Positions 1-64,000 of a stretch of DNA of 64,000 nt are shown in pieces. This DNA comes from an uncultured bacterium (lineage in GTDB: Bacteria > Armatimonadota > HRBIN16). The position numbers were made by a program, and so were the translations under genes. Location: the NCBI GenBank assembly GCA_938027655.1, contig CALJAP010000021.1, forward strand, positions 15,879-79,878. The letters are read 5' to 3'. The stretch's first letter is position 1, and every line of letters begins with the position of its first letter. The notes below the pieces were generated by a model that was not told the DNA's origin, ran no database searches, and saw only the letters and a program-made list of their open reading frames with translations.

Positions 1-312
1 CGCCCTGCGTAAAGGCATAGCGCGGAAGGAATCGCTTCAGCAGAAGAACGTTCACAAGGATAAGTATCATCAGGCAGAAAACGGTGTTCCAGAACAGCGA
101 CATCGCGGTGGCGTGGTTGCGATGCCAGATGCCTTCTACCTGGATAATCCAGTAGGTGTTAACGGGAATAAGCACCGTGCCGATAAGCACCGAGCGCGGG
201 GTCACTCCTCGCTCGCGGGCTGCCTCTTCAACGGCTTCTCGCTCCCCTACCCGTGTCCAGGGCACAGAAGGAGCCTGCACAGCGAAACGCGCTTTGATCG
301 AATCAAACATAC
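1..312 (-). CDS. Polytopic membrane protein, N-terminal part. The start codon is at 312 and the gene continues beyond the window edge. It is a paralog of the 29316-31349 protein.
   Basis: Manual translation of the minus strand from ATG at 312 gives MFDSIKARFAVQAPSVPWTRVGEREAVEEAAR... followed by hydrophobic helices. The architecture resembles the N-terminus of the 677-aa membrane protein at 29316-31349. There is no stop in the window. Confidence 0.4.
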
Positions 313-490
313 AGGATGCTCTCCATGTGTTTGTCGCGTGAAGCAGTTGCGCCACTATTTTAGAATATTTGTCCGGTGGTTGCAAGGGCTAAAGGATGCA
401 TGGGATTATCTACTAGAGGATAACCCTCTCTCAGGCAAGAATCAAAATAGGTACTGGAGCAATTTTTAGCAACGGAGGAATCTTCTGCAA

Positions 491-2380
491 ATGGTAGTAG
501 ACGCGCCTCGAGGCACTGCAGAAACCAGGGTAACGAACATCGCACAGCTGGTGGTGATAGGGATAGTGTCACTGGCTGTCGTAGCGGCAGTTCTTGGCTT
601 GTTTTATCGCGCCCGTTTTACGGGTCCTACAGACGAGGCGATGGACTATGGACAAATAGCTTACAACCTGTCTAAAGGACGCGGTTTTGTGACCAACAAC
701 ATTGTACCTCTCGGGCTATATTTCTGGGAGGACGTGCGCAAGGCGTACGACCTTGAACACGGTCCCGCCTATCCAATGTATTTGGCTCTTCTCCTGTACA
801 GGGGCACGCAGGACAGCACTCTCGCGCTGGGTTCAATGATATGGTTCGTGCTCAGTCTGATACTGGTGTATTTTGTGGGCAGCCGTCTATTCAGCCGACG
901 GGTGGGGTACTGGGCGGCGGCGTTACTTCTTTTGGCAGAGGGCGCGCTGGCATGGCTTGCCATTTCGGGGCTGCCCGCAGCGATGGCGGGTTTCTTGCTG
1001 TTAGCTGCTTGCTATTTGCTGTATCGTCCCAGCCGGGAGGAGCTGGACCCCCAGTCGGGGCAGGTTATCGTGGTCTGGGAGGAACGAACCCCACGGCGCA
1101 GCTTCTGGGCTGGTGTTGTGGCAGGGTTGGGGTATCTCACGCAGTTATCGTTGTGGCTGCTGTTGATACCCGCTACCATCTACCTGATGATTACCAACCC
1201 AGAGCATCGCAGAAAGCATGTGCTGTTGTTTCTACTGGGCTTTGTGCTCATCAGTCTGCCGTACTGGATACGCAACGCGCGCCTGTTCGGCAATCCGTTC
1301 TTCAACCTGCGAGTGTACGAAGTGGGAATGGCAATCAAACCGTACCCGGGGTATTCGCTGTATCGCCGTTATGAAGCGGGCGGCCGTCCCCCCGGGGTTA
1401 CCGCGCTGTTCATGGAGAACGCCCAGCAGGTACTGGGCAAGTGGTCGCGCAATCTGCGCAACGGCATCGGCGCTCTGCTCACGTTCCCCCATCCGGTTAT
1501 CACCGCTTTGGCGTTCGCAGGACTGTTCATCCCGATGCGCCAGCGTGCGCTGGCGCTGTGGCGCAACATGGTGTGGTGGACGGCGATACTGGTGCTTATA
1601 GCATGTTCGTTCGGGGTGCCCGGTGCGAATGTGTTTGCGCTGTACTGTTTTGCGGTGCCCTTCAGTGTGCTGGCGGTGGGCACGCTGGAGGATTTGACAC
1701 AGGCTTTATTCGAGGATGCCCGGCGCGTGTGGCGGTGGGGAATAACGGGCGTCCTCTTGATAGCGTTCGTACCGCTGGCGTTGACGCTTGTTTTTAGAGA
1801 GCCCATAGAGACACGCGAGGAGTTGATGGCGTTTAGAGTCATCTCCCAACGGTTGGACACGGTGCTTGCCGACATGAAACAGCGCAACCCAGCCAGTAGC
1901 CTGCCGACACCCGTTGTCGGTATCAGTGACGTGCCCTGGCGTGCTGCGTGGTATACCCACCATGTGTGGGTGTGGTTGCCCGAGACCCCGCTGGTGGAGG
2001 TGCCTGTGGAGGTGGGGGAAGGGCAGAACAAGTTCAAAATCAATCAGCCCTTGCCCAACATGGGCGCAGTCAAGGAAGTGCTTCAAAAGGTACAGCCCAT
2101 ATTCGCCATCATCACGCCGGCGGTCGGCGGAGCACCGGATGGGGAGCGACTGCAGGGATGGGTTAATCATTACAACACGGCGTCGCAGTTTGTCTTCCAA
2201 TCGTATTTTGTGCGTGACCAGAAGCAGGCACAACAGCTATCCCAGGCGTGGAAGTCACGAAGACGTGCGCCATATGACCCGGTGATAGGCGGGGTCTATC
2301 CGATGCCGCAGGCATCCCGTGCACGCGTCGTTCGCGACCTCGTGCCGCCGCGCTATATCCTGTTTATCTTCGCGCCTTAA
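491..2380 (+). CDS. GT39/PMT_2-family (ArnT/Pmt-like) membrane glycosyltransferase
   Basis: 629-aa multi-pass membrane protein. The N-proximal motif DEAMDYGQIAYNLSKGRGFVTNNI matches the DE..Y...A.NL..G.GY signature of PMT_2/ArnT glycosyltransferases. RBS GGAGGAA precedes the ATG. Confidence 0.55.
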   Translation: MVVDAPRGTAETRVTNIAQLVVIGIVSLAVVAAVLGLFYRARFTGPTDEAMDYGQIAYNLSKGRGFVTNNIVPLGLYFWEDVRKAYDLEHGPAYPMYLALLLYRGTQDSTLALGSMIWFVLSLILVYFVGSRLFSRRVGYWAAALLLLAEGALAWLAISGLPAAMAGFLLLAACYLLYRPSREELDPQSGQVIVVWEERTPRRSFWAGVVAGLGYLTQLSLWLLLIPATIYLMITNPEHRRKHVLLFLLGFVLISLPYWIRNARLFGNPFFNLRVYEVGMAIKPYPGYSLYRRYEAGGRPPGVTALFMENAQQVLGKWSRNLRNGIGALLTFPHPVITALAFAGLFIPMRQRALALWRNMVWWTAILVLIACSFGVPGANVFALYCFAVPFSVLAVGTLEDLTQALFEDARRVWRWGITGVLLIAFVPLALTLVFREPIETREELMAFRVISQRLDTVLADMKQRNPASSLPTPVVGISDVPWRAAWYTHHVWVWLPETPLVEVPVEVGEGQNKFKINQPLPNMGAVKEVLQKVQPIFAIITPAVGGAPDGERLQGWVNHYNTASQFVFQSYFVRDQKQAQQLSQAWKSRRRAPYDPVIGGVYPMPQASRARVVRDLVPPRYILFIFAP

Positions 2381-2384
2381 TACG

Positions 2385-2700
2385 TGCCATACACGATTAT
2401 TGGGGTATGAGCGGAGCAGTTCCGCTTTCCTGTGATTCTAAGCGAAGCGAAGAATCTCGTGTTAACGACAGGATGAGATGCTTCGCTTGCGCCCAGCATG
2501 ACAAAATAGGCTGAAAAGCGTCTGCGTAGTCTCCCCACCATCGAAATGGTGGGCACTGGTGAGGAGAAACCTGTCTCCACACTCCGTTCAATTCGCGCAG
2601 GCGGATTTTGCTTCCCTCATAGCCCGTGATTTCAATCGTGGGGTTCAGCATGGTGAAGACGTAAAACCACCTTGCCTGCATCCAATAATCACGTGTGAGG
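2385..2700. repeat. Dispersed intergenic repeat, copy A (MITE-like, about 315 bp, with terminal inverted repeats)
   Basis: Left end ACACGATTATTGG and right end CCAATAATCACGTGTG are inverse complements. The internal blocks GGAGCAGTTCCGCTT, GATTCT-loop-AGAATC, GATGAGATGCTTCGCT, CAGCATGACAAAAT and ATGGTGAAGACGTAAAACC recur at 31440-31590 and 56375-56565. Confidence 0.6.
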
Positions 2701-2731
2701 CTCTAATAGCGTTTGCGACTACAGATTAACT

Positions 2732-2766
2732 AATGGCAAAAGTGGGACGGGCGTGAAGCCCGTCCC
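2732..2766 (-). terminator. Putative intrinsic terminator of the groESL operon
   Basis: Stem GGGACGGGC-gtgaa-GCCCGTCCC. On the minus strand it is followed by ACUUUUGCCAUU, directly after the groEL stop. Confidence 0.45.
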
Positions 2767-2793
2767 AACTCTCATACCAGGCAGTCTCCTGCG

Positions 2794-4404
<1,611 letters not shown>

Positions 4405-4418
4405 TCATCCCTCCTCTC

Positions 4419-4730
4419 TTATTTCTCCAGAACTGCCAGCACGTCGTCCTGGCGCAGGATAACGTACTCTTCGCCGTTGATTTTGATTTCGGTACCACCG
4501 TACTTGGAGTAGAAGATAACGTCGCCCACTTTGACTTCCATCTCCACCACTTTGCCGTTGTCCAGCATCTTACCGGGACCGACGGCGACAACCTCGCCCT
4601 TCTGGGGTTTCTCTTTGGCAGTATCGGGCAGCACGATGCCTCCACTGGTTACCTCTTCGGCTTCCATCGGCTTGACGACAATGCGGTCTGCAAGCGGTTT
4701 GAGCTGTACCTTGACTGCAGTCTCAGGCAT
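4419..4730 (-). CDS. groS: Co-chaperonin GroES (Cpn10)
   Basis: 103-aa product ending ILAVLEK; lies immediately upstream of groEL in the operon. Confidence 0.95.
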
Positions 4731-4757
4731 CGCAGAGTCACCTCCTCAAGCAGAATT

Positions 4758-4784
4758 TTAGCACTCGACAATGCCGAGTGCTAA
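4758..4784 (-). promoter_or_regulatory. CIRCE operator (HrcA binding site)
   Basis: Perfect TTAGCACTC-N9-GAGTGCTAA inverted repeat between the promoter and groES. Confidence 0.9.
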
Positions 4785-4794
4785 TCCACGAATG

Positions 4795-4823
4795 ATAATA
4801 CCTCAAGTTTGATAAGAATGCAA
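4795..4823 (-). promoter_or_regulatory. Sigma70-type promoter of groESL (TTGCAT-17-TATTAT)
   Basis: On the minus strand, -35 TTGCAT is at 4818-4823 and -10 TATTAT at 4795-4800, with a 17-nt spacer. It lies 10 nt upstream of CIRCE. Confidence 0.6.
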
Positions 4824-4906
4824 GGGTTTAGATGGGTCGTTCGGTTTCGCAGGCTCGTATCTCGAATCGGTTTGCAATCGCTTCGTTCCCATGCTTTAGT
4901 GTTCTG

Positions 4907-6016
4907 CTATTTCTCCAGCCATGGGGCAAGGAAGCGGCTGTGTACTGCTACGCGCTCCCCCGTTTCTGCCGATTTCTGCGCAGCAAGCATGACCTCCAGC
5001 ACATGAAAGGCGTGCTCGGCAGTCATCAAAGGCTTTTCACCGGTGGCAAGGCATCGCGCCAGATACGAACCTCCCTGATTCCAGTTATAGCCCTTCTGGT
5101 CTTCGCAGACCACCTTCCACGCGCCCGCCTCGGTATCCCACACCTCCACGCCTTTGGGGTGCCAGTCCCATCCCAGCATATTGATACTCCCTTTTGTGCC
5201 AACCAGTTCGATAGTGCGCTCCTCATGGTAGGGACCGTATACGAAGCCCGTCATCACACACGAGAAAACGCTGTTACCATGGTCCATCAGCACGATAGTG
5301 TTATCGTCGGCTTCCACCTTGACATGCTGTCCTTCCACAAATCGTTCTTTGATGGCGGTTCCCATCAGCGCGGTAACGCTTTCGGCAGGGCCGAGTAGCC
5401 CGGTGAGTGTGGTGATATTATAAACGCCCAGGTCAAACAGGCATCCCCCGCCCTTCCGGTAAAACCAGGGTCCCCAGCCGGGTCCGCCGTGCCCGTACCA
5501 CGCTCGGGCGACGTATACGTCACCTACCGCCTTCGCCGCCAGCAGTTTCGCCATGCACTGGAACGCCGGACTGGTGACCACCGTCGGCGCGCCCCAGAGG
5601 TAAACGCCGTGTTGTCGGGCGGTTTCTATCAGCGTGCGCCCTTCCTCCAGTGTGGTGGCAAACGGCTTTTCACACAACACGTGTTTGCCTGCCTGTAGTG
5701 CCTGCAGATTAATCGGATAGTGCTGTTGCATGGAGGTCAGGTTAATGAGCATGTCGAACTCACATTGGCTGAGCAGGTGCTCCACGTCGGTGTACACCTG
5801 TGGTACACCGAACTGCTCCGCGCGTTCGCGAGCACGGGCTTCCTTGACATCACACACAGCAACCACCCGTGCGTGTTTGCTGGTTTTCAGGTCATTCAAG
5901 TAATGCCAACTCACGCTGCCGCATCCTGCGATGGCGATGCGGATCACAGACATGTGTACCCTCCTGACATGGTTCGCCTGCGGTGCGACCCGCGGTCGTA
6001 CCCTTAGATTCGCCAT
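4907..6016 (-). CDS. Gfo/Idh/MocA-family NAD(P)-dependent oxidoreductase
   Basis: Rossmann N-terminus IRIAIAGCGSVSWHYL followed by the C-terminal alpha/beta domain typical of this family. Confidence 0.7.
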   Translation of the reverse strand: MANLRVRPRVAPQANHVRRVHMSVIRIAIAGCGSVSWHYLNDLKTSKHARVVAVCDVKEARARERAEQFGVPQVYTDVEHLLSQCEFDMLINLTSMQQHYPINLQALQAGKHVLCEKPFATTLEEGRTLIETARQHGVYLWGAPTVVTSPAFQCMAKLLAAKAVGDVYVARAWYGHGGPGWGPWFYRKGGGCLFDLGVYNITTLTGLLGPAESVTALMGTAIKERFVEGQHVKVEADDNTIVLMDHGNSVFSCVMTGFVYGPYHEERTIELVGTKGSINMLGWDWHPKGVEVWDTEAGAWKVVCEDQKGYNWNQGGSYLARCLATGEKPLMTAEHAFHVLEVMLAAQKSAETGERVAVHSRFLAPWLEK

Positions 6017-6115
6017 GCATGTGCCCCCGCCCTCTTGCCAGATAGTGGGTTTTTGTGTTAATCTGTATCACCGCAGGTGACATCAGCCGGAACGGGCAGG
6101 CGAGGAGCGTCAGCG

Positions 6116-7051
6116 GTGGCATTCGTCGAAACACACAACCTGACCAAAAAGTACGGTAATCTGGTAGCGGTGAATAATCTGAATCTGCGCCTGGACGAAG
6201 GGGACATTCTCGGCTTTATTGGACCCAACGGTGCAGGCAAGACCACGACCATCCGGATACTTGCCACCCTGCTGGAACCGACGAGCGGTACCGCTACCAT
6301 CGCAGGGCACGACGTGGTGAAGGAGCCGGAAGCGGTGCGACGGATTATCGGCTACATGCCCGACTTTTTCGGCGTGTACGATGATGTGAAGGTGTGGGAG
6401 TATCTGGACTTTTTCGCGTGCGCCTACCGCGTGCCTCGCTCGGAGCGGGCAAAGCTGATCGATGATGTGCTCGCGTTAACCGACCTGTCGCATAAGAAAG
6501 ACGACTACGTGGAAGCGCTCTCGCGCGGAATGAAGCAGAGGCTATGCCTTGCCAAAACCCTGCTGCACAACCCGCAGGTGCTGTTGCTGGACGAACCGGC
6601 ATCGGGCTTGGACCCACGCGCCCGCATCGAGATAAAAGAACTGTTGAAAGAACTGCGGAACATGGGCAAGACCATCCTTATCTCCTCGCACATTCTGCCC
6701 GAACTGGCGGATATCTGCAACAAGATTGCCATCATCGAGCGCGGAGAACTGCTCATCAGCGGCGAGATCGATACCATCATGCGCCAGCTGACCGGCTCGC
6801 ATGTGCTGGAGATCAAGGTTGCCGACGATGAGGAAGCCGCCGTGCAGGTGCTGCAGAACCAGCTGGAGGACATCCGTGAGGTGCGGGTGGAGGATGGGGT
6901 TATTCGGGCGCACTATGTCGGTCCCCCAGGCGAACACTACCGCGTGGTGTGGGCACTGGCTGAAAAACGGGTAAAGGTGCTCTCCTTTGCCGAGCAGCCT
7001 ACCGACCTCGAAGACATCTTTATGCGCGTCACACAGGGAGTGGTGCAGTAG
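6116..7051 (+). CDS. ABC transporter ATP-binding protein (ABC-2 type)
   Basis: Walker A GPNGAGKTT, LSRGMKQRL signature and Walker B LLLDEP. The start is probably GTG at 6116, with GAGGAG 7 nt upstream. The ORF track extends the frame to 6077. Confidence 0.85.
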   Translation: MAFVETHNLTKKYGNLVAVNNLNLRLDEGDILGFIGPNGAGKTTTIRILATLLEPTSGTATIAGHDVVKEPEAVRRIIGYMPDFFGVYDDVKVWEYLDFFACAYRVPRSERAKLIDDVLALTDLSHKKDDYVEALSRGMKQRLCLAKTLLHNPQVLLLDEPASGLDPRARIEIKELLKELRNMGKTILISSHILPELADICNKIAIIERGELLISGEIDTIMRQLTGSHVLEIKVADDEEAAVQVLQNQLEDIREVRVEDGVIRAHYVGPPGEHYRVVWALAEKRVKVLSFAEQPTDLEDIFMRVTQGVVQ

Positions 7052-8469
7052 TGATAGAACGACTGGAGAACCCCGTTTTTCGACAATCCTCGCGTCAAAG
7101 GATGCGCGGCGCGCGGACGTATGGCTGTCTGTTGGCTTACCTGCTGGTGCTGGGGCTAGTGGTTATTATCTCATACGACCAGTTTGTAGCGCATGGAGTA
7201 CAGCGCACCACCACCGGTTTGGCGCAGATGCTGTTCGGTACGCTCGCGATGACCCAGTGGTTTCTGGTGGCTTTTATAACGCCGGCTCTCACCACCAGCG
7301 CGATCACGATGGAGCGCGAGCAGCGCACGTACGACCTGTTGATGATGACACCCCTTTCCCGTTTTACCATCGTGTGGGGCAAGTTCGCTTCCGCGCTGGC
7401 GTTCACGGTGGTGATGATTGTGTGTGGGATGCCACTGGTAGCGGTGCTGTTCCTGATGGGCGGCGTAGACGTTGGCTTAATGCTCACCCTGTACCTCGGT
7501 ATGCTCGCTACCGGAGCGGTGCTGGCAGCGTACGGTCTGATGATGAGTACAATATGTGCAACCTCCACCCTAGCAAACCTGCTCACTTACGGCAGTCTGG
7601 CAGTCGGGTACTTTGGGGCTGCTGTTACTGGGACGGCTTATACGCTCAGTCGGGCGTTCGGGGGCGGTTCTTTCAACATGTTGTGGCTGGGCGCCGGTTT
7701 GACCTCCTGGCAGATGTGGACTTTCGTGGTGTTAACCCTGCTTCTTACTGTTTGGCTGTTGTTGCAGATAGCCAGCAACTATCTGCTTGCCGACCCCCGT
7801 GCGGGAGCGTGGAAGACTCGATCGCTGTTGATTGCGTTGTATCTGCTTATTCTCGTTGCTACCCTCCTCGACGCACAAGCGACAACTCGCACCTCCGCCT
7901 CAGCCAATTATCTGGGTGGACTGTTCGCGTTCTTGTGGGCATTGGTGATTCCTGCGTTGTTCACGGGGGTTCCTTACGGCAGCAAGAAGTGGTATGAGTG
8001 GCTGTACCCAAGTAGTCTACGGGTGGGCGCGATACAGAGCGCGTTGCCCTTCATGTGTCTCATCGTGCTCACGGCGATTGTGGCAGACCGTTTCATGCCC
8101 GCACCGTTGCGCACACAGCCGCTCGTCTGGGCATATGTCATGGGCTACTTCTGCTGGATTTGGTCACTGGGCTACCTGTTGTCGTTTGCCATCCGAAACC
8201 GGTGGGGCGCGCTGTTCGCACTGGTCGGTGTTCTGGCGGTGCTTGTGCAGCTCATCTCCACGGTCAGCATAGTGGACGCCAACAGAGGCGGGCAGCAGCG
8301 GTTTGAATTGCTGCTAAACGTGGCGTTGCCGATTGCTCCATGGGAAGCCAGCGGTAAGATGGACTATCGGATATGGGTGGTGTTGTATCCGCTGATGGCT
8401 ACGGCGAGCCTACTGCTGACCGGTTGGCTTCGCAGATTCCGGAAGAGCGCGGTGACGGAAGGCTCATGA
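7051..8469 (+). CDS. ABC-2 family transporter permease
   Basis: 472-aa multi-pass membrane protein. Its GTG start overlaps the ATPase stop (TAGTG). Confidence 0.7.
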   Translation: MIERLENPVFRQSSRQRMRGARTYGCLLAYLLVLGLVVIISYDQFVAHGVQRTTTGLAQMLFGTLAMTQWFLVAFITPALTTSAITMEREQRTYDLLMMTPLSRFTIVWGKFASALAFTVVMIVCGMPLVAVLFLMGGVDVGLMLTLYLGMLATGAVLAAYGLMMSTICATSTLANLLTYGSLAVGYFGAAVTGTAYTLSRAFGGGSFNMLWLGAGLTSWQMWTFVVLTLLLTVWLLLQIASNYLLADPRAGAWKTRSLLIALYLLILVATLLDAQATTRTSASANYLGGLFAFLWALVIPALFTGVPYGSKKWYEWLYPSSLRVGAIQSALPFMCLIVLTAIVADRFMPAPLRTQPLVWAYVMGYFCWIWSLGYLLSFAIRNRWGALFALVGVLAVLVQLISTVSIVDANRGGQQRFELLLNVALPIAPWEASGKMDYRIWVVLYPLMATASLLLTGWLRRFRKSAVTEGS

Positions 8470-9317
8470 TGCAGTGGCTGGAGCTGCAAATAGTGGTTCC
8501 TTCGGAGTCTCATGAAGCGGTGGCGGAAATCTGTCGTCAAGCGGGGGCGCAGGGTGTTCGGCTGGAAGAGGACAGGGTGATTACCAGCTTGCCCGTAACC
8601 GAACGACTGGAGAAACGCCGGCAGTTTCTGAGGGCGCAGCTGTCGCGCCTATCGGAGTGGGGGCTTCCCCCGGTTCAGCGCATCGAAGAGGGGGTAAGGG
8701 ACGAATCCGAGTGGGCGCAGGCATGGAAGCAGTTTTTCCATGTGCTGCGAGTGGGGGAGCGTGTGGTGATTAAGCCTTCGTGGGAGGAGTACACCGCGCA
8801 GCAAGGGGACGTCGTGGTGGAGCTGGACCCAGGTATGGCTTTCGGCACGGGACAGCACGAGACCACGCAGTTGTGTATAGACTTTTTGCAAAAAATTATA
8901 CAGGATGGCATGACAGTATTGGACGTCGGCACAGGTTCGGGTATATTAGCAATTACGGCAGCGAAGCTGGGAGCCGGTGCGGTGTGGGCCGGTGACAACG
9001 ACCCGGTGGCGGTGTTGACGGCTCAGCGAAATGTTGCTCGCAACGGTGTGGAACAGGTGGTATCGGTGCATCTAGCGGAGGGATGTGAGGGTGCGCCAGA
9101 GTGCGACCTGCTGGTCTCGAATATCACTGCGCAGGCTATCGAGGCTTTACTGCCCGACTTCACGCGGCGTGTGCGGCGAGGAGGATGGCTGATAGTGAGC
9201 GGAATAGTGCAGGAGCGGTGTGGGCGCATTCGCGCTATCCTGTCGCAACCGCCATGGCAGAACATGCAGTATCGACAACGCGGCGAGTGGTGTGCATTCG
9301 CTGCGCAGCGAGGTTAG
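8466..9317 (+). CDS. prmA: Ribosomal protein L11 methyltransferase
   Basis: MMQWLELQIVVPSESHEAVAEI... with the SAM motif VLDVGTGSGILAI. The probable ATG at 8466 overlaps the permease stop (ATGA). The track start at 8373 is an upstream in-frame extension. Confidence 0.85.
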   Translation: MMQWLELQIVVPSESHEAVAEICRQAGAQGVRLEEDRVITSLPVTERLEKRRQFLRAQLSRLSEWGLPPVQRIEEGVRDESEWAQAWKQFFHVLRVGERVVIKPSWEEYTAQQGDVVVELDPGMAFGTGQHETTQLCIDFLQKIIQDGMTVLDVGTGSGILAITAAKLGAGAVWAGDNDPVAVLTAQRNVARNGVEQVVSVHLAEGCEGAPECDLLVSNITAQAIEALLPDFTRRVRRGGWLIVSGIVQERCGRIRAILSQPPWQNMQYRQRGEWCAFAAQRG

Positions 9318-9320
9318 GGC

Positions 9321-10094
9321 GTGTGTAAATATCGCTTTTTCGTCCCGCCTGAGCAGTTCTCGGATGGTATCGTGTGCATCACGGGGGAGGATGCCCGCCA
9401 GATTCGCGTGGTGCTTCGGCTACAACCGGGCGACGAAATCGGTGTGCTGGACGGCTCGGGCAAAGAATATCGTTGTGTGCTGGAATCGGTACGTAAAGAG
9501 GAAGCGGTCGCACGCATTGGTGAGCAGAGGCTTCCGGAGGTGGAGCCGAAGACGCATATTACGGTGGTACAATCGTTGGCGAAGGGCGACAAGGTGGAAC
9601 GGGTCATTCAGCACGGCACGGAGATAGGGGTTTCCCGTTTCGTGCTGGTACAGACCGAACGCAGTGTGGTGCAACTGAACGGGGAGCGCGAGAGGGAGCG
9701 CGTAGAGCGATGGCGGCGAATCGCGAAGGAGGCAGCGGAACAGGCGCATCGGGCAATAGTGCCGGCGATAGAGGGAGTGACCTCACTCCGGCGCGCGCTG
9801 GAGCAGATGAGCAGCACGAGTATTGTGACACTCCATCCCGACGGCAGCACCCTACCTCTGGTAGAATGGATACGACGCAGACCGCCGACAGGACGGGTCG
9901 CCGTTATCGTCGGTCCCGAAGGCGGACTGACGGATAAAGAGGTAGACCTCTGTGTAAGGTATGGCGCAGTGTCTGTTTCGCTGATGCCTCGTATTTTGCG
10001 TACAGAGACGGCGGCGCTGGTAGCGGTAAGCCAGATACTGTTCGTCACGGAGCATCTTGCTGACACGGGCTTCGTCGGGCAGGATCTTACATAA
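9321..10094 (+). CDS. rsmE: 16S rRNA (uracil1498-N3)-methyltransferase RsmE
   Basis: RFFVPPEQ N-terminus, PUA-like domain and C-terminal SPOUT domain ([12 protein letters not shown]). Confidence 0.8.
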
Positions 10095-10123
10095 AAAAGA
10101 GACCATTCGGAGAGGAGGAAACT

Positions 10124-11677
10124 ATGCAAAATCTGGGAGTGAACCCCAGCCGGTATGGGCTGGAGATGCACGGGATTAAGGATGCAAGGGTAGCGCTGTG
10201 GAATCTCGGCACTGCCCAGCTGATAGAGTACAGCTTAAGCCAGCAGGAAGGTGTGCTGGCATCAGGGGGCGCGCTGGTGGTGCGTACCGGGCAGCACACC
10301 GGGCGTTCACCACAGGACAAATTCGTCGTTCGCGACCCCGACGTTGCCGACAAAATCTGGTGGGGGTCGGTAAACCAGCCGTTCGAGCCGGAGAAGTTCG
10401 ACGCGCTTTACAAGCGAGTGCTGGCGTACCTGCAAGACAAACGCCTGTTTGTGCAGGACTGCTTCGTGGGAGCGGACGAGCGTTATCGCATCCCGATTCG
10501 TGTGGTGACGCAATATGCGTGGCACAACCGGTTTGCCCGCCAGCTGTTCGTTCGCCCTGACTGGACAAAAACCGGTGAGCACAAGCCGGAGTTCGTTATC
10601 GTGTCCGCGCCCGGTTTTCACTCGGACCCAGAGACAGACGGCACGCGGTCGGGGGCGTTCATCATTGTCAACTTCACCAGACGAATCATCCTCATCGGCG
10701 GCACCGAGTATGCCGGTGAGATGAAGAAGTCCATCTTTACGATTATGAACTACCTGTTGCCCGAACAGGGCATACTGTCCATGCACTGCGCTGCGAACAT
10801 GGGACCGGGAGGCGATGTGGCGCTGTTTTTTGGGCTGAGCGGCACCGGCAAGACCTCCCTTTCTGCGGACCCCGAGCGACGCCTCATCGGCGACGATGAG
10901 CATGGCTGGAGCGATGATGGTGTCTTCAACTTCGAGGGCGGATGCTATGCCAAGTGTATTCGTCTCTCGAAGGAGAACGAGCCACAAATCTGGAACGCCA
11001 TCCGCTTCGGCGCGGTGCTGGAGAACGTGGCGATCGATATGCAGACACGCTTACTGGATTTCAACGATGCCAGCCTTACCGAGAACACCCGCGCGGCATA
11101 CCCGCTGAGTTTCATCGAGAACGCGGTCATCCCCAGCGTAGCAGGGCATCCGAAGAACGTGTTCTTCCTGACCTGCGATGCCTTCGGCGTGTTGCCTCCG
11201 ATTGCCCGCCTCACCGAAGAGCAGGCGATGGAACAGTTTCTGCTGGGCTATACGGCGAAGGTAGCAGGTACCGAAACCGGCGTCACCGAACCGCAGGCGA
11301 CCTTCAGCACTTGCTTTGGCGCTCCCTTCTTGCCGTTGCCGCCAAAGACATACGCCAACCTGTTAGGCGAACGCCTGCGCAAGCACAAGGCGCAGGTGTG
11401 GTTGGTGAATACCGGCTGGACAGGTGGTCCCTACGGAGTCGGACATCGAATCAGTATCCCATATACACGAGCGATGGTGCGCGCCGCGCTGAAGGGCGAA
11501 CTGGATGACGTGGAATACCGCTTAGACCCCGTGTTCGGCTTGCGTGTGCCGACGGTGTGCCCGGGTGTCCCTTCCGAGATACTGGACCCGCGCCAGACGT
11601 GGCAAAACAAAGAGGCATATGATGAACAGGCTCGCAAGCTGAAAGCGATGTGGGACGAGCAGATGAAGAAGATATAA
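10124..11677 (+). CDS. pckA: Phosphoenolpyruvate carboxykinase (ATP)
   Basis: 517 aa, with kinase-1a motif GLSGTGKTS and ...RSPQDKFVV.... Strong RBS GGAGAGGAGGA. Confidence 0.92.
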
Positions 11678-11682
11678 CACGG

Positions 11683-11706
11683 GGGCAACCGCAGAGGTTG
11701 CCCCAA
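11683..11706 (+). other. GC-rich hairpin GGGGCAACC-gcaga-GGTTGCCCC just after the pckA stop, with no U-tract
   Basis: Perfect 9-bp stem. The same GGGGCAACC/GGTTGCCCC motif seeds the 19-bp tandem array at 61163. Confidence 0.5.
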
Positions 11707-11764
11707 CAAAGGGAGTGCCCGCCGACATGGCGAACCGGGAAGCGCTGAATCTCTGGAGGGGACA

Positions 11765-14700
11765 ATGAATAGACTGTTTCTGGCATGTGCTGCTTTGTGG
11801 TTAGCCTTCGCCCTCTTTGTGCCGCCGGTGTGGTCCGCTCCCCTTTCACTGCTGCGCAACGGTGGCTTCGAGACAGATGCAGGCTGGAGCATGGCAAGCG
11901 GTGCCTCGTACGACCTCCACCACCAGCGCAGTGGACGGCGGAGCCTGCGTGTGGACAGCACGCAAAGCGTGCAGGTGGAACAGATTATCTATACCGTTGT
12001 GCCCGGCGAAAAGCTGACGGTATGCGGCTGGGTGGCGACGCAGAATGTGGTTCCTGTTTCGGGAGCCGGGTATGCCTTTATGGCAATCTATCAGTATGAT
12101 GCTGCCGGGCGTATGGTGGAAGCGCACGACTTTGCCCAATACACCGGCACTCGCACATGGACAGTCGCGCAGTACACGTTCACGGTGAATGTGCGGACAG
12201 AATACGTTGCCGTGCGCGTGGGCATCTACAATGCAAGCGGCACCGCGTGGTTCGATGACCTCAATCTGGTGAAGGGGGAAAGGGCAGTGGAATGGGTAGA
12301 ACCTGCAGGTACCCCGCGGCGGACAGACTATCGCGCGGCGATACTGCATGAACCAGCGTTGCCGGTAAAAGGGGCGCGCACGCCGATAGAAGCTTTCCAA
12401 CGTGCTCTGACTGCGGAAGGTATCCCGCTGACCCCGTTGAGCGCGTCTCAGCTCGCCGACCCCGCCTTGTTCAACGCCGAAAAGTTTGACCTGCTTATCG
12501 TACCAACGGGCGCGTCGTTTCCGGTGGAGGCAAGGAAATGCCTGCAGGCTTTTCTGACGCAGGGGGGCGACCTGCTGTGTACTGGCGGGTATGCGTTCGA
12601 CCATCTGCTGATGAAACGGGACGGCAAATGGGTATCTTACGCAGAGTTCATCCAACAGCAGATGCAACGGGCACGGGACCCCCGTTTTGCCTTGGCGCCC
12701 AACGGCGGTTTTGAGGAGGGAGGAGCCGGTTGGGAAGCGGACGTGCGCGAGCAGTGTCGTATCGTCACCGAAAACCCCGCTGCCGGGGAACGTTGTGCCA
12801 GGGTAACGGCGAACAGTGTGCAATCAGGGGCACGCTTCAGCTACACGTTGCCTGTAGAGCCGGGCGGTATTTACCTGGTTGGGGCGTCGATACGCACCGA
12901 GAACGTGCAGGGACCGGGCTTCGCCTTTCTGGCGGTATACCAGTACGACCGCGAGGGCAAGCTGGTGACCTTTAAAGATTTCGCTCAGGTGCGCGGCACA
13001 CAGCGCTGGAGACGCTACGAAGAGCGGTTTGAAATCGCACCGGACGCGGCGAAAGTGGTGTTTCATGCCGGGCTATACCTCGCTACGGGTGCAATGTGGT
13101 TCGATGAAGTGACCTGCGCGCCGGTTCCGCGCGAGGAGCGTATCAACGCCCACTATGGCAAACCTGAGGACGGACTGGTGATTACCCCCACTCAGCTCAC
13201 CCTCTTTAGCCCGGACCAGCCGATAGCCGGCAAACAGCTGGTGTCCGCGCCGTGGATTGGGACGAACTGGCGTTCCGACGGGGAGGTAAGGGGTTACGAA
13301 GCCACTGCCCAGCTCCGTCAAAATGCGCGGTGGCTGCCGCTGGTGACGGCGCAGGATGAGTACGGACGTTTTGCGGGGGTGGCGGGTGCGCTGGTGCGCC
13401 ATTTTGCCGGAGCATTTACCGACTCCGCCTGGGCGATTTTCGGTGTAGCCAATCGCGACATCTTCGCAGGCGCGCAAGGACAGACGTTGCTCCGGCAAAC
13501 GATGCGGCTGCTACGGGCAGGCGTGTTCGCCCAGCTCCTACGAAGCGACTACGCCAGTTACCAGCGCGGCGAGACCGTGCGGATGCACCTGGAGATACGG
13601 AATACCTCTCCGCGCCCGCAGACGGTGAGCGTTGTCTGGCGTTTGTTATCGCCGGAGGGGGCGTCTCTACAGCAGCAACGGAGCAGGCTGGAGATACCTC
13701 CCACAGGGAAGTCAGACGCTGAGTGGACATGGACAATTCCACAAAACGCCCCCGATTTCGTGGTGATACAGGTGGACATCCGGCAGGGCGATCTCACGCT
13801 GGACCGCGTGGAAAGCGGCTTCTGCGTGAAAGACGAAAGTGTGCTGCAAAACGGTGTGCGCATCACCTATCGCGATAATGCCTTCACCCTGACCTATCCT
13901 GACGGCTCCGCTCGGCGGGTGCTCCTGCTGGGTACGGATACGTACGGCAACTGGTTCGGGTCACGCAGTCATAGTCCGCTCACCTGGTTCCGCGAAATCG
14001 GTCTGATGCGTGATTATGGGCTCCATACCTACGAGAACCTGCAGTTTCACCCGCAAGGCTATCAGTTCACCGAAGCACAGTGGAGGCAGCTGGACGCGGT
14101 GGTGCAGTTGTCGCAACGTTTTGGGCTGCCCTACATGGCTGGTCTGTTGATAGGGCAGGATGTGGTGGTAGACGATGCGACGCTGAAGCAGCAGGCGGAG
14201 ATGTGCCGGCAGTTCGCCGCGCGATACAAGCACGTGCCCGGGTTGATTTACTATCTCAACGGCGATTTTCAACTCAACCTGAAAGACATCCCGGATATCC
14301 GTCGTTTGTGGAACGAGTTCCTTCGCCAGCGCTACGGCAGCGATGAAGCGTTGCGCCGGGCATGGGCGCCCCATGTTCCGGAGGCGAAGCTTGGCGAGAT
14401 ACCGGTGCAGAACGCCGTTTCGGGTAGCTGGTACGAGGTGCGAACCCGCGACGTGCGCGAGTTTCAGACGTTTCTCATGCGGCGGTGGATTGGTGCGCTC
14501 TGTGAGGCGATTCGTTCCGAAGACACCCAACACCCTATCACCAGCGAATACTACCAGCGTCCTTTCAACGGCATCGACCTGCGCCTGTCTATCGACGGGA
14601 TGGACGCCTCGAACATCGGCTACTTCAACCCACCACAGCAAGACCTGGCTCTACTCATGGCGACCATCAAGTGGAACGACATGCGCTTCGCGGGTAAAAC

Positions 14701-16126
14701 AGTGAATCTGGGCGAGTTCGGGGTTAAAACGCATGACGCCTGGAAGCCTGAACTGGGCGGGACTCACTATCACATCCGGCGCACCGAATGGCAACAGCGG
14801 CAGCTGTTCTGGTGGGTAGTACATGCCGCGCTCGCGCTGGATGTCACCAAGATTCAAAACTGGTGCTGGACAGACGACCCCGACAGCGTGTTCCCCTGGG
14901 GCATCGCGTGGAATAATCCCCTACGCCCGAAGCCTGTTTTGAAACTCTATCGCAACCTGCGCCTCTTTTCCGACAGGGTGCCTCGTGAGCATCGAAAGTC
15001 GGATGTGGTGCTGGTGCTTCCCGATAACTGGCGTCTGGGTGCGCCGGAGGGGCTGGCGCATACCGCACTGATGAACGCGATAGAGTGCTTGCTGGCAACA
15101 GGTGTGCCCTTCGACGTGGCAAACGAGGCGGATTTGCCCTTGCTGACACAGAATCCTCCGCAGGCGGTGCTGATGCCTCTGGCGTACGCTCTATCGGACG
15201 CCTCGGTAACCGCCCTGTCCACACTGGCAGAGGCGGGATGCCGGGTATATCTCTCTGGCGACCCTTCCACCGACCCGCTGGGGGGGCGCAATGCGTCCCG
15301 TCTGGAAAATCTGTGCGGAGTGCGTCTGCAAGAAGCGCGGGAACACCCTTCAGGCTTGCCACTGCCGATAGTGGAAGCGACTGGTGCAGAAGTGCTGTCC
15401 CTGTCCGAAAGCGTGCCGGTGTATCGCCATCGTCTGGGGAAGGGCACGGTATTCTATGCACCGACCCCATGGGAGACACTGCCCGGCATAGACATTTTCG
15501 GGCAGGAGGTGTCTCTCACCGCCGATAGCAGAGTCAACCTGTATCTGGGCATTCTGCAGTCGATGGGCTTGAAACCGCCTGTGATGCTAGAATCTGCGGA
15601 GGGGGTATGGCGGACGACCCTGTCCGGCGGTGACTCCCTTCGGCTGGTGTCGCTCTTCCCGCGCCATGTTCAACAGCCGACAACAAGCGTCGTTTTACAA
15701 GTTGGGGGGCATCGGCTGGATATAGAAGCCCGAAACGACCTGCCCTGTGCAGTGTTGATGGACGGTACAGCGCAGCCGGTGGCAGCATCCGGCGGGGGCA
15801 GGTTACGCATCGATGGCACGCAGGTGGCTGCTGGGGAGAGCGCGTGGATGCTGGTGAGCCTGGATGATAAGCCGCTCTCGCGCGCGGAAACGCTGGCAAT
15901 GACCACGATGGACGGCGGCAAGCTGCAATGGCGAAGCGACGTGCAGGGTTTGTCGGCATGGATTGTGGAGTGGCACAATGGCGTGGCGCAGTCGGTAACA
16001 GGGGTACCTTTACAGAAAACAGCAGAGGGATGGGTGCTTGCGTGCCCACCGGGTGAGCTGGTAGTTGTGTGCCGGAAAGAGGTACTGCCCGCCGTTCTGG
16101 AAAAGATTTCCTTTACAAAACCTTAA
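11765..16126 (+). CDS. Large secreted multidomain carbohydrate-active protein: two CBM-like beta-sandwich modules followed by a putative glycoside hydrolase TIM-barrel region
   Basis: Signal peptide MNRLFLACAALWLAFALFVPPVWSA. Two NGGFE...WFDD modules, at about aa 30-170 and about aa 310-450, resemble CBM4/9/22 modules. The C-terminal 900 aa resemble beta-galactosidase-like GH domains. Confidence 0.5.
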   Translation: MNRLFLACAALWLAFALFVPPVWSAPLSLLRNGGFETDAGWSMASGASYDLHHQRSGRRSLRVDSTQSVQVEQIIYTVVPGEKLTVCGWVATQNVVPVSGAGYAFMAIYQYDAAGRMVEAHDFAQYTGTRTWTVAQYTFTVNVRTEYVAVRVGIYNASGTAWFDDLNLVKGERAVEWVEPAGTPRRTDYRAAILHEPALPVKGARTPIEAFQRALTAEGIPLTPLSASQLADPALFNAEKFDLLIVPTGASFPVEARKCLQAFLTQGGDLLCTGGYAFDHLLMKRDGKWVSYAEFIQQQMQRARDPRFALAPNGGFEEGGAGWEADVREQCRIVTENPAAGERCARVTANSVQSGARFSYTLPVEPGGIYLVGASIRTENVQGPGFAFLAVYQYDREGKLVTFKDFAQVRGTQRWRRYEERFEIAPDAAKVVFHAGLYLATGAMWFDEVTCAPVPREERINAHYGKPEDGLVITPTQLTLFSPDQPIAGKQLVSAPWIGTNWRSDGEVRGYEATAQLRQNARWLPLVTAQDEYGRFAGVAGALVRHFAGAFTDSAWAIFGVANRDIFAGAQGQTLLRQTMRLLRAGVFAQLLRSDYASYQRGETVRMHLEIRNTSPRPQTVSVVWRLLSPEGASLQQQRSRLEIPPTGKSDAEWTWTIPQNAPDFVVIQVDIRQGDLTLDRVESGFCVKDESVLQNGVRITYRDNAFTLTYPDGSARRVLLLGTDTYGNWFGSRSHSPLTWFREIGLMRDYGLHTYENLQFHPQGYQFTEAQWRQLDAVVQLSQRFGLPYMAGLLIGQDVVVDDATLKQQAEMCRQFAARYKHVPGLIYYLNGDFQLNLKDIPDIRRLWNEFLRQRYGSDEALRRAWAPHVPEAKLGEIPVQNAVSGSWYEVRTRDVREFQTFLMRRWIGALCEAIRSEDTQHPITSEYYQRPFNGIDLRLSIDGMDASNIGYFNPPQQDLALLMATIKWNDMRFAGKTVNLGEFGVKTHDAWKPELGGTHYHIRRTEWQQRQLFWWVVHAALALDVTKIQNWCWTDDPDSVFPWGIAWNNPLRPKPVLKLYRNLRLFSDRVPREHRKSDVVLVLPDNWRLGAPEGLAHTALMNAIECLLATGVPFDVANEADLPLLTQNPPQAVLMPLAYALSDASVTALSTLAEAGCRVYLSGDPSTDPLGGRNASRLENLCGVRLQEAREHPSGLPLPIVEATGAEVLSLSESVPVYRHRLGKGTVFYAPTPWETLPGIDIFGQEVSLTADSRVNLYLGILQSMGLKPPVMLESAEGVWRTTLSGGDSLRLVSLFPRHVQQPTTSVVLQVGGHRLDIEARNDLPCAVLMDGTAQPVAASGGGRLRIDGTQVAAGESAWMLVSLDDKPLSRAETLAMTTMDGGKLQWRSDVQGLSAWIVEWHNGVAQSVTGVPLQKTAEGWVLACPPGELVVVCRKEVLPAVLEKISFTKP

Positions 16127-16223
16127 AACCTTGTTAACACTAAGGGGGTAGGATGATATTAGAAGGTCGCCTTAGAAATGCAGAACACAACACGCACCTG
16201 AGGCGCCCCGTAATCCCCCGGCT

Positions 16224-16260
16224 TCGGCGGCGGTTGGTGAAACTGCCGCCTTTTTCTTTT
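16224..16260 (+). terminator. Intrinsic terminator (GGCGGCGG-ttggtgaaact-GCCGCC followed by TTTTTCTTTT)
   Basis: GC stem followed by a T-tract, downstream of the 11765-16126 gene. Confidence 0.75.
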
Positions 16261-16352
16261 AACCGATGCAAAAACCGGTAACAGACTTCTGGCGGTTTTG
16301 TGACCGGAATGATATACTGACATTAGAAGGGTAGCATGTAAAGGAGGCGATT

Positions 16353-17096
16353 GTGATGGTTCGTATCAGCGAAGACCTGCGTCTGGTTGACCAGCGTGTC
16401 ACCGAATCTATCCTACGTCTGCGCAGTATCGAGGAGATACAGAGGCGAGAGAAAACGCGCGCTGTGCTTCCCGTGATAACCATCTCCCGCCAGATAGGAA
16501 CCGGCGGCTCGGAGGTGGCGCAGAAACTGGTGGAGAGGCTCGGTCCGCCGTGGCAGATATGGGACCAGCAGATTATCGATGCCATCGCCAATCACGCAGA
16601 AGTGCGCAAGGAGATGGTACAGTCGCTGGACGAGCAGGCTCAAGATGAGGTTGAGACGGTGGTCAAATCCTTGCTGGGGGTCGGGGTTATCGAAAGCCCG
16701 AGCTACCATAAGCATCTGGCGGAAGTGCTACTGACCATCGAGCGGGCGGGGTTTGCCATCATTCTCGGGCGGGGAGCGAACTTCTTATTGCCTCGTGCCC
16801 TGCGCGTGCGATTGAAGGCGTCTATGCCGGTGCGCGTTGAGCGTGTGATGAAACAGATGAACTTGACGCGCGAGCAGGCAGAACGCACGATTCGGGACTC
16901 CGACAGGCGACGCGCCGCCTTTGTCAAACAGATGTTCGGTCGGCAAATCGATGAAGAGGGGATCTACGACCTGGTTATCTACACCGATGACCTCTCGCCC
17001 GAGGGAGTGGCACGGATTATCCATACTGCTGTGCTGGTTAAATATCCTGAGCTGGAGAAGCCGTCGTCGGTGTATGCGCTGGTGCAGAGGCGCTAG
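16353..17096 (+). CDS. Cytidylate kinase-like family protein (AAA/P-loop)
   Basis: VITISRQIGTGGSEVAQKLVERLG matches the cytidylate-kinase-like family N-terminus. AGGAGG RBS and an extended -10 TGaTATACT lie upstream. Confidence 0.6.
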   Translation: MMVRISEDLRLVDQRVTESILRLRSIEEIQRREKTRAVLPVITISRQIGTGGSEVAQKLVERLGPPWQIWDQQIIDAIANHAEVRKEMVQSLDEQAQDEVETVVKSLLGVGVIESPSYHKHLAEVLLTIERAGFAIILGRGANFLLPRALRVRLKASMPVRVERVMKQMNLTREQAERTIRDSDRRRAAFVKQMFGRQIDEEGIYDLVIYTDDLSPEGVARIIHTAVLVKYPELEKPSSVYALVQRR

Positions 17097-17940
17097 CGCG
17101 CAGGTCAAGTAGGGTAACTTCCGGCGGACAAAACAGACGCGCTTTGAACAGGGGAGTACCCACCGTCGCCACGCCCGGAGAGACGACAACGTAAGGCTGG
17201 GGCAGTGAGCGATTCAGTCGGCGGGCGATACGGTCGGGGGTGAGAACGCAATCGCCAGCCCACCGTCCAAGGCGCGTGTGGCTCCACAAAGCCCCCCATC
17301 CGGGAATCCGTATCTGCCCACAGTGCGTATGTCCGCACAGGATGAGGTCGAATCGCGCGGTGAGAGAATGGCGCAGAATGTCGGGGGAATGCGCCAGCAA
17401 CAGGTGCAGGTCTGCACAGCGCGAGGCAGGGGCGATTTGCACCAGATGCTCATGTCCCGAATACGGGTCGTCTACTCCGGCAAGCCAGATAGTGGCGTCG
17501 CCCACCCTGAGCGTTGTGGTTTCGTTGGTAAGCACGTGTACTCCGGCTCCTGCCAGCACTCGCTCCAGAACGTCACGGTGAGAAAGCTTCTCGGGTTTGT
17601 GCTCAGCGTTGCCCCACACCGCGTAACTGCCCGCAGTTGTCCGAAGGTGTGAAACCACCTCTCGCAACGGCTGGACGCCGCTGTCCGAGTCCACCAGGTC
17701 TCCGGTCAGAACCGCTATATCCGCCGATGTGCGTGAGAGCAACCCGATAAGCTTGCGCTCCAGTAATCCCATCTTGCGGATATGCAGGTCGCTCAGGTGC
17801 AGGATGGTCAACCCATCCAGCTGGGCAGGCAAGCAGGGTAGAAGCAGAGAGCGTTGTCGCAGGCGCAGGTGGAACGGCTCTATCAAATTCGTCCACGTCC
17901 ACGCGGTTGCAGCTGCTATCAGTGCCCACTCGCTGCTCAT
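17038..17940 (-). CDS. Calcineurin-like metallophosphoesterase (YkuE/YaeI-like)
   Basis: Motifs LSDLH, GDLVD, VWGNAEH and GHTHCGQ. Its 3' end overlaps the convergent 16353-17096 gene by 59 bp. Confidence 0.7.
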   Translation of the reverse strand: MSSEWALIAAATAWTWTNLIEPFHLRLRQRSLLLPCLPAQLDGLTILHLSDLHIRKMGLLERKLIGLLSRTSADIAVLTGDLVDSDSGVQPLREVVSHLRTTAGSYAVWGNAEHKPEKLSHRDVLERVLAGAGVHVLTNETTTLRVGDATIWLAGVDDPYSGHEHLVQIAPASRCADLHLLLAHSPDILRHSLTARFDLILCGHTHCGQIRIPGWGALWSHTRLGRWAGDCVLTPDRIARRLNRSLPQPYVVVSPGVATVGTPLFKARLFCPPEVTLLDLRASASAPAHTPTTASPAQDI

Positions 17941-18668
17941 GGCTTTCGCAGCACAGCAACCACGCTAACCCCCCATGGAAAGCGCAGGTGCGACAGCATG
18001 GCGGTCTCGATGCGCTGAACGCGGATGAGCAGTCGGTTCAGCCACGCTGGCAGGGAGGGAAGCTGGGCTTCTGGTTCCTTACCGGGTGCCGGTCGGCGTT
18101 TGAGCAGGCGCATGACCAGCGCAAGCGGAAACAGGAAAAAGAGGGCATACGTCAGGCGGGTTATCTCGAAGCCGGCAGCACAACTGCGCTTTGCCAGCAC
18201 ATGAGCGACGTAACGTCGTCGGTGCATCAAGGCGAGGTCATGCTCGCTCCAGAGGATACTGTAGGCGGGTACGGTAATTACCACATATCCGCCCGGCTTC
18301 AATGCGCGATAAAACTCTTTCAGCACCGCCACATCGTCATCCAGATGTTCCAGAATGTCGGTAGCGACGATAACATCCACGCTTTCATGAGCGATAGGCA
18401 GTCTCTCGGCGGCGGCGAGCAACAGGTTGTTCAGCCCGCGCTGCCGACTCCAGGAAAGGGCGAGAAGGGAGATGTCTATTCCAATGACCGTGCCGTAGCG
18501 GCGTAGCTGCATGGCGGTTGCGCCGGTACCACATCCCACATCGACAATAATCGCATGGTGAGGCAGGGGCAGTCGGCGCACCAGCGAGTCCACCAACTCA
18601 CGGCGGCTCACGAACCACCAGTAGTGGTCCTCGTAGCGATACATGCGTTCGTACTCGGCGGGGTTCAT
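17937..18668 (-). CDS. Class I SAM-dependent methyltransferase
   Basis: VDVGCGTGATAMQL glycine-rich SAM motif. Shares 4-bp overlaps with both neighbouring genes (operon). Confidence 0.7.
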   Translation of the reverse strand: MNPAEYERMYRYEDHYWWFVSRRELVDSLVRRLPLPHHAIIVDVGCGTGATAMQLRRYGTVIGIDISLLALSWSRQRGLNNLLLAAAERLPIAHESVDVIVATDILEHLDDDVAVLKEFYRALKPGGYVVITVPAYSILWSEHDLALMHRRRYVAHVLAKRSCAAGFEITRLTYALFFLFPLALVMRLLKRRPAPGKEPEAQLPSLPAWLNRLLIRVQRIETAMLSHLRFPWGVSVVAVLRKP

Positions 18669-19444
18669 GGCGCCTGATGGGGTTCTTGCACGACCGCCCG
18701 CAACGCATGATGGCGTCGAGAGATGCGCAGCAACGCGAGAAACATGCGCACCGCATCGCGCAGCAAGCGCACTTTAGACCCTTCGCGGTGCATCCAGTGT
18801 ACCGGCACTTCCGCTATCCGGTATCCCAGACGCAGGGCGACGTGTAGCACCTCGATATCGAAGCTGAAGCCGTTCTCTTCACAGCGGGAGAATATCTCCT
18901 GGGCGGCTTCTTGCCGAAATAGCTTGAACCCGCACTGCGTGTCGTGGATACCGGGCACTGCCAGCAACTGCACCATCAGATTGAAGCTGCGCCCAGCGAA
19001 CTCGCGGTACCACGGCTGTCGCACCACCAGCTTTGCACCCCGCACCGCCCGCGAGGCGATGGCGATATCATATCCCTCGCGCAGCTTGGCAGCAAGGTTC
19101 GGCAGCTCCTCGATGGGAGTAGCCAGGTCGGCGTCGGAAAAGAGCACCCACTCCCCCTGCGAACGCAAAACACCGGTGCGTACCGCATGCCCCTTGCCCC
19201 GGTTCGGCTGGTAAGAGATGAGACGCACCTCCGGGTGGTGTTGTGCAAACTCCTGAACAATGACAGGGGTGCGGTCGGTGGAACCATCGTCCACCACAAG
19301 TAGCTCAAACTGAGGGAAGTGCTCCTGCAGATAAGCGTACATCACGGGCAGGGTGTCACCCAGCCTGCTTTCCTCGTTATAAGCAGGTACCACCACCGAG
19401 ATAGTTGGCAAGTCGGTAAAGGACACAGGGTTCTTTTCACTCAA
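18665..19444 (-). CDS. GT2-family glycosyltransferase (polyprenol/dolichol-phosphate mannosyltransferase-like)
   Basis: ISVVVPAYNEE ... VVDDGSTDRT ... DADL motifs of DPM1-like GT2 enzymes. Likely TTG start. Confidence 0.75.
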   Translation of the reverse strand: MSEKNPVSFTDLPTISVVVPAYNEESRLGDTLPVMYAYLQEHFPQFELLVVDDGSTDRTPVIVQEFAQHHPEVRLISYQPNRGKGHAVRTGVLRSQGEWVLFSDADLATPIEELPNLAAKLREGYDIAIASRAVRGAKLVVRQPWYREFAGRSFNLMVQLLAVPGIHDTQCGFKLFRQEAAQEIFSRCEENGFSFDIEVLHVALRLGYRIAEVPVHWMHREGSKVRLLRDAVRMFLALLRISRRHHALRAVVQEPHQAP

Positions 19445-19488
19445 GGGCGTCCGTCCCCATTCTCAAGAGTTGGCATGTTTTCCGTTTC

Positions 19489-19497
19489 ATTATACCA
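19489..19497 (-). promoter_or_regulatory. Extended -10 promoter (TGgTATAAT) for the GT2-methyltransferase-phosphoesterase operon
   Basis: Minus-strand TGGTATAAT lies about 45 nt upstream of the GT2 start. Two GC hairpins (GTCACG..CGTGAC and GGACGCG..CGCGTCC) sit further upstream. Confidence 0.45.
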
Positions 19498-19611
19498 TTT
19501 TTGCTCGATGGGAGCCTTGCCCTCCAACGGGTTGGGTGGAGGGTCACGCTCCGTCGTGACCACAGTTTGGACGCGACAGAGCGCGTCCCCCCAACGGGTT
19601 GAGTGGAGTAT

Positions 19612-20721
19612 CTACAGTTTAATCGCCGTAGATTTTGACGCCTGGCGCACCTCGTCTGCAGTCACCTCGCGTCCCAGACGGTCGGAGAGGTAGATGCCCT
19701 CGCTGATGAGCATAGTAGCCAGAGCGATTTCGGCAGTAGGCAGCAGTTCCACCCGTCCCTGCAGTGCGGCAATCCAGTGGTGCTGCGGCGAGTCGTATGC
19801 GTCGGTGTTTTCAACCAGCTGGTGCCAGCGCCAGTCCGCGCTGTTCAGGTCAAAAGTAGCGTTCATGTCCATGTCAGCGATGGTAGTGAAGTAGCCGAAC
19901 GGATGTAGACGCACGCCGCCTTTGGAGCCGAAGATACTGCTGCCCTCGAAGCCGTCAAGATGCACTGCCCATGCCTCGATGATGTCTATAGTGACATCGT
20001 TGGCGCACTTGACAAAGCCCAGCCCGAGCTCTTCCACATCGTAGCCGCTGATTTCCCGTCGGCGGCAGTCCATGTCAGTTTCCTGGTAGGTCTTGCCGCT
20101 GATGCGTTCGACCTTCGGCAAGCCGAGCAGGTACAGCACCTGTGCGATGTGGTAAACGCCCATATCGTATAGCGCGCCGCCCGCCGCGACCGCTTTCTGC
20201 ACGAAAGAAGCTGTGCCGTATCCGTCCACGTACGGTCTGCCGCGCCGTCGGAAGCCTGTGGAGCGCGCGTGGTACAATTTTCCCAGATAGCCTTCATCGA
20301 TTAGCCTCTTGGCGGCTTTGGTCTCTTTGGAGAAGAGGGTTGCCAGCTGAATCGAGAGCTTCCTGCCTGTGCGTTTAGCCGTTTCGTACATGGCAAGAGC
20401 GTCTATATAAGCACCTGCCATCGGCTTTTCGCAATAGACGTGCTTGCCAGCCTGCAGAGCCTCGATGGTCACGGGAGCGTGCAGGTTGTTGTGCAGGCAC
20501 ACATCGACGGCGTCGATGTCGTCACGTTCCAGCAGTTTGCGGAAGTCGGTTGTCGTATAGGGGATGTGGTAATCCGCGGCAACACGTTGTAGCTCTGCTT
20601 CGTTGATGTCTGCGGCGGCAACTATTTGCGCGCCGGGTATCTGGGCGTACTGGTGTAGATGCATCTTACCAATCTGCCCCACACCAATCATTCCAATGCG
20701 TATCGGTTGCATCAGTTCCAC
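19612..20721 (-). CDS. Gfo/Idh/MocA-family oxidoreductase
   Basis: [21 protein letters not shown] Rossmann N-terminus. Confidence 0.75.
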
Positions 20722-20824
20722 CCCTTGGCAAACAAGTTGTGTACACGATACTGTTCGTTCTGGGTGCGCCGGTTACCTTGTGGTGTGCCGCAGAAAATTT
20801 CTCGAAGAATCACCGGATTCCCCC

Positions 20825-20853
20825 TTGACAAAGATATGGAAATGATGTAGTGT
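20825..20853 (+). promoter_or_regulatory. Candidate sigma70 promoter TTGACA-17-TAGTGT driving the downstream structured RNA
   Basis: Perfect -35 TTGACA at 20825-20830 and a 17-nt spacer. The -10 TAGTGT keeps the invariant A2 and T6. Confidence 0.4.
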
Positions 20854-20859
20854 ATAAGT

Positions 20860-21066
20860 AGAGTGGACCCGTCCCGGTAGAGACCGGGCTACGGAGCCAA
20901 GAGGGGGTTTGCCTGCCCGAGCTGAAGTCGAGAGGCGGGAGGTTTCCCGTCCGGCTTGGTTCGGTACCTGCCCCGCCCTCTCCGGTGTGAAAGCCCCCCG
21001 CTCAGGGGTAAGCCGCTGGATCAAGAGCGCGGAGGTAAGGATTCAACCCCCTCTCCGATTTTTTAT
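20860..21066 (+). ncRNA. Candidate structured small RNA of about 200 nt with unknown identity (possibly 6S-like). It has its own promoter and a 3' U-tract.
   Basis: AGAGGGGGTT at 20900-20909 pairs perfectly with AACCCCCTCT at 21045-21054, closing a GC-rich domain of about 145 nt. Internal helices include GAGAGGCGGG/CCCGCCCTCTC, CCCGG-tagaga-CCGGG and CCCC-gctca-GGGG. The element ends in AUUUUUUA. No ORF is supported. Confidence 0.4.
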
Positions 21067-22853
21067 GCCCCCTTTTTCTGCTCCGGCAACACCACGCGCA
21101 GATGCAGTTCCCGCAGCTGTTTTTCGTCTACCGGCGCAGGTGCACCAAAGAGCAGGTCCTGCGCGGTAGCGGTCTTGGGGAAAGCGATCACCTCACGGAT
21201 GTTCTCATCATCGGTGAGGAACATCACCAGACGGTCAATGCCGGGCGCGATGCCGCCGTGAGGGGGCGCACCGTACTCAAACGCTTCCAGCATGTGTCCG
21301 AAGCGAGCCTGCGTCTCCTCCTCGCTGTAATTGAGCAACCGGAATACTTTCTGCTGGATGTCGCGCCGGTGGATACGGATGCTGCCGCTTGCCCATTCCA
21401 CACCGTTGCACACCACGTCGTAACAGGATGCACGCACGCGGGCGGGGTCGGTATCCAGCAGGGGCAGGTCCTCCGGGTGGGGCATGGTGAAGGGGTGGTG
21501 CATCGGGTCCCAACGTCCCTCCTCCTCGTTCCATTCCACCAGCGGGAAGTCCACAATCCAGCAAAACGCCAGCATGTTCGGGTCCAGTAGCCCTAGCCGC
21601 TTGCCGAACTCGTTGCGCAGACGCGAGAGCACGTTCGCTACCACCTTTGGCTGGTCGGCGACGATGGCTACCATATCGCCTTCCTGCGCTTCGGTGGCGT
21701 GGCGGATGGAGGCTATCTCCTCGCCGGTGAGGAACTTAGCGATGGGCGATCGCACACCTGTTTCCATCCATTGAATCGTCGCCAGCCCCTTCGCACCGAA
21801 TCGCCGGGCGAACTCGGTGATTTCGTCCAGGTCTTTACGGCTGTACTGTGCGCCACCGGGGATGCGAATGGCTTTCACCTGTCCGCCGTTGTCCAGCACA
21901 CTGCGGAAAATCTGCGCCTGAGTGTTTGCCAGCACCGGGGAGAGGTCTACCAGCTCCAGCCCGAAGCGCAGGTCGGGTTTATCCGTGCCGTAGCGCGCCA
22001 TCGCCTCGTCGTAGGTGAGGCGGGGCCAGGGTTTAATCATCTTTTTACTGGACACCGACTCTACCACGAAGACGGTGAGCTCCTCAATCAGCTGCAGGAT
22101 GTCCTCCTGCTCTACGAAGGACATCTCCAGGTCCAGCTGCGTGAACTCGGGTTGGCGGTCGGCACGGGTGTCTTCGTCGCGAAAGCACTTGGCTATCTGG
22201 TAGTATCGCTCCACACCTGCCACCATCAGCAGCTGCTTGAGCTGCTGGGGCGACTGCGGGAGAGCGTAGAAATGCCCGGGATACAGACGCGAGGGTACCA
22301 GATAGTCACGTGCCCCCTCCGGTGTAGATTTGATAAGGATTGGCGTCTCAACTTCTATAAATCCGCGCTCGTTCAGAAACTGACGTATCAGGTTCACCAC
22401 CTTGTGGCGCAGTTCCAGACGATAGAACATCTCCGGGCGGCGCAGGTCCAGATACCGGTAACGCAGGCGCAGCGATTCGTCTACGTTCAGGTTCTCGTCC
22501 GAAATCTGGAAGGGCAGAGGGCGACAGGTATTCAGCACCTCCACATCGGATACCAGCACTTCAATCTCGCCGGTAGCCAGTTTGGGGTTTTCCAGCCCTT
22601 CCGGTCGACGCCGGACGGTTCCTTCTACCGCCAGCACATATTCGGCGCGCACTGTCTCGGCGACCGCGTGTGCTTGTGGGGCGGTGCTGGGGTCAAACAC
22701 CACCTGCACCAGTCCGCTGCGGTCGCGCAGGTCAATAAAGATAAGTCCTCCATGGTCGCGGCTGCGGTGTACCCAACCGTTGAGTATCACCTGTTGTCCG
22801 ATATGTTCCGGGCGCAATGTTCCGCAAAAGTGCGTACGTTTCCACCGTTGCAA
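21063..22853 (-). CDS. aspS: Aspartate--tRNA ligase
   Basis: 596 aa with N-terminal OB-fold anticodon-binding domain and class II synthetase motifs ([18 protein letters not shown]..., GGSIRIHR). Confidence 0.95.
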
Positions 22854-23011
22854 GGGTCACAACCTCCCATGATGCTGACTGAAGCAGGATTATTATACAC
22901 CGTTTTGGTTCCCCTGTCATCGTGGAGATTGGGTTTGCTTTTTGGTGCGGGCGTGCTACAATATCAGTGGGAAGACCGGCACCCTTTGCAGGCACATAGG
23001 AGGGATGTACC

Positions 23012-23566
23012 ATGCCGTACAAATTCAAGGAGCGGTGGCTGGATCGCGCCCTGCACCGCCGCCACTTCGAAGCCTTTGTGGTGTTCCTGATCATGCTGAC
23101 CGTGTTGGGCATGGTGTTGAATCTCTATGGCAAAGGCAGTGAAGCCGCCAACCGCACCGTCTGTCGTGCCAACCTTCGCCATCTGGTGCAGGCGCTGCGG
23201 TTATACGCCCAGGATTACGACGACCACTACCCTGCACAGACGCGCTGGGTGCGCCTGGTCTCCGCTTACACTGACAACCTGAACGTGTTCTTCTGTCCAT
23301 CGGATAACCGTCCCCGCCCCAGACGCGAACGCGCGGAAGTTGCGGTATCCTACTGGTACAGCCGCCCGCCGTCCGCCGGCGACGAAAGCTCCCTTGCGGT
23401 CTTTGGCGACGTGATGTACTCGAACTGGATTGGCAACCACGAGGACGGCGGCAACGTGGCATATCTGGATGGACATGTGTCGTGGCGCAACGTGGAGCAG
23501 TGGCAAGAGGAGAGGTTGCCTGTGGAACAGCTGGTACGGAAGGGGAAACGTCGGTCAGCGAAGTAA
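23012..23566 (+). CDS. H-X9-DG domain protein (DUF1559-like) with a degenerate N-terminal pilin-like helix
   Basis: C-terminal HEDGGNVAYLDGHVSW (H-X9-DG) plus NVFFCPSD and RLYAQDYDDHYP motifs. The N-terminus HRRHFEAFVVFLIMLTV lacks the canonical G|FTLIEL prepilin cleavage motif. Confidence 0.55.
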   Translation: MPYKFKERWLDRALHRRHFEAFVVFLIMLTVLGMVLNLYGKGSEAANRTVCRANLRHLVQALRLYAQDYDDHYPAQTRWVRLVSAYTDNLNVFFCPSDNRPRPRRERAEVAVSYWYSRPPSAGDESSLAVFGDVMYSNWIGNHEDGGNVAYLDGHVSWRNVEQWQEERLPVEQLVRKGKRRSAK

Positions 23567-23606
23567 CTAAGCATAACCACGCGGTAGAAGGGATGCACAG
23601 GAAAGG

Positions 23607-25109
23607 ATGCTGGCAGCAATAGACATCGGCTCTAATGGAATACGAATGCAGGTTGTCCGACTGGTGGAAGCCAGTCGGTTTGAGTTGGTAAACTACCAGC
23701 GTGCGCCGGTGCGCCTTGGGCAGGATGTCTTTTCGCTGGGCTACATTACGGAAGCCAGCATGGAGGCAACGGTGCAGGCGTTGACCCGTTTCCGCAGCAT
23801 CGTGGAACATCTTGGCGTGCCGCGCCTGCGAGCGGTCGCAACCAGCGCGGTGCGCGAGGCGGAAAACAGTGACATCTTTGTGGACAGAATTGCTTTGCAC
23901 ACAGGCATCACGCCTGAAGTTATCAGCGGCGAGGAGGAGGCGCGCCTTGTCCACCTGGCGGTGAGCAAGGTGTTGGACCTGAGGGAGAAGTACGCGGTAC
24001 TTATCGAAATCGGTGGGGGCAGCGTTGAGGTAACTCTCAGCTACGGCGAAACCATTCTCTCCAGCGAAAGTTATCGTCTGGGCACCGTGCGCCTGTTACA
24101 GAAGTTCGGTAGTGTCACAGACAACCTTCTCTTTTTTAGCCGCATGGTGTTGGAATACGCGGAGCTGGCGCGGCAACGCATCGACCGCGAAATCGGCTCC
24201 CAGAAGATAGACCTCTGCATCGGTACGGGTGGCAATGTGGACGCGCTGGGAGAGCTGCGGCAACGGTTGTTACGGCGACGCAGCAACGAGTTCATCACCC
24301 TCGACGAACTGGCTACCCTAGTAGAGACCGTCGGACAAATGCCCGTTCAGGAACGCATCGACAAGCTGGGATTGCGCCCCGACCGCGCCGATGTGATTAT
24401 CCCTGCGGGCATCGTTCTGCACATGATTGCACGCGAGACGCGCGTGCGCCAGATAACCATTCCACATGTGGGTTTGAAAGAGGGCATCCTCTGGGATATG
24501 TTGCCAGCTGCCATCGGGCAACGCCCCTCCATTGAGCAACAGGTAAAGGCTTCCGCCTTGCGCCTGGCGCAGAAGTACCTGATGGATATTCGGCATGGGC
24601 AGCAAGTAGCCCAATTGGCAGACAGGCTCTTTGAGCAGTCGGAATGCCTGCATCGTCTTGGGGGAGAGGAAAGACTATTGCTCTGGTTAGCCAGCCTGCT
24701 GCATGACATCGGGCAGTTCATTCAGCCAGCAGACCATGAAAAGCATGGCTACTACATCGTGAAGCACAGCCCGCTCATCGGTCTGTCGCCAGCGCAGCAG
24801 GAAGTGGTCGCTCATATCATCCGCTACCACCGCAAAGAGGCTCCTTCACTTCAGGACGACGGGTTCAGAAGCCTACCACAGAGAGACCGATTGACAGTAA
24901 TGAAACTGACTGCTATACTGCGTCTGGCGGATAGTATGGACACCAGCCGCACACGCGCGTTGACAGACGTTTCTCTACAGCCCACAGGGCGGAACGGCTG
25001 GCGCTTGCTGGTGGAAGGAGAGGGTGACCTGCTGCTGGAAAAATGGCAGTTGCGCAAACGCAAGAAGATGTTTGAGGATGTCTTTGGTGTGTCGCTGGAA
25101 ATCACATAG
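23607..25109 (+). CDS. ppx: Ppx/GppA-family exopolyphosphatase with C-terminal HD domain
   Basis: MLAAIDIGSNGIRMQVV actin-like ATPase N-terminus and HD motif LASLLHDIGQF...HEKHGYYIV. Confidence 0.85.
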   Translation: MLAAIDIGSNGIRMQVVRLVEASRFELVNYQRAPVRLGQDVFSLGYITEASMEATVQALTRFRSIVEHLGVPRLRAVATSAVREAENSDIFVDRIALHTGITPEVISGEEEARLVHLAVSKVLDLREKYAVLIEIGGGSVEVTLSYGETILSSESYRLGTVRLLQKFGSVTDNLLFFSRMVLEYAELARQRIDREIGSQKIDLCIGTGGNVDALGELRQRLLRRRSNEFITLDELATLVETVGQMPVQERIDKLGLRPDRADVIIPAGIVLHMIARETRVRQITIPHVGLKEGILWDMLPAAIGQRPSIEQQVKASALRLAQKYLMDIRHGQQVAQLADRLFEQSECLHRLGGEERLLLWLASLLHDIGQFIQPADHEKHGYYIVKHSPLIGLSPAQQEVVAHIIRYHRKEAPSLQDDGFRSLPQRDRLTVMKLTAILRLADSMDTSRTRALTDVSLQPTGRNGWRLLVEGEGDLLLEKWQLRKRKKMFEDVFGVSLEIT

Positions 25110-25124
25110 GGAGGGTAGACCGGT

Positions 25125-26183
25125 ATGGACAGCAATGCCTTCGGTTTACTGGACAAGGCGATACGGGAGCGCACGCGCGTTCTACGTGCGCAGGTGAAGC
25201 GGTGTCGTAAATCGTTCAGCGAGCAAGCGGTGCATGACTTGCGCGTTGCGATGCGACGATTACTGGCATTGATGGATTTTCTGGCGTTTTTCAGCCAGTC
25301 GCCAGCCCTGCGAAAGGCAAGACGTGACATCAAAGGTCACCTCGACGCCTTTGACACCCTGCGCGATACACAGGTCATGCTGCTGGAAACCTCGCAGCGG
25401 ATAACTGAGCTGCCCGCCGTCGAGCCGTTCCATCGCTTCCTGCAGAAGCAGGAGAAACGCTACCTGCGTCGTGCGCAGAAGGACATCAACACCCTGAAGA
25501 ACGGTTATGCGAAACCCCTGCGCAGCGCGCTCAAAACAGCGTCCCAGTACGGCGAGGACGTGCTGGCACCGGTGGATGACGCTTATCAAACCGTTTTGCA
25601 TCGGCTTGCCTTTGTGGACGAGTCCAACACGGCAACGGTTCACCGCGTGCGCATCGCCTTCAAACGCTTTCGCTACAGCGTGGAGGTGGTGAGGCCTCTT
25701 CTGAGCACCATGCCCGATGACCTGATACAGCGTCTCCACGACTACCAGACGCTGATGGGAGAGATTCAGGATATGGAGGTAATGCTGCGAAGTATTGACG
25801 AGTTCGCCACAAGGAATCAGCAGTGCATGATGGAGCCGGTGCGCCAGTTTTATCAGCAGAAGCATCAGGAGAGGGTGTCGGCGTATATCCAGCGCATGAA
25901 CGAGGTATACTCATTCTGGCGCACGGCGCCGGAGCGACCGTTACCGTGGGATGTATCTGCTGTTGCGGAAACGGTGGTTGCGCTGGCCCAAGGGCACGAA
26001 AAAGCTGCTTTCGAGCCGCCGTCCGAAGCCGGGCTTCCCTCTGAACCCGCCGAGGTAGATATACCGGAGGCACAGCCTGCCGAGCACGGCAAGGAAGGGG
26101 ATAGCGGGACAGCAGTTCCCGAAACAGATGCGGAGACAGTACCAGCCAGCGCATCGCCAGAGCAGGAGGAGGTCAGCGCATGA
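25125..26183 (+). CDS. CHAD domain-containing protein
   Basis: VHDLRVAMRRLLALMDFLAFF and RIAFKRFRYSVE are conserved His/Arg helices of CHAD, followed by an acidic C-terminal tail. Confidence 0.7.
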   Translation: MDSNAFGLLDKAIRERTRVLRAQVKRCRKSFSEQAVHDLRVAMRRLLALMDFLAFFSQSPALRKARRDIKGHLDAFDTLRDTQVMLLETSQRITELPAVEPFHRFLQKQEKRYLRRAQKDINTLKNGYAKPLRSALKTASQYGEDVLAPVDDAYQTVLHRLAFVDESNTATVHRVRIAFKRFRYSVEVVRPLLSTMPDDLIQRLHDYQTLMGEIQDMEVMLRSIDEFATRNQQCMMEPVRQFYQQKHQERVSAYIQRMNEVYSFWRTAPERPLPWDVSAVAETVVALAQGHEKAAFEPPSEAGLPSEPAEVDIPEAQPAEHGKEGDSGTAVPETDAETVPASASPEQEEVSA

Positions 26184-26686
26184 ACCTGTATCTGGTACGG
26201 CACGCTATCTCTGTACCGCACGACGCACCGGGATACGAGGACGATAGCAAACGCCCTCTGACCGATAAAGGAAGAGCGAAAATGCGCGATATCGCGCGCG
26301 GCTTGAAGGTGCTGGGGGTATGTCCGCAGCTTATCCTCACCAGCCCGTACGTGCGCGCCCGCCAAACTGCCGAAATCCTCAAGGAGGTTCTCGGCACGAC
26401 AGAAGGGCTGGTGTTTACCGAGAACCTGCTTCCCCTAGCTCATCCCGACCACCTGTGGGAAGAACTTCGCGCCTATGCGGGTGTCGACTCGGTTGCGCTG
26501 GTGGGACATGAGCCGAGCATCAGTGCGCTGGCGAACCTGCTGCTCGGAGTCAGCGGGCTGCAAATCGTGTTCAAAAAGGGAGGCGTGTGCTACCTCACCG
26601 TCGATTCCTTTGGCGGGGAGCCTCACGCTACACTGCACTGGCTACTGACACCAAGGCAGATGATAGCAATCGGTACGAAGAGATAG
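26180..26686 (+). CDS. sixA: SixA-type phosphohistidine phosphatase (histidine phosphatase superfamily, branch 1)
   Basis: LYLVRHAISVPH carries the RHG/A catalytic motif. The 168-aa size is typical of SixA. Its start overlaps the CHAD stop (ATGA). Confidence 0.7.
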   Translation: MNLYLVRHAISVPHDAPGYEDDSKRPLTDKGRAKMRDIARGLKVLGVCPQLILTSPYVRARQTAEILKEVLGTTEGLVFTENLLPLAHPDHLWEELRAYAGVDSVALVGHEPSISALANLLLGVSGLQIVFKKGGVCYLTVDSFGGEPHATLHWLLTPRQMIAIGTKR

Positions 26687-26694
26687 CTCCCCCG

Positions 26695-28806
26695 ATGAGG
26701 TTGGTGCGCGACATGGGTGATTCTAAGTCACGTCACAACTCTTCCCCACGCTACGTCAACAGGGAGCTCAGCCTGCTCGAGTTCCAGCGACGGGTTCTCG
26801 AGGAAGCTGAAGATGAGCGCAACCCGCTGTTGGAACGGGTGAAATACCTCGCCATCTTCGGCTCTAACATGGACGAGTTCTTTATGGTGCGCGTGTCGGG
26901 CATTCGCGAACAGATTGAAGCGCAACTGAACCAGGTGTCCCCTGACGAGATGAGCCTGCACGAGCAGATAGCAGCCATTCGCAGGGTCTCGCTGGAGCTG
27001 TACGGGCGCGCGCTTTCCTGTCTGCACCGGAAGCTCCTGCCGCAACTGCGTCGTGCTGGCATCTACGTTGTGGACTACCATAAGCTGACCCCCTCTCAAC
27101 GACAAAGAGCGGACCGGTATTTCAAAGAGGTCGTCTACCCTGTGCTGACGCCGCTGGCGCTGGACCCGGCGCATCCTTTCCCGCATATCTCTAACCTTAG
27201 TCTGAACCTAGCTGTCATCGTTCGGGATGCGGAAGGCACCGAGCGATTTGCCCGTGTGAAAGTTCCCAACACTCTGCCTCGCCTGGTACCGGTGAAGCGC
27301 TTCTCAGGGAGCAGACGCCCTGATGGTACTGCGCCCCACCGTCATTACTTTACCTGGCTGGAACAGCTGGTAATAGCGAATTTACAGGACCTCTTCCCCG
27401 GTGTGCAGGTCATGGCTGCCTACCCATTCCGCGTCATCCGTGATGCCGACATCGAAATCCGTGAACTGGAAGCCGATGACCTGTTGGAAACCGTCCAGCA
27501 AACGATTCGTGAGCGCAAGTTCGGCTCGGTCGTGCAGCTGGCTGTCGGCGAGGAGATGCCCTTCCGGGTGCGAAACCTGCTGATGCAGAACATGGAGCTC
27601 TACCCAACCGATGTGTATACGTTGGGACATCCGCTGGGGCTCAGCCAGCTGATGTATCTGTACGACACCCTACCCCGAAACGACCTCAAGTTCGTGCCGT
27701 ATCGTCCAGCCATACCTGTCGAACTGCAAGCCACCTTGCAGAACGACAGCATTTTCGATGCCATCCGTCGGGGCAACATCCTGCTGCATCATCCCTATGA
27801 CTCCTTTGAACCGGTAGTTCACTTTCTTCGCACTGCCGCACACGACCCAGACGTTTTAGCTATTAAGCAAACGGTGTACCGTGTGGGTAAAAACGCACCA
27901 GTCGTGCAGGCTCTGCTGGAAGCCGCAGAAGAGGGCAAACAGGTAGCGGTGCTGGTGGAGATCAAGGCACGGTTCGACGAGGAGAGCAACATCGGTTGGG
28001 CGCGTACGCTGGAGCGCGCGGGAGTGCATGTCGTGTATGGAGTGGTCGGGCTCAAGACTCACTGTAAGGTGGCAATGGTAGTGCGTCAAGAAGGCGACCA
28101 GATTCGGCGCTACGTCCATCTATCTACTGGTAACTACAACGCCACAACCGCTCAGATTTACGAAGACATCGGCATGTTCACGTGCGACGAAGACATCGGT
28201 TCCGATGTAACAGACCTTTTCAACTACCTCACCGGCTACTCGTACAAGCAGGACTACCGCAAGCTGCTCGTAGCACCTGTGAACTTGCGCCAGAAACTGG
28301 GCGAGTTAATCCGTCGGGAAACAGAACATGCCACTCGGGGAAGGGAGGCACATATTATCTTCAAGATGAACTCACTGGTGGACAAGGAGATGATAGACCT
28401 ACTATACGAAGCCTCGCAGGCGGGAGTACGAGTGGACCTGTTGGTACGCGGCATCTGCTGTTTGCGCCCAGGCGTCAAGGACCTCAGCGAAAACATCTGC
28501 GTCATCAGTATCGTGGGACGTTTCCTAGAGCATAGTCGTATCTACTACTTCTGGAACGGCGGACAGGAAGAGGTATACTTGGGCAGTGCAGACCTGATGC
28601 CTCGCAACCTCGACCATCGGGTGGAAGTGCTCTTCCCCGTGCAACAACCGGAACATATTCGCTACTTGCGTGACCGGGTGCTAGAGACCTACCTAAGAGA
28701 CAACATACGCGCTCGCCGCATGTTGGTAGATGGTAGCTATCAACGATTGCACCCAGCGTTCGGCGAACCGTGCGTCGATGCTCAGGCACAGCTGATGCGA
28801 TGGTGA
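26695..28806 (+). CDS. ppk: Polyphosphate kinase 1
   Basis: RYVNRELSLLEFQRRVLEEA N-terminus and full PPK1 architecture, including PLD-like C-terminal domains. The probable start at 26695 lies 9 nt after the sixA stop. The track start at 26587 overlaps sixA in another frame. Confidence 0.9.
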   Translation: MRLVRDMGDSKSRHNSSPRYVNRELSLLEFQRRVLEEAEDERNPLLERVKYLAIFGSNMDEFFMVRVSGIREQIEAQLNQVSPDEMSLHEQIAAIRRVSLELYGRALSCLHRKLLPQLRRAGIYVVDYHKLTPSQRQRADRYFKEVVYPVLTPLALDPAHPFPHISNLSLNLAVIVRDAEGTERFARVKVPNTLPRLVPVKRFSGSRRPDGTAPHRHYFTWLEQLVIANLQDLFPGVQVMAAYPFRVIRDADIEIRELEADDLLETVQQTIRERKFGSVVQLAVGEEMPFRVRNLLMQNMELYPTDVYTLGHPLGLSQLMYLYDTLPRNDLKFVPYRPAIPVELQATLQNDSIFDAIRRGNILLHHPYDSFEPVVHFLRTAAHDPDVLAIKQTVYRVGKNAPVVQALLEAAEEGKQVAVLVEIKARFDEESNIGWARTLERAGVHVVYGVVGLKTHCKVAMVVRQEGDQIRRYVHLSTGNYNATTAQIYEDIGMFTCDEDIGSDVTDLFNYLTGYSYKQDYRKLLVAPVNLRQKLGELIRRETEHATRGREAHIIFKMNSLVDKEMIDLLYEASQAGVRVDLLVRGICCLRPGVKDLSENICVISIVGRFLEHSRIYYFWNGGQEEVYLGSADLMPRNLDHRVEVLFPVQQPEHIRYLRDRVLETYLRDNIRARRMLVDGSYQRLHPAFGEPCVDAQAQLMRW

Positions 28807-29315
28807 CCCCAAGCGATTGGAAAGAGAAAATACTGAGCCTACCATTATGGGCTCTGCTATGCGTTGTCACCTGCGCAGGCTTGACGGTAGGGGTGGTGCT
28901 GGCTATAGCGGTATCCCGTCTGCAACAGGGCACTTTCGCACAAGTGACCGCTCTATCTACTGTGGGCGGCTTGGCGGTTCCTCTGATGACCGTATTCACC
29001 GTTTTCAAGTGGCTGTTCGACACGCTCATCCTGTGGATAGGCGTGCGGGTAACGGGTAGCATCGCCGGCGAGCCGTTTCAGGTGGGTTTTCTGGAGGGCT
29101 ACCGCAACATGCTGGCGATTACGATGTTGATGGTGCTGAACTCCAGCATTGTCTTATTGCTGGCACTGCTCACCGGCTTCTGGCTGCTGCTGGTGCTCGC
29201 CTGGTTCGTTGACTTGCTGATATTGCGCGCCTTCCTCGAGATGGACTGGTACGAGATATTCCTGCTGAACGCCGTGCTGGGCTTCTTCAGCTGCGTGACC
29301 GGTGGGCTGCTGTGA
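28800..29315 (+). CDS. Yip1/DUF1282-like small multi-pass membrane protein
   Basis: Four or five TM helices. The ATG at 28800 overlaps the ppk stop (ATGGTGA), suggesting translational coupling. Confidence 0.45.
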   Translation: MVTPSDWKEKILSLPLWALLCVVTCAGLTVGVVLAIAVSRLQQGTFAQVTALSTVGGLAVPLMTVFTVFKWLFDTLILWIGVRVTGSIAGEPFQVGFLEGYRNMLAITMLMVLNSSIVLLLALLTGFWLLLVLAWFVDLLILRAFLEMDWYEIFLLNAVLGFFSCVTGGLL

Positions 29316-31349
29316 CTACGGCCATGGGAAGGTTGGCGTAGGCAACTGCCAGAACCATGCGATAAGCGACCACATGCACGCCGAGAGAAACTCGCCGAAT
29401 ATCAACCCCAAGAAGAACGGACGTAGCAGGCGGAAAGTGCGCATCCCCCCATAGCGTACCAGAGGTACCTTAATCAGCCACGCCGCCAGCATCGAGAACC
29501 AGAAGACCACGATACCCCAGGAGGGTGCCATGGCGTAGCCTAACGGGTGCAGCGGGAACCCTGCGATGCGCCAGCGGAAGTAGCTCAACAGCGCGCACAC
29601 CAGAGCGCCGATCATCGCGAACAGAGGACCGTTGGGATACTCGCGCTGGGTGGGCACACTACCCATGAATGGTGCATTCTCGCGGAAGAACTGGATGCTT
29701 GCTGCGCTGTAGACGTAGCTGTACAGATTCACCGCGCCGTATTTGTAGGGCAACCACATCTGCACTACCAGCGCGATGGCGATGGCGAACAGTACCCCGC
29801 CCACCAGCAGCCAGAACACCCGACGCGCGCGCAGGCGTGCCTGCTCCGTCACCTTTTGCGCGTCCAGCAAGCCGGTCAGCAACATCCCGCGCAGGTCGCG
29901 CGTGTGCATCCCGTCCAGAAAAGAGAGCAACGTCAGCTGGCGCGCGCCTAACATCTGCCGCTCGCCAAAAGTGTAAATGTCCGTCGGCGTAAAGCAACCT
30001 TCCGTAATCAACAAACCACCCTCCGCCGTGCAACGCGACATGATGATTGCCTGAACAAACAGGTACACGCCAAAATGGAACAACGCCACCTGCCACGTCA
30101 TCCCGAAATAGCGCGCCCACAGCAGAATCACCAGCAGGCTCGCCATCAGCCCCCAGACCGCCACGCGGTAGGAGAACATCTCTCGATTCTCCGCCTCGTC
30201 GGGGGGGGCGGCACCGATCGCGCGACGCCACACATGGCGCAGGTGATGCCGTGCGCTGAAAAGAGTGAGTATCGCCAGCATGAAGAACGCCCCTGCCCCC
30301 TGATATGCCACATGCGCGCCGAAGGTGGCGTGCTCGAAGGGGATGTTCTCGCTATAGGCGGCGGCAATCGCTTCTTGAAACTTGCCCAGCAGGTAAAACA
30401 GCCAGAAGGAAAAAAGCAAATCGGTAGGCATTAGGTAGAAGAAGCCGATAGCCGCCGGAGAAATCCAGATAGCCCAGTAGGTCACCTGATTCCAGGGACG
30501 CTCCGTGAACAACGGGTTCAGGTGAAACATTAACGGAACCTCGGGCACCGTCGGAACCCACTGGTGCAAACCGTTCAACAGGAACAGCCCGAACGATACC
30601 GTAAACCCAGCCCACATTAATCTATTGCGCAGGAACGATTGCGGTTGCAACATCATCTCCAGAGGCAGTTGCACCAGCGGAAAGGAGAGCTTTTCGCCTT
30701 CCACCCAGTGCCTGCGCAGGATGACGGTCATGCAGAAGAAGGCGGCGTAGACAGCGAGTATCAGAATGAGCCATACGAGAAGTGGTAGTATCCACTGCGC
30801 CCATGGCAGCACCACGCCGTAGGGCAGTCGCTCGTAGAACCAGACCGCTACGTCCTGCCTTGCTCCCTTATCGGGATGCCAGGGTACGAGCGCGGGTGGA
30901 ATGTGCGGGAAGAAGAGCACATCCCAGCGGTTACCCGGGGCGTAGTAGTTGACCCCCACCAGCAGAGGCAGCCATCGTTCCATCAACCCTCGTGAGGCAA
31001 TCATCGGGGCAGGAATCATCAGGATGTAAGCCACTGCCAGTTCCGCAGGGGTTAGCTTCGCACGGGGAAATACCCAACCCAGCAGCTGGTTGCCAGCCAC
31101 CAGCACGAACAACACTCCCACCAGCGCGGGAGCCAGCTGCATCATCCCAATCTGGATGTTTTTCGCAATCAGCTCGCCGGCGGATACAATCACGCACAGG
31201 GCAACAATGCCTACAAATCCTACCACCAGCGCGCGCAGACGTACCGGCGGGGTTACCGAGGCGGGTTCACCTGTGCTTCGGGCCGTCCCCGAGGGGGCAG
31301 TAACCACTGCCTTTTGCATCGATGGATTTCTTCCTCCGATATATAACAC
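29316..31349 (-). CDS. Large polytopic membrane protein of unknown function, about 16 TM helices (paralog of the 1-312 fragment)
   Basis: 677 aa, highly hydrophobic throughout. The N-terminus is similar to the partial gene at the window start. Confidence 0.5.
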   Translation of the reverse strand: MLYIGGRNPSMQKAVVTAPSGTARSTGEPASVTPPVRLRALVVGFVGIVALCVIVSAGELIAKNIQIGMMQLAPALVGVLFVLVAGNQLLGWVFPRAKLTPAELAVAYILMIPAPMIASRGLMERWLPLLVGVNYYAPGNRWDVLFFPHIPPALVPWHPDKGARQDVAVWFYERLPYGVVLPWAQWILPLLVWLILILAVYAAFFCMTVILRRHWVEGEKLSFPLVQLPLEMMLQPQSFLRNRLMWAGFTVSFGLFLLNGLHQWVPTVPEVPLMFHLNPLFTERPWNQVTYWAIWISPAAIGFFYLMPTDLLFSFWLFYLLGKFQEAIAAAYSENIPFEHATFGAHVAYQGAGAFFMLAILTLFSARHHLRHVWRRAIGAAPPDEAENREMFSYRVAVWGLMASLLVILLWARYFGMTWQVALFHFGVYLFVQAIIMSRCTAEGGLLITEGCFTPTDIYTFGERQMLGARQLTLLSFLDGMHTRDLRGMLLTGLLDAQKVTEQARLRARRVFWLLVGGVLFAIAIALVVQMWLPYKYGAVNLYSYVYSAASIQFFRENAPFMGSVPTQREYPNGPLFAMIGALVCALLSYFRWRIAGFPLHPLGYAMAPSWGIVVFWFSMLAAWLIKVPLVRYGGMRTFRLLRPFFLGLIFGEFLSACMWSLIAWFWQLPTPTFPWP

Positions 31350-31439
31350 TTGTGTAAAACAGCCATAACGTTTTGAAAAAACAGGAGTAAAATCCTGCTG
31401 CTTCTTATTCTGCAGAAGGGGAAGAGTTCCTGCCGTGCG

Positions 31440-31590
31440 GACAGGACGAGGCTCTTGCTGAGTGGAGCAGTTCCGCTTGCTGTCATTCTGAAGAATCTCG
31501 GTATCGCGATGGATTGAGATGCTTCGCTATCGCTCAGCATGATAAAATGGATTGAAACGCCTTTTCGGGTCAGAACACGTATATCCAAAG
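31440..31590. repeat. Dispersed intergenic repeat, copy B (short form)
   Basis: GAGTGGAGCAGTTCCGCTTGCTGTCATTCTGAAGAATCTCG...GATGAGATGCTTCGCT...CAGCATGATAAAATGG matches the core of copy A. Confidence 0.55.
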
Positions 31591-31591
31591 G

Positions 31592-33649
31592 TTGAAAAGA
31601 GGTCAAGTACTCGGCGTATCGGGTAGCCAGAAATCCGTGCAGGAATCACCCGCCAGCCTGTGTAATGCCCTCATCAGGAAAAAGATGCGTGCACAATGTC
31701 CACCCAATCTGTCCTTTACCCGCGACACGCTCCATCGGATAGAAGCCTCGTGTCGAAGAGAGTGGCTGTTGACCAACGGCATCGGAGGCTTCGCGTGCAG
31801 CACCATCGCTGGATTGCGCACGCGACGCTACCATGGGTTGCTCACCGCTGCCACTCCACCCCCTACCGGTAGAGTGCTGGTGCTGGCGGAAGTGGAGGCG
31901 TGGGTGGATGTCGATTCTCAAAGCCACCCGATTTCCAGCCACCTGTACCACGGCGCCATTCACCCGAACGGCATCCACCACCTGCAACGGTTTAGCTTGC
32001 ATCCTTGCCCTGCCCATTTATACACGGTGGGCAACGTCGTGATTCAACGACAGGTGTGGCTGGTTCCGTATCATAACGCGGTCGTGGTGCGCTACACTCT
32101 GCTCTCGAGGCAGAGGACAGTGCGGCTACATCTGATCCCCCTATTCGCCTGTCGCGACTACCACACGCTCACACACGCCAATGACGCCCTGAATCCGTAC
32201 GCCGAAGAGTTGGCGTCTGGGGTGTATCTGTTGACACCGTACCCTGGCTTTCCCGCTGTTTACCTGCGTACCGGCGACGCTCACTTGATCGCGCGTCCCG
32301 ACTGGTACTACGCCTTCCACTACCCCGCGGAAACCGAGCGCGGACTGGACGATACAGAAGACCTGTGGACGCCCGGCACGCTGGTTTGCGACCTGCAGCG
32401 CGGTCAAAGCGTCACCGTTGCGGTATCGCTGGAGCCCTTTGTGGAGATGCCTGCGAAGCCGCCCGAAGAGCAGGAGGTGCCGCCTCCATTCTGCGAGCAT
32501 CCGCTGGCGAGCGCGCTGTGGTGTGCGGCAGAGCAGTTTGTTATCCACCGCCCACAGGGCACGAGTATCGTTGCGGGATACCCCTGGTTTACCGACTGGG
32601 GGCGCGATGCGATGATTTCCCTGCGCGGTATCTTGCTGGTGCGAAATCGTTACGAACAGGCGCGAGAGGTGTTGAGCCTTTTTGCTGGATACATGCACGA
32701 TGGGCTGATTCCCAATCGCTTCCCGGATGCAGGCGAAGAGCCGGAATATCACGCCGCCGATGCCACGCTGTGGTTTGCCTGGATGGCGGACTGTTATCGG
32801 CGGGAGACGGGCGACGAGCGGTTCTTCAGGGAGGAGATATACCCCCGTCTGCGGGAGTGTTTACAGGCATATCGCGAGGGCACGCGCTTCGGTATCCGAG
32901 TGGACCCTGCGGACGGCATCTTGCGCGTGGGTGAACCCGGCTGGCAAGTCACCTGGATGGATGCGAAGGTGGGCGATTGGGTGGTTACCCCGCGCGAGGG
33001 CAAGCCGGTGGAAATCGCCGCTTTGTGGTTGCAGTTTCTGCAGGTGCTCGCTGAGGCGGCGCAACGCTACGGCGACGCAGCTACCGCTTCGGCGGCTGGT
33101 GACTTGTTGAGACAGGCGCGTGAGGCGTTCATGAGCGCGTTCTGGATTGCGGAGCTGCATTATCTCGCCGATGTGGTAGATGACCGGGGCAGGCAAGATT
33201 GCCGTTTGCGCCCCAACCAGCTGATTGCGCTGGCAATACCACAGCCTCCTGTTCCGCGCGAGTTGGCAAGACAGGTGGTGCGTACTGTGGAACGTCACCT
33301 GCTCACTCCGTATGGATTGCGCACGCTGGCCCCTTTCGACCCTGAATATCGCGGGCATTATGGAGGCGATGTCACCACCCGCGACAGCGCGTATCATCAG
33401 GGTACAGTGTGGACGTGGCTGCTGGGACCCTACGCGGATGCGGTGCTCTTCACCTCCGGCAGAACGCCGGCTACCCTTTCGCATCTGCGCAGTTTGCTGA
33501 AGCCCTTCGAAAAGCACCTGCGCGATGTCGGATTGGGCACGGTATCCGAAATCTTCGACGGCGACCCTCCTCATCATCCGCGCGGCTGTTTCGCGCAGGC
33601 ATGGAGCGTCGCGGAGCTGCTTCGAATATGGCACGTAACGACCCTCTAG
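31592..33649 (+). CDS. Glycogen debranching enzyme (amylo-alpha-1,6-glucosidase, GDE_C family)
   Basis: SIVAGYPWFTDWGRDAMISLRGI matches the amylo-alpha-1,6-glucosidase domain signature. The true start may be an internal Met around 31688. Confidence 0.75.
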   Translation: MKRGQVLGVSGSQKSVQESPASLCNALIRKKMRAQCPPNLSFTRDTLHRIEASCRREWLLTNGIGGFACSTIAGLRTRRYHGLLTAATPPPTGRVLVLAEVEAWVDVDSQSHPISSHLYHGAIHPNGIHHLQRFSLHPCPAHLYTVGNVVIQRQVWLVPYHNAVVVRYTLLSRQRTVRLHLIPLFACRDYHTLTHANDALNPYAEELASGVYLLTPYPGFPAVYLRTGDAHLIARPDWYYAFHYPAETERGLDDTEDLWTPGTLVCDLQRGQSVTVAVSLEPFVEMPAKPPEEQEVPPPFCEHPLASALWCAAEQFVIHRPQGTSIVAGYPWFTDWGRDAMISLRGILLVRNRYEQAREVLSLFAGYMHDGLIPNRFPDAGEEPEYHAADATLWFAWMADCYRRETGDERFFREEIYPRLRECLQAYREGTRFGIRVDPADGILRVGEPGWQVTWMDAKVGDWVVTPREGKPVEIAALWLQFLQVLAEAAQRYGDAATASAAGDLLRQAREAFMSAFWIAELHYLADVVDDRGRQDCRLRPNQLIALAIPQPPVPRELARQVVRTVERHLLTPYGLRTLAPFDPEYRGHYGGDVTTRDSAYHQGTVWTWLLGPYADAVLFTSGRTPATLSHLRSLLKPFEKHLRDVGLGTVSEIFDGDPPHHPRGCFAQAWSVAELLRIWHVTTL

Positions 33650-34353
33650 CTCAGGCGACGCAGGATACACAGCGGGGTCTGCTGACTGCCCTGTCCCAGC
33701 GGGTTATCGCGAAACAGCTCCGTGACCAGCGTGCGGTTCAGCCCGCGGCTGGCGCCCAGCACCTCCACACCCAAATCGTTGGCGTCCACAATAGCGACGG
33801 GCACACCTATTTCGTCCGCAATATCCTGAGCCACTTTGTCGGGATTCTTCGGAGCCAGCGACGCATAGCGGTTATATGGCGGCAGAGTGTAGGGTGTGGG
33901 ACCGTCTATCGCCGCCACACTGCGCCCCGCGATGCGGTAGAACATCCCGCGGATACCCAGCGGCTTGGTGATCGCCGCCACCGCCGCCGCCAGCAGAATG
34001 CGCCATACTCCTGCCTCGCGCAGTGCCAGCTCCATCGTTACCGGACTGCCAATGCCGATGCCGTGCGGCGTTTTGGTGACGTAACGGCTGAGCCAGCGAG
34101 CCAGAGGGCGGGGCTGGAGCTCGTCTATCGGAAAAGCCCTCCTCTGGCATATCGCGACGACCTTCTCGCTTATTGCCAGAATATCGCCCGGTTGGAGATG
34201 AGGTCCGGCGTACTGCCGAACGATTGCTACGATGTCTTCCCCGGTCTGCACCACGTGTGTGCGTACCGGATAGCGTGCCCATTCCTGCCCTTCAAACAGG
34301 CGCGTGAGCTCTTTGCCAGGGTTCGGTGACCATTGCATGTTCACACACCTCAT
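33646..34353 (-). CDS. CofE-like F420-0:gamma-glutamyl ligase family protein
   Basis: DILAISEKVVAICQRRAF and the C-terminal GVPVAIVDANDLG resemble the F420-ligase fold. Confidence 0.5.
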   Translation of the reverse strand: MRCVNMQWSPNPGKELTRLFEGQEWARYPVRTHVVQTGEDIVAIVRQYAGPHLQPGDILAISEKVVAICQRRAFPIDELQPRPLARWLSRYVTKTPHGIGIGSPVTMELALREAGVWRILLAAAVAAITKPLGIRGMFYRIAGRSVAAIDGPTPYTLPPYNRYASLAPKNPDKVAQDIADEIGVPVAIVDANDLGVEVLGASRGLNRTLVTELFRDNPLGQGSQQTPLCILRRLS

Positions 34354-34604
34354 CGATTACATCTTACATCCCGCGCTTTTTAGTGTTTCCACACACAAAC
34401 GGAACTCACAGATACGGTTTGACATCTATGTATAGTGAAATGTCACCGGTGTATAGCATCCGTCTCCGGCGTATTCCTCGTGACATTACCGGTTTGTGTC
34501 GGTCTACGATTGACACGCGCAAACGTGCTGTAAAACAGGCACTGATTATGGAATATTCCCTCTGGAGGCGGCGCGAAAAACGGAAAAGGAGCTAAAAGGA
34601 GCAA

Positions 34605-34880
34605 ATGAGTACCATGGCTACACCGAAGCATAAAGGTTCTGACGAGCGCTCGGTTAAGCTGACAAAGCGCGAGATTGAGGTGCTGTCGCTGATTATTGAG
34701 GGGCGCTCCAGCAAGGAGGTCGCGGACCTTCTGTTTGTCAGCAAGCGCACCGTGGATTTCCATCTCGCCAACATTTACGACAAACTGCAGGTATCGAACC
34801 GTGTTCAGGCTTTCCGGCGTGCCGCCAGCCTCGGTTTGATACCCTTCGATACTCACAAAGCGCCTTACGCCGAGTCCTGA
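34605..34880 (+). CDS. Small LuxR/GerE-family HTH transcriptional regulator
   Basis: LTKREIEVLSLIIEGRSSKEVADLLFVSKRTVDFHLANIYDKLQV is a canonical LuxR-type HTH. The product is 91 aa. Confidence 0.8.
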   Translation: MSTMATPKHKGSDERSVKLTKREIEVLSLIIEGRSSKEVADLLFVSKRTVDFHLANIYDKLQVSNRVQAFRRAASLGLIPFDTHKAPYAES

Positions 34881-34933
34881 GAGCTCCCTCTCGGTAGCCT
34901 TTTGGCAACACAGTGACCGGTGCAGCAAACCGG

Positions 34934-35542
34934 TCACTGTTGCTTTCGATATGCACGCACCATCTCCACGAAATAGCCATGCAACCGCAAATCCTCCGTC
35001 AGCTCCGGATGGAACGCGCCGCCCAGCAGGTTTTTCTGCTGCACCAGCACAATCTTGCCGTTCAGGCTCGCCAGCACTTCGACGTTCTCGCCAACGCGGG
35101 TCACGTAAGGCGCACGAATGAACACCGCCCGAAGCGGAGGCTCACCCAGTTTGGGCACGGGCAGGTCTATCTCGAAGCTGTCTACCTGCCTGCCGAAGGC
35201 GTTACGTGCCACCGCCACGTTCAACAATCCCAGCCTGGGCTGCTGGGGGTAGCCTTCAATCTCCCGTGCCATCACAATTAACCCGGCGCAGGTTCCGTAC
35301 ACAGGCATCCCTTGCTCTGCCCGCTGCCGCAGGAGCGTGTCCAGTCCGTACCGCTGCAACAACTTCATGATAGTCGTGCTTTCGCCGCCCGGGATGATTA
35401 AGCCGTCCACCTCTTGCAGCTGCTGTATGGTGCGCACCTCCTGCGCGTGCACACCGCATCGTTGCAGTGTGCGCAGGTGCGCCTCAAAATCGCCCTGTAG
35501 CGCCAGTACCCCGACCGTTAAAGGCTTGTGTTCCCGTTCCAT
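34934..35542 (-). CDS. pdxT: Pyridoxal 5'-phosphate synthase glutaminase subunit PdxT
   Basis: VGVLALQGDFEAH, GLIIPGGESTT and TCAGLI catalytic Cys motifs. Confidence 0.9.
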   Translation of the reverse strand: MEREHKPLTVGVLALQGDFEAHLRTLQRCGVHAQEVRTIQQLQEVDGLIIPGGESTTIMKLLQRYGLDTLLRQRAEQGMPVYGTCAGLIVMAREIEGYPQQPRLGLLNVAVARNAFGRQVDSFEIDLPVPKLGEPPLRAVFIRAPYVTRVGENVEVLASLNGKIVLVQQKNLLGGAFHPELTEDLRLHGYFVEMVRAYRKQQ

Positions 35543-35544
35543 CT

Positions 35545-36711
35545 TTACCGTTCTGCCTGCAAGAGCGGTGGCTCAACATGCGTATTCTCAGGGGCTGTCT
35601 CGTGCCCGCTCTCGACCATATCCTGAACGAACCTCTTTCGCAGCACATCGACAGGAAACATCGTCCCCTCCCGCTTATCGTAAAAGTACCAGTGCTCCCA
35701 TCCATTGCAGGGAGCTCCTGTAATCAGGCGACCCATCTGGTGGATGGAGCCTTGCTCTTTGCCCATGCGGATATGTCCGTTCGCCAGCACCGTTGCCTGC
35801 AGCTCTCTCTTTGCCTGAAAGAACAGTGTTTCCCCCGGCGCGATGTAGCCGTTCTCCACCAGTGCCCCGAAGGGCACTCTCTTCGTTTTGTGGACTGGCG
35901 TTGATGCAGGTTCTATGGCTTCAAACAAGACAGGCAGCACCCGGTCAATACGCTCTCTGGCGACGGCGACATAACGCGGGTCGCGCTCGATGCCTATCCA
36001 GTTCCTGTGCAGGCGTTTGGCAACTGCTCCGGTGGTACCCGTACCGAAGAACGGGTCGAGTACCACATCACCTGCGTCCGTGCTGGACAGGATGACCCTG
36101 TACAGCAACGCTTCAGGCTTCTGGGTAGAGTGCGCTTTCTCCCTATTGATACGGATTCGCTCGCTTCCTGTGCAAATGGGGATGCACCAGTCGCTGCGCA
36201 TCTGCAAGCCATCGTTCAGCGCTTTCATGTCGTGATAGTTGAAGGTGTACTTCGCGCCCTTCACCTTCTGCGCCCAGATGAGCGTTTCATGCGCGTTCGC
36301 AAAGCGTACCCCCCTGAACTGCGGCATCGGGTTGGTCTTCACCCACACGATGTCGTTCAGTATCCAGAAGCCCAGGTCCATCAGAATCTTACCGATTCGG
36401 TAGATGTTGTGGTAGGTTCCGATGACCCAGAGTGTGCCTGTGTCTTTCAAGACGCGCCGCGCGGCGGACAGCCATGCTTCGGTAAACCGGTCGTAGTCGG
36501 CTAGGCTCTGGAACCTGTCCCATTCGTCGTCCACGCCGTCCACAACGGTCATGTTGGGGCGGTACAGCTCCTGACGAATCTGCAAGTTGTACGGCGGGTC
36601 GGCGAAGACCATATCCACGCACCCCTCCGGCAGACCCTGCATCACCTGTATGCAGTCGCCCACCAGTATCTGGTTCAGCGGTAATCTCGCCATGTTTGTT
36701 TCCGTATTCAT
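35545..36711 (-). CDS. ccrM: CcrM-like N6-adenine DNA methyltransferase (beta-class; GANTC specificity predicted by homology)
   Basis: DMVFADPPYNLQ (motif IV) and VLDPFFGTGTTGAVAKRL (motif I). The roughly 90-aa C-terminal extension ...GSIHQMGRLITGAPCNGWEHWYF... is characteristic of CcrM. No cognate restriction endonuclease lies nearby. Confidence 0.8.
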   Translation of the reverse strand: MNTETNMARLPLNQILVGDCIQVMQGLPEGCVDMVFADPPYNLQIRQELYRPNMTVVDGVDDEWDRFQSLADYDRFTEAWLSAARRVLKDTGTLWVIGTYHNIYRIGKILMDLGFWILNDIVWVKTNPMPQFRGVRFANAHETLIWAQKVKGAKYTFNYHDMKALNDGLQMRSDWCIPICTGSERIRINREKAHSTQKPEALLYRVILSSTDAGDVVLDPFFGTGTTGAVAKRLHRNWIGIERDPRYVAVARERIDRVLPVLFEAIEPASTPVHKTKRVPFGALVENGYIAPGETLFFQAKRELQATVLANGHIRMGKEQGSIHQMGRLITGAPCNGWEHWYFYDKREGTMFPVDVLRKRFVQDMVESGHETAPENTHVEPPLLQAER

Positions 36712-36736
36712 GATACCCCAGAAACCCTTGAGGCGT

Positions 36737-38134
36737 TCACTGTATCCGCTGAATGGCTATCGGGCCAAACACCGGCACTGCCATGTCCGCTTCATCTACC
36801 ACGTTGCAATAGGGGTCAATGCCAAAGCCGTACCACAGGGTGGCGTTTTGCGGACAGGTTTCGGTAAGGTGCAATAAGATGTCGGTCGGCGAGGCTTTAT
36901 CCACCTCCATCTTGTAGATAATACGATAGGGGTGGTGCTGTGCGCTGCGGATGGAAAAACCGGAGATTCTGCCGGCTGCCGTCAGCCTACCGTTCACCTC
37001 CATAAAACGCACGCGGATGCGAGTGCCCTCCGGGTTATCCACGAATGCCCCTGCCGGGCGGGGTCCCTTCTGGATATCGCTTCGCCCGAACAGCTCTCTC
37101 AACGCGATATTTGCCAGACGCTTCCCCAATCGCTTTAGCCCCTGCGTGCCGACATGGATGAGGTCATCCAGCTCTAGGTCTACCGATGCAACCACCGCCG
37201 TGTTGGGTATCTGCTCGGCGAGGCGACGCTGCATATCCTGCACCTGATTCCACGCGAGCTCGCCTTCCTCCGGCATTGCCACCACGAACCGCCCGATTTG
37301 CACCGTGTAGAACGGCAGGTTCGGGTCGCCAAAATCGGTGCGGACGCTTTGCACGAGATGGGTAAATCGCTCGGCAAACAGCGGAGCATCGTTCGGGTTG
37401 GCGTCGCTTTCCCCCTGATACCAAAGCAGACCTTTCACCTTGCCGCCAACGGCATTCACGCGCCTCAACATGGAGCCATACAGCGAGCCGCCGCCAAGAT
37501 GGGCTAAGTCCGGGCTCCACTGCGACAGTGAGGTGCCGCCATGCGCACAGGGGATGAGACCCACCGGCACGCCGGTCGCCTCTACCATTGCCTTCGCAAA
37601 GGTTAAGCCTAACCCTGCTCCCTTGTTGCGGGTGCGGTGCCATTCTGCGTGTTGTTCGTCGCCGGGGATGACGCCGTTCGGATTATGCACCGAATCGATA
37701 GAGCAACACAGCCAGTGCAGCGGCTCCTGCGCCATCTCCCAGCTCTCCGCCATTGTATAGCTGTGTACCAGAGGATGCGGCGTTTCCACATCCACCAGGT
37801 CGCCCACGCCTTCCATGTTGGACTGCCCGGCAAGCACCCACAGGTCGCCCACCAGCACCTCTTTGACTTCGACAATCTCTTCTGGCTGGCGACGCAGGCG
37901 AAAGCGTAATGTATAGGCGCCGCCGGTTTGCAGGTGGAGAGAAGCCTGCCACTGCCCCCCCTCCGCTTTGCCTGCCTCTGTCCAGTTCTGGACAGAACCA
38001 TCCGGTTTGACAATCTGTGCTTCTACCGCGTCTGCTGTGTCCGTATGACACCGCCCGCTAACGGCTACAACTGCTTGCTCTCGTTCATCACGTTGAAATA
38101 CCTGATAGTCAACCGCTCCGTGTTCTATCTGCAA
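36737..38134 (-). CDS. Sialate O-acetylesterase-like SGNH hydrolase (SASA/DUF303 family)
   Basis: VLVGDLWVLAGQSNMEGVG motif of the SASA family. Confidence 0.6.
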   Translation of the reverse strand: MQIEHGAVDYQVFQRDEREQAVVAVSGRCHTDTADAVEAQIVKPDGSVQNWTEAGKAEGGQWQASLHLQTGGAYTLRFRLRRQPEEIVEVKEVLVGDLWVLAGQSNMEGVGDLVDVETPHPLVHSYTMAESWEMAQEPLHWLCCSIDSVHNPNGVIPGDEQHAEWHRTRNKGAGLGLTFAKAMVEATGVPVGLIPCAHGGTSLSQWSPDLAHLGGGSLYGSMLRRVNAVGGKVKGLLWYQGESDANPNDAPLFAERFTHLVQSVRTDFGDPNLPFYTVQIGRFVVAMPEEGELAWNQVQDMQRRLAEQIPNTAVVASVDLELDDLIHVGTQGLKRLGKRLANIALRELFGRSDIQKGPRPAGAFVDNPEGTRIRVRFMEVNGRLTAAGRISGFSIRSAQHHPYRIIYKMEVDKASPTDILLHLTETCPQNATLWYGFGIDPYCNVVDEADMAVPVFGPIAIQRIQ

Positions 38135-38534
38135 CGTCGGTTCCTCCTGTCGTCCGGTTACTATCTGTTTTCCGCAGCAGATGGGCAGCTACCTGCCTTA
38201 TGTGAGACTGCTTGACGTTGAAGCGTGGAGAGCGTATCGTAAGGAAGGAGAATACTTAGGAGATGCCGGAAAGCACGCTGGAAAGAAAGTTGCAGGCTGA
38301 ATGCAGCGGTTCACTGCATGTGTACCGAGGGCACGAGATGGGCGAAGGAGCTGCTGCGCGAGCACGCCGTACGGATGGACTGGAGCTACTTGCGCCAGCG
38401 GGCACGGGTTGGCGAAGGCATGTCCAGCGCCAGCGAAAACGTGTATCTTCATTTTCGTGAATGCGGGGCAGGAGAACGGGGTGCAGGAGCAGGAATCCTT
38501 ACAAAGCTCCAATACGAGGGAAGGGTCTATTGGT

Positions 38535-39131
38535 ATGGCAGCTTTCTGGCGCCGGTGGCTAGGGCGCAAGCAGGTTGTCCTCTCTTTGGGCAAAGGTGCG
38601 GAGATCCGCCAGCTGACCCTGCAAGATGCTCCGGCGTTGTTCGACCTGACCGTGCGCAACCGCGAACGCTTGCGTCGCTGGATGAGCTGGGTGGATTTCG
38701 TGCGCAGTGAGGAGGATACGCGGGGCTTTATTCGCGAGTCGTTACGCAAATTTCGTTCAGCACGCAGCCTGCAGATGGGGATATGGTGGAACGGTAGCCT
38801 GGTAGGTACGGTTGGGCTGTTTCGCACTGCCAGCGCGGAGCAGGAGGCGGAAATCGGCTACTGGATCGATGAGGCGGCAGAAGGACAGGGGTTGGTAACC
38901 CGCGCCACACGAGAACTGGTTCGTTACGCCTTTGAGCAGTGGCAGGTGCCGGCGGTGCGCATTCGTGTGGAGCCCGAAAACGTCCGCAGTCGCGCTATCC
39001 CTGAGCGGTTGGGCTTTCGCCTGCGCGGGGAGGTAACAGAGGACTGGGCGGACGGCAGCCAACGCACTTTGCTGATATATGTGATGCGTGTCTCCGAGTT
39101 TCATGATCAGCACACAGAAGAACACGGGTGA
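38535..39131 (+). CDS. GNAT-family N-acetyltransferase (RimJ/RimL-like)
   Basis: GTVGLFRTASAEQEAEIGYWIDEAAEGQGLVTRATRELVRYAFE. The start is probably ATG at 38535 (RBS GAGGGAAGGG). The track ORF begins upstream at 38301. Confidence 0.75.
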   Translation: MAAFWRRWLGRKQVVLSLGKGAEIRQLTLQDAPALFDLTVRNRERLRRWMSWVDFVRSEEDTRGFIRESLRKFRSARSLQMGIWWNGSLVGTVGLFRTASAEQEAEIGYWIDEAAEGQGLVTRATRELVRYAFEQWQVPAVRIRVEPENVRSRAIPERLGFRLRGEVTEDWADGSQRTLLIYVMRVSEFHDQHTEEHG

Positions 39132-39160
39132 GACGGATTGATGCGGATTGCCCAACCGTC

Positions 39161-39456
39161 TTCATCCGTATGCTATTTCCCGGAAGGACACGGATTGACA
39201 CAGATGAGACGAATTGGCACAGATACTATCCGTGTTCATCCGTTGCATCGGTGTTTATCCGTGTGCTATTTCCCGGAAGGACACGGATTGACACAGATGA
39301 GACGGACCGGCACAGATACTGTCCGTGTTCATTCGTTGCATCGGTGTTTATCCGTGTGCTATTTCCCGCAAGGACACGGATTGACACAGATGAGACGGAG
39401 CGGCACAGATACTATCCGTGTTCATCCGTTGCATCGGTGTTTATCCGTGTGCTATC
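39161..39456 (+). repeat. 93-bp tandem direct repeat, about 3.2 copies, each unit a strong hairpin
   Basis: Unit TTATCCGTGTGCTATTTCCCGGAAGGACACGGATTGACACAGATGAGACGGACCGGCACAGATACTGTCCGTGTTCATTCGTTGCATCGGTGT contains the stem ATCCGTGT/ACACGGAT. Copies are 90-95 % identical. Confidence 0.85.
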
Positions 39457-39475
39457 AAGCCGTGAGGAGGTTCTC

Positions 39476-39856
39476 ATGCTACACAAACAGTTGACCAACA
39501 AAATCATCGCTGCATTCTACAAGGTGTACAACACACTGGGGTACGGCTTTCTGGAAAAAGTGTATGAGAACGCGCTCGCCCACGAGCTGCGTCAGCAAGG
39601 TTTGGATATACGTCAACAGATGCCTATCAAAGTGTATTATGACGGTCAGGTGGTAGGAGAGTATGTCGCTGATTTATGCGTAGAGGGATGCGTGATCGTG
39701 GAGATTAAAGCGGCAGAGTCGTTATGTCCTGAGCACGAAGCACAGCTGCTCAACTATCTGAGAGCCACCGAGATAGAAGTTGGATTGCTGTGCAATTTTG
39801 GTCCGCAACCTGTATTCGCTCGAAAAATACTCACCAACGACAGAAAAGAAACCTAA
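39476..39856 (+). CDS. GxxExxY protein (PD-(D/E)XK-like small protein, TIGR04256-type)
   Basis: GYGFLEKVYENAL matches the GxxExxY motif. The product is 126 aa with a strong RBS GGAGG. Local GC is below that of its surroundings. Confidence 0.7.
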   Translation: MLHKQLTNKIIAAFYKVYNTLGYGFLEKVYENALAHELRQQGLDIRQQMPIKVYYDGQVVGEYVADLCVEGCVIVEIKAAESLCPEHEAQLLNYLRATEIEVGLLCNFGPQPVFARKILTNDRKET

Positions 39857-39945
39857 TCCATAAAGGCCTCTTTCCTGAAGCGGCATTTCGCTATTGAAAA
39901 TGTTGGCTTCGCTGGGGTACACTGGGAACACCAGGTAAGCAGGAG

Positions 39946-40740
39946 GTGTCCGCTATCGCACACGTAGCACACGAACATGACGAGGGGCGCAGACGCTTCC
40001 TCAAAGCCTCGGCGCTGGGCATCGCGGCAATCGCCAGCGGTTTGCCTGCCGTCGAGAGCTTGGCAGAAACAACAGGGAACGTTTTCAGACTCAACAGGAG
40101 GATAGGAGCGATGGAGGTTGTGAAGATCGTAGCGAAGCCGCTGCCGGAGAAAGTGTACAACACCGAGAGCGCAGGCATTTCACGCAAGACACACGATGAA
40201 CACTACAAGCTGTATCAGGGCTATGTGAACAAAGCGAATGAGATCCGCGAGAAGCTGGCTGCGTTGGACAAAGACCCGGCAAAGGCGAACCAGACCTATT
40301 CGGACATCCGCGTGCTGAAGGTGGAGTACACCTTTGCGCTGGGCGGCGTGAAGAACCATGAACTGTACTTTGACATTCTGGGTGGCAAAGGCGGCGCGCC
40401 TACGGGACCTGTAGCCGAGGCGATTAACAAGCACTTCGGCTCGTACGAGGCGTGGGCGCAGGACCTGAAAGCGACCGGCATCGCCGCGCGCGGGTGGGTG
40501 TGGCTTGCGCTGGACCACGACGATGGGAGCCTGTTCAACTATATCGGTGACGCGCAGAACACTTTCCCGATATGGAACGCCACGCCCATTCTCGCGCTGG
40601 ACACTTACGAGCATGCCTACTACTACGACTTCCAGACCGCCCGCGCCAAGTACATCGACGCCTTCTTGCAGGTGATCGACTGGGATGCGGTGAACGCACG
40701 GCTGGAACAGGCATTAAAGATGTATAACGCGGGGAGATAA
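39946..40740 (+). CDS. sodA: Fe/Mn superoxide dismutase with an N-terminal twin-arginine (Tat) signal
   Basis: Tat motif RRRFLKASALGIAAIASG. SOD signatures THDEHYKLYQGYVN, GWVWLALD and DTYEHAYYYDFQTARAKYIDAF are present. The start codon is uncertain; GTG at 39946 is proposed. Confidence 0.8.
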   Translation: MSAIAHVAHEHDEGRRRFLKASALGIAAIASGLPAVESLAETTGNVFRLNRRIGAMEVVKIVAKPLPEKVYNTESAGISRKTHDEHYKLYQGYVNKANEIREKLAALDKDPAKANQTYSDIRVLKVEYTFALGGVKNHELYFDILGGKGGAPTGPVAEAINKHFGSYEAWAQDLKATGIAARGWVWLALDHDDGSLFNYIGDAQNTFPIWNATPILALDTYEHAYYYDFQTARAKYIDAFLQVIDWDAVNARLEQALKMYNAGR

Positions 40741-40805
40741 ACGCAAGCGGGGGCGACCCGCTGGCCGCCCCCTACCCGTAGATATGCACCAGCCCGTGCC
40801 AACCC

Positions 40806-43109
40806 TCAGTACGCCCACCCTCCGCCTGTCTCCAGCGACTGCCCGAACTGTCCGATGCCAAACCTCTGCACCTCGTGGAAGGCTTTGATGCGTAGGCGGA
40901 AGATCACCTCGCGGTCGGCACGGAAGCCCAGCGGGTTGTCGATATACCCTACGCTCAACTCCCAGCAGTGCAGGTCCCACGTCAGCAGGAGCTGCCTGCC
41001 CTCAAAGCGATTCACGTAGCCGTTGTAGGTGAGAACGGTCTGCACGCGCAGGGGCATTCGGAATATCTGCGTGTCCAGCCAGAGGTTCGCGCTCGCCCAG
41101 CGGTGGCGGATGGGGTCGTACACTCCGTTCAAGTTCATCGAGAAGGGGGCGGTGCGGGCACGCAGGTATGCACGCAGATAGTTCCACTGCCCCTCGTTAA
41201 GGTTCAGCGTGGATTGCACATTCAGCTGCCATGCGGGGTTCGGTTGCCACAGCACGCCCAGGTTCAACGGCTGCCAGGGGCGGCTGCCACGCTGTCGGGC
41301 AAAGAGGTCGTAGCCGGTATACGCCCGGACGGATAGAGCGCGGCTCGCGTTCCACTCCAGCCCCGCCGAGGCGAAGTTCGTGGCGCCAGTATACTCCGTG
41401 CGCAGGGGGGTAAATCCATACGGACGCAGATAACGGTAGTTCATATACCATCGGCTGTTTTGCCCGAAGCGCAGCTGCCAGTCGGAGTTACCTTGCAGGA
41501 TATACTGGGCGGTTCCATCGCTGGTAAACACCTGTCGGAAGAGGGCGGAGGTGCTCAACGAGCTTCTGCCTCCGCTGGAGGTGGTAGGGGTCCAGCGGGC
41601 TTCAAACAGCACACGCTGAATCGGATTGCCCTGCGGCAGCTCGCGGAAACTGCCCAGCCCCAGCTGCATCTGTAGTCCCATCTCCTTACCGAACAGACGG
41701 CGGTCGGTGGTAGAGAGGAGCAGCTCGGGCGTTTTTTCGATGCCGCCGAAGGTGAAGCCTCCCGTCTGCCCACCGATGGGGATAATCCGGTTGAAGGCGA
41801 GGCTCCAGTCAAACTTGCTACTGCTGCCGCTTAGTGAGGCTTGCGTGGCGAGCTGTTCTTGCTCGGAGCGCACCTCCCCGCCCGATTGCGAGCGGAAGCG
41901 CGACAGGTCGGTAGAGAAGGTCAGCGAGGCGCGCGTGCCCCAGCGTTGATTCCATCGGAGTGAACTGGTGGAGGAATCGGTAGAATAGCCCGCACTGCTC
42001 TGCTGGCTGAGACGCGAGAGAAGGGACAGGTTGCCCGACGACCACGCCCGGCTCAAGCTCACCTGCCAGCTGGATGCACGGGTATCCGAGTAGTACAGAT
42101 AGCTTCCCGAACGCAGGTCGCCAGTAAGCCGTGCGTTAAAGCCCAGCAGTTGCTGTTCATGGCGCAGCTGCGCGGTGACGGAGCGGGTAGCGCGACTGCG
42201 GTCGTTCAGGTAGTAGAACGAAAGGAGCCCGGCAGCGCCCTTCCAGAGATACTGCTGGTCGACGCCCAATCCGATACCCTTTTTCTGCATCAGGTCAATG
42301 CGCGCCGTGCCCGCGTTGTCGCCCAGCAGGTAGCCCAGCGCGGTCTTCACATAATACCCCTCTTCCACCGACTGCCCGACCTGCGGCAGGGTACCACGCG
42401 AGAGGCGTCTGTCCAGCGGCACCACCAGCGTGGGTAAGGTAAACAGTTTGCGACCCAGCGCATTCAAGCTGACCGCTCGTGCTACCAGACGCTTATCCAC
42501 CACCACGTCCACGCTGCGGGTGGAAAAATGGTAATGTGGGTGCTCCAGCAAACAGGTAGTCGCCTCACCGTGTTGCATCTGGGCATGCTGTTGCTCTCCT
42601 TGCAGTTGCTGCCCGGACAGACGCACCGCACCACGCAGCTGATTTTTGAGAAACTCGGGCAGGAGGTCTGCGCTCGCGCCCTGCATCTGCCACGAGCGTC
42701 GGCGCACATTCAGGCGAAGCATCTCGCCACGTGCGTCCATTCCACCGCCCTCCAGAGTGACCCTGCCCTGAAACAGGTACTCGCCCCTGTCCAGATTGCC
42801 TTCCACGCTTTCTGCCTGAATGGTGTACTCGCGCCAGCGGGCGAGGATGTCGCTCGCCAGCAGGTTGTTCTGGGCGTCCAGAAAAAGGGTGCCGAACCGC
42901 TCGACATCCAGTCGTTCCACCCTGCGCGAGATGGCTTCGGCAGGTGGTTGCGGTTGTTGGGCGAGGGCAATGCCACTATAGAACAGCAGGAGGGTGAGGA
43001 AGAGGGGGAGGAACCTAACCCCCTGTCCCCCTTCCCTACAAGGGAAGGGGGTGCTTTCTGCGCGGCTCCCCTCTCCTCGTAGGAGAGGGGTCGGGGGTGA
43101 GGTCATCAT
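40806..43109 (-). CDS. Outer-membrane beta-barrel protein, possibly LptD/OstA-like
   Basis: The signal-like segment FLPLFLTLLLFYSGIALAQQ follows an odd 30-aa N-terminus. The protein is 768 aa, beta-rich, and ends in an aromatic residue (GGGWAY). ATG ATG at 43109 has RBS GGAGGTGA. The track ORF runs upstream to 43547. Confidence 0.4.
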   Translation of the reverse strand: MMTSPPTPLLRGEGSRAESTPFPCREGGQGVRFLPLFLTLLLFYSGIALAQQPQPPAEAISRRVERLDVERFGTLFLDAQNNLLASDILARWREYTIQAESVEGNLDRGEYLFQGRVTLEGGGMDARGEMLRLNVRRRSWQMQGASADLLPEFLKNQLRGAVRLSGQQLQGEQQHAQMQHGEATTCLLEHPHYHFSTRSVDVVVDKRLVARAVSLNALGRKLFTLPTLVVPLDRRLSRGTLPQVGQSVEEGYYVKTALGYLLGDNAGTARIDLMQKKGIGLGVDQQYLWKGAAGLLSFYYLNDRSRATRSVTAQLRHEQQLLGFNARLTGDLRSGSYLYYSDTRASSWQVSLSRAWSSGNLSLLSRLSQQSSAGYSTDSSTSSLRWNQRWGTRASLTFSTDLSRFRSQSGGEVRSEQEQLATQASLSGSSSKFDWSLAFNRIIPIGGQTGGFTFGGIEKTPELLLSTTDRRLFGKEMGLQMQLGLGSFRELPQGNPIQRVLFEARWTPTTSSGGRSSLSTSALFRQVFTSDGTAQYILQGNSDWQLRFGQNSRWYMNYRYLRPYGFTPLRTEYTGATNFASAGLEWNASRALSVRAYTGYDLFARQRGSRPWQPLNLGVLWQPNPAWQLNVQSTLNLNEGQWNYLRAYLRARTAPFSMNLNGVYDPIRHRWASANLWLDTQIFRMPLRVQTVLTYNGYVNRFEGRQLLLTWDLHCWELSVGYIDNPLGFRADREVIFRLRIKAFHEVQRFGIGQFGQSLETGGGWAY
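43015..43095. repeat. Two adjacent REP-like palindromes (CCCCCTTCCC-tacaa-GGGAAGGGGG and CCCCTCTCC-tcgta-GGAGAGGGG)
   Basis: Perfect 9-10-bp GC stems. A third copy, CCCCTCTCCC-tgtg-GGAGAGGGG, lies at 45861-45885. Confidence 0.6.
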
Positions 43110-43114
43110 CGGCT

Positions 43115-44809
43115 TCACTGCCTCACCTCCCTCTTGCGCTGGGCGGCGCGCATGTTCAAGGTGAGCAGCACGGTAAAGAACAGCGTGTAAAACGCCGCGA
43201 TGCTCCACCGCGAAGGAGCAGGTAACGCCATACTCGCCCATGCCGGGAGTGCTAGCAACCGAACGCTTTTGTCCACCGTCCACGCGCTCAACGCTATTGG
43301 GGCGCAGAGCAAGTCGGGCAGCCAAGGTAGGCACGCTGCCACCAGCCCCGCGCAGGTAAGCACCTGCACCGGCATGGCGATAACAAGGTTGGCTATGGGC
43401 GCAATCAAGGACATTTGACCATAGTATAACGCGGTCAGCGGGGCGGATGCCAGCGTGCAGATGACACTCAAGCACACGACAGCGAGGATTGCTCGCAAGG
43501 GGCGCAGTCTGTCGCTTGCCGCGCCTGTGGCGATAGCCCCGGTCCATCCTGCCGAAGCCACTATCGCAGCCACCAGCGTAAACGAGAACTGAAAGCTGGG
43601 GTCACGCAGTGCGCCGGTGTCTGACAGCACAATCAGGAACCCCGCCAGCGCGAGCGAGGTTGGCAAGTCGCCCTCTCGTTGCAGAGCAGTGGCTCCTGCG
43701 ATAAGCGTGCCCATGATGGCGGCGCGCAAAGAGGGGTCTCCACCTGCAGCCACTCCTGCGAACAACCAAATAACCAGTATAACCGCCAGCGCAGAAGCCT
43801 TGCGTGACAGGTTGGCAAACCGGCATATCGCCCACACCGCTATCGCCAGCATCGAAACGTGCGTTCCCGATGGCGAGAGGATATGTACTGTGCCGGTACG
43901 CCGGAAGTTTTCGCGAATGGCATCGTCCAGTTTTACACGGTCGTTCAGCACAATTGCAGCGGCGATGTGTCCTTCGCGCGTGGGCAGATGGAGGCGCAGG
44001 TTGCGTATCAACATCCGGCGCAAGCGCGAGAAGAGAACGCTCCAGTGCGGTTGGGGCAGGTGCTGGATGCGGTATGGACGCAACGTTCTGGAGATGCCTT
44101 GCCTGCGCAGGTATCGCGCAAACGATGCGTCCGGGTCTGTCGGCGTGGCGGAGGGCATCCGTAACCTGCCCTCCAGGTGCACACGTTCACCCGCGAATAC
44201 GTTGTCTACCAGCGTTTCCGGCACATGCACCCACAGACGCACCGGCGTGCGAATGGTGCGGTGTGCAGTAACCAGGCTTTCTGTGCGCAGGACAAACCGC
44301 CATGTACCCGCTTTTCGGGTCGGCTCTGTGGTCACCACGCCGGTAGCCGCCACCACCTCGTCGCGGGGCAGGGTGCGCCAGAGCAGGTCATCGCGGTAGG
44401 CGTAGCGAATGCCCTGTGTTGCGCCCAACCACAGCGCCAGCACACTCAACAGGGCGGTTGTTGCGGAAAGCAGCCGATACCGCTGGAGTAGCCATCCGCC
44501 AGCGGTCAGGAGCAGACATCCCTGTATCACCGGCAGGGGAGAAAAGGTCACGCCTGCGGCAGCTCCCGCCAGGTAGCCGCCGCAGAAAGTTGCCAGCGGT
44601 CTGCCGTTGACCGCTTGAAACCGTTTGCGCCACCTCTTCTCAAAGGCTGCAGATTGCATCCGTGCCCGCGCTCCGGCGTAGTGGTTCGTTATACCGCTTT
44701 CTCTGAAGGGCGTCATGTTCCTGCCGTACCGTTTGGGACAGGAGAGGGTTTCAGTCCCAGTGCGCGCCCGACAGATTGCCCGCACAAAAGGAAAATCCCC
44801 CTCCTGCAT
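43115..44809 (-). CDS. comEC: ComEC/Rec2-family DNA internalisation channel protein (no beta-lactamase domain)
   Basis: Polytopic membrane protein with the competence domain motif ILSPSGTHVSMLAI. Confidence 0.6.
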   Translation of the reverse strand: MQEGDFPFVRAICRARTGTETLSCPKRYGRNMTPFRESGITNHYAGARARMQSAAFEKRWRKRFQAVNGRPLATFCGGYLAGAAAGVTFSPLPVIQGCLLLTAGGWLLQRYRLLSATTALLSVLALWLGATQGIRYAYRDDLLWRTLPRDEVVAATGVVTTEPTRKAGTWRFVLRTESLVTAHRTIRTPVRLWVHVPETLVDNVFAGERVHLEGRLRMPSATPTDPDASFARYLRRQGISRTLRPYRIQHLPQPHWSVLFSRLRRMLIRNLRLHLPTREGHIAAAIVLNDRVKLDDAIRENFRRTGTVHILSPSGTHVSMLAIAVWAICRFANLSRKASALAVILVIWLFAGVAAGGDPSLRAAIMGTLIAGATALQREGDLPTSLALAGFLIVLSDTGALRDPSFQFSFTLVAAIVASAGWTGAIATGAASDRLRPLRAILAVVCLSVICTLASAPLTALYYGQMSLIAPIANLVIAMPVQVLTCAGLVAACLPWLPDLLCAPIALSAWTVDKSVRLLALPAWASMALPAPSRWSIAAFYTLFFTVLLTLNMRAAQRKREVRQ

Positions 44810-44846
44810 CAGGAGAGGGATGTGGAGGGAAGGAAGTGTGTTGCTG

Positions 44847-45683
44847 TTAAGCCTTTTTGCGCAGGCGCAGCGCCACCGGCGCCAACCCGCTCAGCATCAG
44901 TGCCCACGTGCCCGGCTCGGGAATGACGGGAGCGGGAGGAGGCGGATTGTAACTCAGGTTCACCATTTTGGTCAACCTGCCTTCTAGCGTCTGTTGACCG
45001 GATATCACCTTGCCGCGCCACTGGAACACGTTGGTCATGTCGCCCTGTCCGAAAGGCAGACCCGAATTAGACACGTTGTAAACCGCGTTGTCGTTCAGCA
45101 GGGCGCGCAGGGTTGAGAATGCGCCTGCCTCATACCCAACGAGTCCTGCCTCACTGGCGATAAGGTCTGCCGCGGTGGTACCGTCCACATATCGCACCGT
45201 CTGCGGATTGACGAGAACACCGCTGTCGTCCCACCCTGTGCCGTTCAGGTGAAAGTCCGAATAGGAGAAGAAATCTACATCGAGAGTTGGTCCGGCAGAC
45301 TTGACGGAGAAGTCGATATCCACTTTGGCTACTGTGGGGCTGACACCGGAGAGAGTATAGTTTAGCTCGATGACCAACCCTGCCTGCGCGAAAATCAGTC
45401 GCGCCGTATTTGTGGGGTTTGGAGTTACAAAACTCGGGTTGGACAACGCCTGCTCCGCGTTCATTGTACTGGTGCGGAACCACCACCAGTTCTGATGCAT
45501 ATGGTCTGTACCAGAAGGGTCTTTGAAATCCCCCAAGCCCTGGCTGCCGACGTATTCAGAGTAAGTCCATCCGTTATCGGTTAAGGTAAACGTCTGAGCC
45601 TGCGAACCGCCAGCCAGTATCCAGCCCAGCGTAGCCACCAGGGCGAGACACCACAGGAACCTGCTGCTTGCCATATCAGGCAC
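44847..45683 (-). CDS. PEP-CTERM sorting-signal secreted protein
   Basis: N-terminal signal peptide. The C-terminus VIPEPGTWALMLSGLAPVALRLRKKA is a canonical PEP-CTERM: PEP motif, TM helix and basic tail. Confidence 0.8.
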   Translation of the reverse strand: MPDMASSRFLWCLALVATLGWILAGGSQAQTFTLTDNGWTYSEYVGSQGLGDFKDPSGTDHMHQNWWWFRTSTMNAEQALSNPSFVTPNPTNTARLIFAQAGLVIELNYTLSGVSPTVAKVDIDFSVKSAGPTLDVDFFSYSDFHLNGTGWDDSGVLVNPQTVRYVDGTTAADLIASEAGLVGYEAGAFSTLRALLNDNAVYNVSNSGLPFGQGDMTNVFQWRGKVISGQQTLEGRLTKMVNLSYNPPPPAPVIPEPGTWALMLSGLAPVALRLRKKA

Positions 45684-45860
45684 CTCCTATCGAAATGTGT
45701 TCTCGCCCTTAATTTAATGCAAAGTCTGTACCAAAGGTGCTGGGCAAAATACGGGTTGTTGGCATAGTGCGGCAGAAAAACGGCAAGATTGCTGTCAGTA
45801 AACTTGCGGGGAAACCCGTTGCAAAAGCTGGTCTAACGATGATGAAAGCAGGAGCATCTC

Positions 45861-45885
45861 CCCTCTCCCTGTGGGAGAGGGGACG
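45861..45885. repeat. REP-like palindrome CCCCTCTCCC-tgtg-GGAGAGGGG downstream of ggt
   Basis: Same stem sequence as the palindrome at 43063-43085. Confidence 0.55.
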
Positions 45886-45917
45886 GGGGAGAGGTTACAA
45901 TCAGATTCTTCGCTGTG

Positions 45918-47480
45918 TTACCACCCCGCCGCGTGACCGTCACAGCGGGGGTCGGAACCGGCAAGGAGCGCCTTGCTTTGGGGATGCACCGCAATCACCT
46001 GCACCGCTCCCGATTGCCCCCAGTCGGGTAACAGCAGCACGCGATGCCCCTTGCGCTCCAGCTTTTGCAGGGTCTCCATCGGCGTGCGACGCTCGACTTT
46101 CAGCCCTTCCGGGTCGTGCTGCCAGCGGGGGGCTTCCACTGCCTCCTGGGGGTTCATGCCGAAGTCTATCAGGTTGCAGATAATCTGCGTGTTGCTCTGT
46201 ACCTGCACATCGCCACCCGGCGTGCCGCCCACGAAAGCCAGTTCGTCGCCGCGCGTCAGCAGGTAGGCGTTGAGGGTGTGCGCGGTACGCTTGACCGGCT
46301 CCAGCGCGTTGGGGCTGTTGGGGTCTAACGAGAAGCCCGTCATACGGTTGTTGAACAGGATGCCCGTGCCTTCCGCTACCTGCATACACCCAAAAGAGTG
46401 GAAGATGCTCTGGATAAAGGAGATGGCGTTGCCGTAGCGGTCCACGACGCAGAAGTAGGTGGTGTCATGCTCAATCTCGCCGGCGGTGACGCGGTCGGCG
46501 GCGCGGTTCAGGTCTATCTGCTGGCGGCGTCGCTCTGCATACCCTTTGCTCAGCAGAACGTTCATCGGCACGTCCACAAAGCGCGGGTCGCCAAGGTAGG
46601 CGTGCCTGTCCGCGAAAGCGAGTTTCTTCGCCTCCACCTGCAGGTGGATGACCTCCGCGCTGAGCGCGCCCATACTGCGCAGGTCGTAGCCCTCCAGCAG
46701 GTTCAGCATCTGCGCGAGGATATGTCCTTGTGATACGGGCGGTTGCGCGTGCAGGGTGTACCCGCGGTACTCCACGCGAAGCGGTTCCAACCACTCGGCG
46801 GGCGGCTGCGCGAGGTCCTCTTCCGTACACAGTCCCCCGTGGTGCTGGCAATGACGCACGATGCGCTCGGCAATCTCGCCCCGATAGAAGTCCATCGGTC
46901 CGGCGGTGGCGATGCGGGTCAGCGTCCAGCCGAGGTTCGGCTGGGTGACCATCTTGCCCGGGTAGGGTAGCTCCCCGTCAGGCACCAGCTCGCGCCAGGT
47001 GATGGGGAACTGTCGCAGCAGGTGCTCATGCGCAGCAAACACCTGACTGTAACGGTAGCCGGCGGGAAACCCCTGCTGGGCGTAGCGGATAGCGGGCTGG
47101 AGCAGTTCCGAAAGCTCACGGGTGGCGTATCGCTCGTGCAAAAGCGCCCACGCAGATACCAGCCCGGGTACCGACGCGCTCTGCATACCGCGTGCAGGGA
47201 TACCGTCGTGGAAACGCTCGCGTGTCGCCGCACGCGGGGCAGGACCGGAGGCGTTGAGCGCATGCGTCTGACGTGTGCGGGCGTCGTACACTATCACAAA
47301 AGCGTCTCCACCGAGGTGGCTGTTGTAGGGCTCGATCACCGTCAGCACCGCGCTGATGGCGATCGCGGCATCTACGAAGTTACCACCTTCCTGTAGCACA
47401 TGCAGTCCCACTGCCGTTGCCAGCGGTTGAGAGGTTGCCACCGCCCCGTTTCGGGCAACCACGACGCCACGATAGGTCAT
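45918..47480 (-). CDS. ggt: Gamma-glutamyltranspeptidase
   Basis: 520 aa, with the autoprocessing-site region ...TTYFCVVDRYGNAISFIQS.... Confidence 0.85.
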   Translation of the reverse strand: MTYRGVVVARNGAVATSQPLATAVGLHVLQEGGNFVDAAIAISAVLTVIEPYNSHLGGDAFVIVYDARTRQTHALNASGPAPRAATRERFHDGIPARGMQSASVPGLVSAWALLHERYATRELSELLQPAIRYAQQGFPAGYRYSQVFAAHEHLLRQFPITWRELVPDGELPYPGKMVTQPNLGWTLTRIATAGPMDFYRGEIAERIVRHCQHHGGLCTEEDLAQPPAEWLEPLRVEYRGYTLHAQPPVSQGHILAQMLNLLEGYDLRSMGALSAEVIHLQVEAKKLAFADRHAYLGDPRFVDVPMNVLLSKGYAERRRQQIDLNRAADRVTAGEIEHDTTYFCVVDRYGNAISFIQSIFHSFGCMQVAEGTGILFNNRMTGFSLDPNSPNALEPVKRTAHTLNAYLLTRGDELAFVGGTPGGDVQVQSNTQIICNLIDFGMNPQEAVEAPRWQHDPEGLKVERRTPMETLQKLERKGHRVLLLPDWGQSGAVQVIAVHPQSKALLAGSDPRCDGHAAGW

Positions 47481-48169
47481 TCGCCCGGCTCCTTTCCCCG
47501 TTGCAGTTCCGCCTCCAGCGCGCGCACACGGGCTTCCAGTTCCGCTGCCTGTTCGGCGAGCTCCATTGCGGTCGGGATGGCACGTCCTTTCGTGGGATCG
47601 TAGAGCCGCACCTTATATCCCTCATCCTCTGCCCGTACCACGATGGATAACCCCAGCCGCTCGCTATGAGCGCGCCACTCACGGTCGTTCGGTCGCTCGT
47701 TGGGAATCCGCTGGTACTCATGCCCAACCAGGCGGTGCAGCATCACAGGCTCTATGAGGTAATCGCGTGTGACATCTATCAGGATGTACTCCTTCACGCC
47801 CAGTCGTTGGTAGAGCCGGTATTTCCTGCCCAAATCCTCCGGTGCGGTAGAGCGGGAGGTCAGTTCGAATATCACATCCGGCGCTTTGCCCATCTCCCAC
47901 ACTTTCCACGTGGGGCGCCAGGGGCGTTTAGGCACTCCGAATGCCACATACACATCGGGAGCAACGCGCTGAGAGGGGTTGCCCTCAATCCAGTACATGA
48001 ACTGATTACCCGCTACATACACATCTTCGCGCCCGGCGAAGTACCGCATCAGCGCGTCCAGCAGATACAGCATCGCTTCCAGATGTTCAGGCGTCTCTGC
48101 CATTGGCTTCCCATCCGACACAGGATAGCGTACGCTTTCTATTGCCTGCGAGATTGCCATCGGCATCAC
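47477..48169 (-). CDS. Uma2-family (DUF820) putative restriction-endonuclease-like protein
   Basis: YVAGNQFMYW...APDVYVAF...APDVIFELTS...EYILID (PD-(D/E)XK). Coiled-coil C-terminal tail. Confidence 0.75.
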   Translation of the reverse strand: MMPMAISQAIESVRYPVSDGKPMAETPEHLEAMLYLLDALMRYFAGREDVYVAGNQFMYWIEGNPSQRVAPDVYVAFGVPKRPWRPTWKVWEMGKAPDVIFELTSRSTAPEDLGRKYRLYQRLGVKEYILIDVTRDYLIEPVMLHRLVGHEYQRIPNERPNDREWRAHSERLGLSIVVRAEDEGYKVRLYDPTKGRAIPTAMELAEQAAELEARVRALEAELQRGKEPGE

Positions 48170-48193
48170 CTCTTGGCTCTATTATAACCGATT

Positions 48194-48847
48194 TCACCCG
48201 TGTTCGAGGTGCAGGTGCCGCAGCGCGGACAACGCCTCCGCCGTTTGCGCCACCCCTTCGAACTCACCTGCCAGTATCGCCGCCTTCGGGAACAACGCCC
48301 CACCCACTCCTACCATGTCCGCCCCTGCGTGCAGGTATTCGGCGGCGTTGTGCGCATTCAGCCCGCCTACCGCCATCAGCGGTATGTGCGGCAGCGGCGC
48401 CTTCACCTCTTTGAAAAACTGAGTGCCCAGCGTCACCGCCGGAAACACCTTCACGATGGGCGCACCCATCCGATAGGCGGTGAAAATCTCCGTGGGACTG
48501 AAAACACCGGGAATGGGTGGAACATTTGCCTCCAGACTGGTCTCCACCATGCCAGCATCCAGTATTGGCGATACCACAAACTGCGCCCCCGCATCTATCA
48601 CCCGTTTGGCGTTCTCCGCATCCAGCACCGTGCCCGCGCCCACCAGTGCTTTGCCGTCCCATCGCTGGCGAGCCTCGCGCAGAATCTCCAGCGCGTTGGG
48701 TGTGGTCATGGTCACCTCGACCGCCAGCAAACCGTGCTCAATAGCCACTTCCAGCGCACGCAGCGCAAGGTCCGACTGCGGCAGGCGCAGGATGCCCACC
48801 ACCCGTTGCGCGAGCAGTTGCTGTATGAGTTCTTGCATCGCAATCAC
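48194..48847 (-). CDS. eda: KDPG/KHG aldolase
   Basis: VVGILR ... VEVTMTTPNA ... GAGTVL ... FVVSP motifs. Confidence 0.85.
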   Translation of the reverse strand: MIAMQELIQQLLAQRVVGILRLPQSDLALRALEVAIEHGLLAVEVTMTTPNALEILREARQRWDGKALVGAGTVLDAENAKRVIDAGAQFVVSPILDAGMVETSLEANVPPIPGVFSPTEIFTAYRMGAPIVKVFPAVTLGTQFFKEVKAPLPHIPLMAVGGLNAHNAAEYLHAGADMVGVGGALFPKAAILAGEFEGVAQTAEALSALRHLHLEHG

Positions 48848-48954
48848 CTCTCCAGTACGGTTCGCCGAAGTGTGAGGAAAAGCCTGCAGGCAACGCGGAT
48901 AGTCATCGGGCGTTCGGTGTTGGAATCTTCCCGCTAGTGATTCACCACACGTGA

Positions 48955-49230
48955 TTATTCAGGTTTGATAGGCCCTTCGGGCGCATCTCGGTCCGGCATC
49001 ACCACCAGCGGACACCTGCCTGCTGCGAGGAAACCCAGTCGGCGTGTGGGTATGTGCAGGATGAGGATGTACTTTCCCAGCGCGAACACCACGTAGTCGC
49101 CGGGCAGACAGGTTGCCCAACGGGTGGGCCATGCGACGAAAGGGGTCTCCATACCGAGAACATAAGCCCTCTGTTGGCGGTGATACACCTGTAACCCTCT
49201 CTCCGCCCACAGGAGAACCCTCCGGCGCAT
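48955..49230 (-). CDS. Small hypothetical protein (91 aa)
   Basis: GAGGAA RBS 7 nt upstream of the ATG. Lies directly downstream of the DUF4838-like gene. No recognisable domain. Confidence 0.3.
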   Translation of the reverse strand: MRRRVLLWAERGLQVYHRQQRAYVLGMETPFVAWPTRWATCLPGDYVVFALGKYILILHIPTRRLGFLAAGRCPLVVMPDRDAPEGPIKPE

Positions 49231-49242
49231 TGCGTCATTCCT

Positions 49243-51570
49243 CTAATCAGGTGGTGTTGCCCGCGTCGGTATCTGTAGCGGACGCCCCACGCTATCGGTG
49301 AAGCGTACCGTCAGATTCCAGAGGTTGCCGTGATTGACGACCTTGACCACCAGCAGGTGCCACCCTGCACCATTTCCGGGCACCGACACGCGGTCTTGGT
49401 CGGGCTGGAAGCCGCGAGGCACATCTGCTACCAGAATCGGCTTGCCGTCCAGCCACACCGCCGCGCCGTCGTTGCTGCCCAGCCGCAGGCTGATGACTGG
49501 GAGACCGGGCAGCTGTACCCAGCAGGCAGCGTACGCGCTCACCCAAGGGTCACTGCACAACAGGCTGCGCAGATCGAGTAAGCCGAAGGGGTGATTGACG
49601 CTTACTTGCCGCCAGCCCGCTTCCCCTGACAATGTGGAGAACTTCTGGGAAAGGTTAACTGCATCTACCGGAATGTCCGCGTTGCTCAGCTCGCCCGGGT
49701 TGCAGCGGAACGGTCCTATCACCTGCCACTCGGTGATGAAGCCCAGCTTGTGGGCGAACGCCGCGCCTTCCTTTTGCGCCTCGCGCCACGCCTGTCCGCG
49801 CGCCTCGGTGGTAGTGTAGCCTGCGCTTGTCAGCAGTTCCACGTATGCCTGCGCCTCGCTACCGCGCTCTTGCGACTCGTGCCGTGCCAGCCACATATCG
49901 ATGATGTCATGCTGACCGCTGTTTTGCAGCTCCTGCACCATCTGCGCGAACTGCAGGTCCGCCTCCCAGGCGCGCATGATGTCGCCAGCGCGTCGGGCGG
50001 TTGCCGCCTGCCACTGGAGGGTGTAAACGCGGTGCCCGATTTGCAGCTTGCGTACCCGCTGTTTCACCGCCTCCGAACGCGCTTTGCTGAACGCCTCCTC
50101 CAGCAACTGGCGCCCCTGTTCCATTGCTTCCGAGGAGGGATACACCCACCAGTCCTCGTGGTTCTTCGCCTTCAGGGGCATACTCGCCATCAGGTTCTCA
50201 TACAGGGTGAAGTATCGGTACACCGGCTCGGCGGATTCGGCGAACAGATGCTGGCAAAACTCACGGATTAGCGCGTCGGTATCGGTTTGCGGATTCCACA
50301 CCAGCTTCACCGCCGCGAAGATATTCAGGGGCTGCGTCCACCAGTCATCATGTGTCTCACTGTTCAGGTGCTCGATGCCCACCTTCGCATAGAAGGGGAT
50401 GTCTACCTTCAGCGTATGCACCAGCGGCCATTGCCCGAACCACTGCCAGTGCCCGTAGTAGTCGTAGATGCCCACATGGGGACACAGCTCGCGCCAGCGC
50501 AGTACCGCTTGACGAAACCGTCTGCACGGGGCGCAGTCAGCGGTGATGGGATGGGCGTGACAGAACTCCCACGGCGTGTGACATATCACCGGCATCAGAT
50601 TGGGGTGAGGCTTTACCTTCAGGGGTGGGTCGGTGTGCGTGAGGTAGGCGTAAAAGCAGAGTATCTTATCCGGGTAGCGCTTCGCTACCTCTTCCGCAAT
50701 CTGGTTGAAAAACACCAGCAGGCGGTCGGTGAACTGTCCTCCGGGCGCGAAGGGGTCTACACCCAGCTCTCGGTCCAATGCACGGCAACGTTCGCACTGG
50801 CAAAACTTGCCGGAGTCGTTGGGTGACAGAGAGAAGGTTTTCGCCTGCGGGTTTTTCTCAAAGTAGTCCAGCACCCTCTGGATAGCGAGACGGATGACCT
50901 CGGGATGGGTGGTACACAGCTGCCACTTCCGTTGCCCGTCGATGAGCGCGAACCATTCGGGATGTCGGTCCACCTCCTTCAGGGAGATAATGCCTTCCCA
51001 GTTGTGGCTGTGCCAGTAGGGTTGAAACCCTGCCAGGCGGTTGCGCCGTCTCCACTCTGCGCCTCTAGGCGGGTCTGCCTGATAGCCGCCGAAGCCGGTG
51101 ACGCTAGGGATGGCAGGCTCGCGCGTTTCATCCAGCGCAGGTATCGTGACGGTTTTCTGCCGGGGTACATACTCGCCCAAATCGCCCGGGATGTACCAGC
51201 GTACACCCAGATGGTCCTCCAGTAAACCGTAAATGCCGTTGACCACGCCCGCTTCGGTCGCCCCCTCAATGAAGAGGCGGTTGCCCTCTGTGCGCAGGCG
51301 GTACCCCACATCCGACAATCCCCGCATGCCGGCACGCAGCACGATAGCGGCACGGTTCGCAGGCGGTTCCGAGACCACAGGCAGACGCGCCCCGGACATC
51401 TTCTCGATGTAAACCTGCAGGTCGTTTACCGCTGCAGAGAGGTCGCCGCGAGCTTCGGGGGGTGCCACGATTACCGCTTGTGGATTGCCGTTGCGCACCA
51501 GGGTAACCCGCGCAGCCGCGTTCACGGGAGCCATAGCGAGCAACAAACCGATGAAGCAACAAGCGATCAC
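49243..51570 (-). CDS. Secreted DUF4838-like putative glycoside hydrolase
   Basis: Signal peptide MIACCFIGLLLAMAPVNAAA. The N-terminal region resembles DUF4838/GH-like proteins. 775 aa. Confidence 0.4.
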   Translation of the reverse strand: MIACCFIGLLLAMAPVNAAARVTLVRNGNPQAVIVAPPEARGDLSAAVNDLQVYIEKMSGARLPVVSEPPANRAAIVLRAGMRGLSDVGYRLRTEGNRLFIEGATEAGVVNGIYGLLEDHLGVRWYIPGDLGEYVPRQKTVTIPALDETREPAIPSVTGFGGYQADPPRGAEWRRRNRLAGFQPYWHSHNWEGIISLKEVDRHPEWFALIDGQRKWQLCTTHPEVIRLAIQRVLDYFEKNPQAKTFSLSPNDSGKFCQCERCRALDRELGVDPFAPGGQFTDRLLVFFNQIAEEVAKRYPDKILCFYAYLTHTDPPLKVKPHPNLMPVICHTPWEFCHAHPITADCAPCRRFRQAVLRWRELCPHVGIYDYYGHWQWFGQWPLVHTLKVDIPFYAKVGIEHLNSETHDDWWTQPLNIFAAVKLVWNPQTDTDALIREFCQHLFAESAEPVYRYFTLYENLMASMPLKAKNHEDWWVYPSSEAMEQGRQLLEEAFSKARSEAVKQRVRKLQIGHRVYTLQWQAATARRAGDIMRAWEADLQFAQMVQELQNSGQHDIIDMWLARHESQERGSEAQAYVELLTSAGYTTTEARGQAWREAQKEGAAFAHKLGFITEWQVIGPFRCNPGELSNADIPVDAVNLSQKFSTLSGEAGWRQVSVNHPFGLLDLRSLLCSDPWVSAYAACWVQLPGLPVISLRLGSNDGAAVWLDGKPILVADVPRGFQPDQDRVSVPGNGAGWHLLVVKVVNHGNLWNLTVRFTDSVGRPLQIPTRATPPD

Positions 51571-51640
51571 GATGATAACCTCCGATTGCGTTTCAGTTAG
51601 AGGTTCTCACTGCGCAGGCGTTTTCCTGCAGAGTATAATG

Positions 51641-52798
51641 TTATTCAGGCCCCGCAGGAATTGCCTGCCCCTGTGCGCTATCCCAACCATGCAGGTTGCC
51701 GTCCAGCGCGCACAGCACGTTCGAATGCTGTGCCTCCAGTTTTGCTTCCTCGGTGATGTCGTGTCCACCCACTGCTGCCATGCAGGGATAGCCCGCCTTG
51801 CGCATCAGCTCGGCACGACGACGCGCCCGGGCAACATCGCTTACATCGACCACCATCGAAACTTCCATCACCAGATAAATATCCCTGTCCGGTGCGTCTA
51901 GTGGGCGTCCGCGCGCGATGATGTCCGCCGAGAAGATGTCCACTATTTCATCGCCAGCGAGCGCTTGCCTGACCTGCTCCTCGATGTCCGGCGGTGACAA
52001 CAGCCGTACGCGGCGCATTACCTTGCCCAAGTAGGCGTGGATGTGCTTGGCGTAGTGCATCTCCAGACGCCAGCCGCGCAGGTCGTCGATGTGCACATCG
52101 CGCACCTTCTGCCATTCCACCAGCCTGTCTATCTTCTCTGCCAGTAGCGCTATCTGCATATCGATGCGGTCTAGCCTGCTGTTAGTTGCCTCACGATAGG
52201 AGGAGAACTCCTCCACCACACGGTTGTGGCTTTCGGTCAACGCCTGTAATGCCGCCTCAATGCGTGCGAAACGCTCCTCTGATGCCTGGCGATACGCGGC
52301 AAACTCCTGTGCCAGATGCTCCAGCGCCGCCTCAATGCGTGCGAAACGCTCCTCCGATGCCTGGCGATAGGCAGCGAACTCCTGAGCCTGACGCTCCAGC
52401 GCCGCCTCGATTCGTGCGAAACGCTCCTCCGACATCTGGCGGTAAGACACGAACTCCTGAGCCTGACGCTCCAGCGCCGCCTCAATGCGTGCGAAACGCT
52501 CCTCCGATGCCTGACGATACGCGGCAAACTCCTGTGCCAGATGCTCCAGCGCCGCCTCAATGCGTGCGAAACGCTCTTCCGACATCTGGCGGTAAGACAC
52601 AAATTCCTGTGCCTGACGCTCCAGAAGGGACTCGATCCGCGCGAATCGCTCGGCGGATTGCTCGGCTAATCGCTCCACCTTTGCAGGCAGGGCGAGGAAC
52701 TCGTCCGGCGCGAGGGCGACAAACACCTTTCGGCGCAGCTCCGCATTGCTACGCAGAAGCTCTATCAGTTCTTCTACATCGGGAGTGTCGATAGGCAT
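51641..52798 (-). CDS. Coiled-coil protein built from 25-aa (75-bp) tandem repeats, with a C-terminal domain possibly of restriction-endonuclease-like fold
   Basis: EERFARIEAAL(E/H)(R/L)(Q/A)AQEF(V/A)(S/A)YRQ(M/A)S repeated about 5.5 times at near identity. The C-terminal 150 aa contain D...DIYLVMEVS...D in a PD-(D/E)XK-like arrangement. Confidence 0.5.
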   Translation of the reverse strand: MPIDTPDVEELIELLRSNAELRRKVFVALAPDEFLALPAKVERLAEQSAERFARIESLLERQAQEFVSYRQMSEERFARIEAALEHLAQEFAAYRQASEERFARIEAALERQAQEFVSYRQMSEERFARIEAALERQAQEFAAYRQASEERFARIEAALEHLAQEFAAYRQASEERFARIEAALQALTESHNRVVEEFSSYREATNSRLDRIDMQIALLAEKIDRLVEWQKVRDVHIDDLRGWRLEMHYAKHIHAYLGKVMRRVRLLSPPDIEEQVRQALAGDEIVDIFSADIIARGRPLDAPDRDIYLVMEVSMVVDVSDVARARRRAELMRKAGYPCMAAVGGHDITEEAKLEAQHSNVLCALDGNLHGWDSAQGQAIPAGPE

Positions 52799-52858
52799 TG
52801 TGTCACTCCTGTTGGTATTGCCATCCGTATTTTACCACATCGCGGGAGAATCAGCCTC

Positions 52859-53476
52859 TTACCTGCCCGCTATCGCTGCCTGCCAGGGTTCGCGGTGCGC
52901 GGCTTCGTACGCGGCAATCTTGTCCTCGTGCTGGAGGGTCAAGCCGATGTCGTCCAGCCCTTCCAGCAGGCACTTCTTGCGGAAGGGGTCTATCTCAAAC
53001 CGGCAGGTGAAGCCGTCGCTGCCTGTCAGTGTTTGCGCCTCCAGGTCTACCTCTATCTGGTAGCCTTGCTGTGCGGTCACCCGGCGAAACAGGTCGTCCA
53101 CCACCTCCGCCGGCAGTTCCACAGGCAGGATGCCGTTCTTGAAGCAGTTGCTTTTGAAGATGTCGGCGAAGGAAGGGGCGATAATCACCCGAAAGCCGTA
53201 GTCCAGCAGCGCCCAGGGCGCGTGCTCGCGGCTGGAGCCGCAGCCGAAGTTCTCGCGGGTGAGCAAAATCTGCGCCCCCTGATAGCGCGACTGATTCAGC
53301 ACGAAATCCGGATTGGGCGAGCCATCTGGCAGAAACCGCCAGTCGTAAAAGAGGAACTGTCCAAAGCCGGTGCGCTCCACCCGTTTCAGGAACTGCTTGG
53401 GCACAATCTGGTCAGTGTCCACGTTCGGCTGGTCCAGCGGAGCCACCAGCGCGTTTATTTTCTCAAAAGGTTTCAT
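52859..53476 (-). CDS. leuD: 3-isopropylmalate dehydratase small subunit
   Basis: [33 protein letters not shown]... Confidence 0.92.
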
Positions 53477-54903
53477 CGGCGTAGTAACTCCTCGGCGACT
53501 TTGCCCTCACGATACCACTCGCGGATGTCCACAAAATGCCCGGCGATGGCTGCAGCAGCTGCCATTTGGGGGCTCACTAGGTGCGTGCGTCCACCGCGCC
53601 CTTGCCTGCCTTCGAAGTTGCGGTTGCTGGTCGACGCAGAGCGTTCGCCGGGCTGTAGAATATCAGCATTCATGCCCAGACACATGCTACAGCCCGAATC
53701 GCGCCACTCGAAGCCCGCTTCGATGAAGATGTGATGCAACCCCTCTTCCTCCGCCATCTTCTTGACGCGCTGTGAGCCGGGAACCACCATCGCCCGCACG
53801 TGCGGAGCTACCTTCTTGCCCTTGGCCACCGCCGCTGCCGCCCGCAGGTCGCTGAGCCGACCGTTGGTGCACGAGCCGATAAACACCCGGTCTACCCGTA
53901 TCTCCTGAATAGGCGTGCCGGGCTTTAGCCCCATGTACTGCAGGGCGCGTTCTGCCGCCTTTGCCTTCGTCTCATCGGTGAAGGAGGCGGGGTCTGGCAC
54001 GCAGTCGGTCACGCTTACTACCTGCTCAGGGCTGGTGCCCCAGGTGACCTGTGGTGCAAACTCTGCAACGTCAAACTGCACCTCACGGTCGAACCGCGCA
54101 TCGGGGTCAGACGGTAGGGTTTGCCAGTAGGCAACTGCTCGCTCGAACTGCTTGCCCTGCGGGGCGAAGCGTCTGCCTTCCAGATAGGCGAAGGTGGTCT
54201 CGTCTGGGGCAATCATGCCAGCACGTGCACCCGCTTCGATGGACATGTTGCATATCGTCAAGCGCTCCTCCATGCTCAGCGAACGAATAGCCTCGCCCAT
54301 ATACTCAATCACGCAGCCGGTTCCTCCCCCCGCGCCGATGCGCCCGATGATACTCAAGATGATGTCCTTGGCGGTAACGCCCAGCGGAAGCGTTCCCTCT
54401 AGCCGAATCGCCATCGTGCGGGGCTTTGTCTGCAGCAGGGTCTGAGTTGCCAGCACATGTTCCACTTCCGACGTACCGATGCCAAATGCCAGCGCACCAA
54501 ATGCGCCATGCGTAGAGGTGTGGCTATCCCCGCACACAATGGTCAGCCCCGGCAGGGTAATGCCCAGATGGGGTCCGATAACGTGCACAATACCGTTGTC
54601 TTCGCTGTCGAGGTCGAACAGCGTAATGCCGAACTCTTCGCAGTTGCGACGTAACACCTCAATCTGCCTGCGGGAGATAGGGTCGGTAATGTTCCAGCGG
54701 TTATCCGTAGGCACGTTGTGGTCCATCGTGGCGAAGGTCAGGTCGGGACGACGCACCTTGCGTCCTGCTTCGCGCAAGCCATCAAACGCCTGTGGCGAGG
54801 TGACCTCATGCACCAGGTGGCGGTCGATGTATAGTAAAGTCGGTCGTCCTGGCTCCTCATGGACGACGTGCGCGTTCCAGATTTTCTCAAACAGGGTGGG
54901 CAT
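53473..54903 (-). CDS. leuC: 3-isopropylmalate dehydratase large subunit
   Basis: Aconitase-family Cys ligands (...GSCTNGR...) and overlap with leuD. Confidence 0.92.
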
Positions 54904-54932
54904 AGAGCAGCATCCTCCTTTGGGTTTTTATT

Positions 54933-54941
54933 ATACCACGT
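54933..54941 (-). promoter_or_regulatory. Extended -10 promoter (TGgTATAAT) for leuCD
   Basis: Minus-strand ACGTGGTATAAT lies about 30 nt upstream of the leuC ATG, followed by RBS GGAGGA. Confidence 0.5.
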
Positions 54942-55030
54942 GCAGCACGCGGCGCAGTACCCTTGCAAGTTTGCCGGTTCCCCTGCACCTTTTTCACAAA
55001 AAATTCTGGAGCAAATACGCTTCACCGTAT

Positions 55031-55059
55031 TGACTCTTTTGGAAGGCTCGCGTATACTA
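55031..55059 (+). promoter_or_regulatory. Sigma70 promoter TTGACT-17-TATACT
   Basis: Near-consensus hexamers with a 17-nt spacer, about 110 nt upstream of the 55174 gene. The leader contains the hairpin GACAGC-cgtatgc-GCTGTC. Confidence 0.65.
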
Positions 55060-55173
55060 AAAGTACTTAATCGTTTCATGACAGCCGTATGCGCTGTCTC
55101 TCTATAGCGGCTTGCTCCGAGAGTCAGGGCGGCACATTGACAACGCTACTCGATTCAAAGAAGGAGGTCTCCC

Positions 55174-55944
55174 ATGAAACACGGAAGGGCTTTTACCCTT
55201 ATCGAGCTGCTTGTTGTCATCGCGATTATCGCGATACTGGCAGCGATCCTGTTCCCGGTGTTCTCGCAGGCGCGCGAGAAGGCAAGGCAGACGCGGTGTC
55301 TGTCGAACTGCAAGCAGATCGGGCTGGCGACCATGATGTACATTCAGGACTACGACGAAGTGATGCCGCCCGGGTACGACTACCGGCAGGGAGGCGACAC
55401 TACGGTCTGGTACATGTAACTGCTCTGGCCCTACATCAAGGACGGGCAGGTATGGACGGGTGCGGGCATTCGGGGGTGCCCGTCGGCAACATGGCCGTCG
55501 GCATGGGCGTATGCCTATAACGACGTGCTGAACTACAAATCGCAGGCGGCGATGCCCCGTCCTGCGGAGACCATCTTGCAAGGCGATACCGGACAGGTAC
55601 CCGAATGGGGTGGTTACTGCTCCTCCACCTTCTGGAACTGGTGGACTCCGGAGGTATGGCAAGACCCCGTCACCGGTTCGGTTCCGCCCCCGAACTACTG
55701 GGACGATAACCAGGTGAACCCGCTGTCGGTGCTGCTGTGGAAACTCCCTGACGGCACCAACATCGACGATGATGCGCCCAACCCCATCCAGATTTGGAGC
55801 GCGGTTGGCAAGGTGGGTAACCTGCGTTACCGCCACAACGAGGGCGCAAACATCACCTTCGCCGACGGTCACGCCAAGTGGTTCAAGCGCGGCGGAACGG
55901 TGAAGCTGTACCACTTCCGGTTTGCCCTGCAGAACCGGCTGTAG
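55174..55944 (+). pseudogene. H-X9-DG (DUF1559) prepilin-like protein gene interrupted by a single in-frame TAA at 55417-55419
   Basis: ORFs 55174-55419 and 55525-55944 are in the same frame with only one stop between them. The read-through product [63 protein letters not shown]...WYM*LLWPYIKDGQVW...CPS...HNEGANITFADGHAKWFKRGG is a complete family member. Confidence 0.7.
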
Positions 55945-56029
55945 TATTGGACACGGCTGTCATGAAGAGGGGGAGCCTGGACGGCTCCCCCTTACTGTTC
56001 CCCCCGGCGCTGTGTCCCGAACGGGATGT

Positions 56030-56347
56030 TCACCTGTTTTCCCGCGCTGCGCCCGAAAGGCTCTGCGCGTCTATTTTTCCTTTCAGTTTGCCATCTGCGC
56101 CGTAAAAGGCGACGCTTTCGGTGCCTATTGTCGCGCGAAGGCGTCCCTGTGCATCGTACAGCACCAGCAGGGTATCCTCGCCGGAGGTTTTCAGCTCGGC
56201 GCGGATTCTGCCCTCCCCGTCTACCAGCTCAATTCGCTGCGTGCGGGTGACGGCAGCAGTCGGTACTCTAGATTGCGCCCACAGAGTGCCTATTGCCAGC
56301 AGAAATGCTGCGGCAAGCAGCGGCATCGCCAGTCCTCTGGTTCTCAT
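56030..56347 (-). CDS. Small secreted hypothetical protein (105 aa)
   Basis: Signal peptide MRTRGLAMPLLAAAFLLAIGTLWAQS. No recognisable domain. Confidence 0.35.
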   Translation of the reverse strand: MRTRGLAMPLLAAAFLLAIGTLWAQSRVPTAAVTRTQRIELVDGEGRIRAELKTSGEDTLLVLYDAQGRLRATIGTESVAFYGADGKLKGKIDAQSLSGAARENR

Positions 56348-56374
56348 CCTCTCGCCTCCTTCGTCCTGTTTGCT

Positions 56375-56565
56375 TCAACATAGCATATTTGGATTACCGG
56401 AGACAAGCTGTCCGCTCTGCAACATGCTCGCCCTTGTCTTTTTTGTCATACTGAGCACAGCGAAGGCGGCTGAGATTCTTCACCGGCACTTAGAATGACA
56501 GTTTTCATGATGGTGAAGACGTAAAACCGCCTCGTCTGCATCCAAATAATCGCGTGTGGTCAAGT
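56375..56565. repeat. Dispersed intergenic repeat, copy C (core block inverted relative to copy A)
   Basis: ATGGTGAAGACGTAAAACCGCCTCGTCTGCATCCAAATAATCGCGTGTGG matches the 3' end of copy A at about 90 %. CTTAGAATGACAG and GAGATTCTTC are reverse complements of copy A blocks. Confidence 0.55.
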
Positions 56566-56669
56566 AGGGTTTACTTTCTGGTATGCAACTTCGAGGCAAG
56601 GGCAGGACACTGTGCCCTCAATGCCCAACTCGATAGCAGCATGAACGCTACGACGAAAGGGGAACAGCA

Positions 56670-59600
56670 ATGGCGCAGCGTACCTGCACCTACGTGGTGC
56701 CCGGCTTCCATTCGGATGTGGTGTGGTTGGAGGACCAGCGCGATTATGCGGTGAGCCTGCTGGGAGATATGCACCAGAACCTGCAGATTCTTCGCATCGA
56801 CCCGCGCTACGGCGTCTTCCTGCACGAACTGACCTACCTCAAACCCTACCTGGACACGCATCCCGAAGCGTTACCCGAAGTACGCCGCTGGGTTCAGGAA
56901 GGGCGTATCGGCACGGGTGGCTCGCACAGCCAACCGACCGAAACGGTCATCGGCGGCGAGGGCATCGTGCGTAATATCCTGTACGGACGCTGGTACCACG
57001 AGGGCGTGCTGGGTGACCAGCCATGGATATATATGCCCTGGGACGTATTCGGACACACTGCGCAGCTGGGGCAGATTCTGCGCAAGTCGCGCTTCAGAGG
57101 CTGTATCTGGAGCAAAGATATCCGCGGCGCGCTGGCGGTGTTCTGGCACCTCGCGCTGGACGGCGAGCCTCTGTTGTTCAAACGCATGGGCTACTGGTTG
57201 CCCAGCGGTGACCCCGAAACCTTCCTGAAGGCAATAGACGATTTCTTCCAGGAGATGCGTTCGCTGGGCTTCACCGCCGACTGTCGGCTGGACTGTGTGG
57301 ATTTTAAACCTCCCACCGCGTGGATGGCTGGACGCTGCGAGGAGCTGGCAGGACGCGAACACGCGGTTATCATCAGCGGTATCGGGCATGAGCAGTGGTT
57401 CGAGCACGCATTCCGCCAGCACGAGGAGCGCACCGTTTCCATCCCCGTCACTTCCCGCGACTATGAGTGGCATCATCAGGGTACGGGGCTGTCGCGCATC
57501 GAGCTCAAAATCGGCAACCGGCTGGCGGAGCAGAACCTGCATCAGGCGGAGTTCTTCGCCACCGTTGCCCACCTGCTGGGCGCGGAATACCCGGATAAAG
57601 CTCTGGACAAGGCGTGGCGCCAGCTGCTGTTCAACCAGCACCACGACGGCATCGCCGGACCATCTTGCGACCGCGCTTACTTAGACATGATGGCGGGGTT
57701 CCGCGAAGCGCTGGAACTGGCACACGACGTGCGTTCCCGTAGCCTGCGCTACATCTGCGACCAGACCGACACCGCCTATACCGCTCCACCGCCTACCGTC
57801 ATCGCCCTGCAGGTGCATAATGCACTGGGGTGGAGCCGAACCGATGCGGTGCACGTCACCCTGCGCTTCCCCAAACCGGTCAGCGGTTTTCGCATCGAGG
57901 ACTCGGAAGGCAACGCGGTGCCATGCCAGCTGGAATCACCCGTCCCGCCGCGCCTACCCCTGCACGAGGCGGAGGTCACCCTGCTGGCACGAGATATTCC
58001 GGCGATGGGTTTCCGCACCTACCGCGTGGTAGAGACCGACAGCCTGCCTCCTGCGCCCCGGCTGATACCCGGATACGCTATCGAGAACGAGTTCTTCCGC
58101 GTGACGGCAGACCCGCAGCTTGGCGGCGGGCTGAGCAGCCTCTTCGACAAGCAGGCAGGGCGTGAGGTGCTGAACCCGCAAGCCGGACCGGGCAACGAAA
58201 TCGTCGCTCTGCTGGAGAAGGCAGACCGCGCGGAGCCAGCATGGGAGTGTTATACGCTGGGACCGAAGTGGTTCTCGCGCGACTACGCGGCAAACGTGCA
58301 GGCGTGGCAGGGACCGGTGCAGTCGAGGCTGGTGATTCGCGGCGAGATGCGCTCCTGTGAGCGAGAGCAGGTGGTGAGCCTGACGCAGGGCGTGCGCCGC
58401 ATCGACTTCGCCACCCAGCTGCAACGCTACCGCGGCGAAAACGAGCTGTTCGTGGTCACCTTTCCGGTGAACGTGCAAAACGCGGAACCAGTGTTCGAAG
58501 AACGCTTCGGAGCCATCACCAAGCGCAAGAGCAAGGGCAAGCTGGACTTCCGCTTCCACCAGTGGCGTAACTTCTCGGAGTGTGGGGCAAGGCACGCCTG
58601 CCAGTGGGTAGACCTGTCGGGCGCGGCGTGGGTGCGCTTTGCAGACGGTCAACAGCGACCCTTCGGCATGTGCCACCTGGTCACCTCGCACCACCCTGCC
58701 AGTGTGCAGGCGGCGTATACTCTGCAGCGTGCGCTGATTCGCAAAGGCGTGCCCTGTACTCCCGTTTACGATGACTTCGACGCCCCGCGTCGCCTGCAGC
58801 TGCCTGTGGAAGACACCATCCTGCCCTTCCCGAATAACCCCAACGAAGACCTGTCGCTGGGTATGTCCTTCCGCGTGGTGTTCAGCCTGAACGGGGATAA
58901 CACCTATCTCTCCGACCTGATGGCACACCTCCCCGAAACGCAGGCGACCCGCTTGCAGGCTCTCCTCAGCGAGCAGCAGGGCATCGCGCTGGTGGACGAC
59001 CCCGATATGCCCGACGGCTGGCAGCCTCTGCCCGTGCTGGTCATTGCCGCGAAAGACGAGGCCACATTGCAGCAGATGGTGCAACAGCTGTCTGAGCAGA
59101 TAGAGCAGTCCGCCGCCATCGTTCTGCCCGCCGAGGCAAACCTGCTACAACGTCCCATCCCTGCCGACAGCTACGGCGTCGCACTGGTAAACACGGGCAA
59201 CGTGCTCAACTCGGTGGAGAACGACAACACCATGGTACTGTTCCTCATGCACACCGCCGCGTGGGGAGGCACACCGTGGGGCAAGCCGGACAGACTGCCC
59301 TTCGTCTTCATCCCCGAACACAAGACGCATCTTTTCCGCTACAGCCTCTATCCGCACCGCGGCGACTGGAGAGAGGCGCAAACCGCCCGCGTGGGTTGGG
59401 AGGTGAACAACCCGCTGCAGACCGTACAGGGGATGCTGCACGGCGGTGCGTTACCGCTGGACTACTCCTTCCTGCAAGTGGAGGCAAAAGGGGCTATCCT
59501 CACCGCACTCAAGCCCGCAGACAACCCAACGGGGCGGTTTGAATCAGGGGCGGTGGATGCCGAGAGGGGGAGCATCGTCGTACGTCTTTATGACCCCACC

Positions 59601-60485
59601 GGCTTCGGCGACAGGGTACGCTTGCGATGGCATACCGGCATCGTCGGGGCGCATCATGCCAACCTGCTGGAGGAACCCCTGCAAGCCCTTTCTCTGCAGG
59701 ACGGAGCGGTAGAGTTCCCGCTGGATAGCTTCGCCATCGAAACCTTCCTGCTGAAGCCGAAACCTTTTACCCCGAAGGGCGGACGCCGTGTGCTGGGCGC
59801 AACGACCGAACCCGTGCAGCCGGTGTACGTGCGCTACTGGCAACACAATCTCGGCGCCGACCCCATCGGCTACCTGCCGGTGGCGGTGAGCCTGCGCGGA
59901 GAGGTGAAGACGGGTATCCACATCCGCCAGGGAGGCGTGACGGTCAACACGATCGAGGTGGGCGTCGTGAATAACCTACGCGACCGCAACGCGACGGGCG
60001 TCGTTCGCCTAATCGTCCCGGAAGGCTGGCACACTGTGCCTGCGGAGATTCCGTTTGACCTGCCTCCGGGCGAGGCACACTGCTGGAAGGTGCTGCTCTG
60101 CTTCGACACACCGCGGCGGACGGGTGTGGTGCGCGCCCGGCTGGAGTGGGATGGGCAAACTTATGAGGATATTCTGGAGGTCGGACGCGAGTACTTCCCC
60201 GAATGGGATGTACATCTCGTTCGGAATGCGCTGCTCGTGCGCCTGCGCAACGGCACAGACGACCTCATCCATGGCGCGGTGCAGGTGATTACGCCACTGG
60301 AGACATGGGGCGACGCCGCGGGACTATACCGCCTGACCGCTGGCGGCAAGCACACGCAGGGTTTCGGTCTGCAACCCGACGAGCGTGCGGAGATACGCTT
60401 CGAGGGGGAGCCACCGCCCGGGCGAGGCTTCATCATCGTAAAGGTGATGGCGCATGGCAAGGTAGAGTACCGCAAGGTACAATAA
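56670..60485 (+). CDS. GH38-family alpha-mannosidase
   Basis: VVPGFHSDVVWLEDQ and ...GGSHSQPTETVIGGEGIVRNILYGRWY... match the GH38 N-terminal catalytic domain. 1271 aa. Confidence 0.7.
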   Translation: MAQRTCTYVVPGFHSDVVWLEDQRDYAVSLLGDMHQNLQILRIDPRYGVFLHELTYLKPYLDTHPEALPEVRRWVQEGRIGTGGSHSQPTETVIGGEGIVRNILYGRWYHEGVLGDQPWIYMPWDVFGHTAQLGQILRKSRFRGCIWSKDIRGALAVFWHLALDGEPLLFKRMGYWLPSGDPETFLKAIDDFFQEMRSLGFTADCRLDCVDFKPPTAWMAGRCEELAGREHAVIISGIGHEQWFEHAFRQHEERTVSIPVTSRDYEWHHQGTGLSRIELKIGNRLAEQNLHQAEFFATVAHLLGAEYPDKALDKAWRQLLFNQHHDGIAGPSCDRAYLDMMAGFREALELAHDVRSRSLRYICDQTDTAYTAPPPTVIALQVHNALGWSRTDAVHVTLRFPKPVSGFRIEDSEGNAVPCQLESPVPPRLPLHEAEVTLLARDIPAMGFRTYRVVETDSLPPAPRLIPGYAIENEFFRVTADPQLGGGLSSLFDKQAGREVLNPQAGPGNEIVALLEKADRAEPAWECYTLGPKWFSRDYAANVQAWQGPVQSRLVIRGEMRSCEREQVVSLTQGVRRIDFATQLQRYRGENELFVVTFPVNVQNAEPVFEERFGAITKRKSKGKLDFRFHQWRNFSECGARHACQWVDLSGAAWVRFADGQQRPFGMCHLVTSHHPASVQAAYTLQRALIRKGVPCTPVYDDFDAPRRLQLPVEDTILPFPNNPNEDLSLGMSFRVVFSLNGDNTYLSDLMAHLPETQATRLQALLSEQQGIALVDDPDMPDGWQPLPVLVIAAKDEATLQQMVQQLSEQIEQSAAIVLPAEANLLQRPIPADSYGVALVNTGNVLNSVENDNTMVLFLMHTAAWGGTPWGKPDRLPFVFIPEHKTHLFRYSLYPHRGDWREAQTARVGWEVNNPLQTVQGMLHGGALPLDYSFLQVEAKGAILTALKPADNPTGRFESGAVDAERGSIVVRLYDPTGFGDRVRLRWHTGIVGAHHANLLEEPLQALSLQDGAVEFPLDSFAIETFLLKPKPFTPKGGRRVLGATTEPVQPVYVRYWQHNLGADPIGYLPVAVSLRGEVKTGIHIRQGGVTVNTIEVGVVNNLRDRNATGVVRLIVPEGWHTVPAEIPFDLPPGEAHCWKVLLCFDTPRRTGVVRARLEWDGQTYEDILEVGREYFPEWDVHLVRNALLVRLRNGTDDLIHGAVQVITPLETWGDAAGLYRLTAGGKHTQGFGLQPDERAEIRFEGEPPPGRGFIIVKVMAHGKVEYRKVQ

Positions 60486-60505
60486 AGGCCGGAGGTGGGC
60501 GAAGC

Positions 60506-61162
60506 ATGCAACCCGCGCTGAAAACCGACAAGATGACCATGACCTATGAGGAGTTCCGTCAGTGGGCAGGGGAAGATACCTGTGCCGAGTGGGTGGATGG
60601 GGAGGTCATTTTACCGAGGCCACCAAAGAGAAAACATCAGTCTATCACTATATTCCTGACCCGATTGCTGAGTGATTTTCTGGAACTCACCGGGCAGGGA
60701 GAAGCGATTGCCGCTCCTTTTGAGACCTTTTTACCCTCTCGCCCAGCATCGCGCGAGCCGGATATAATCGTGGTGCTCAGTGAGAATCTGCAAAAGTTGA
60801 GCGAGGAACGCTTCACCGGTGCCCCTGACCTTGTGGTGGAGGTGGTTTCGGAGGATAGCGTGCGCCGTGACCGGATGGAGAAGTTTCTGGAATACGAGCG
60901 CGAGGGCGTGCGCGAGTACTGGCTGGTCGATTCGCGCCCGGCGCATCTGGGGGTAGATGTCTTCACGCTGGAGCAAGGCAGTTTCGTGCCTCTCGTGCCG
61001 AGTGAAGAAGGCTGGCTGGAGAGCAAGGTGCTGCCCGGCTTCCGGGTGAAGGAGACGTGGTTTACCGGGCAATCGCTTCCTGACGTGTACAGCGCGTTGA
61101 GCGAGATGCTGTCTCCCGATTTAAAGCAGAAGCTGGCGCAGAAGCTGGGCATCCCCCTGTAG
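60506..61162 (+). CDS. Uma2-family (DUF820) putative endonuclease
   Basis: MTYEEFRQW...AEWVDGEV...PDIIVV...APDLVVEVVSE...REYWLVD. The ATG at 60506 has RBS GGAGGTG. The track ORF extends upstream to 60203. Confidence 0.8.
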   Translation: MQPALKTDKMTMTYEEFRQWAGEDTCAEWVDGEVILPRPPKRKHQSITIFLTRLLSDFLELTGQGEAIAAPFETFLPSRPASREPDIIVVLSENLQKLSEERFTGAPDLVVEVVSEDSVRRDRMEKFLEYEREGVREYWLVDSRPAHLGVDVFTLEQGSFVPLVPSEEGWLESKVLPGFRVKETWFTGQSLPDVYSALSEMLSPDLKQKLAQKLGIPL

Positions 61163-61397
61163 GGGCAACCCTATGTGGTTGCCCCTACCCTATGTGGTTG
61201 CCCCTACCCTGTGTGGTTGCCCCTGCCCTGTGTAGTTGCCCCTGCGCTATGCGGTTGACCCTACCCTATGCGGTTGCCCCTGCGCTATGTGGTTGCCCCT
61301 GCCCTGTGTGGTTGCCCTGCCCTATGTGGTTGCCTCTGCCCTATGTGGTTGCCCTGCCCTATGCGGTTGCCCCTGCCCTATGTGGTTGCCCCTGCCC
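61163..61397. repeat. Tandem array of a 19-bp unit CTATGTGGTTGCCCCTGCC, 12 copies with point variants (two units are 18 bp)
   Basis: Head-to-tail copies with no spacers. The period is not a multiple of three. The array begins with the hairpin GGGGCAACC-ctatgt-GGTTGCCCC. It fills the entire gap between the convergent stops at 61162 and 61405. Confidence 0.9.
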
Positions 61398-61404
61398 GCG
61401 CAAT

Positions 61405-62550
61405 CTATCCTATCGCTTCCAGCTCTTTCTGCAGCACCTCGGTATAGGTTGGGTCGTCTTCGTCAATCTTCTCCAGCACCGCCTTCAGCAGGTTGATGTA
61501 GCTGATGTCGGTGGGGTTCACGCCGTAGAGCAGCGCGAGGTAGCAGCTCACCCAATCGCCGAAGTAGATGGCATAGAGCATTCGCGCCAGCAGGCTCTGC
61601 CCCTCGGCAAACACTTCGTGCACCTGCGCTGCGCGGGCAAACAGTCGTTTCGTCGTCTCCACACGCGCCACGATTTTCGGTCGCTCCGCATGGTCGCGCA
61701 ACAGCACTACTGCCAGATTGGGAACCTGTTGCTTCGCCAGCACCCACCCCAGGATTTCGTTGTGGTTCATCTCGGGGTAGCCATTGGAGAAAGCGTGAAT
61801 CTTGGTGTTCTCGTTCAACTGCGTCTTCCAGCGAAAGGCGACGACGGTGGAATACGCCTGCGAGCCGTAGATGAGGGGCAGCTTGCCGTACAGCCCCGCA
61901 GCAAGCTGCTTGGCAGGGTTCTTCTCGAACGGCACATCGGCGTTCCACTGCTCTCGTGCCCGCTCCAGCAAGGCGATAGCGTTCTGCAGGTCACCGGTGG
62001 GATCACGTCGGAGGACACCCGCCTTATGCGCCGCCATCAGCATAGGGATAAACAGGTAGCCCATCGCGCTGCGAGGGGGCTGTCCCTTAGGGATAAACGC
62101 GACAGGGGTGCCGTAGTGCGCCGCGCGTTGAGCCAGCTCGCCACCGCTGGTTACGCACGCCAGAAGCGCGCCCCGGTCCTGTGCGTCCTCGAACGCGCTC
62201 AGCGTTTCCTCGGTGTTGCCGGAATAGCTGGCAGCGATCACGAAGGTATGGTCGTTCACGAAAGCGGGCATCTGGTAGTCACGGTTCACCACCAGAGGCA
62301 CTTCGCCGTTGTCTTCTACCAGCACGCGCAGCAGGTCGCCCCCTACCGCCGAGCCGCCCAGCCCCGTCACCACAACATTCTGGATAGGCATGCGCGGTGT
62401 AGGAGGATTGAACTGCTTCGCGATGTCCAGTGCTTTGCGACATTGTTCGGGGAAGTCATGGGTCAGGGGAATCATATTCTGAGCATCCAGCACGGAACGA
62501 CGCGCCGCATCGTCCAGCACGCTGGTGTCTACCGCAACCTGATCGGACAT
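61405..62550 (-). CDS. Bifunctional phosphoglucose/phosphomannose isomerase (SIS-domain PGI/PMI family)
   Basis: SYSGNTEETL, tandem SIS domains and the C-terminal PGI/PMI signature. Start at 62550 has RBS GAAGGAGGAG. Confidence 0.75.
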   Translation of the reverse strand: MSDQVAVDTSVLDDAARRSVLDAQNMIPLTHDFPEQCRKALDIAKQFNPPTPRMPIQNVVVTGLGGSAVGGDLLRVLVEDNGEVPLVVNRDYQMPAFVNDHTFVIAASYSGNTEETLSAFEDAQDRGALLACVTSGGELAQRAAHYGTPVAFIPKGQPPRSAMGYLFIPMLMAAHKAGVLRRDPTGDLQNAIALLERAREQWNADVPFEKNPAKQLAAGLYGKLPLIYGSQAYSTVVAFRWKTQLNENTKIHAFSNGYPEMNHNEILGWVLAKQQVPNLAVVLLRDHAERPKIVARVETTKRLFARAAQVHEVFAEGQSLLARMLYAIYFGDWVSCYLALLYGVNPTDISYINLLKAVLEKIDEDDPTYTEVLQKELEAIG

Positions 62551-62569
62551 TACCTCAGCTCCTCCTTCA

Positions 62570-62800
62570 TCACTCCGCCACAAAGGGCAGTAGAGCCAGA
62601 TGGCGCGCCCGCTTAATCGCCTTAGCCAGCTGTCGCTGGTGCTTGGCGCAGTTACCACTGGTACGTCGTGCGACAATCTTGCCCCGATCCGTGATGTATC
62701 GGCGCAAGCGAGCCACGTTCTTGTAGTCGATATAGGCGACTTTATCCACGCAGAAGCCGCACACCTTGCGGCGTCGCCGGTAGCGCGGTTTGTTGGTCAT
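62570..62800 (-). CDS. rpsR: 30S ribosomal protein S18
   Basis: [55 protein letters not shown]. Confidence 0.95.
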
Positions 62801-62812
62801 GATTTCCTCCGT

Positions 62813-63322
62813 TTACTCTTCGTCGGTTTCAGCAAAGGGGTCGTAGTCCTCGAACTCCTCCTCTTCTATCATCTCCTCGTCGCCCAGGAAGGGGTCACTC
62901 ACCTCCCCCGGCGCCGCCTGAACAGGCGGTGCAGCCGTTTTCGTCGGCGAAGCGGCACTCACGGTGGGCACAGGCTCTTCTTCCGGTACGCCAGCCGCCT
63001 CTCTGGGGCGGTCCAGTCCCGCCAGCCGGTCTACCACCACTTCGTAGGCGCGGCGTCGGTCACCCTGCGGAGAGAGCCAGTCACGCACTTGCAGGCGCCC
63101 TTCCGCCATAATCAGCCGCCCCTTCTTCAGGTAGTTGATGGCAAACTCCGCTTGCTGGCGCCACGCCACCAGGTCGATGAAATCGGTCTGGCGTTCGCCT
63201 GTCTCGCGGTTTCGCATCCGGTCCACAGCGATGGTCATCCGCGCCAGGGTCACTCCCTCCGGCGTGGAGCGATACTCCGGATCCCTGACAAGTCGTCCGA
63301 TAAGGATAACGCGGTTGTACAT
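62813..63322 (-). CDS. ssb: Single-stranded DNA-binding protein
   Basis: MYNRVILIGRLVRDPEYRSTPEGVTLARMTIAV OB-fold and an acidic C-terminal tail ending DPFAETDEE. Confidence 0.9.
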   Translation of the reverse strand: MYNRVILIGRLVRDPEYRSTPEGVTLARMTIAVDRMRNRETGERQTDFIDLVAWRQQAEFAINYLKKGRLIMAEGRLQVRDWLSPQGDRRRAYEVVVDRLAGLDRPREAAGVPEEEPVPTVSAASPTKTAAPPVQAAPGEVSDPFLGDEEMIEEEEFEDYDPFAETDEE

Positions 63323-63355
63323 GGTGATTTCCCCTTCCTGAGCGAGAAGTGGTGT

Positions 63356-63832
63356 TTACGCTTGCTCCTCCTCGACGCCCGCTGGTTCCCCTCCTTCAGA
63401 GGCCGATACCTCTACGACGCCCTCCTCGACCGCCGATTCCGCTTCGGCAGCTTCGGGTTCCTCAAGAGGTTCCTCTACCACCACCTCTTCCTCAGCAATC
63501 GGTTCGGCAGTCTCTTCTGTGGTGGGAACGGTCAGCACCAGATGCGGTTTATCGTGACGAACGATAAGATGGCGTATCACCTCATCGCTGATTCGGAACA
63601 GCCTGTCTAACTCCGCAGGAACCTGCGGGTCGGCGCGGAAGTACATCAAGACGTAGGTGGCTTCCTGCACCTTGTTGATGGGGTATGCGAGGCGACGCCG
63701 GTCCCACTTACCGGAGTGATCGATGACACCTCCGGCGCTTTCCACCACCTGATTGTAACGAGCGATGATCTCTGCCAGTCGCTCCTCGTCCACGCTGGGG
63801 TGGACGAGATACATGGCTTCGTAAAACGGCAC
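63356..63832 (-). CDS. rpsF: 30S ribosomal protein S6
   Basis: MPFYEAMYLVHPSVDEERLAEII... with a long acidic C-terminal extension. Confidence 0.9.
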   Translation of the reverse strand: MPFYEAMYLVHPSVDEERLAEIIARYNQVVESAGGVIDHSGKWDRRRLAYPINKVQEATYVLMYFRADPQVPAELDRLFRISDEVIRHLIVRHDKPHLVLTVPTTEETAEPIAEEEVVVEEPLEEPEAAEAESAVEEGVVEVSASEGGEPAGVEEEQA

Positions 63833-63912
63833 TGTCGTGTTTCCTCCCTCTGGACTGATTTGGCTCCACCTCTACCGGGCGGAGCAGGAAGGGTGCTCTA
63901 AAGCCTCACGTT

Positions 63913-63942
63913 ATTATACTATTGCGCGGACGGAGTTTGCAA
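63913..63942 (-). promoter_or_regulatory. Sigma70 promoter TTGCAA-18-TATAAT for the rpsF-ssb-rpsR operon
   Basis: On the minus strand, -35 TTGCAA is at 63937-63942 and -10 TATAAT at 63913-63918, with an 18-nt spacer. Confidence 0.6.
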
Positions 63943-64000
63943 GGGATTGAATCTCTGTTTTTTCGATATTCTCAAGCAGTCGGCTGCAAGTTCTGGTCGG

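Follow-up and report, generated by a model that had tools for sequence, protein, structure and literature searches.

A Putative Nuclease with a Predicted PD-(D/E)XK Fold and a Helical Stalk Built from 75-bp Coding Repeats

Introduction

Between leuD and a gene of the DUF4838 type, the window (the whole stretch of 64,000 nt analysed here, from an uncultured bacterium) carries a gene whose central part consists of tandem coding repeats. The questions raised by this locus are whether the reading frame is a genuine gene, whether the C-terminal part of its product is a nuclease domain with a working active site, and what the repeats contribute to the protein. They are addressed below from the coding status and the genomic surroundings of the gene, the predicted structure of the protein, the variation of the repeats among relatives and the comparison with known systems.

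Results and Discussion

Gene Identification and Coding Status

The first-pass annotation of this DNA had reported the open reading frame and, within its product, the C-terminal motifs DIFSADII and DIYLVMEVS. Both motifs are present, and the frame was confirmed as a complete gene preceded by a ribosome-binding-like sequence (Table 1). A scan of positions 51300-53100 for consensus promoters and terminators gave no match.

The GC fractions at the first, second and third codon positions of the sense gene are 0.72/0.40/0.69, to be compared with 0.63-0.65/0.38-0.47/0.71-0.79 in the neighbouring genes. The long ORF on the opposite strand has 0.74/0.67/0.41, which is the inverse of the genome's coding pattern and bears out its earlier description as an artefact. 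The sense frame is under purifying selection: against four orthologs, dN/dS amounts to 0.04-0.13 for the C-terminal domain and to 0.09-0.12 for the N-terminal head. The closest homologs of the 385-aa protein are P0001-P0013 and P0019. An exact look-up of the window protein gave no match on record, and no second copy of the gene was found within the 64,000-nt window.

Table 1. Position and supporting evidence of the features of the locus (A1, ortholog alignment; aa, residues of the 385-aa protein)
Feature	Coordinates	Strand	Evidence or conservation
Stalked protein with predicted PD-(D/E)XK fold; complete CDS, 385 aa, ATG start	51641..52798	-	ORF listing, homologs, dN/dS, GC by codon position
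Shine-Dalgarno-like AGGAG, 7 nt 5' of the ATG	52806..52810	-	Read from the sequence
Antisense ORF, 202 aa, TTG start, Pro/Ala-rich; non-gene	52186..52794	+	ORF listing; inverse codon-position GC
N-terminal head motif, aa 1-48, conserved; three short helices (aa 5-17, 19-29, 32-35) leading into the stalk	52655..52798	-	A1 alignment, HMM, full-length model
Alpha-helical stalk, aa 37-251, presumably a coiled coil, running on into alpha1 of the C-terminal domain	52046..52690	-	Full-length AlphaFold model, periodicity
Tandem coding repeats: five full 75-bp (25-aa) units and a 33-bp partial unit	52247..52654	-	TRF, unit-by-unit identity matrix
C-terminal domain, predicted PD-(D/E)XK (restriction-endonuclease-like) fold, aa ~240-380	51659..52081	-	
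E246, motif-I glutamate on helix alpha1	52061..52063	-	Invariant in A1; 159/162 members
D292, motif-II aspartate, start of core strand beta2	51923..51925	-	Invariant in A1; 160/162; model
E312-V313-S314, motif III on beta3, serine at the canonical-lysine site	51857..51865	-	E 161/162, S 159/162
D321-V-A-R324-A-R-R-R328, acidic/basic face, start of the helix after beta3 (motif IV)	51815..51838	-	D 161/162, R324 160/162, R328 160/162

Genomic Context

Both neighbours lie, like the gene itself, on the minus strand: leuD at 52859-53476 and the DUF4838-type gene at 49243-51570. The 775-aa product of the latter has an N-terminus resembling a hydrophobic signal sequence, and some of its DUF4838 orthologs give faint matches to Glyco_hydro_20b. 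The order leuC-leuD-gene-DUF4838 is found in the window and in L001-L004, L009 and L012; shorter loci retain it in part, as leuD-gene in L016 and as gene-DUF4838 in L013. The syntenic relatives from the Armatimonadota are the Chthonomonadia MAG Ch118, MAG SKYG83, MAG RSWS16 and several metagenome contigs. Synteny is kept despite protein identities of only 40-92% and a leuCD DNA identity of ~80-83%. A different upstream neighbour was found for P0008.

Distant members of the family are solitary genes amid housekeeping genes, and no recurring gene partner was found near them; none of the neighbourhoods compared contains a conserved gene suggestive of a pathway. A PD-(D/E)XK gene of the Uma2 family (PF05685; L008, 4946-5803) adjoins the distant member P0017 on the opposite strand, which is probably a coincidence. 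PADLOC returned only low-scoring coiled-coil matches over the stalk (ZorA, JetC, LmuB), with no defence genes among the neighbours. No relatives were found on the viral contigs scanned with alignment A2, and PHROGs gave nothing specific. The stable position, the housekeeping neighbours and the lack of viral relatives together indicate that the gene is vertically inherited at a fixed chromosomal position in the Armatimonadota, rather than being a mobile or defence-island gene.

Tandem arrays also occur elsewhere in the window. At 39164-39455, a 93-bp unit with an internal inverted repeat (ATCCGTGT...ACACGGAT) is present in 3.1 copies (94% matches); the array overlaps the start of the ORF 39128-39856 (+), just after the ORF 38301-39131 (+). 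At 61169-61397, a 19-bp unit (CCCTATGTGGTTGCCCCTG), whose period is not a multiple of three, is present in 12.2 copies (88% matches). This second array begins directly after the stop of the ORF 60203-61162 (+) and ends shortly before the 3' end of the ORF 61405-62676 (-); it also covers ~200 nt at the start of the ORF 61192-62616 (+). Its first copy pairs with the sequence before it in a GGGGCAAC/GTTGCCCC hairpin. Rfam gave no matches anywhere in the window.

Architecture of the Head and the Stalk

The full-length AlphaFold model (pLDDT 79) consists of a three-helix head (aa 5-35), a long helical stalk and the C-terminal domain. The stalk is formed by the helices 37-119 and 127-251, separated by a low-confidence break or fold-back at aa 120-126. 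A break of this kind is typical of monomer predictions of coiled coils. Over aa 37-250, hydrophobic residues recur with a dominant period of 3.56 residues, equal to 25/7; the power of this peak is 133, as compared to 34 ± 14 (mean and sd) for shuffled sequences. This period fits a coiled coil of two heptads and one hendecad per 25-aa unit. A coiled coil had already been proposed at first reading, and both the near-continuous helix of the full-length model over aa 37-251 and the 3.56-residue period agree with it. The possibility of a secreted or surface-exposed coiled-coil protein was rejected, given the lack of a signal peptide or hydrophobic segment and the nuclease fold at the C-terminus.

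In the head, D7 and L37 are invariant in the A1 alignment, and conservation reaches 90% or more at L15, P19, L21, R22, L35, A36 and P38. An HMM of the head motif matches 125 of the 277 family members collected; a different N-terminus is seen in other members. At least two types of head occur across the family, MAFTVxDYxDLVRLL... and ...LIDREALQAELQEVFD....

The Repeat Array

The consensus of the repeat unit is EERFARIEAALERQAQEF(V/A)(S/A)YRQ(M/A)S. Tandem Repeats Finder locates the array at 52251-52624, with a period of 75 bp, 5.0 copies, 84% matches and a score of 520; the alternative solution has a period of 150 bp, 2.5 copies and 87% matches. Anchored on the protein, the count is five 25-aa units (aa 49-173) followed by an 11-aa partial sixth unit (aa 174-184), which corresponds well to the ~5.5 copies estimated previously. 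The same annotation had called the copies nearly identical at the DNA level. This holds for units 2 and 5, which differ at three synonymous sites only, but not for the array as a whole, in which pairwise identities range over 52-72 of the 75 nt. Two types of unit, RQ..VS..M and HL..AA..A, are combined with one hybrid in a mosaic. This composition points to an array shaped by duplication and internal recombination, not one of uniform near-identical copies.

Length variation between strains had been considered likely from the repeats. Among the Armatimonadota orthologs, the number of RFARIE-type motifs ranges from 1 to 6 and the protein length from 234 to 385 aa, all repeat counts being taken from short-read metagenome assemblies, in which tandem arrays can collapse or expand. 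The motifs are spaced by 25 residues, occasionally by 18 or 32, that is, 25 minus or plus one heptad; changes in length thus keep the register of the coiled coil. L016 and L009 are 98.8% identical across leuC/leuD and the gene's 5' portion and have identical C-terminal domains (dS = 0); they differ by exactly 150 bp, or two units. In the L016 array, the units are 97% identical to each other. Judged by these sequences, the difference between L016 and L009 is variation at the strain level, seen in a sister lineage rather than in the window organism, and the expectation of variable length is supported to this extent. L017, which is closest to the window gene (~88-91% DNA identity), has three units fewer; the relatives available for the window reach only ~80-91% DNA identity. 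A metagenome scan with the full protein gave no confirmed relatives, and a scan with the domain alignment gave distant relatives only, none of them closer to the window lineage.

Similar repeats are found across the family, in which stalks change quickly in length as units are gained and lost. Adjacent stalk units are at least 70% identical in 71 of 148 representatives and at least 90% identical in 49 of them, with zero such cases both in shuffled stalks and in the C-terminal domains as controls. A distant member from the Anaerolineae has a 63-bp array of 2.7 copies with 98% identity. Throughout the family (P0019-P0166), the stalk units mostly measure 14, 21, 28 or 35 residues and often contain a motif similar to AEAQRRTEERL. 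In the Armatimonadota ortholog group, the units of 25, 18 and 32 residues (7n+4) correspond to one hendecad per unit.

Fold and Active Site of the C-Terminal Domain

The structure of the C-terminal region (aa 222-385) was modelled with AlphaFold from an alignment of 12 relatives, resulting in a pLDDT of 89.5 and a pTM of 0.81. Along the chain, the model runs from a long helix through a strand, a pair of short helices, two more strands and another helix to a last strand with an extension behind it. Its best fold matches include many restriction and CRISPR-ancillary nucleases, such as AspBHI, MspJI, Can2, NucC and HamA. The domain is confidently predicted to adopt the PD-(D/E)XK fold, which supports the earlier assignment of such a core to the C-terminal 150 aa.

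The motifs I to IV were placed by their position in the model (Table 1). In the A1 ortholog alignment, E246, D292, E312, S314, D321, R324, R328 and G336 are invariant, and the same eight positions are conserved in 158-161 of 162 diverse relatives. The acidic metal-ligand pattern of PD-(D/E)XK enzymes is present, with a Glu on alpha1, an Asp at beta2 and a Glu on beta3, but the lysine of the (D/E)-x-K element is absent, its position being occupied by Ser314, a point that the first-pass annotation had missed. A profile comparison by hhalign of the window family with a family of the P0014 type, which has an E-(V/A)-K motif, gave a probability of 90% (E 1.5e-6, 68 columns) and placed S314 on the lysine of this sister family. 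With the acids conserved and S314 on the lysine column, the acids of the metal-binding pattern are strictly kept and the lysine is replaced in the whole family.

Comparable replacements have been described. In the DUF1626 coiled-coil proteins, the motif-III lysine is changed to threonine and a basic patch is present on the motif-IV helix (PMC1913061), and migration of the lysine to another structural element is documented in solved PD-(D/E)XK structures of active enzymes (PMC3424549). By analogy, the D-x2-R-x3-R helix of motif IV is the candidate replacement for the missing lysine.

Family Distribution and Database Searches

Searched with a profile of the C-terminal domain, clusters at 50% identity gave 2,931 matching representatives at E<=1e-3, of which 1,631 remained at E<=1e-10 and 239 at E<=1e-30. 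Among the 150 matches listed, the domain almost always occupies the C-terminal end or lies close to it, preceded by 0 to ~280 variable residues. The family spans the Chloroflexota, Acidobacteriota, Armatimonadota, Actinomycetota and other phyla; named sources are Anaerolineae, Acidobacteria, Abditibacteriales, Tectomicrobia, Acidimicrobiales and a Nitrososphaera MAG. Its signature reads GxxLExxY ... D-L-x-x-R-G ... E-V-S-x3-D-x2-D-V-x-R-A-x-R-R-A ... G. Nearly all members are annotated as "hypothetical protein", and one UniRef entry (P0254) as "DUF3782 domain-containing".

Scans of the full protein, of both its ends and of several relatives against Pfam, NCBIfam, PADLOC and PHROGs yielded sub-threshold coiled-coil matches only; those to DUF16, SMC, ZorA and JetC were dismissed as compositional noise. 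None of the 13 members scanned has a Pfam model over this domain. For the isolated C-terminal domain, DUF3782, PDDEXK_10, NucS and RmuC gave no match even at permissive E-values, and PF07788 none at E<=10, nor in 13 relatives. A DUF3782-like domain had been guessed at initially; this guess did not hold, as the HMM PF12644 (DUF3782) matched neither the full protein, nor its N-terminal 73 aa, nor P0254. Among 120 relatives listed, none carries a PF07788 or PF12644 label, nor did any member with a PF07788 label emerge when the P0014-type family was used as a bridge. In the PDB, neither sequence nor profile searches yielded a meaningful match, and no member with a solved structure is detectable by sequence; the matches to a de novo TIM barrel and to phage gp119 were judged spurious in view of their weak E-values.

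A second, smaller family from Chloroflexi has a like plan with the canonical E-(V/A)-K motif. It is represented at L006 (6001-7233) and L007 (6001-7233) and by the proteins P0014, P0015, P0016, P0018 and P0278-P0293. Nearly identical alleles in it measure 326, 347, 389 and 410 aa, the differences being whole units of 21 residues (TEAQARTEERVTRLEEAIARL). In L007, a further DUF16-like coiled-coil gene lies just upstream (4727-5644). By the profile alignment, this family is remotely related to the window family.

Comparison with Known Systems

The joining of coiled coils to nuclease domains was outlined as early as 2007. Of the groups described, the one most similar to the window family is the coiled-coil endonuclease-like group DUF1626/PDDEXK_10 (PF07788, COG5493), the stalks of which are classified in Pfam as DUF3782 (PF12644) (PMC1913061; PMC4786415; PMC3424549). 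Both it and the window family combine an N-terminal coiled coil with a C-terminal nuclease-like domain. At the site of the motif-III lysine, both often have a small hydroxyl residue, threonine there and serine in the window family, and the helix after it carries a conserved basic patch. Both groups occur in Chloroflexi-type bacteria and are functionally uncharacterised. However, the Pfam models match neither the window protein nor the 13 relatives scanned, and the window family has its own signature and head motif. The remote profile-profile link obtained is with the canonical E-x-K coiled-coil family only. The likeness to DUF1626 is a resemblance in plan, by published description, and the gene is not filed as a member of this group.

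Among solved structures, the nearest fold is that of NucS/EndoMS, the archaeal and actinobacterial mismatch endonuclease, which has the C-terminal fold alone in common with the window protein, at 10-17% sequence identity. NucS retains the catalytic lysine. Its N-terminus is a beta-barrel DNA-binding and dimerisation domain, whereas the window protein has a helical head and a stalk. Membership in NucS was rejected on account of the all-helical N-terminus, the missing lysine and the lack of a Pfam NucS match.

In HsdS of Type I restriction enzymes (EcoR124I versus EcoR124II), in-frame spacer repeats alter the geometry and thereby the specificity. The window protein shares with HsdS the short tandem repeats in a coiled-coil spacer, with no relationship in sequence or fold. 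RmuC (PF02646) has an N-terminal membrane anchor. It resembles the window protein in being encoded by a standalone chromosomal gene and in its layout, with a nuclease domain of the PD-(D/E)XK type behind a long coiled coil at the N-terminus (PMC3424549). It differs in its motifs and taxonomic range, and the window protein lacks a hydrophobic N-terminal segment (first 48 residues); membership was rejected for this reason and for want of an HMM match. Extensive coiled coils together with nuclease domains are also found in the CoCoNuT Type IV restriction systems (PMC11090510). These are, however, multi-gene systems of the McrBC type with a GTPase, whereas the window gene stands alone between leuD and the DUF4838 gene, and in the absence of a McrB or McrC neighbour this assignment was rejected as well.

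Proposed Function and Alternatives

On balance, we lean towards a standalone, homo-oligomeric stalked nuclease, the stalk of which could be adjusted through its repeats. It would be a cytoplasmic protein composed of a helical head of ~45 residues, a helix of ~215 residues and the C-terminal PD-(D/E)XK domain, with the first core helix of the nuclease-like domain forming the end of the stalk. The centre of the stalk consists of the 25-residue repeats (7+7+11 residues), with seven hydrophobic core positions per 25. PD-(D/E)XK enzymes that cut duplex DNA need paired catalytic domains. A parallel homo-oligomeric coiled coil formed by the stalk would bring at least two catalytic domains together. 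The acidic triad E246/D292/E312 would bind Mg2+ or Mn2+, an arginine from the following helix would supply the positive charge of the lysine, and the putative enzyme would cleave nucleic acid, most likely DNA. By slippage or unequal recombination, the stalk would grow or shrink in steps of 75 bp, each corresponding to ~3.7 nm of helix, and it may thus act as an adjustable spacer between the head and the catalytic domain.

The reading as a standalone nuclease is weakened by the fact that the canonical lysine is missing in the whole family. The missing motif-III lysine also speaks for the main rival, in which the C-terminal domain is catalytically dead and binds nucleic acid or protein, the whole protein being a structural tether or scaffold. 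Inactivated PD-(D/E)XK domains normally lose their acidic metal ligands. In this family, E246, D292, E312, D321, R324 and R328 are each kept in at least 159 of 162 diverse members, and with active enzymes known in which the lysine has migrated (PMC3424549) and the threonine substitution known from DUF1626 (PMC1913061), a dead domain is considered unlikely. The chance is smaller still that the whole locus misleads us: an artefact, be it a chance reading frame in GC-rich DNA or an error in assembling the tandem repeat, is very improbable. It is true that GC-rich DNA has long ORFs on both strands, that tandem arrays exceeding the read length are difficult to assemble and that the exact 385-aa product is without a record elsewhere. 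Against this stand the syntenic orthologs in several independent assemblies, the dN/dS of 0.04-0.13, the coding profile of the codon-position GC, the high-confidence fold prediction and the divergence of the window units (69-96% identity), which is sufficient for assembly.

A further alternative, slightly less likely than a dead domain, is a standalone conflict or defence nuclease, similar to restriction or abortive-infection enzymes, in which slippage would diversify the head-nuclease distance or the target range and an arms race would drive the evolution of the stalk. The near-identical, recently amplified stalk repeats across the family would fit such a role, as would the several paralogs within single MAGs (P0194 and P0195 in D6723, P0212 and P0230 in RML36) and the fold matches to AspBHI, MspJI, Can2, NucC and HamA. 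It agrees poorly with the PADLOC results, which amount to coiled-coil noise, with the housekeeping neighbours and a position that is stable across genera, with the lack of relatives on viral contigs or in PHROGs, and with the strong purifying selection on the head and the nuclease domain. An extension of the stalked-nuclease reading, drawn by analogy and regarded as improbable, is a new class of single-chain "ruler" nucleases, possibly involved in defence. The head would recognise a nucleic-acid or protein target, the PD-(D/E)XK domain would cut at a distance set by the stalk, and register-preserving slippage would retune this distance within populations.

Significance

If the ruler reading is true, the repeat number would be a heritable and rapidly evolvable specificity parameter, as in HsdS but within one standalone protein. 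As a sister family, the window family is large and uncurated, and both its active-site signature (E-D-E-x-S and an arginine helix), unusual yet strictly conserved, and its head motif are its own. It comprises at least ~2,900 clusters at 50% identity, for which Pfam, NCBIfam, PADLOC and PHROGs all lack a model. If the domain is active, it would add a further documented lysine replacement in PD-(D/E)XK catalysis and would offer a natural system for how the length of a coiled coil tunes a nucleic-acid enzyme. If it is inactive, the family would represent a widespread structural use of the PD-(D/E)XK fold. Either way, a curated family model and the biochemical study of one member would give an annotation to thousands of proteins now called "hypothetical".

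Follow-up and report, generated by a model that had tools for sequence, protein, structure and literature searches.

Independent nonsense alleles of a conserved pilin-like H-X9-DG gene suggest its repeated knock-out in an uncultivated Armatimonadota bacterium

Introduction

Two open reading frames in the 64,000-nt stretch of bacterial DNA analysed here (the window) follow each other in the same frame with a single TAA between them, and read together they resemble one protein of the H-X9-DG/DUF1559 family. Is the TAA a real and recent disruption of a gene, an error in the sequence, or a stop codon that the cell decodes? An earlier note, made from the sequence alone, had raised all three possibilities. 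No function has yet been assigned in the literature (PMC10632474, PMC2754498) to H-X9-DG/DUF1559 proteins, although their paralog families rank with the largest that Planctomycetota, Verrucomicrobiota and Armatimonadota possess. Here, we compare the locus with its orthologs in other species and with the same gene in sister strains, and we weigh the explanations that could account for the stop.

Results

One reading frame with a single internal stop

Translation of 55174–55944 (+ strand) gave a single frame of 256 sense codons with a sole internal stop, the TAA at codon 82 (55417–55419), confirming that the two ORFs share one frame and are separated by one TAA. A mechanical ORF list cuts this frame in two, at 55174–55419 (81 aa) and 55525–55944 (139 aa). 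The features of the locus are as follows.

55030–55058, + strand: sigma-70-type promoter, TTGACT (55030–55035), 17-nt spacer, TATACT (55053–55058); consensus match at 10 of 12 positions
55066–55088, + strand: leader box CTTAATCGTTTCATGACAGCCGT near the predicted 5′ end of the mRNA; conserved in aligned orthologous loci
55134–55143, + strand: second conserved leader box, ACATTGACAA; from the alignment of seven ortholog leaders
55161–55167, + strand: Shine–Dalgarno sequence AAGGAGG, 6 nt 5′ of the ATG; invariant in aligned orthologs
55174–55416, + strand: codons 1–81, the part that is still translatable; leader, helix α1 and ~22 further residues
55417–55419, + strand: premature stop TAA at codon 82; CAA (Gln) to TAA by a C>T transition at 55417
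55420–55944, + strand: codons 83–256 and the TAG stop, the untranslated remainder; open frame, TIGR04294 match, low dN/dS
55953–55966, + strand: 3′ arm ACGGCTGTCATGAA of a 14-bp 5′UTR–3′UTR helix; 9 nt past the stop codon
55967–55993, + strand: G+C-rich terminal hairpin with an 11-bp stem and a 5-nt loop; terminator-like without a canonical U-tract

The near-consensus promoter and the strong ribosome-binding site described in the earlier note were both found in place. The promoter is the sole sigma-70-like site of this quality within 54900–56100 (0.4 expected), and both of its hexamers are kept in orthologous loci down to 82% protein identity. Two further elements of the leader are conserved as well: the 15-nt core of the CTTAATCGTTTCATGACAGCCGT box occurs once in the window and elsewhere, among 81 loci, in orthologous loci only, while the TGACAA core of the ACATTGACAA box is invariant, and its remainder nearly so, across the seven ortholog leaders. 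The terminal hairpin was not called by a simple terminator scan; a hairpin at the equivalent position is present in all orthologs.

Codons 1–81 comprise a prepilin leader, MKHGRA, with predicted cleavage before F7, and the N-methylation/transmembrane helix α1. The 81-aa product is on record (P0136, on a 106.9-kb NCBI/ENA contig). The entire globular pilin-like head is encoded by codons 83–256, including the LLWPYIK, CPS and H-X9-DG motifs, the last of which corresponds to H221–G232 (55834–55869) and is followed by an invariant H233. Reading of the sequence revealed no Shine–Dalgarno-like sequence before GTG 55525, the first in-frame start past the stop, and no signal peptide or export signal in the 139-aa C-terminal fragment, and we ruled out a downstream restart on these two grounds. 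Exact look-ups of the 81-aa product, the 139-aa product and LeuC in a gene-position index gave no match.

The TAA had been placed inside the conserved LLPYIK–CPS motif, which is true only in part: codon 82 directly precedes L83-L84-W85-P86-Y87 and hence abuts the motif, but no conserved motif residue is replaced, and across the family at large this position is occupied by Q, M, G, K, T, N or S.

A pilin-like protein of the H-X9-DG family

The read-through product scored above the curated cut-offs of PF07963 N_methyl (32.7 bits versus 21.2), PF07596 DUF1559 (47.6 versus 23.3) and the TIGR04294 H-X9-DG C-terminal domain (25.5 versus 19), in agreement with the proposal that it is a full-length family member; TIGR02532 was exceeded as well (28.9 versus 16.3). 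The matches to the N-terminal prepilin motif cover residues 1–27, and that to the C-terminal domain covers residues 218–238. The DUF1559 match (residues 32–94) spans the stop and covers only profile positions 2–66 of 268. In an alignment of 80 homologs, H221, D231 and H233 never vary, and G232 is kept in ≥90%. The family is otherwise represented by uninterrupted coding sequences in the species-representative orthologs of this gene, which are intact, whereas the one in the window is broken by the TAA at codon 82.

Named equivalogs remained far below their cut-offs (TIGR01710 GspG, 32.1 versus 88.85; NF041775 PilA, 32.7 versus 400), and it is the N-terminal helix alone that these models match. 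An AlphaFold2 model of the 96% identical ortholog, built with 80 homologs, was obtained with a mean pLDDT of 90 and a pTM of 0.84 and consists of a long helix (residues 9–59) followed by a globular domain. A Foldseek search of solved structures with this model returned no significant match. For the N-terminal 66 residues, the best PDB sequence matches were Geobacter geopilins (E = 2e-14 to 2e-11). A scan of window ORFs identified no peptidase, ATPase or secretin gene, only a ComEC-like gene at 43115–44809; at the loci L001 and L083, three secretin genes lie 4–9 kb away. Judged from its sequence, the product is a pilin-like protein of the H-X9-DG family that appears to lie outside any characterised pilin group.

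The stop is derived and very young

A protein search identified P0001, an intact 256-aa ortholog with 96% identity, together with further orthologs whose identity falls gradually to ~50%. The locus encoding P0001 (L001) adjoins leuC and leuD in synteny with the window; its ATG-CAA-CTG corresponds to ATG-TAA-CTG in the window. Scanning species-representative genomes added eight further orthologous loci, all uninterrupted and all from Armatimonadota or unclassified MAGs including ‘Bacterium HR16’, and a metagenome pattern scan added one more, likewise uninterrupted. The host of the window is an uncultivated Armatimonadota bacterium related to ‘Bacterium HR16’.

Alignment to these homologs, which the earlier note had proposed, identified the residue that the TAA replaces as the Gln of the close orthologs (CAA or CAG). 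Codon 82 is CAA in L001, L002 and L004 and in the sister-strain loci L082, L085, L093 and L095 described below, CAG in L003, and Met in the two orthologs with 72% identity. In no other species' ortholog examined is it a stop; all have a sense codon, for Gln or Met. Because the orthologs carry a sense codon (CAA/CAG in close ones, Met at 72%), the stop is a derived state that arose by a single C>T transition.

We then compared evolutionary constraint on either side of codon 82. Before and after the stop, respectively, dN/dS was 0.028 and 0.035 against L001, 0 and 0.057 against L003, and 0.064 and 0.095 against L004. With values equally low on both sides, the part past the stop must have been constrained until very recently. 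Strong purifying selection thus acted on the last two-thirds of the gene essentially throughout the divergence of the orthologs, and the stop is very young. Both the single CAA>TAA change and the low dN/dS past it support the first of the earlier suggestions, a very recent nonsense mutation in a member of a large paralog family.

The same stop is present in an independent assembly

The window apparently stems from a metagenome-assembled genome, and a sequencing or assembly error would mean that the true base at 55417 is C. However, a Logan contig assembled independently (L094, run ERR9287632) also has T at this position and is identical to the window over 55227–56100, TAA included. Elsewhere in 5960 nt the two differ at 10 positions, and L094 therefore does not represent the same consensus as the window. 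Across the 16 kb with sister-strain coverage there is no other stop in the window, and the compared genes are free of indels save for one ORF in which a 75-nt tandem repeat varies in copy number. Moreover, random error would not account for the other single-base stops that sister assemblies bear in this gene. Reproduced in this way, the TAA is extremely unlikely to be an error, and the earlier suggestion to that effect found no support.

Different stops in sister strains and in a second species

The 90%-identity clusters around the orthologs contained several short products, the contigs of which provided four further loci. One of these (L082, ERZ6863697) lies on a 6.2-kb contig and matches the window at 99.5% identity from the ribosome-binding site to the contig end; codon 82 is CAA, but codon 68 has changed from TAC to TAA (Y68*, C to A at 55377), and the conserved SSTFWNWW motif carries F153S. 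Another (L085, ERZ6863514) is 99.1–99.3% identical to the window over 12 kb and has CAA at codon 82 and a TGG>TGA change at codon 85 (W85*, G to A at 55428). Overall, the sister strains are 99.3–99.8% identical. A third locus (L084, Logan ERR14790939) belongs to a separate species-level clade with 82% nucleotide identity and has a TGG>TAG change at codon 143 (W143*), an allele found on two contigs. We also considered one short product (P0138), in which an unrelated N-terminus is joined at LLYPYVKD, as a rearrangement at the same site and dismissed it as G/T-rich junk at a contig end.

L082, L084 and L085 were first found via their short products and are a biased sample. We therefore re-sampled the sister strains without this bias by exact look-ups of LeuD and a 105-aa ORF, which gave three informative contigs. 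Of these, L094 carries the TAA allele of the window, and L095, which covers codon 81 onward only, has CAA82 and TGG85. The third, L093, lies on the L085 haplotype and has TAC68, CAA82 and TGG85; no stop interrupts it between codon 19, where its contig ends, and the natural stop, and codons 1–18 are missing from this ‘intact’ allele. Hence at least three nonsense alleles of independent origin (Y68*, Q82* and W85*) and an apparently intact one coexist within one species. The earlier note had advised comparing orthologous loci in related strains, and doing so uncovered different, independent stops in the same gene that it had not seen.

Helix α1 ends shortly before the stops at codons 68, 82 and 85, and the three truncated products keep the leader and the membrane helix while the whole head is lost. 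This raises the possibility that truncation itself is selected, the stops being favoured for making an α1-only mini-pilin of ~61–78 mature residues similar to geopilins. The three same-species stops span 18 codons, and given the stop-prone codon positions the probability of a span of ≤17 codons is 0.02–0.04, in a test that is post hoc and based on three points. The Y68* product has 61 residues once the 6-residue leader is removed, the best PDB matches of the N-terminal region are to geopilins as described above, and pilin gene fission has a precedent in the Desulfuromonadales (PMC5174107). Yet the fourth allele stops at codon 143, no lineage is fixed for the truncated form, the species-representative orthologs are all full length, and the C-terminal part is devoid of start or export signals. 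We regard selection for a mini-pilin as very unlikely. There is similarly little probability that the alleles are a still-polymorphic first step of a Geobacter-type pilin fission, giving a subunit with a filament function of its own: the position of the split varies among sister strains, an open allele exists, and neither a start nor an export signal was found in the C-terminal half.

Nonsense changes are enriched in the pilin-like gene

To place these stops in the context of the surrounding variation, we classified all substitutions among the sister contigs over ~16 kb, using ten neighbouring genes (4,402 codons) for comparison.

Pilin-like gene: synonymous 2, missense 1, nonsense 3
Ten neighbouring genes: synonymous 75, missense 43, nonsense 1

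The nonsense excess in the pilin-like gene was significant by Fisher's exact test (p = 2.5e-4), also when the window's own, ascertained stop was left out (p = 3.9e-3) and when the repeat-containing ORF was excluded in addition (p = 9e-3). Of all possible single-base changes in the gene, 4.4% make a stop, compared with three of the six variants observed (binomial 1.5e-3; 0.018 after correction). The enrichment is real on the present data and comprises few events, with six polymorphisms in the gene. The sole nonsense change among the neighbours was Q519* in the GH20b/DUF4838 gene of L085.

The family as a whole provided a second comparison. At all fetched loci together, 112 family genes had the two terminal motifs in a common frame; 108 of them were uninterrupted, and the remaining four were exactly the stop alleles described here; this survey could detect only open frames with stops. 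No single in-frame stop was found among the 97 non-orthologous family members at the fetched loci (0/97). A window-wide scan for same-frame ORF pairs separated by one stop was swamped by spurious open frames in the GC-rich sequence.

The main rival to selection is neutral drift, in which the mutation is real, the gene a redundant paralog whose nulls are tolerated, and the enrichment a product of chance and ascertainment. DUF1559 families are large and mostly non-essential; in Planctopirus limnophila, only two of 68 DUF1559 paralogs are essential (PMC10632474). The counts rest on just six variants, and the GH20b nonsense allele in L085 implies that nonsense polymorphism is not confined to the pilin-like gene. 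Against this, dN/dS has been 0.03–0.06 over the long term, and the ortholog, its promoter and its UTR helix are kept down to 72% protein identity, as would not be expected of a dispensable copy. Drift would also have to produce stops in three of six variants where 4.4% of random changes make one, while none of the 97 paralogs at other loci is interrupted. We consider drift a possible but rather doubtful account of the data.

Decoding of the stop and DNA-level mechanisms

Programmed read-through, recoding or an alternative code would have the TAA decoded and the full-length protein made. The frame past the stop is fully open and the base after the stop is C; a stop codon followed by C is the weakest termination context in E. 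coli. However, none of the orthologs shares the stop at codon 82, and the other null alleles are formed by different stop codons at other positions. Since TAA, TGA and TAG are all used, no single suppressor could serve all of them. Of the 45 long non-overlapping ORFs in the window, 18 end in TAA, more than in any other stop codon, and eight of these end in TAA-C; TAA thus terminates ordinary genes there in the very same context, and an alternative genetic code was ruled out on this basis. Furthermore, L082 already carries the damaging F153S past its stop. We found no tRNA gene, and hence no suppressor, and no Rfam element in the window, and we know of no bacterial recoding system for UAA. Together, this makes decoding of the TAA scarcely conceivable, and the regulated read-through suggested in the earlier note was not borne out.

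Several mechanisms acting on DNA were considered separately. A phase-variable contingency locus was ruled out, as all changes are point substitutions and the sole flanking inverted repeat includes G-U states. An invertible or mobile DNA cassette bounded by this repeat was ruled out as well: its variants include G-T, which is tolerated only as G-U in RNA. A diversity-generating retroelement or other targeted hypermutation is unsupported, the changes not being adenine-specific. Compared with L082, the gene has 4 substitutions in 771 nt and the background ~29 in 6000, and the equal density argues that there is no hypermutation.

A covarying helix may join the predicted ends of the mRNA

Apart from the stop, we noticed that the two untranslated regions can pair. 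The segment 55075–55088, which would begin ~10 nt into the mRNA, is 100% complementary to 55953–55966. The 5′ arm is formed by the last 14 nt of the CTTAATCGTTTCATGACAGCCGT leader box, and the 3′ arm, 9 nt past the stop codon, lies directly before the G+C-rich terminal hairpin. Both arms are present in 12 of 12 distinct orthologs, where all 168 of 168 pair cells are standard pairs; one pair occurs in AU, UA, GU and UG states, and five more have G-U variants. The covariation score was reached in none of 500 shuffles, and slid controls were 27–52% paired. When the predicted 933-nt transcript was folded, with its ends taken from the promoter and the terminal hairpin, the helix appeared in the MFE structure as well as in the centroid. 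In view of the G-U states, pairing at the RNA level is favoured over a DNA recombination site.

This covarying 14-bp helix is a candidate clamp of the predicted mRNA ends and would fit a stable, highly expressed message. A similar case is the hbs mRNA of Bacillus subtilis, which is stabilised by a 5′/3′-UTR interaction (PMC5737220). As in hbs, the extreme 5′ end pairs with the sequence just before the terminal hairpin, and a strong Shine–Dalgarno sequence coincides with apparently high expression. Organism and gene are unrelated, and for the present locus the evidence consists of covariation in 12 orthologs and thermodynamic prediction only. The clamp is a clean candidate case of bacterial mRNA end-pairing outside model organisms.

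Discussion

Taken by itself, the stop at codon 82 is an ordinary young null allele, and annotation should record a single disrupted gene or pseudogene at the locus instead of two genes. The added value lies in the population context, in which a conserved, apparently highly expressed ortholog is repeatedly knocked out within a species. We consider it quite probable that the allele is a real null and one of several recurrent knock-outs of a conserved, apparently highly expressed pseudopilin-like gene.

In the scenario that we favour, the locus, a single syntenic ortholog adjoining leuCD, would encode a protein with a pseudopilin-type leader, a hydrophobic helix and a pilin-like head. By turning the CAA of Gln82 into TAA, the C>T transition would end translation after 81 residues and leave a product made up of the leader, helix α1 and ~22 residues, bereft of the globular head and of H-X9-DG. 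The allele is probably functionally null, because the 174 downstream codons have neither a ribosome-binding site of their own nor an export signal. The gene is presumably monocistronic, and the stop would therefore have no polar effect. Promoter, ribosome-binding site and UTR helix around the stop allele are intact and conserved.

Null alleles of this kind could repeatedly be favoured locally and yet be short-lived, the benefit arising from the loss of an abundant, exposed subunit of a surface or periplasmic filament. They do not appear to persist, because every species-representative ortholog is intact and dN/dS is ~0.03–0.06. The cells might thereby escape a phage or predator that exploits the structure, or save the cost of a highly expressed protein, although the selective agent can only be surmised from the alleles. 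The concentration of stops, combined with long-term purifying selection, is best explained by such recurrent favoured loss, and suggests that the gene is repeatedly knocked out in nature. An exposed structure that meets an enemy or a cost of changing intensity would be expected to show recurrent knock-out of this sort, and the knock-outs of the same gene in sister strains and in another species could provide a first selective clue to the role of the family.

Selection of pilin null mutants by pilus-specific phages is a known pattern for genes of surface structures. The present locus resembles pilus loss driven by phages or predation in its several independent nulls beside an allele that is open as far as it is assembled and in its nonsense excess. 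Such loss, however, usually involves a mixture of indels, IS insertions and deletions, whereas only point nonsense changes were found here, by a search that could detect only open frames with stops. With the split PilA-N/PilA-C pilins of Geobacter and other Desulfuromonadales (PMC5174107), the locus shares an α1-only N-terminal part and a globular C-terminal part. Geobacter has fixed the split and expresses each half as a gene, in contrast to the private nonsense changes found here, which differ from strain to strain.

Beyond the stop alleles, the protein is related to two known groups. Like type IV pilins and the pseudopilins of type II secretion systems (PilA, GspG/PulG/EpsG), it has an N-terminal cleavage/methylation motif with Glu at +5 and a long α1 followed by a globular head, and its PDB profile matches are pilins. 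It differs from them in its head, which is about twice as large as that of GspG and bears the family-specific H-X9-DG motif, and in the residue before the cleavage site, here Ala and usually Gly. It is closest to the H-X9-DG/DUF1559 family of Planctomycetota, Verrucomicrobiota and Armatimonadota, of which it carries all three signatures and in which thousands of homologs have the same architecture. Unlike most members of that family, it is a single-copy, syntenic and conserved ortholog beside leuCD with a dN/dS of ~0.03–0.06, and in the present genome it is a member broken by a stop at codon 82.

Gene content around the pilin-like locus

The following features of the window lie around the H-X9-DG (DUF1559) prepilin-like gene:

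47477-48169: second Uma2-family gene
52251-52624, inside ORF 51641-52798 (-): 75-nt unit (25 aa) repeated in tandem, five copies
60506-61162, within a segment of ∼910 nt (60473-61383): Uma2-family (PF05685) gene

The ∼910-nt segment is present in the window and the sister strains and missing from L003, the ortholog locus of the closest other species. Copy number of the 75-nt repeat differs between sister strains: L085 and L089 have a 310-aa product of the repeat-bearing ORF and L088 one of 285 aa, compared with 385 aa in the window. All Pfam matches of the 385-aa product were weak and below the cut-off. The neighbouring GH20b/DUF4838 glycosidase gene is an intact ORF of 775 aa in the window. 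In its counterpart in the sister-strain contig L085 (1066-2622 and 295-1029, corresponding to window 49243-51570), a private CAG>TAG change turns Q519 into a stop codon (variant at window 50016).

In the locus of the 96%-identical intact ortholog (L001, 1-4532) and in a second relative, L083 (838-5628), three secretin genes lie in a row 4–9 kb upstream of the pilin-like gene, in both cases beyond leuCD as seen from that gene. No secretin was found among the scanned window ORFs of the corresponding region. The genes present there are GGT, Uma2, aldolase and GH20b, along with a ComEC-like gene (43115-44809).

One further window ORF could belong to the same family:

23012-23566 (+): ORF of 184 aa with a C-terminal H-X9-DG-like motif, HEDGGNVAYLDGHVSW

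Neither a prepilin motif nor a Pfam match was found for this ORF. Its product may be related to the H-X9-DG family, either as a divergent member or as one with a different N-terminus.

Sequence variation in the 5′ leader

The 5′ leader of the pilin-like gene is variable between loci, with conserved boxes retained. The L001 leader (about 9690-9960, compared with window 55100-55130) contains ∼240 nt of extra sequence in two blocks. In the sister-strain contig L082 (1-185, compared with window 55030-55155), leader identity is only ∼70%, whereas the coding sequence is 99.5% identical. This difference suggests one of two causes: recombination with its breakpoint at the RBS, or chimerism of the contig end.

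In L086, a JGI contig, the terminal ∼125 nt (1-125) are unrelated G/T-rich sequence, and the junction with the ortholog falls exactly at codon 82/83 (…LLYPYVKD). We judged this junction to be an assembly artefact at the contig end, although its position coincides with that of the stop codon in the window.

A conserved helix between the 5′ and 3′ UTRs

Covariation and folding support a helix joining the two UTRs of the pilin-like mRNA:

55075-55088 / 55953-55966: 14-bp helix, 5′ UTR and 3′ UTR arms
55967-55993: hairpin beside the 3′ arm

The helix is kept and covaries across 12 orthologs (168 of 168 cells paired), with one pair occurring in AU, UA, GU and UG states, and its covariation score was matched by none of 500 shuffles. 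Whole-transcript folding likewise predicted it in both the MFE and the centroid structures. A second complementarity links the leader segment GTTTCATG (window 55073-55080) to CATGAAAC (window 55173-55180) around the start codon (arms of 23 nt, 74% complementarity), so that this one leader could pair with two possible partners, the initiation region or the 3′ UTR. Taken with its covariation and predicted folding, the pairing between the UTRs is a candidate mRNA end-clamp, and would be of like type to the mRNA end-clamp of B. subtilis hbs.

Follow-up and report, generated by a model that had tools for sequence, protein, structure and literature searches.

Two genes converge within the 64-kb window, by which we mean the whole stretch of DNA analyzed here, and the gap between them is filled by a GC-rich hairpin and a tandem array that begins inside it (Table 1). 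The upstream gene encodes an Uma2-family (PD-(D/E)XK) nuclease, and its start codon is uncertain by a few codons. Its TAG stop at 61160-61162 is at the same time the TAG of a GTAG tag (61159-61162) that opens the hairpin. From the other side, the minus-strand gene for a bifunctional phosphoglucose/phosphomannose isomerase (PGI/PMI) ends 8 nt past the array. The genes neighboring the array are Uma2, GH38, PGI, and then rpsR-ssb-rpsF. The exact PGI/PMI protein is on record in metagenome-assembled genomes of Armatimonadota/Chthonomonadetes from hot springs or the subsurface, and a protein look-up returned no exact record for the Uma2 and pckA proteins of the window.

Table 1. Coordinates of the principal features in the window
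Feature	Position	Strand	Details
pckA ORF	10124-11677		PF01293
Stand-alone hairpin	11682-11704	+	GGGGCAACC-GCAGA-GGTTGCCCC; folding energy -22.3 kcal/mol
Uma2-family (PD-(D/E)XK) nuclease gene	60509-61162	+	Pfam PF05685, E=9e-33
GTAG-tagged hairpin, putative REP type	61159-61188	+	Perfect 12-bp stem
Head arm of hairpin	61159-61170		GTAGGGGCAACC
Loop of hairpin	61171-61176		CTATGT
Tail arm of hairpin	61177-61188		GGTTGCCCCTAC
Tandem array, 12 units	61171-61396	+	Tandem Repeats Finder and unit table
Bifunctional PGI/PMI gene	61405-62550	-	Pfam PF10432

The initial annotation of this DNA had placed a perfect hairpin, GGGGCAACC-CTATGT-GGTTGCCCC, at the start of the array. That sequence is present, but the stem is longer than described and pairs over 12 bp (GTAGGGGCAACC/GGTTGCCCCTAC); the G of the tag is its first base, and 9 bp are left when pairing of the tag is not counted. 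As RNA, the hairpin has a folding energy of -24.3 kcal/mol on the plus strand and -25.5 kcal/mol on the minus strand. Intrinsic (Rho-independent) terminators combine a GC-rich hairpin with a U-tract. Here the hairpin is found with no T-run on either strand, and a consensus scan returned 0 terminator-like sites in 60400-62700; the absence of a T-tract rules out a canonical intrinsic terminator. The hairpin may act as a terminator or as an mRNA stabilizer. The array body folds no better than shuffled sequence (z = 0.03 and -0.16, Watson-Crick pairing), and with z near 0 and no T-tract terminator predicted, the proposal that the array substitutes for a bidirectional terminator is unsupported. A search of the whole window against Rfam gave no family at the gathering score, and the only match below that score was mir-194 on the hairpin itself (27.8 bits against a cut-off of 52).

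Tandem Repeats Finder reports a single array at 61169-61397 with a period of 19, 12.2 copies, 88% matches, and a score of 346. Split in register, with units starting at 61171, 61190, and so on to 61378, the array resolves into 12 head-to-tail units, 10 of them 19 bp long and two (units 8 and 10) 18 bp long, exactly as first described. The scattered A/G and T/C variants that had been noted are also borne out by our unit table, in which the differences among units are chiefly such transitions and are found in the loop as well as in the arm core. The unit boundaries relate the array directly to the hairpin. Each unit comprises the loop, the tail arm, and 1 nt (consensus CTATGTGGTTGCCCCTGCC); unit 1 is the hairpin's own loop and tail (far) arm, and units 2-12 are extra direct copies. 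With up to three mismatches allowed, the consensus has 11 matches in the 64-kb window where 0.03 would be expected. For the 9-mer GGTTGCCCC, 10 matches compare with an expectation of 0.75, and every one of them is in the array or in the hairpin at 11682-11704. The period is not a multiple of three and both flanking genes end outside the array, which upholds the view that it is non-coding. Like CRISPR arrays, it is intergenic and built of short, partly palindromic direct repeats. CRISPR repeats are separated by unique spacers of similar length, however, whereas the period here is 19 bp and the repeat is half a palindrome. Because the units abut (periods 19, 19, ..., 18, 19, 18, 19 bp) and leave no room for a spacer, a CRISPR array is ruled out, as the initial annotation had concluded.

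Using the PGI and GH38 proteins as anchors, we retrieved this locus from related assemblies. In sister lineages with a PGI-side flank identity of 93-94.5%, a gap of 34-35 bp holds a lone hairpin, with the loop CTTGT in L010-L014 and CTTGTA in L264-L266; Uma2 orthologs are present in L010-L014, L264, L265, and L269. In L263, another of these sister lineages, which has no Uma2 gene, the hairpin (5-nt loop) follows the GH38 mannosidase gene, and its TAG serves as the GH38 stop. More distant relatives have no array and carry other cargo between GH38 and PGI, for example an EcoRI-type restriction-modification pair or small ORFs. Contigs nearly identical to the window carry the array in other versions. 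One of them, L001, spans it fully with 9 units and has flanks 99.96% identical (1 mismatch in 2596 bp), and another, L269, which is 99.57% identical over 7.5 kb, enters at least 16 units before it ends inside the array, although these copy numbers come from short-read metagenome assemblies and may be imperfect, with some arrays partly misassembled. The same unit types recur in the L001, window, and L269 alleles, in different order. Because relatives have a lone hairpin and near-identical contigs have differing arrays, the single GTAG hairpin is the ancestral state of the gap; the expansion is recent (less than ~5% sequence divergence), and the resulting array is hypervariable.

Bacterial minisatellites, or variable-number tandem repeats (VNTRs), consist of head-to-tail units of 10-100 bp whose copy number is polymorphic between close relatives. 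With 9, 12, and at least 16 units between flanks that are 99.6-99.96% identical, the array belongs in this class. Like other VNTRs, it is intergenic, varies in copy number and unit order among near-identical strains, and breaks short-read assemblies; it differs from them in that its origin can be traced to a specific hairpin and in its strictly directional relation to the GTAG tag. A hotspot of slippage or recombination had been among the first suggestions for this DNA, together with a comparison of array lengths among strains. Made across assemblies, that comparison yields different lengths, set against a single hairpin in the sister lineages, and the locus behaves as such a hotspot would.

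The slot between GH38 and PGI (60486-61404 in the window; L005-L022 and L263-L267) is a variable island in its own right. L263 has nothing in it; the window, L010, and L264 have Uma2 there, L006, L007, and L267 an EcoRI-like restriction-modification pair, L005 an uncharacterized 388-aa ORF, and L015-L022 small unknown ORFs. Across L263 and the Uma2 lineages, the same GTAG hairpin gives a stop codon to whichever gene precedes it.

An assembly artifact, that is, a spurious expansion or a read chimera around a single hairpin, would fit several features of these data: all of them are short-read metagenome assemblies, three more contigs from this population (L002-L004) terminate within the array, and one sample (ERZ6863514) yields two array versions that differ. 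The array is nevertheless found at this locus in independent assemblies as well (L001, L002, L269) and so is not an artifact of one assembly. Independent contigs enter it from both flanks and contain the same unit types in unique variant orders, L001 spans it, and analogous arrays occur in many unrelated assemblies, as described below. We regard an artifact as extremely improbable.

It is also highly unlikely that the array is a selected element, whether as a series of iteron- or operator-like binding sites or as a 3' untranslated region whose structure (G-quadruplexes on the PGI mRNA strand, for instance) tunes expression of PGI or Uma2. Its spacing is a regular 19 bp, it forms part of a housekeeping gene's 3' untranslated region, and its minus strand contains 23 runs of three or more G, mostly paired as GGG-CA-GGGG once per unit, so that a G-quadruplex on this strand is a possible candidate structure. 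Against selection, the array is absent from all of the relatives at 93-94.5% identity and varies greatly within the population, it has no neighboring gene for a replication initiator or regulator, and the Rfam and folding results given above offer no sign of a conserved structure. Changes hit both the loop and the arm core, and the arm is therefore not obviously better conserved. Iterons are direct repeats of 17-22 bp that lie beside a rep gene or an origin; given the neighbors listed above and the absence of the array from sister strains, they are ruled out. The binding-site array that had been put forward initially thus finds no support, and the array presumably has no selected function. Its presence is likely to have effects all the same: the 3' untranslated region of PGI now crosses the G-rich strand of the array, with ~230 nt more before the hairpin is reached, and alternative hairpin registers and assembly breaks would follow as well.

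The hairpin from which the array starts resembles repetitive extragenic palindromes (REPs). In the published rules, a REP has a fully paired stem of 7-20 bp and a loop of 2-5 nt (PMC6006769) or 2-20 nt (PMC3733652), with a GTAG (or GTGG) tag 0-2 nt 5' of the hairpin. Hallmarks of the GTAG-REP superfamily are the tag, a stem of 5-13 bp, and a TAG that serves as the stop of flanking ORFs; its members favor convergent or unidirectional gaps and occur in Chloroflexi, Cyanobacteria, and the PVC group (PMC3733652). In the window, GTAG stands at 61159-61162, the stem has 12 bp, and the loop of 6 nt is borderline under the narrower rule (PMC6006769). The position agrees too, with the TAG of the tag ending Uma2 here and GH38 in L263, and with PGI convergent. 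Judged by its sequence, the hairpin can be assigned as a putative GTAG-tagged REP-type element, which it matches in tag, stem, loop, stop-codon supply, and convergent position. Like GTAG REPs (Di Nocera et al. 2013, PMC3733652; Quentin et al. 2018, PMC6006769), it combines GTAG with a perfect GC-rich stem of 9-12 bp and a short loop, ends the upstream ORF with its TAG, sits in a gap where ORFs converge, and occurs in genomes of the Chloroflexi, Planctomycetes, and Cyanobacteria type, clustering with related hairpins in other genomes. It differs in being low-copy in the window, with one tagged copy in 64 kb; GTAG REPs have tens to thousands of dispersed copies in a genome. GTAG REPs also have a cognate RAYT (TnpA-REP, a Y1 HUH transposase), typically flanked by REPs, but a phmmer search with a RAYT-like query found no homolog among the ORFs of the window, which covers 64 kb of this genome. 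Finally, classical REP families are mostly lineage-specific, whereas here the same 26-nt sequence recurs across phyla.

Only two copies of the stem occur in the 64-kb window, one with the tag and one without. The untagged copy is the stand-alone hairpin that had been reported to follow pckA; we find it at 11682-11704, 4 nt past the pckA stop, with the 9-bp stem in common with the array hairpin and no GTAG tag. We tried the stem alone as a family marker and rejected it, as GGGGCAACC...GGTTGCCCC also forms A/T-flanked terminators in Pseudomonas, Fibrella, and others. Since untagged terminators with the same stem occur in unrelated bacteria, the stem is not diagnostic and the pckA hairpin is only a possible relative of the array hairpin. 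The link between the two hairpins is weaker than the initial annotation implied. The broader statement that a short GC-rich palindromic family has expanded at this locus is supported in refined form: the family can now be described as GTAG-tagged and of REP type, and only the loop and the untagged arm have expanded.

A scan of one genome per species for GGGGCAACC-N3-9-GGTTGCCCC found at least 120 loci in many phyla, with Dehalococcoidia, Anaerolineae, Caldilineaceae, Acidobacteriota, Planctomycetota, Fibrobacteres, and Armatimonadota among the matches listed. On one strand, GTA directly precedes the stem in 76 of the 121 hairpins listed (66 of 120 loci), where we estimate a chance expectation of ~3%. 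Read in the orientation of the tag, the most frequent loops among the matches listed are CTTGT (16), CTTGC (11), CCCTGT (9), CCCCGT (7), CTCGT (5), and CTCGC (5). In ~14 of the 76 tagged hairpins listed, the TAG of the tag is the exact end of a long ORF, and the neighbors of the listed hairpins are often similar hairpins with other stems (GTAGGGGCGACC... or ...GCCTGCCCCTAC). Three of the listed matches come from one uncultured-bacterium genome (CAZOGB01), and one of these has the CTATGT loop of the window. We also considered a mobile unit composed of the hairpin and Uma2 and rejected it, given only 1 weak Uma2 match among the 120 hairpin loci listed, a second Uma2 gene in the window that has no such hairpin, and the L263 hairpin that has no Uma2. 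This second Uma2-family gene (47477-48169, minus strand) is divergent in sequence and lies in a run of ORFs on the same strand, with no GTAG hairpin at its end. A viral origin was likewise rejected, with only 2 GTAG-tagged hairpins of this stem in a viral contig collection; the same collection contains 16 arrays, most of them with match spans consistent with an 18-bp period.

The layout of the array recurs elsewhere. A metagenome scan for three direct copies of GGTTGCCCC at a spacing of 14-21 bp gave at least 120 loci. Among the 121 arrays listed, periods range over 14-21 bp with no preference for multiples of three, copy numbers range from 3 to 13, and 49 arrays start from an inverted arm, 45 of which carry the GTA head. 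Examples are L182 (13 x 21 bp), L209 (8 x 19), L250 (8 x 15), L166 (7 x 18), and L217 (7 x 16), the last of which likewise lies between convergent genes. In 28 of the 45 GTA-headed arrays, the unit is an unbroken segment from inside the hairpin, consisting of 0-6 nt from the end of the head arm, the loop, and the tail arm, and the point of entry into the interior varies by locus. In the other GTA-headed arrays, the unit is the tail arm plus downstream flank, with 1-7 nt (mostly 2-5) in common with the end of the loop. Arrays of 3-5 units are present in genomes as well, in Anaerolineae (L090, L060) and Bacteroidota (L142).

These arrays are strongly one-sided. Among the matches listed, 43 classifiable arrays run away from the tag, 2 have a tag on either side, and no more than 2 lie on the head side. 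The same direction appears at smaller scale in genomes, where orphan extra tail arms lie downstream of 7 of the 76 tagged hairpins and essentially none lie upstream, again among the matches listed. A coding constraint on the head side is ruled out as the cause of this bias, because head sides and tail sides abut gene ends about equally often (5 of 30 and 6 of 30, respectively). GC skew was tried as a guide to the direction of replication and was set aside, the signal being too weak.

Eight of the 121 listed arrays lie in frame inside ORFs for RAYT-like Y1 transposases, with periods of 15, 18, or 21 bp, and separate the HUH motif from the C-terminal helix. One of these ORFs, that of L182, scores above the Pfam Y1_Tnp cut-off. 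About 3 of the 121 listed hairpins are also inside RAYT-like ORFs (L051, L101, L130). The RAYT-like ORFs with in-frame tail-arm arrays are L182, L166, L190, L191, L244, L248, L167, and L250; in L182, the 13-copy array encodes an NTDTVAP repeat, and a second hairpin in reverse orientation encodes ...RATARVAPT. A different arrangement is found in the metagenomes Ga0233403/4, where an organism of ~42% GC has at least 9 dispersed copies of a composite element (L148, L154, L163, L164, L175, L198, L210, L216, L219). In this element, two GTAG hairpins stand head-to-head, each with 3-6 outward tail-arm units, between conserved outer flanks. The composite resembles a REPIN or MITE into which variable arrays have been built.

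Taken together, the alleles and the recurrence of the layout make it likely that the array is a slippage-driven minisatellite derived from a REP-type hairpin. The ancestral gap held one hairpin, GTAG-GGGCAACC-loop-GGTTGCCC-CTAC, which gave the upstream gene its TAG stop and at which the convergent transcripts would have ended. In the lineage of the window, a segment of 19 nt, comprising the final base of the head arm, the loop, and the tail arm, would then have been duplicated. This segment is bounded by the short direct repeat ACC, with one boundary between ...CAACC and CT... and the other directly after ...CTACC; in ancestral-type sequence, ACC microhomology occurs 18/19 nt apart. Once two direct copies were present, slipped-strand mispairing or unequal sister-strand exchange could expand and contract the array, with point mutations building up afterward in single units. 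In single-stranded DNA, every tail arm is a possible partner for the lone head arm, and such pairing would favor misalignment. Although this mechanism is inferred, the variation of breakpoints from locus to locus, the mutations throughout the unit, and the fast turnover of units all fit slippage. Slippage alone leaves the tail-side direction unexplained, because a palindrome offers symmetrical microhomology.

The direction bias, the conserved tag and loop, and the hairpins within RAYT-like genes keep an enzymatic or strand-specific contribution as the main rival. Specifically, a GTAG-guided HUH enzyme of the RAYT/TnpA-REP type could add tail-arm units through successive rounds of cleavage and strand transfer on the 3' side of the hairpin that it binds. 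TnpA-REP cuts between C and T, 5' or 3' of the REP, and is guided by GTAG (PMC8266576), and the unit in the window can be written with such a C-T boundary on both sides. The strict orientation, which gene proximity does not explain, would follow from an enzyme of this kind, and the conservation of tag and loop orientation across phyla, with loops that fit C(C)YYGY, suggests recognition by a protein; the arrays and hairpins inside RAYT-like ORFs, including the L182 ORF, point the same way. However, CT dinucleotides are too common to be diagnostic, unit boundaries vary between loci, and the units of several arrays (for example, L166, L250, and L171) have no CT or CA at all, which argues against a simple RAYT cut-and-join reaction at the C-T site (PMC8266576). 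The 64-kb window also has no RAYT homolog, and the published literature has no half-REP tandem arrays arising from a RAYT reaction. We therefore consider it unlikely that such an enzyme made the array in the window. The more general proposition, that tail-arm arrays are a strictly oriented by-product or component of the GTAG-REP/RAYT system, is likewise improbable, if slightly less so. If it is true, a GTAG-guided HUH enzyme, or a strand-specific process that this enzyme imposes on the hairpin it binds, adds copies of the untagged arm on the 3' side, and the arrays are footprints of REP processing, among which the in-frame arrays of RAYT genes and the head-to-head composites of Ga0233403 would be counted.

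Tandem arrays of REP-derived sequence are known from REP/REPIN clusters, in which units of ~70-184 bp are repeated head-to-tail in up to ~12 copies and for which no mechanism has been established (PMC3116915, PMC3337134). The array in the window has in common with these clusters (Bertels & Rainey 2011, PMC3116915) that REP-derived sequence is reiterated head-to-tail. The clusters differ in that they repeat whole REPs or REPINs together with flanking DNA, and BIMEs alternate in orientation, whereas here the repeat is only half a hairpin, 14-21 bp of loop and untagged arm, and the tagged end retains one intact hairpin. One complete hairpin is present and all other copies are direct repeats of one arm, which sets the array apart from a REPIN or BIME. 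In the REP/RAYT literature that we searched, we found no description of tag-oriented arrays of loop plus untagged arm with units of 14-21 bp, although absence there is not proof of novelty.

On its own, the array in the window is an ordinary-looking VNTR, yet it provides a clean evolutionary series and a pointer to a recurrent, oriented phenomenon. To the questions of how REPs spread and why they form ordered arrays, the locus contributes a before-and-after series that leads from one hairpin to 9, 12, and at least 16 units. Taken with the analogous arrays, of which there are at least 45 and which are nearly always tag-distal, this series suggests a simple and testable rule for hairpin-driven repeat expansion. 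RAYT activity might also be read out from such arrays. For practical purposes, the array in the window is a strain-typing marker and a predictable break point of short-read assemblies in hot-spring Armatimonadota.

Other repeats are present in the window as well. At 39164-39455, a 93-bp unit occurs in 3.1 copies with 94% matches and is itself built of short ATCCGTGT, ACACGGAT, and CACAGAT motifs. This block lies directly upstream of an ORF that starts near 39477, which from its N-terminal sequence is a candidate for the PDDEXK_3 (PF13366) gene of the window, and a regulatory or mobile role for the block is possible. Within the long ORF 51641-52798 on the minus strand, positions 52251-52624 contain ~5 copies of a 75/150-bp tandem repeat, which is probably coding. 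Finally, a second family of GC-rich hairpins appears three times within 3 kb (43027-43051, 43068-43090, and 45859-45883), in the forms CCCCCTTCCCT-ACA-AGGGAAGGGGG and CCCCTCTCC...GGAGAGGGG, and similar hairpins fill the PGI-side intergenic region in L006 and L007.
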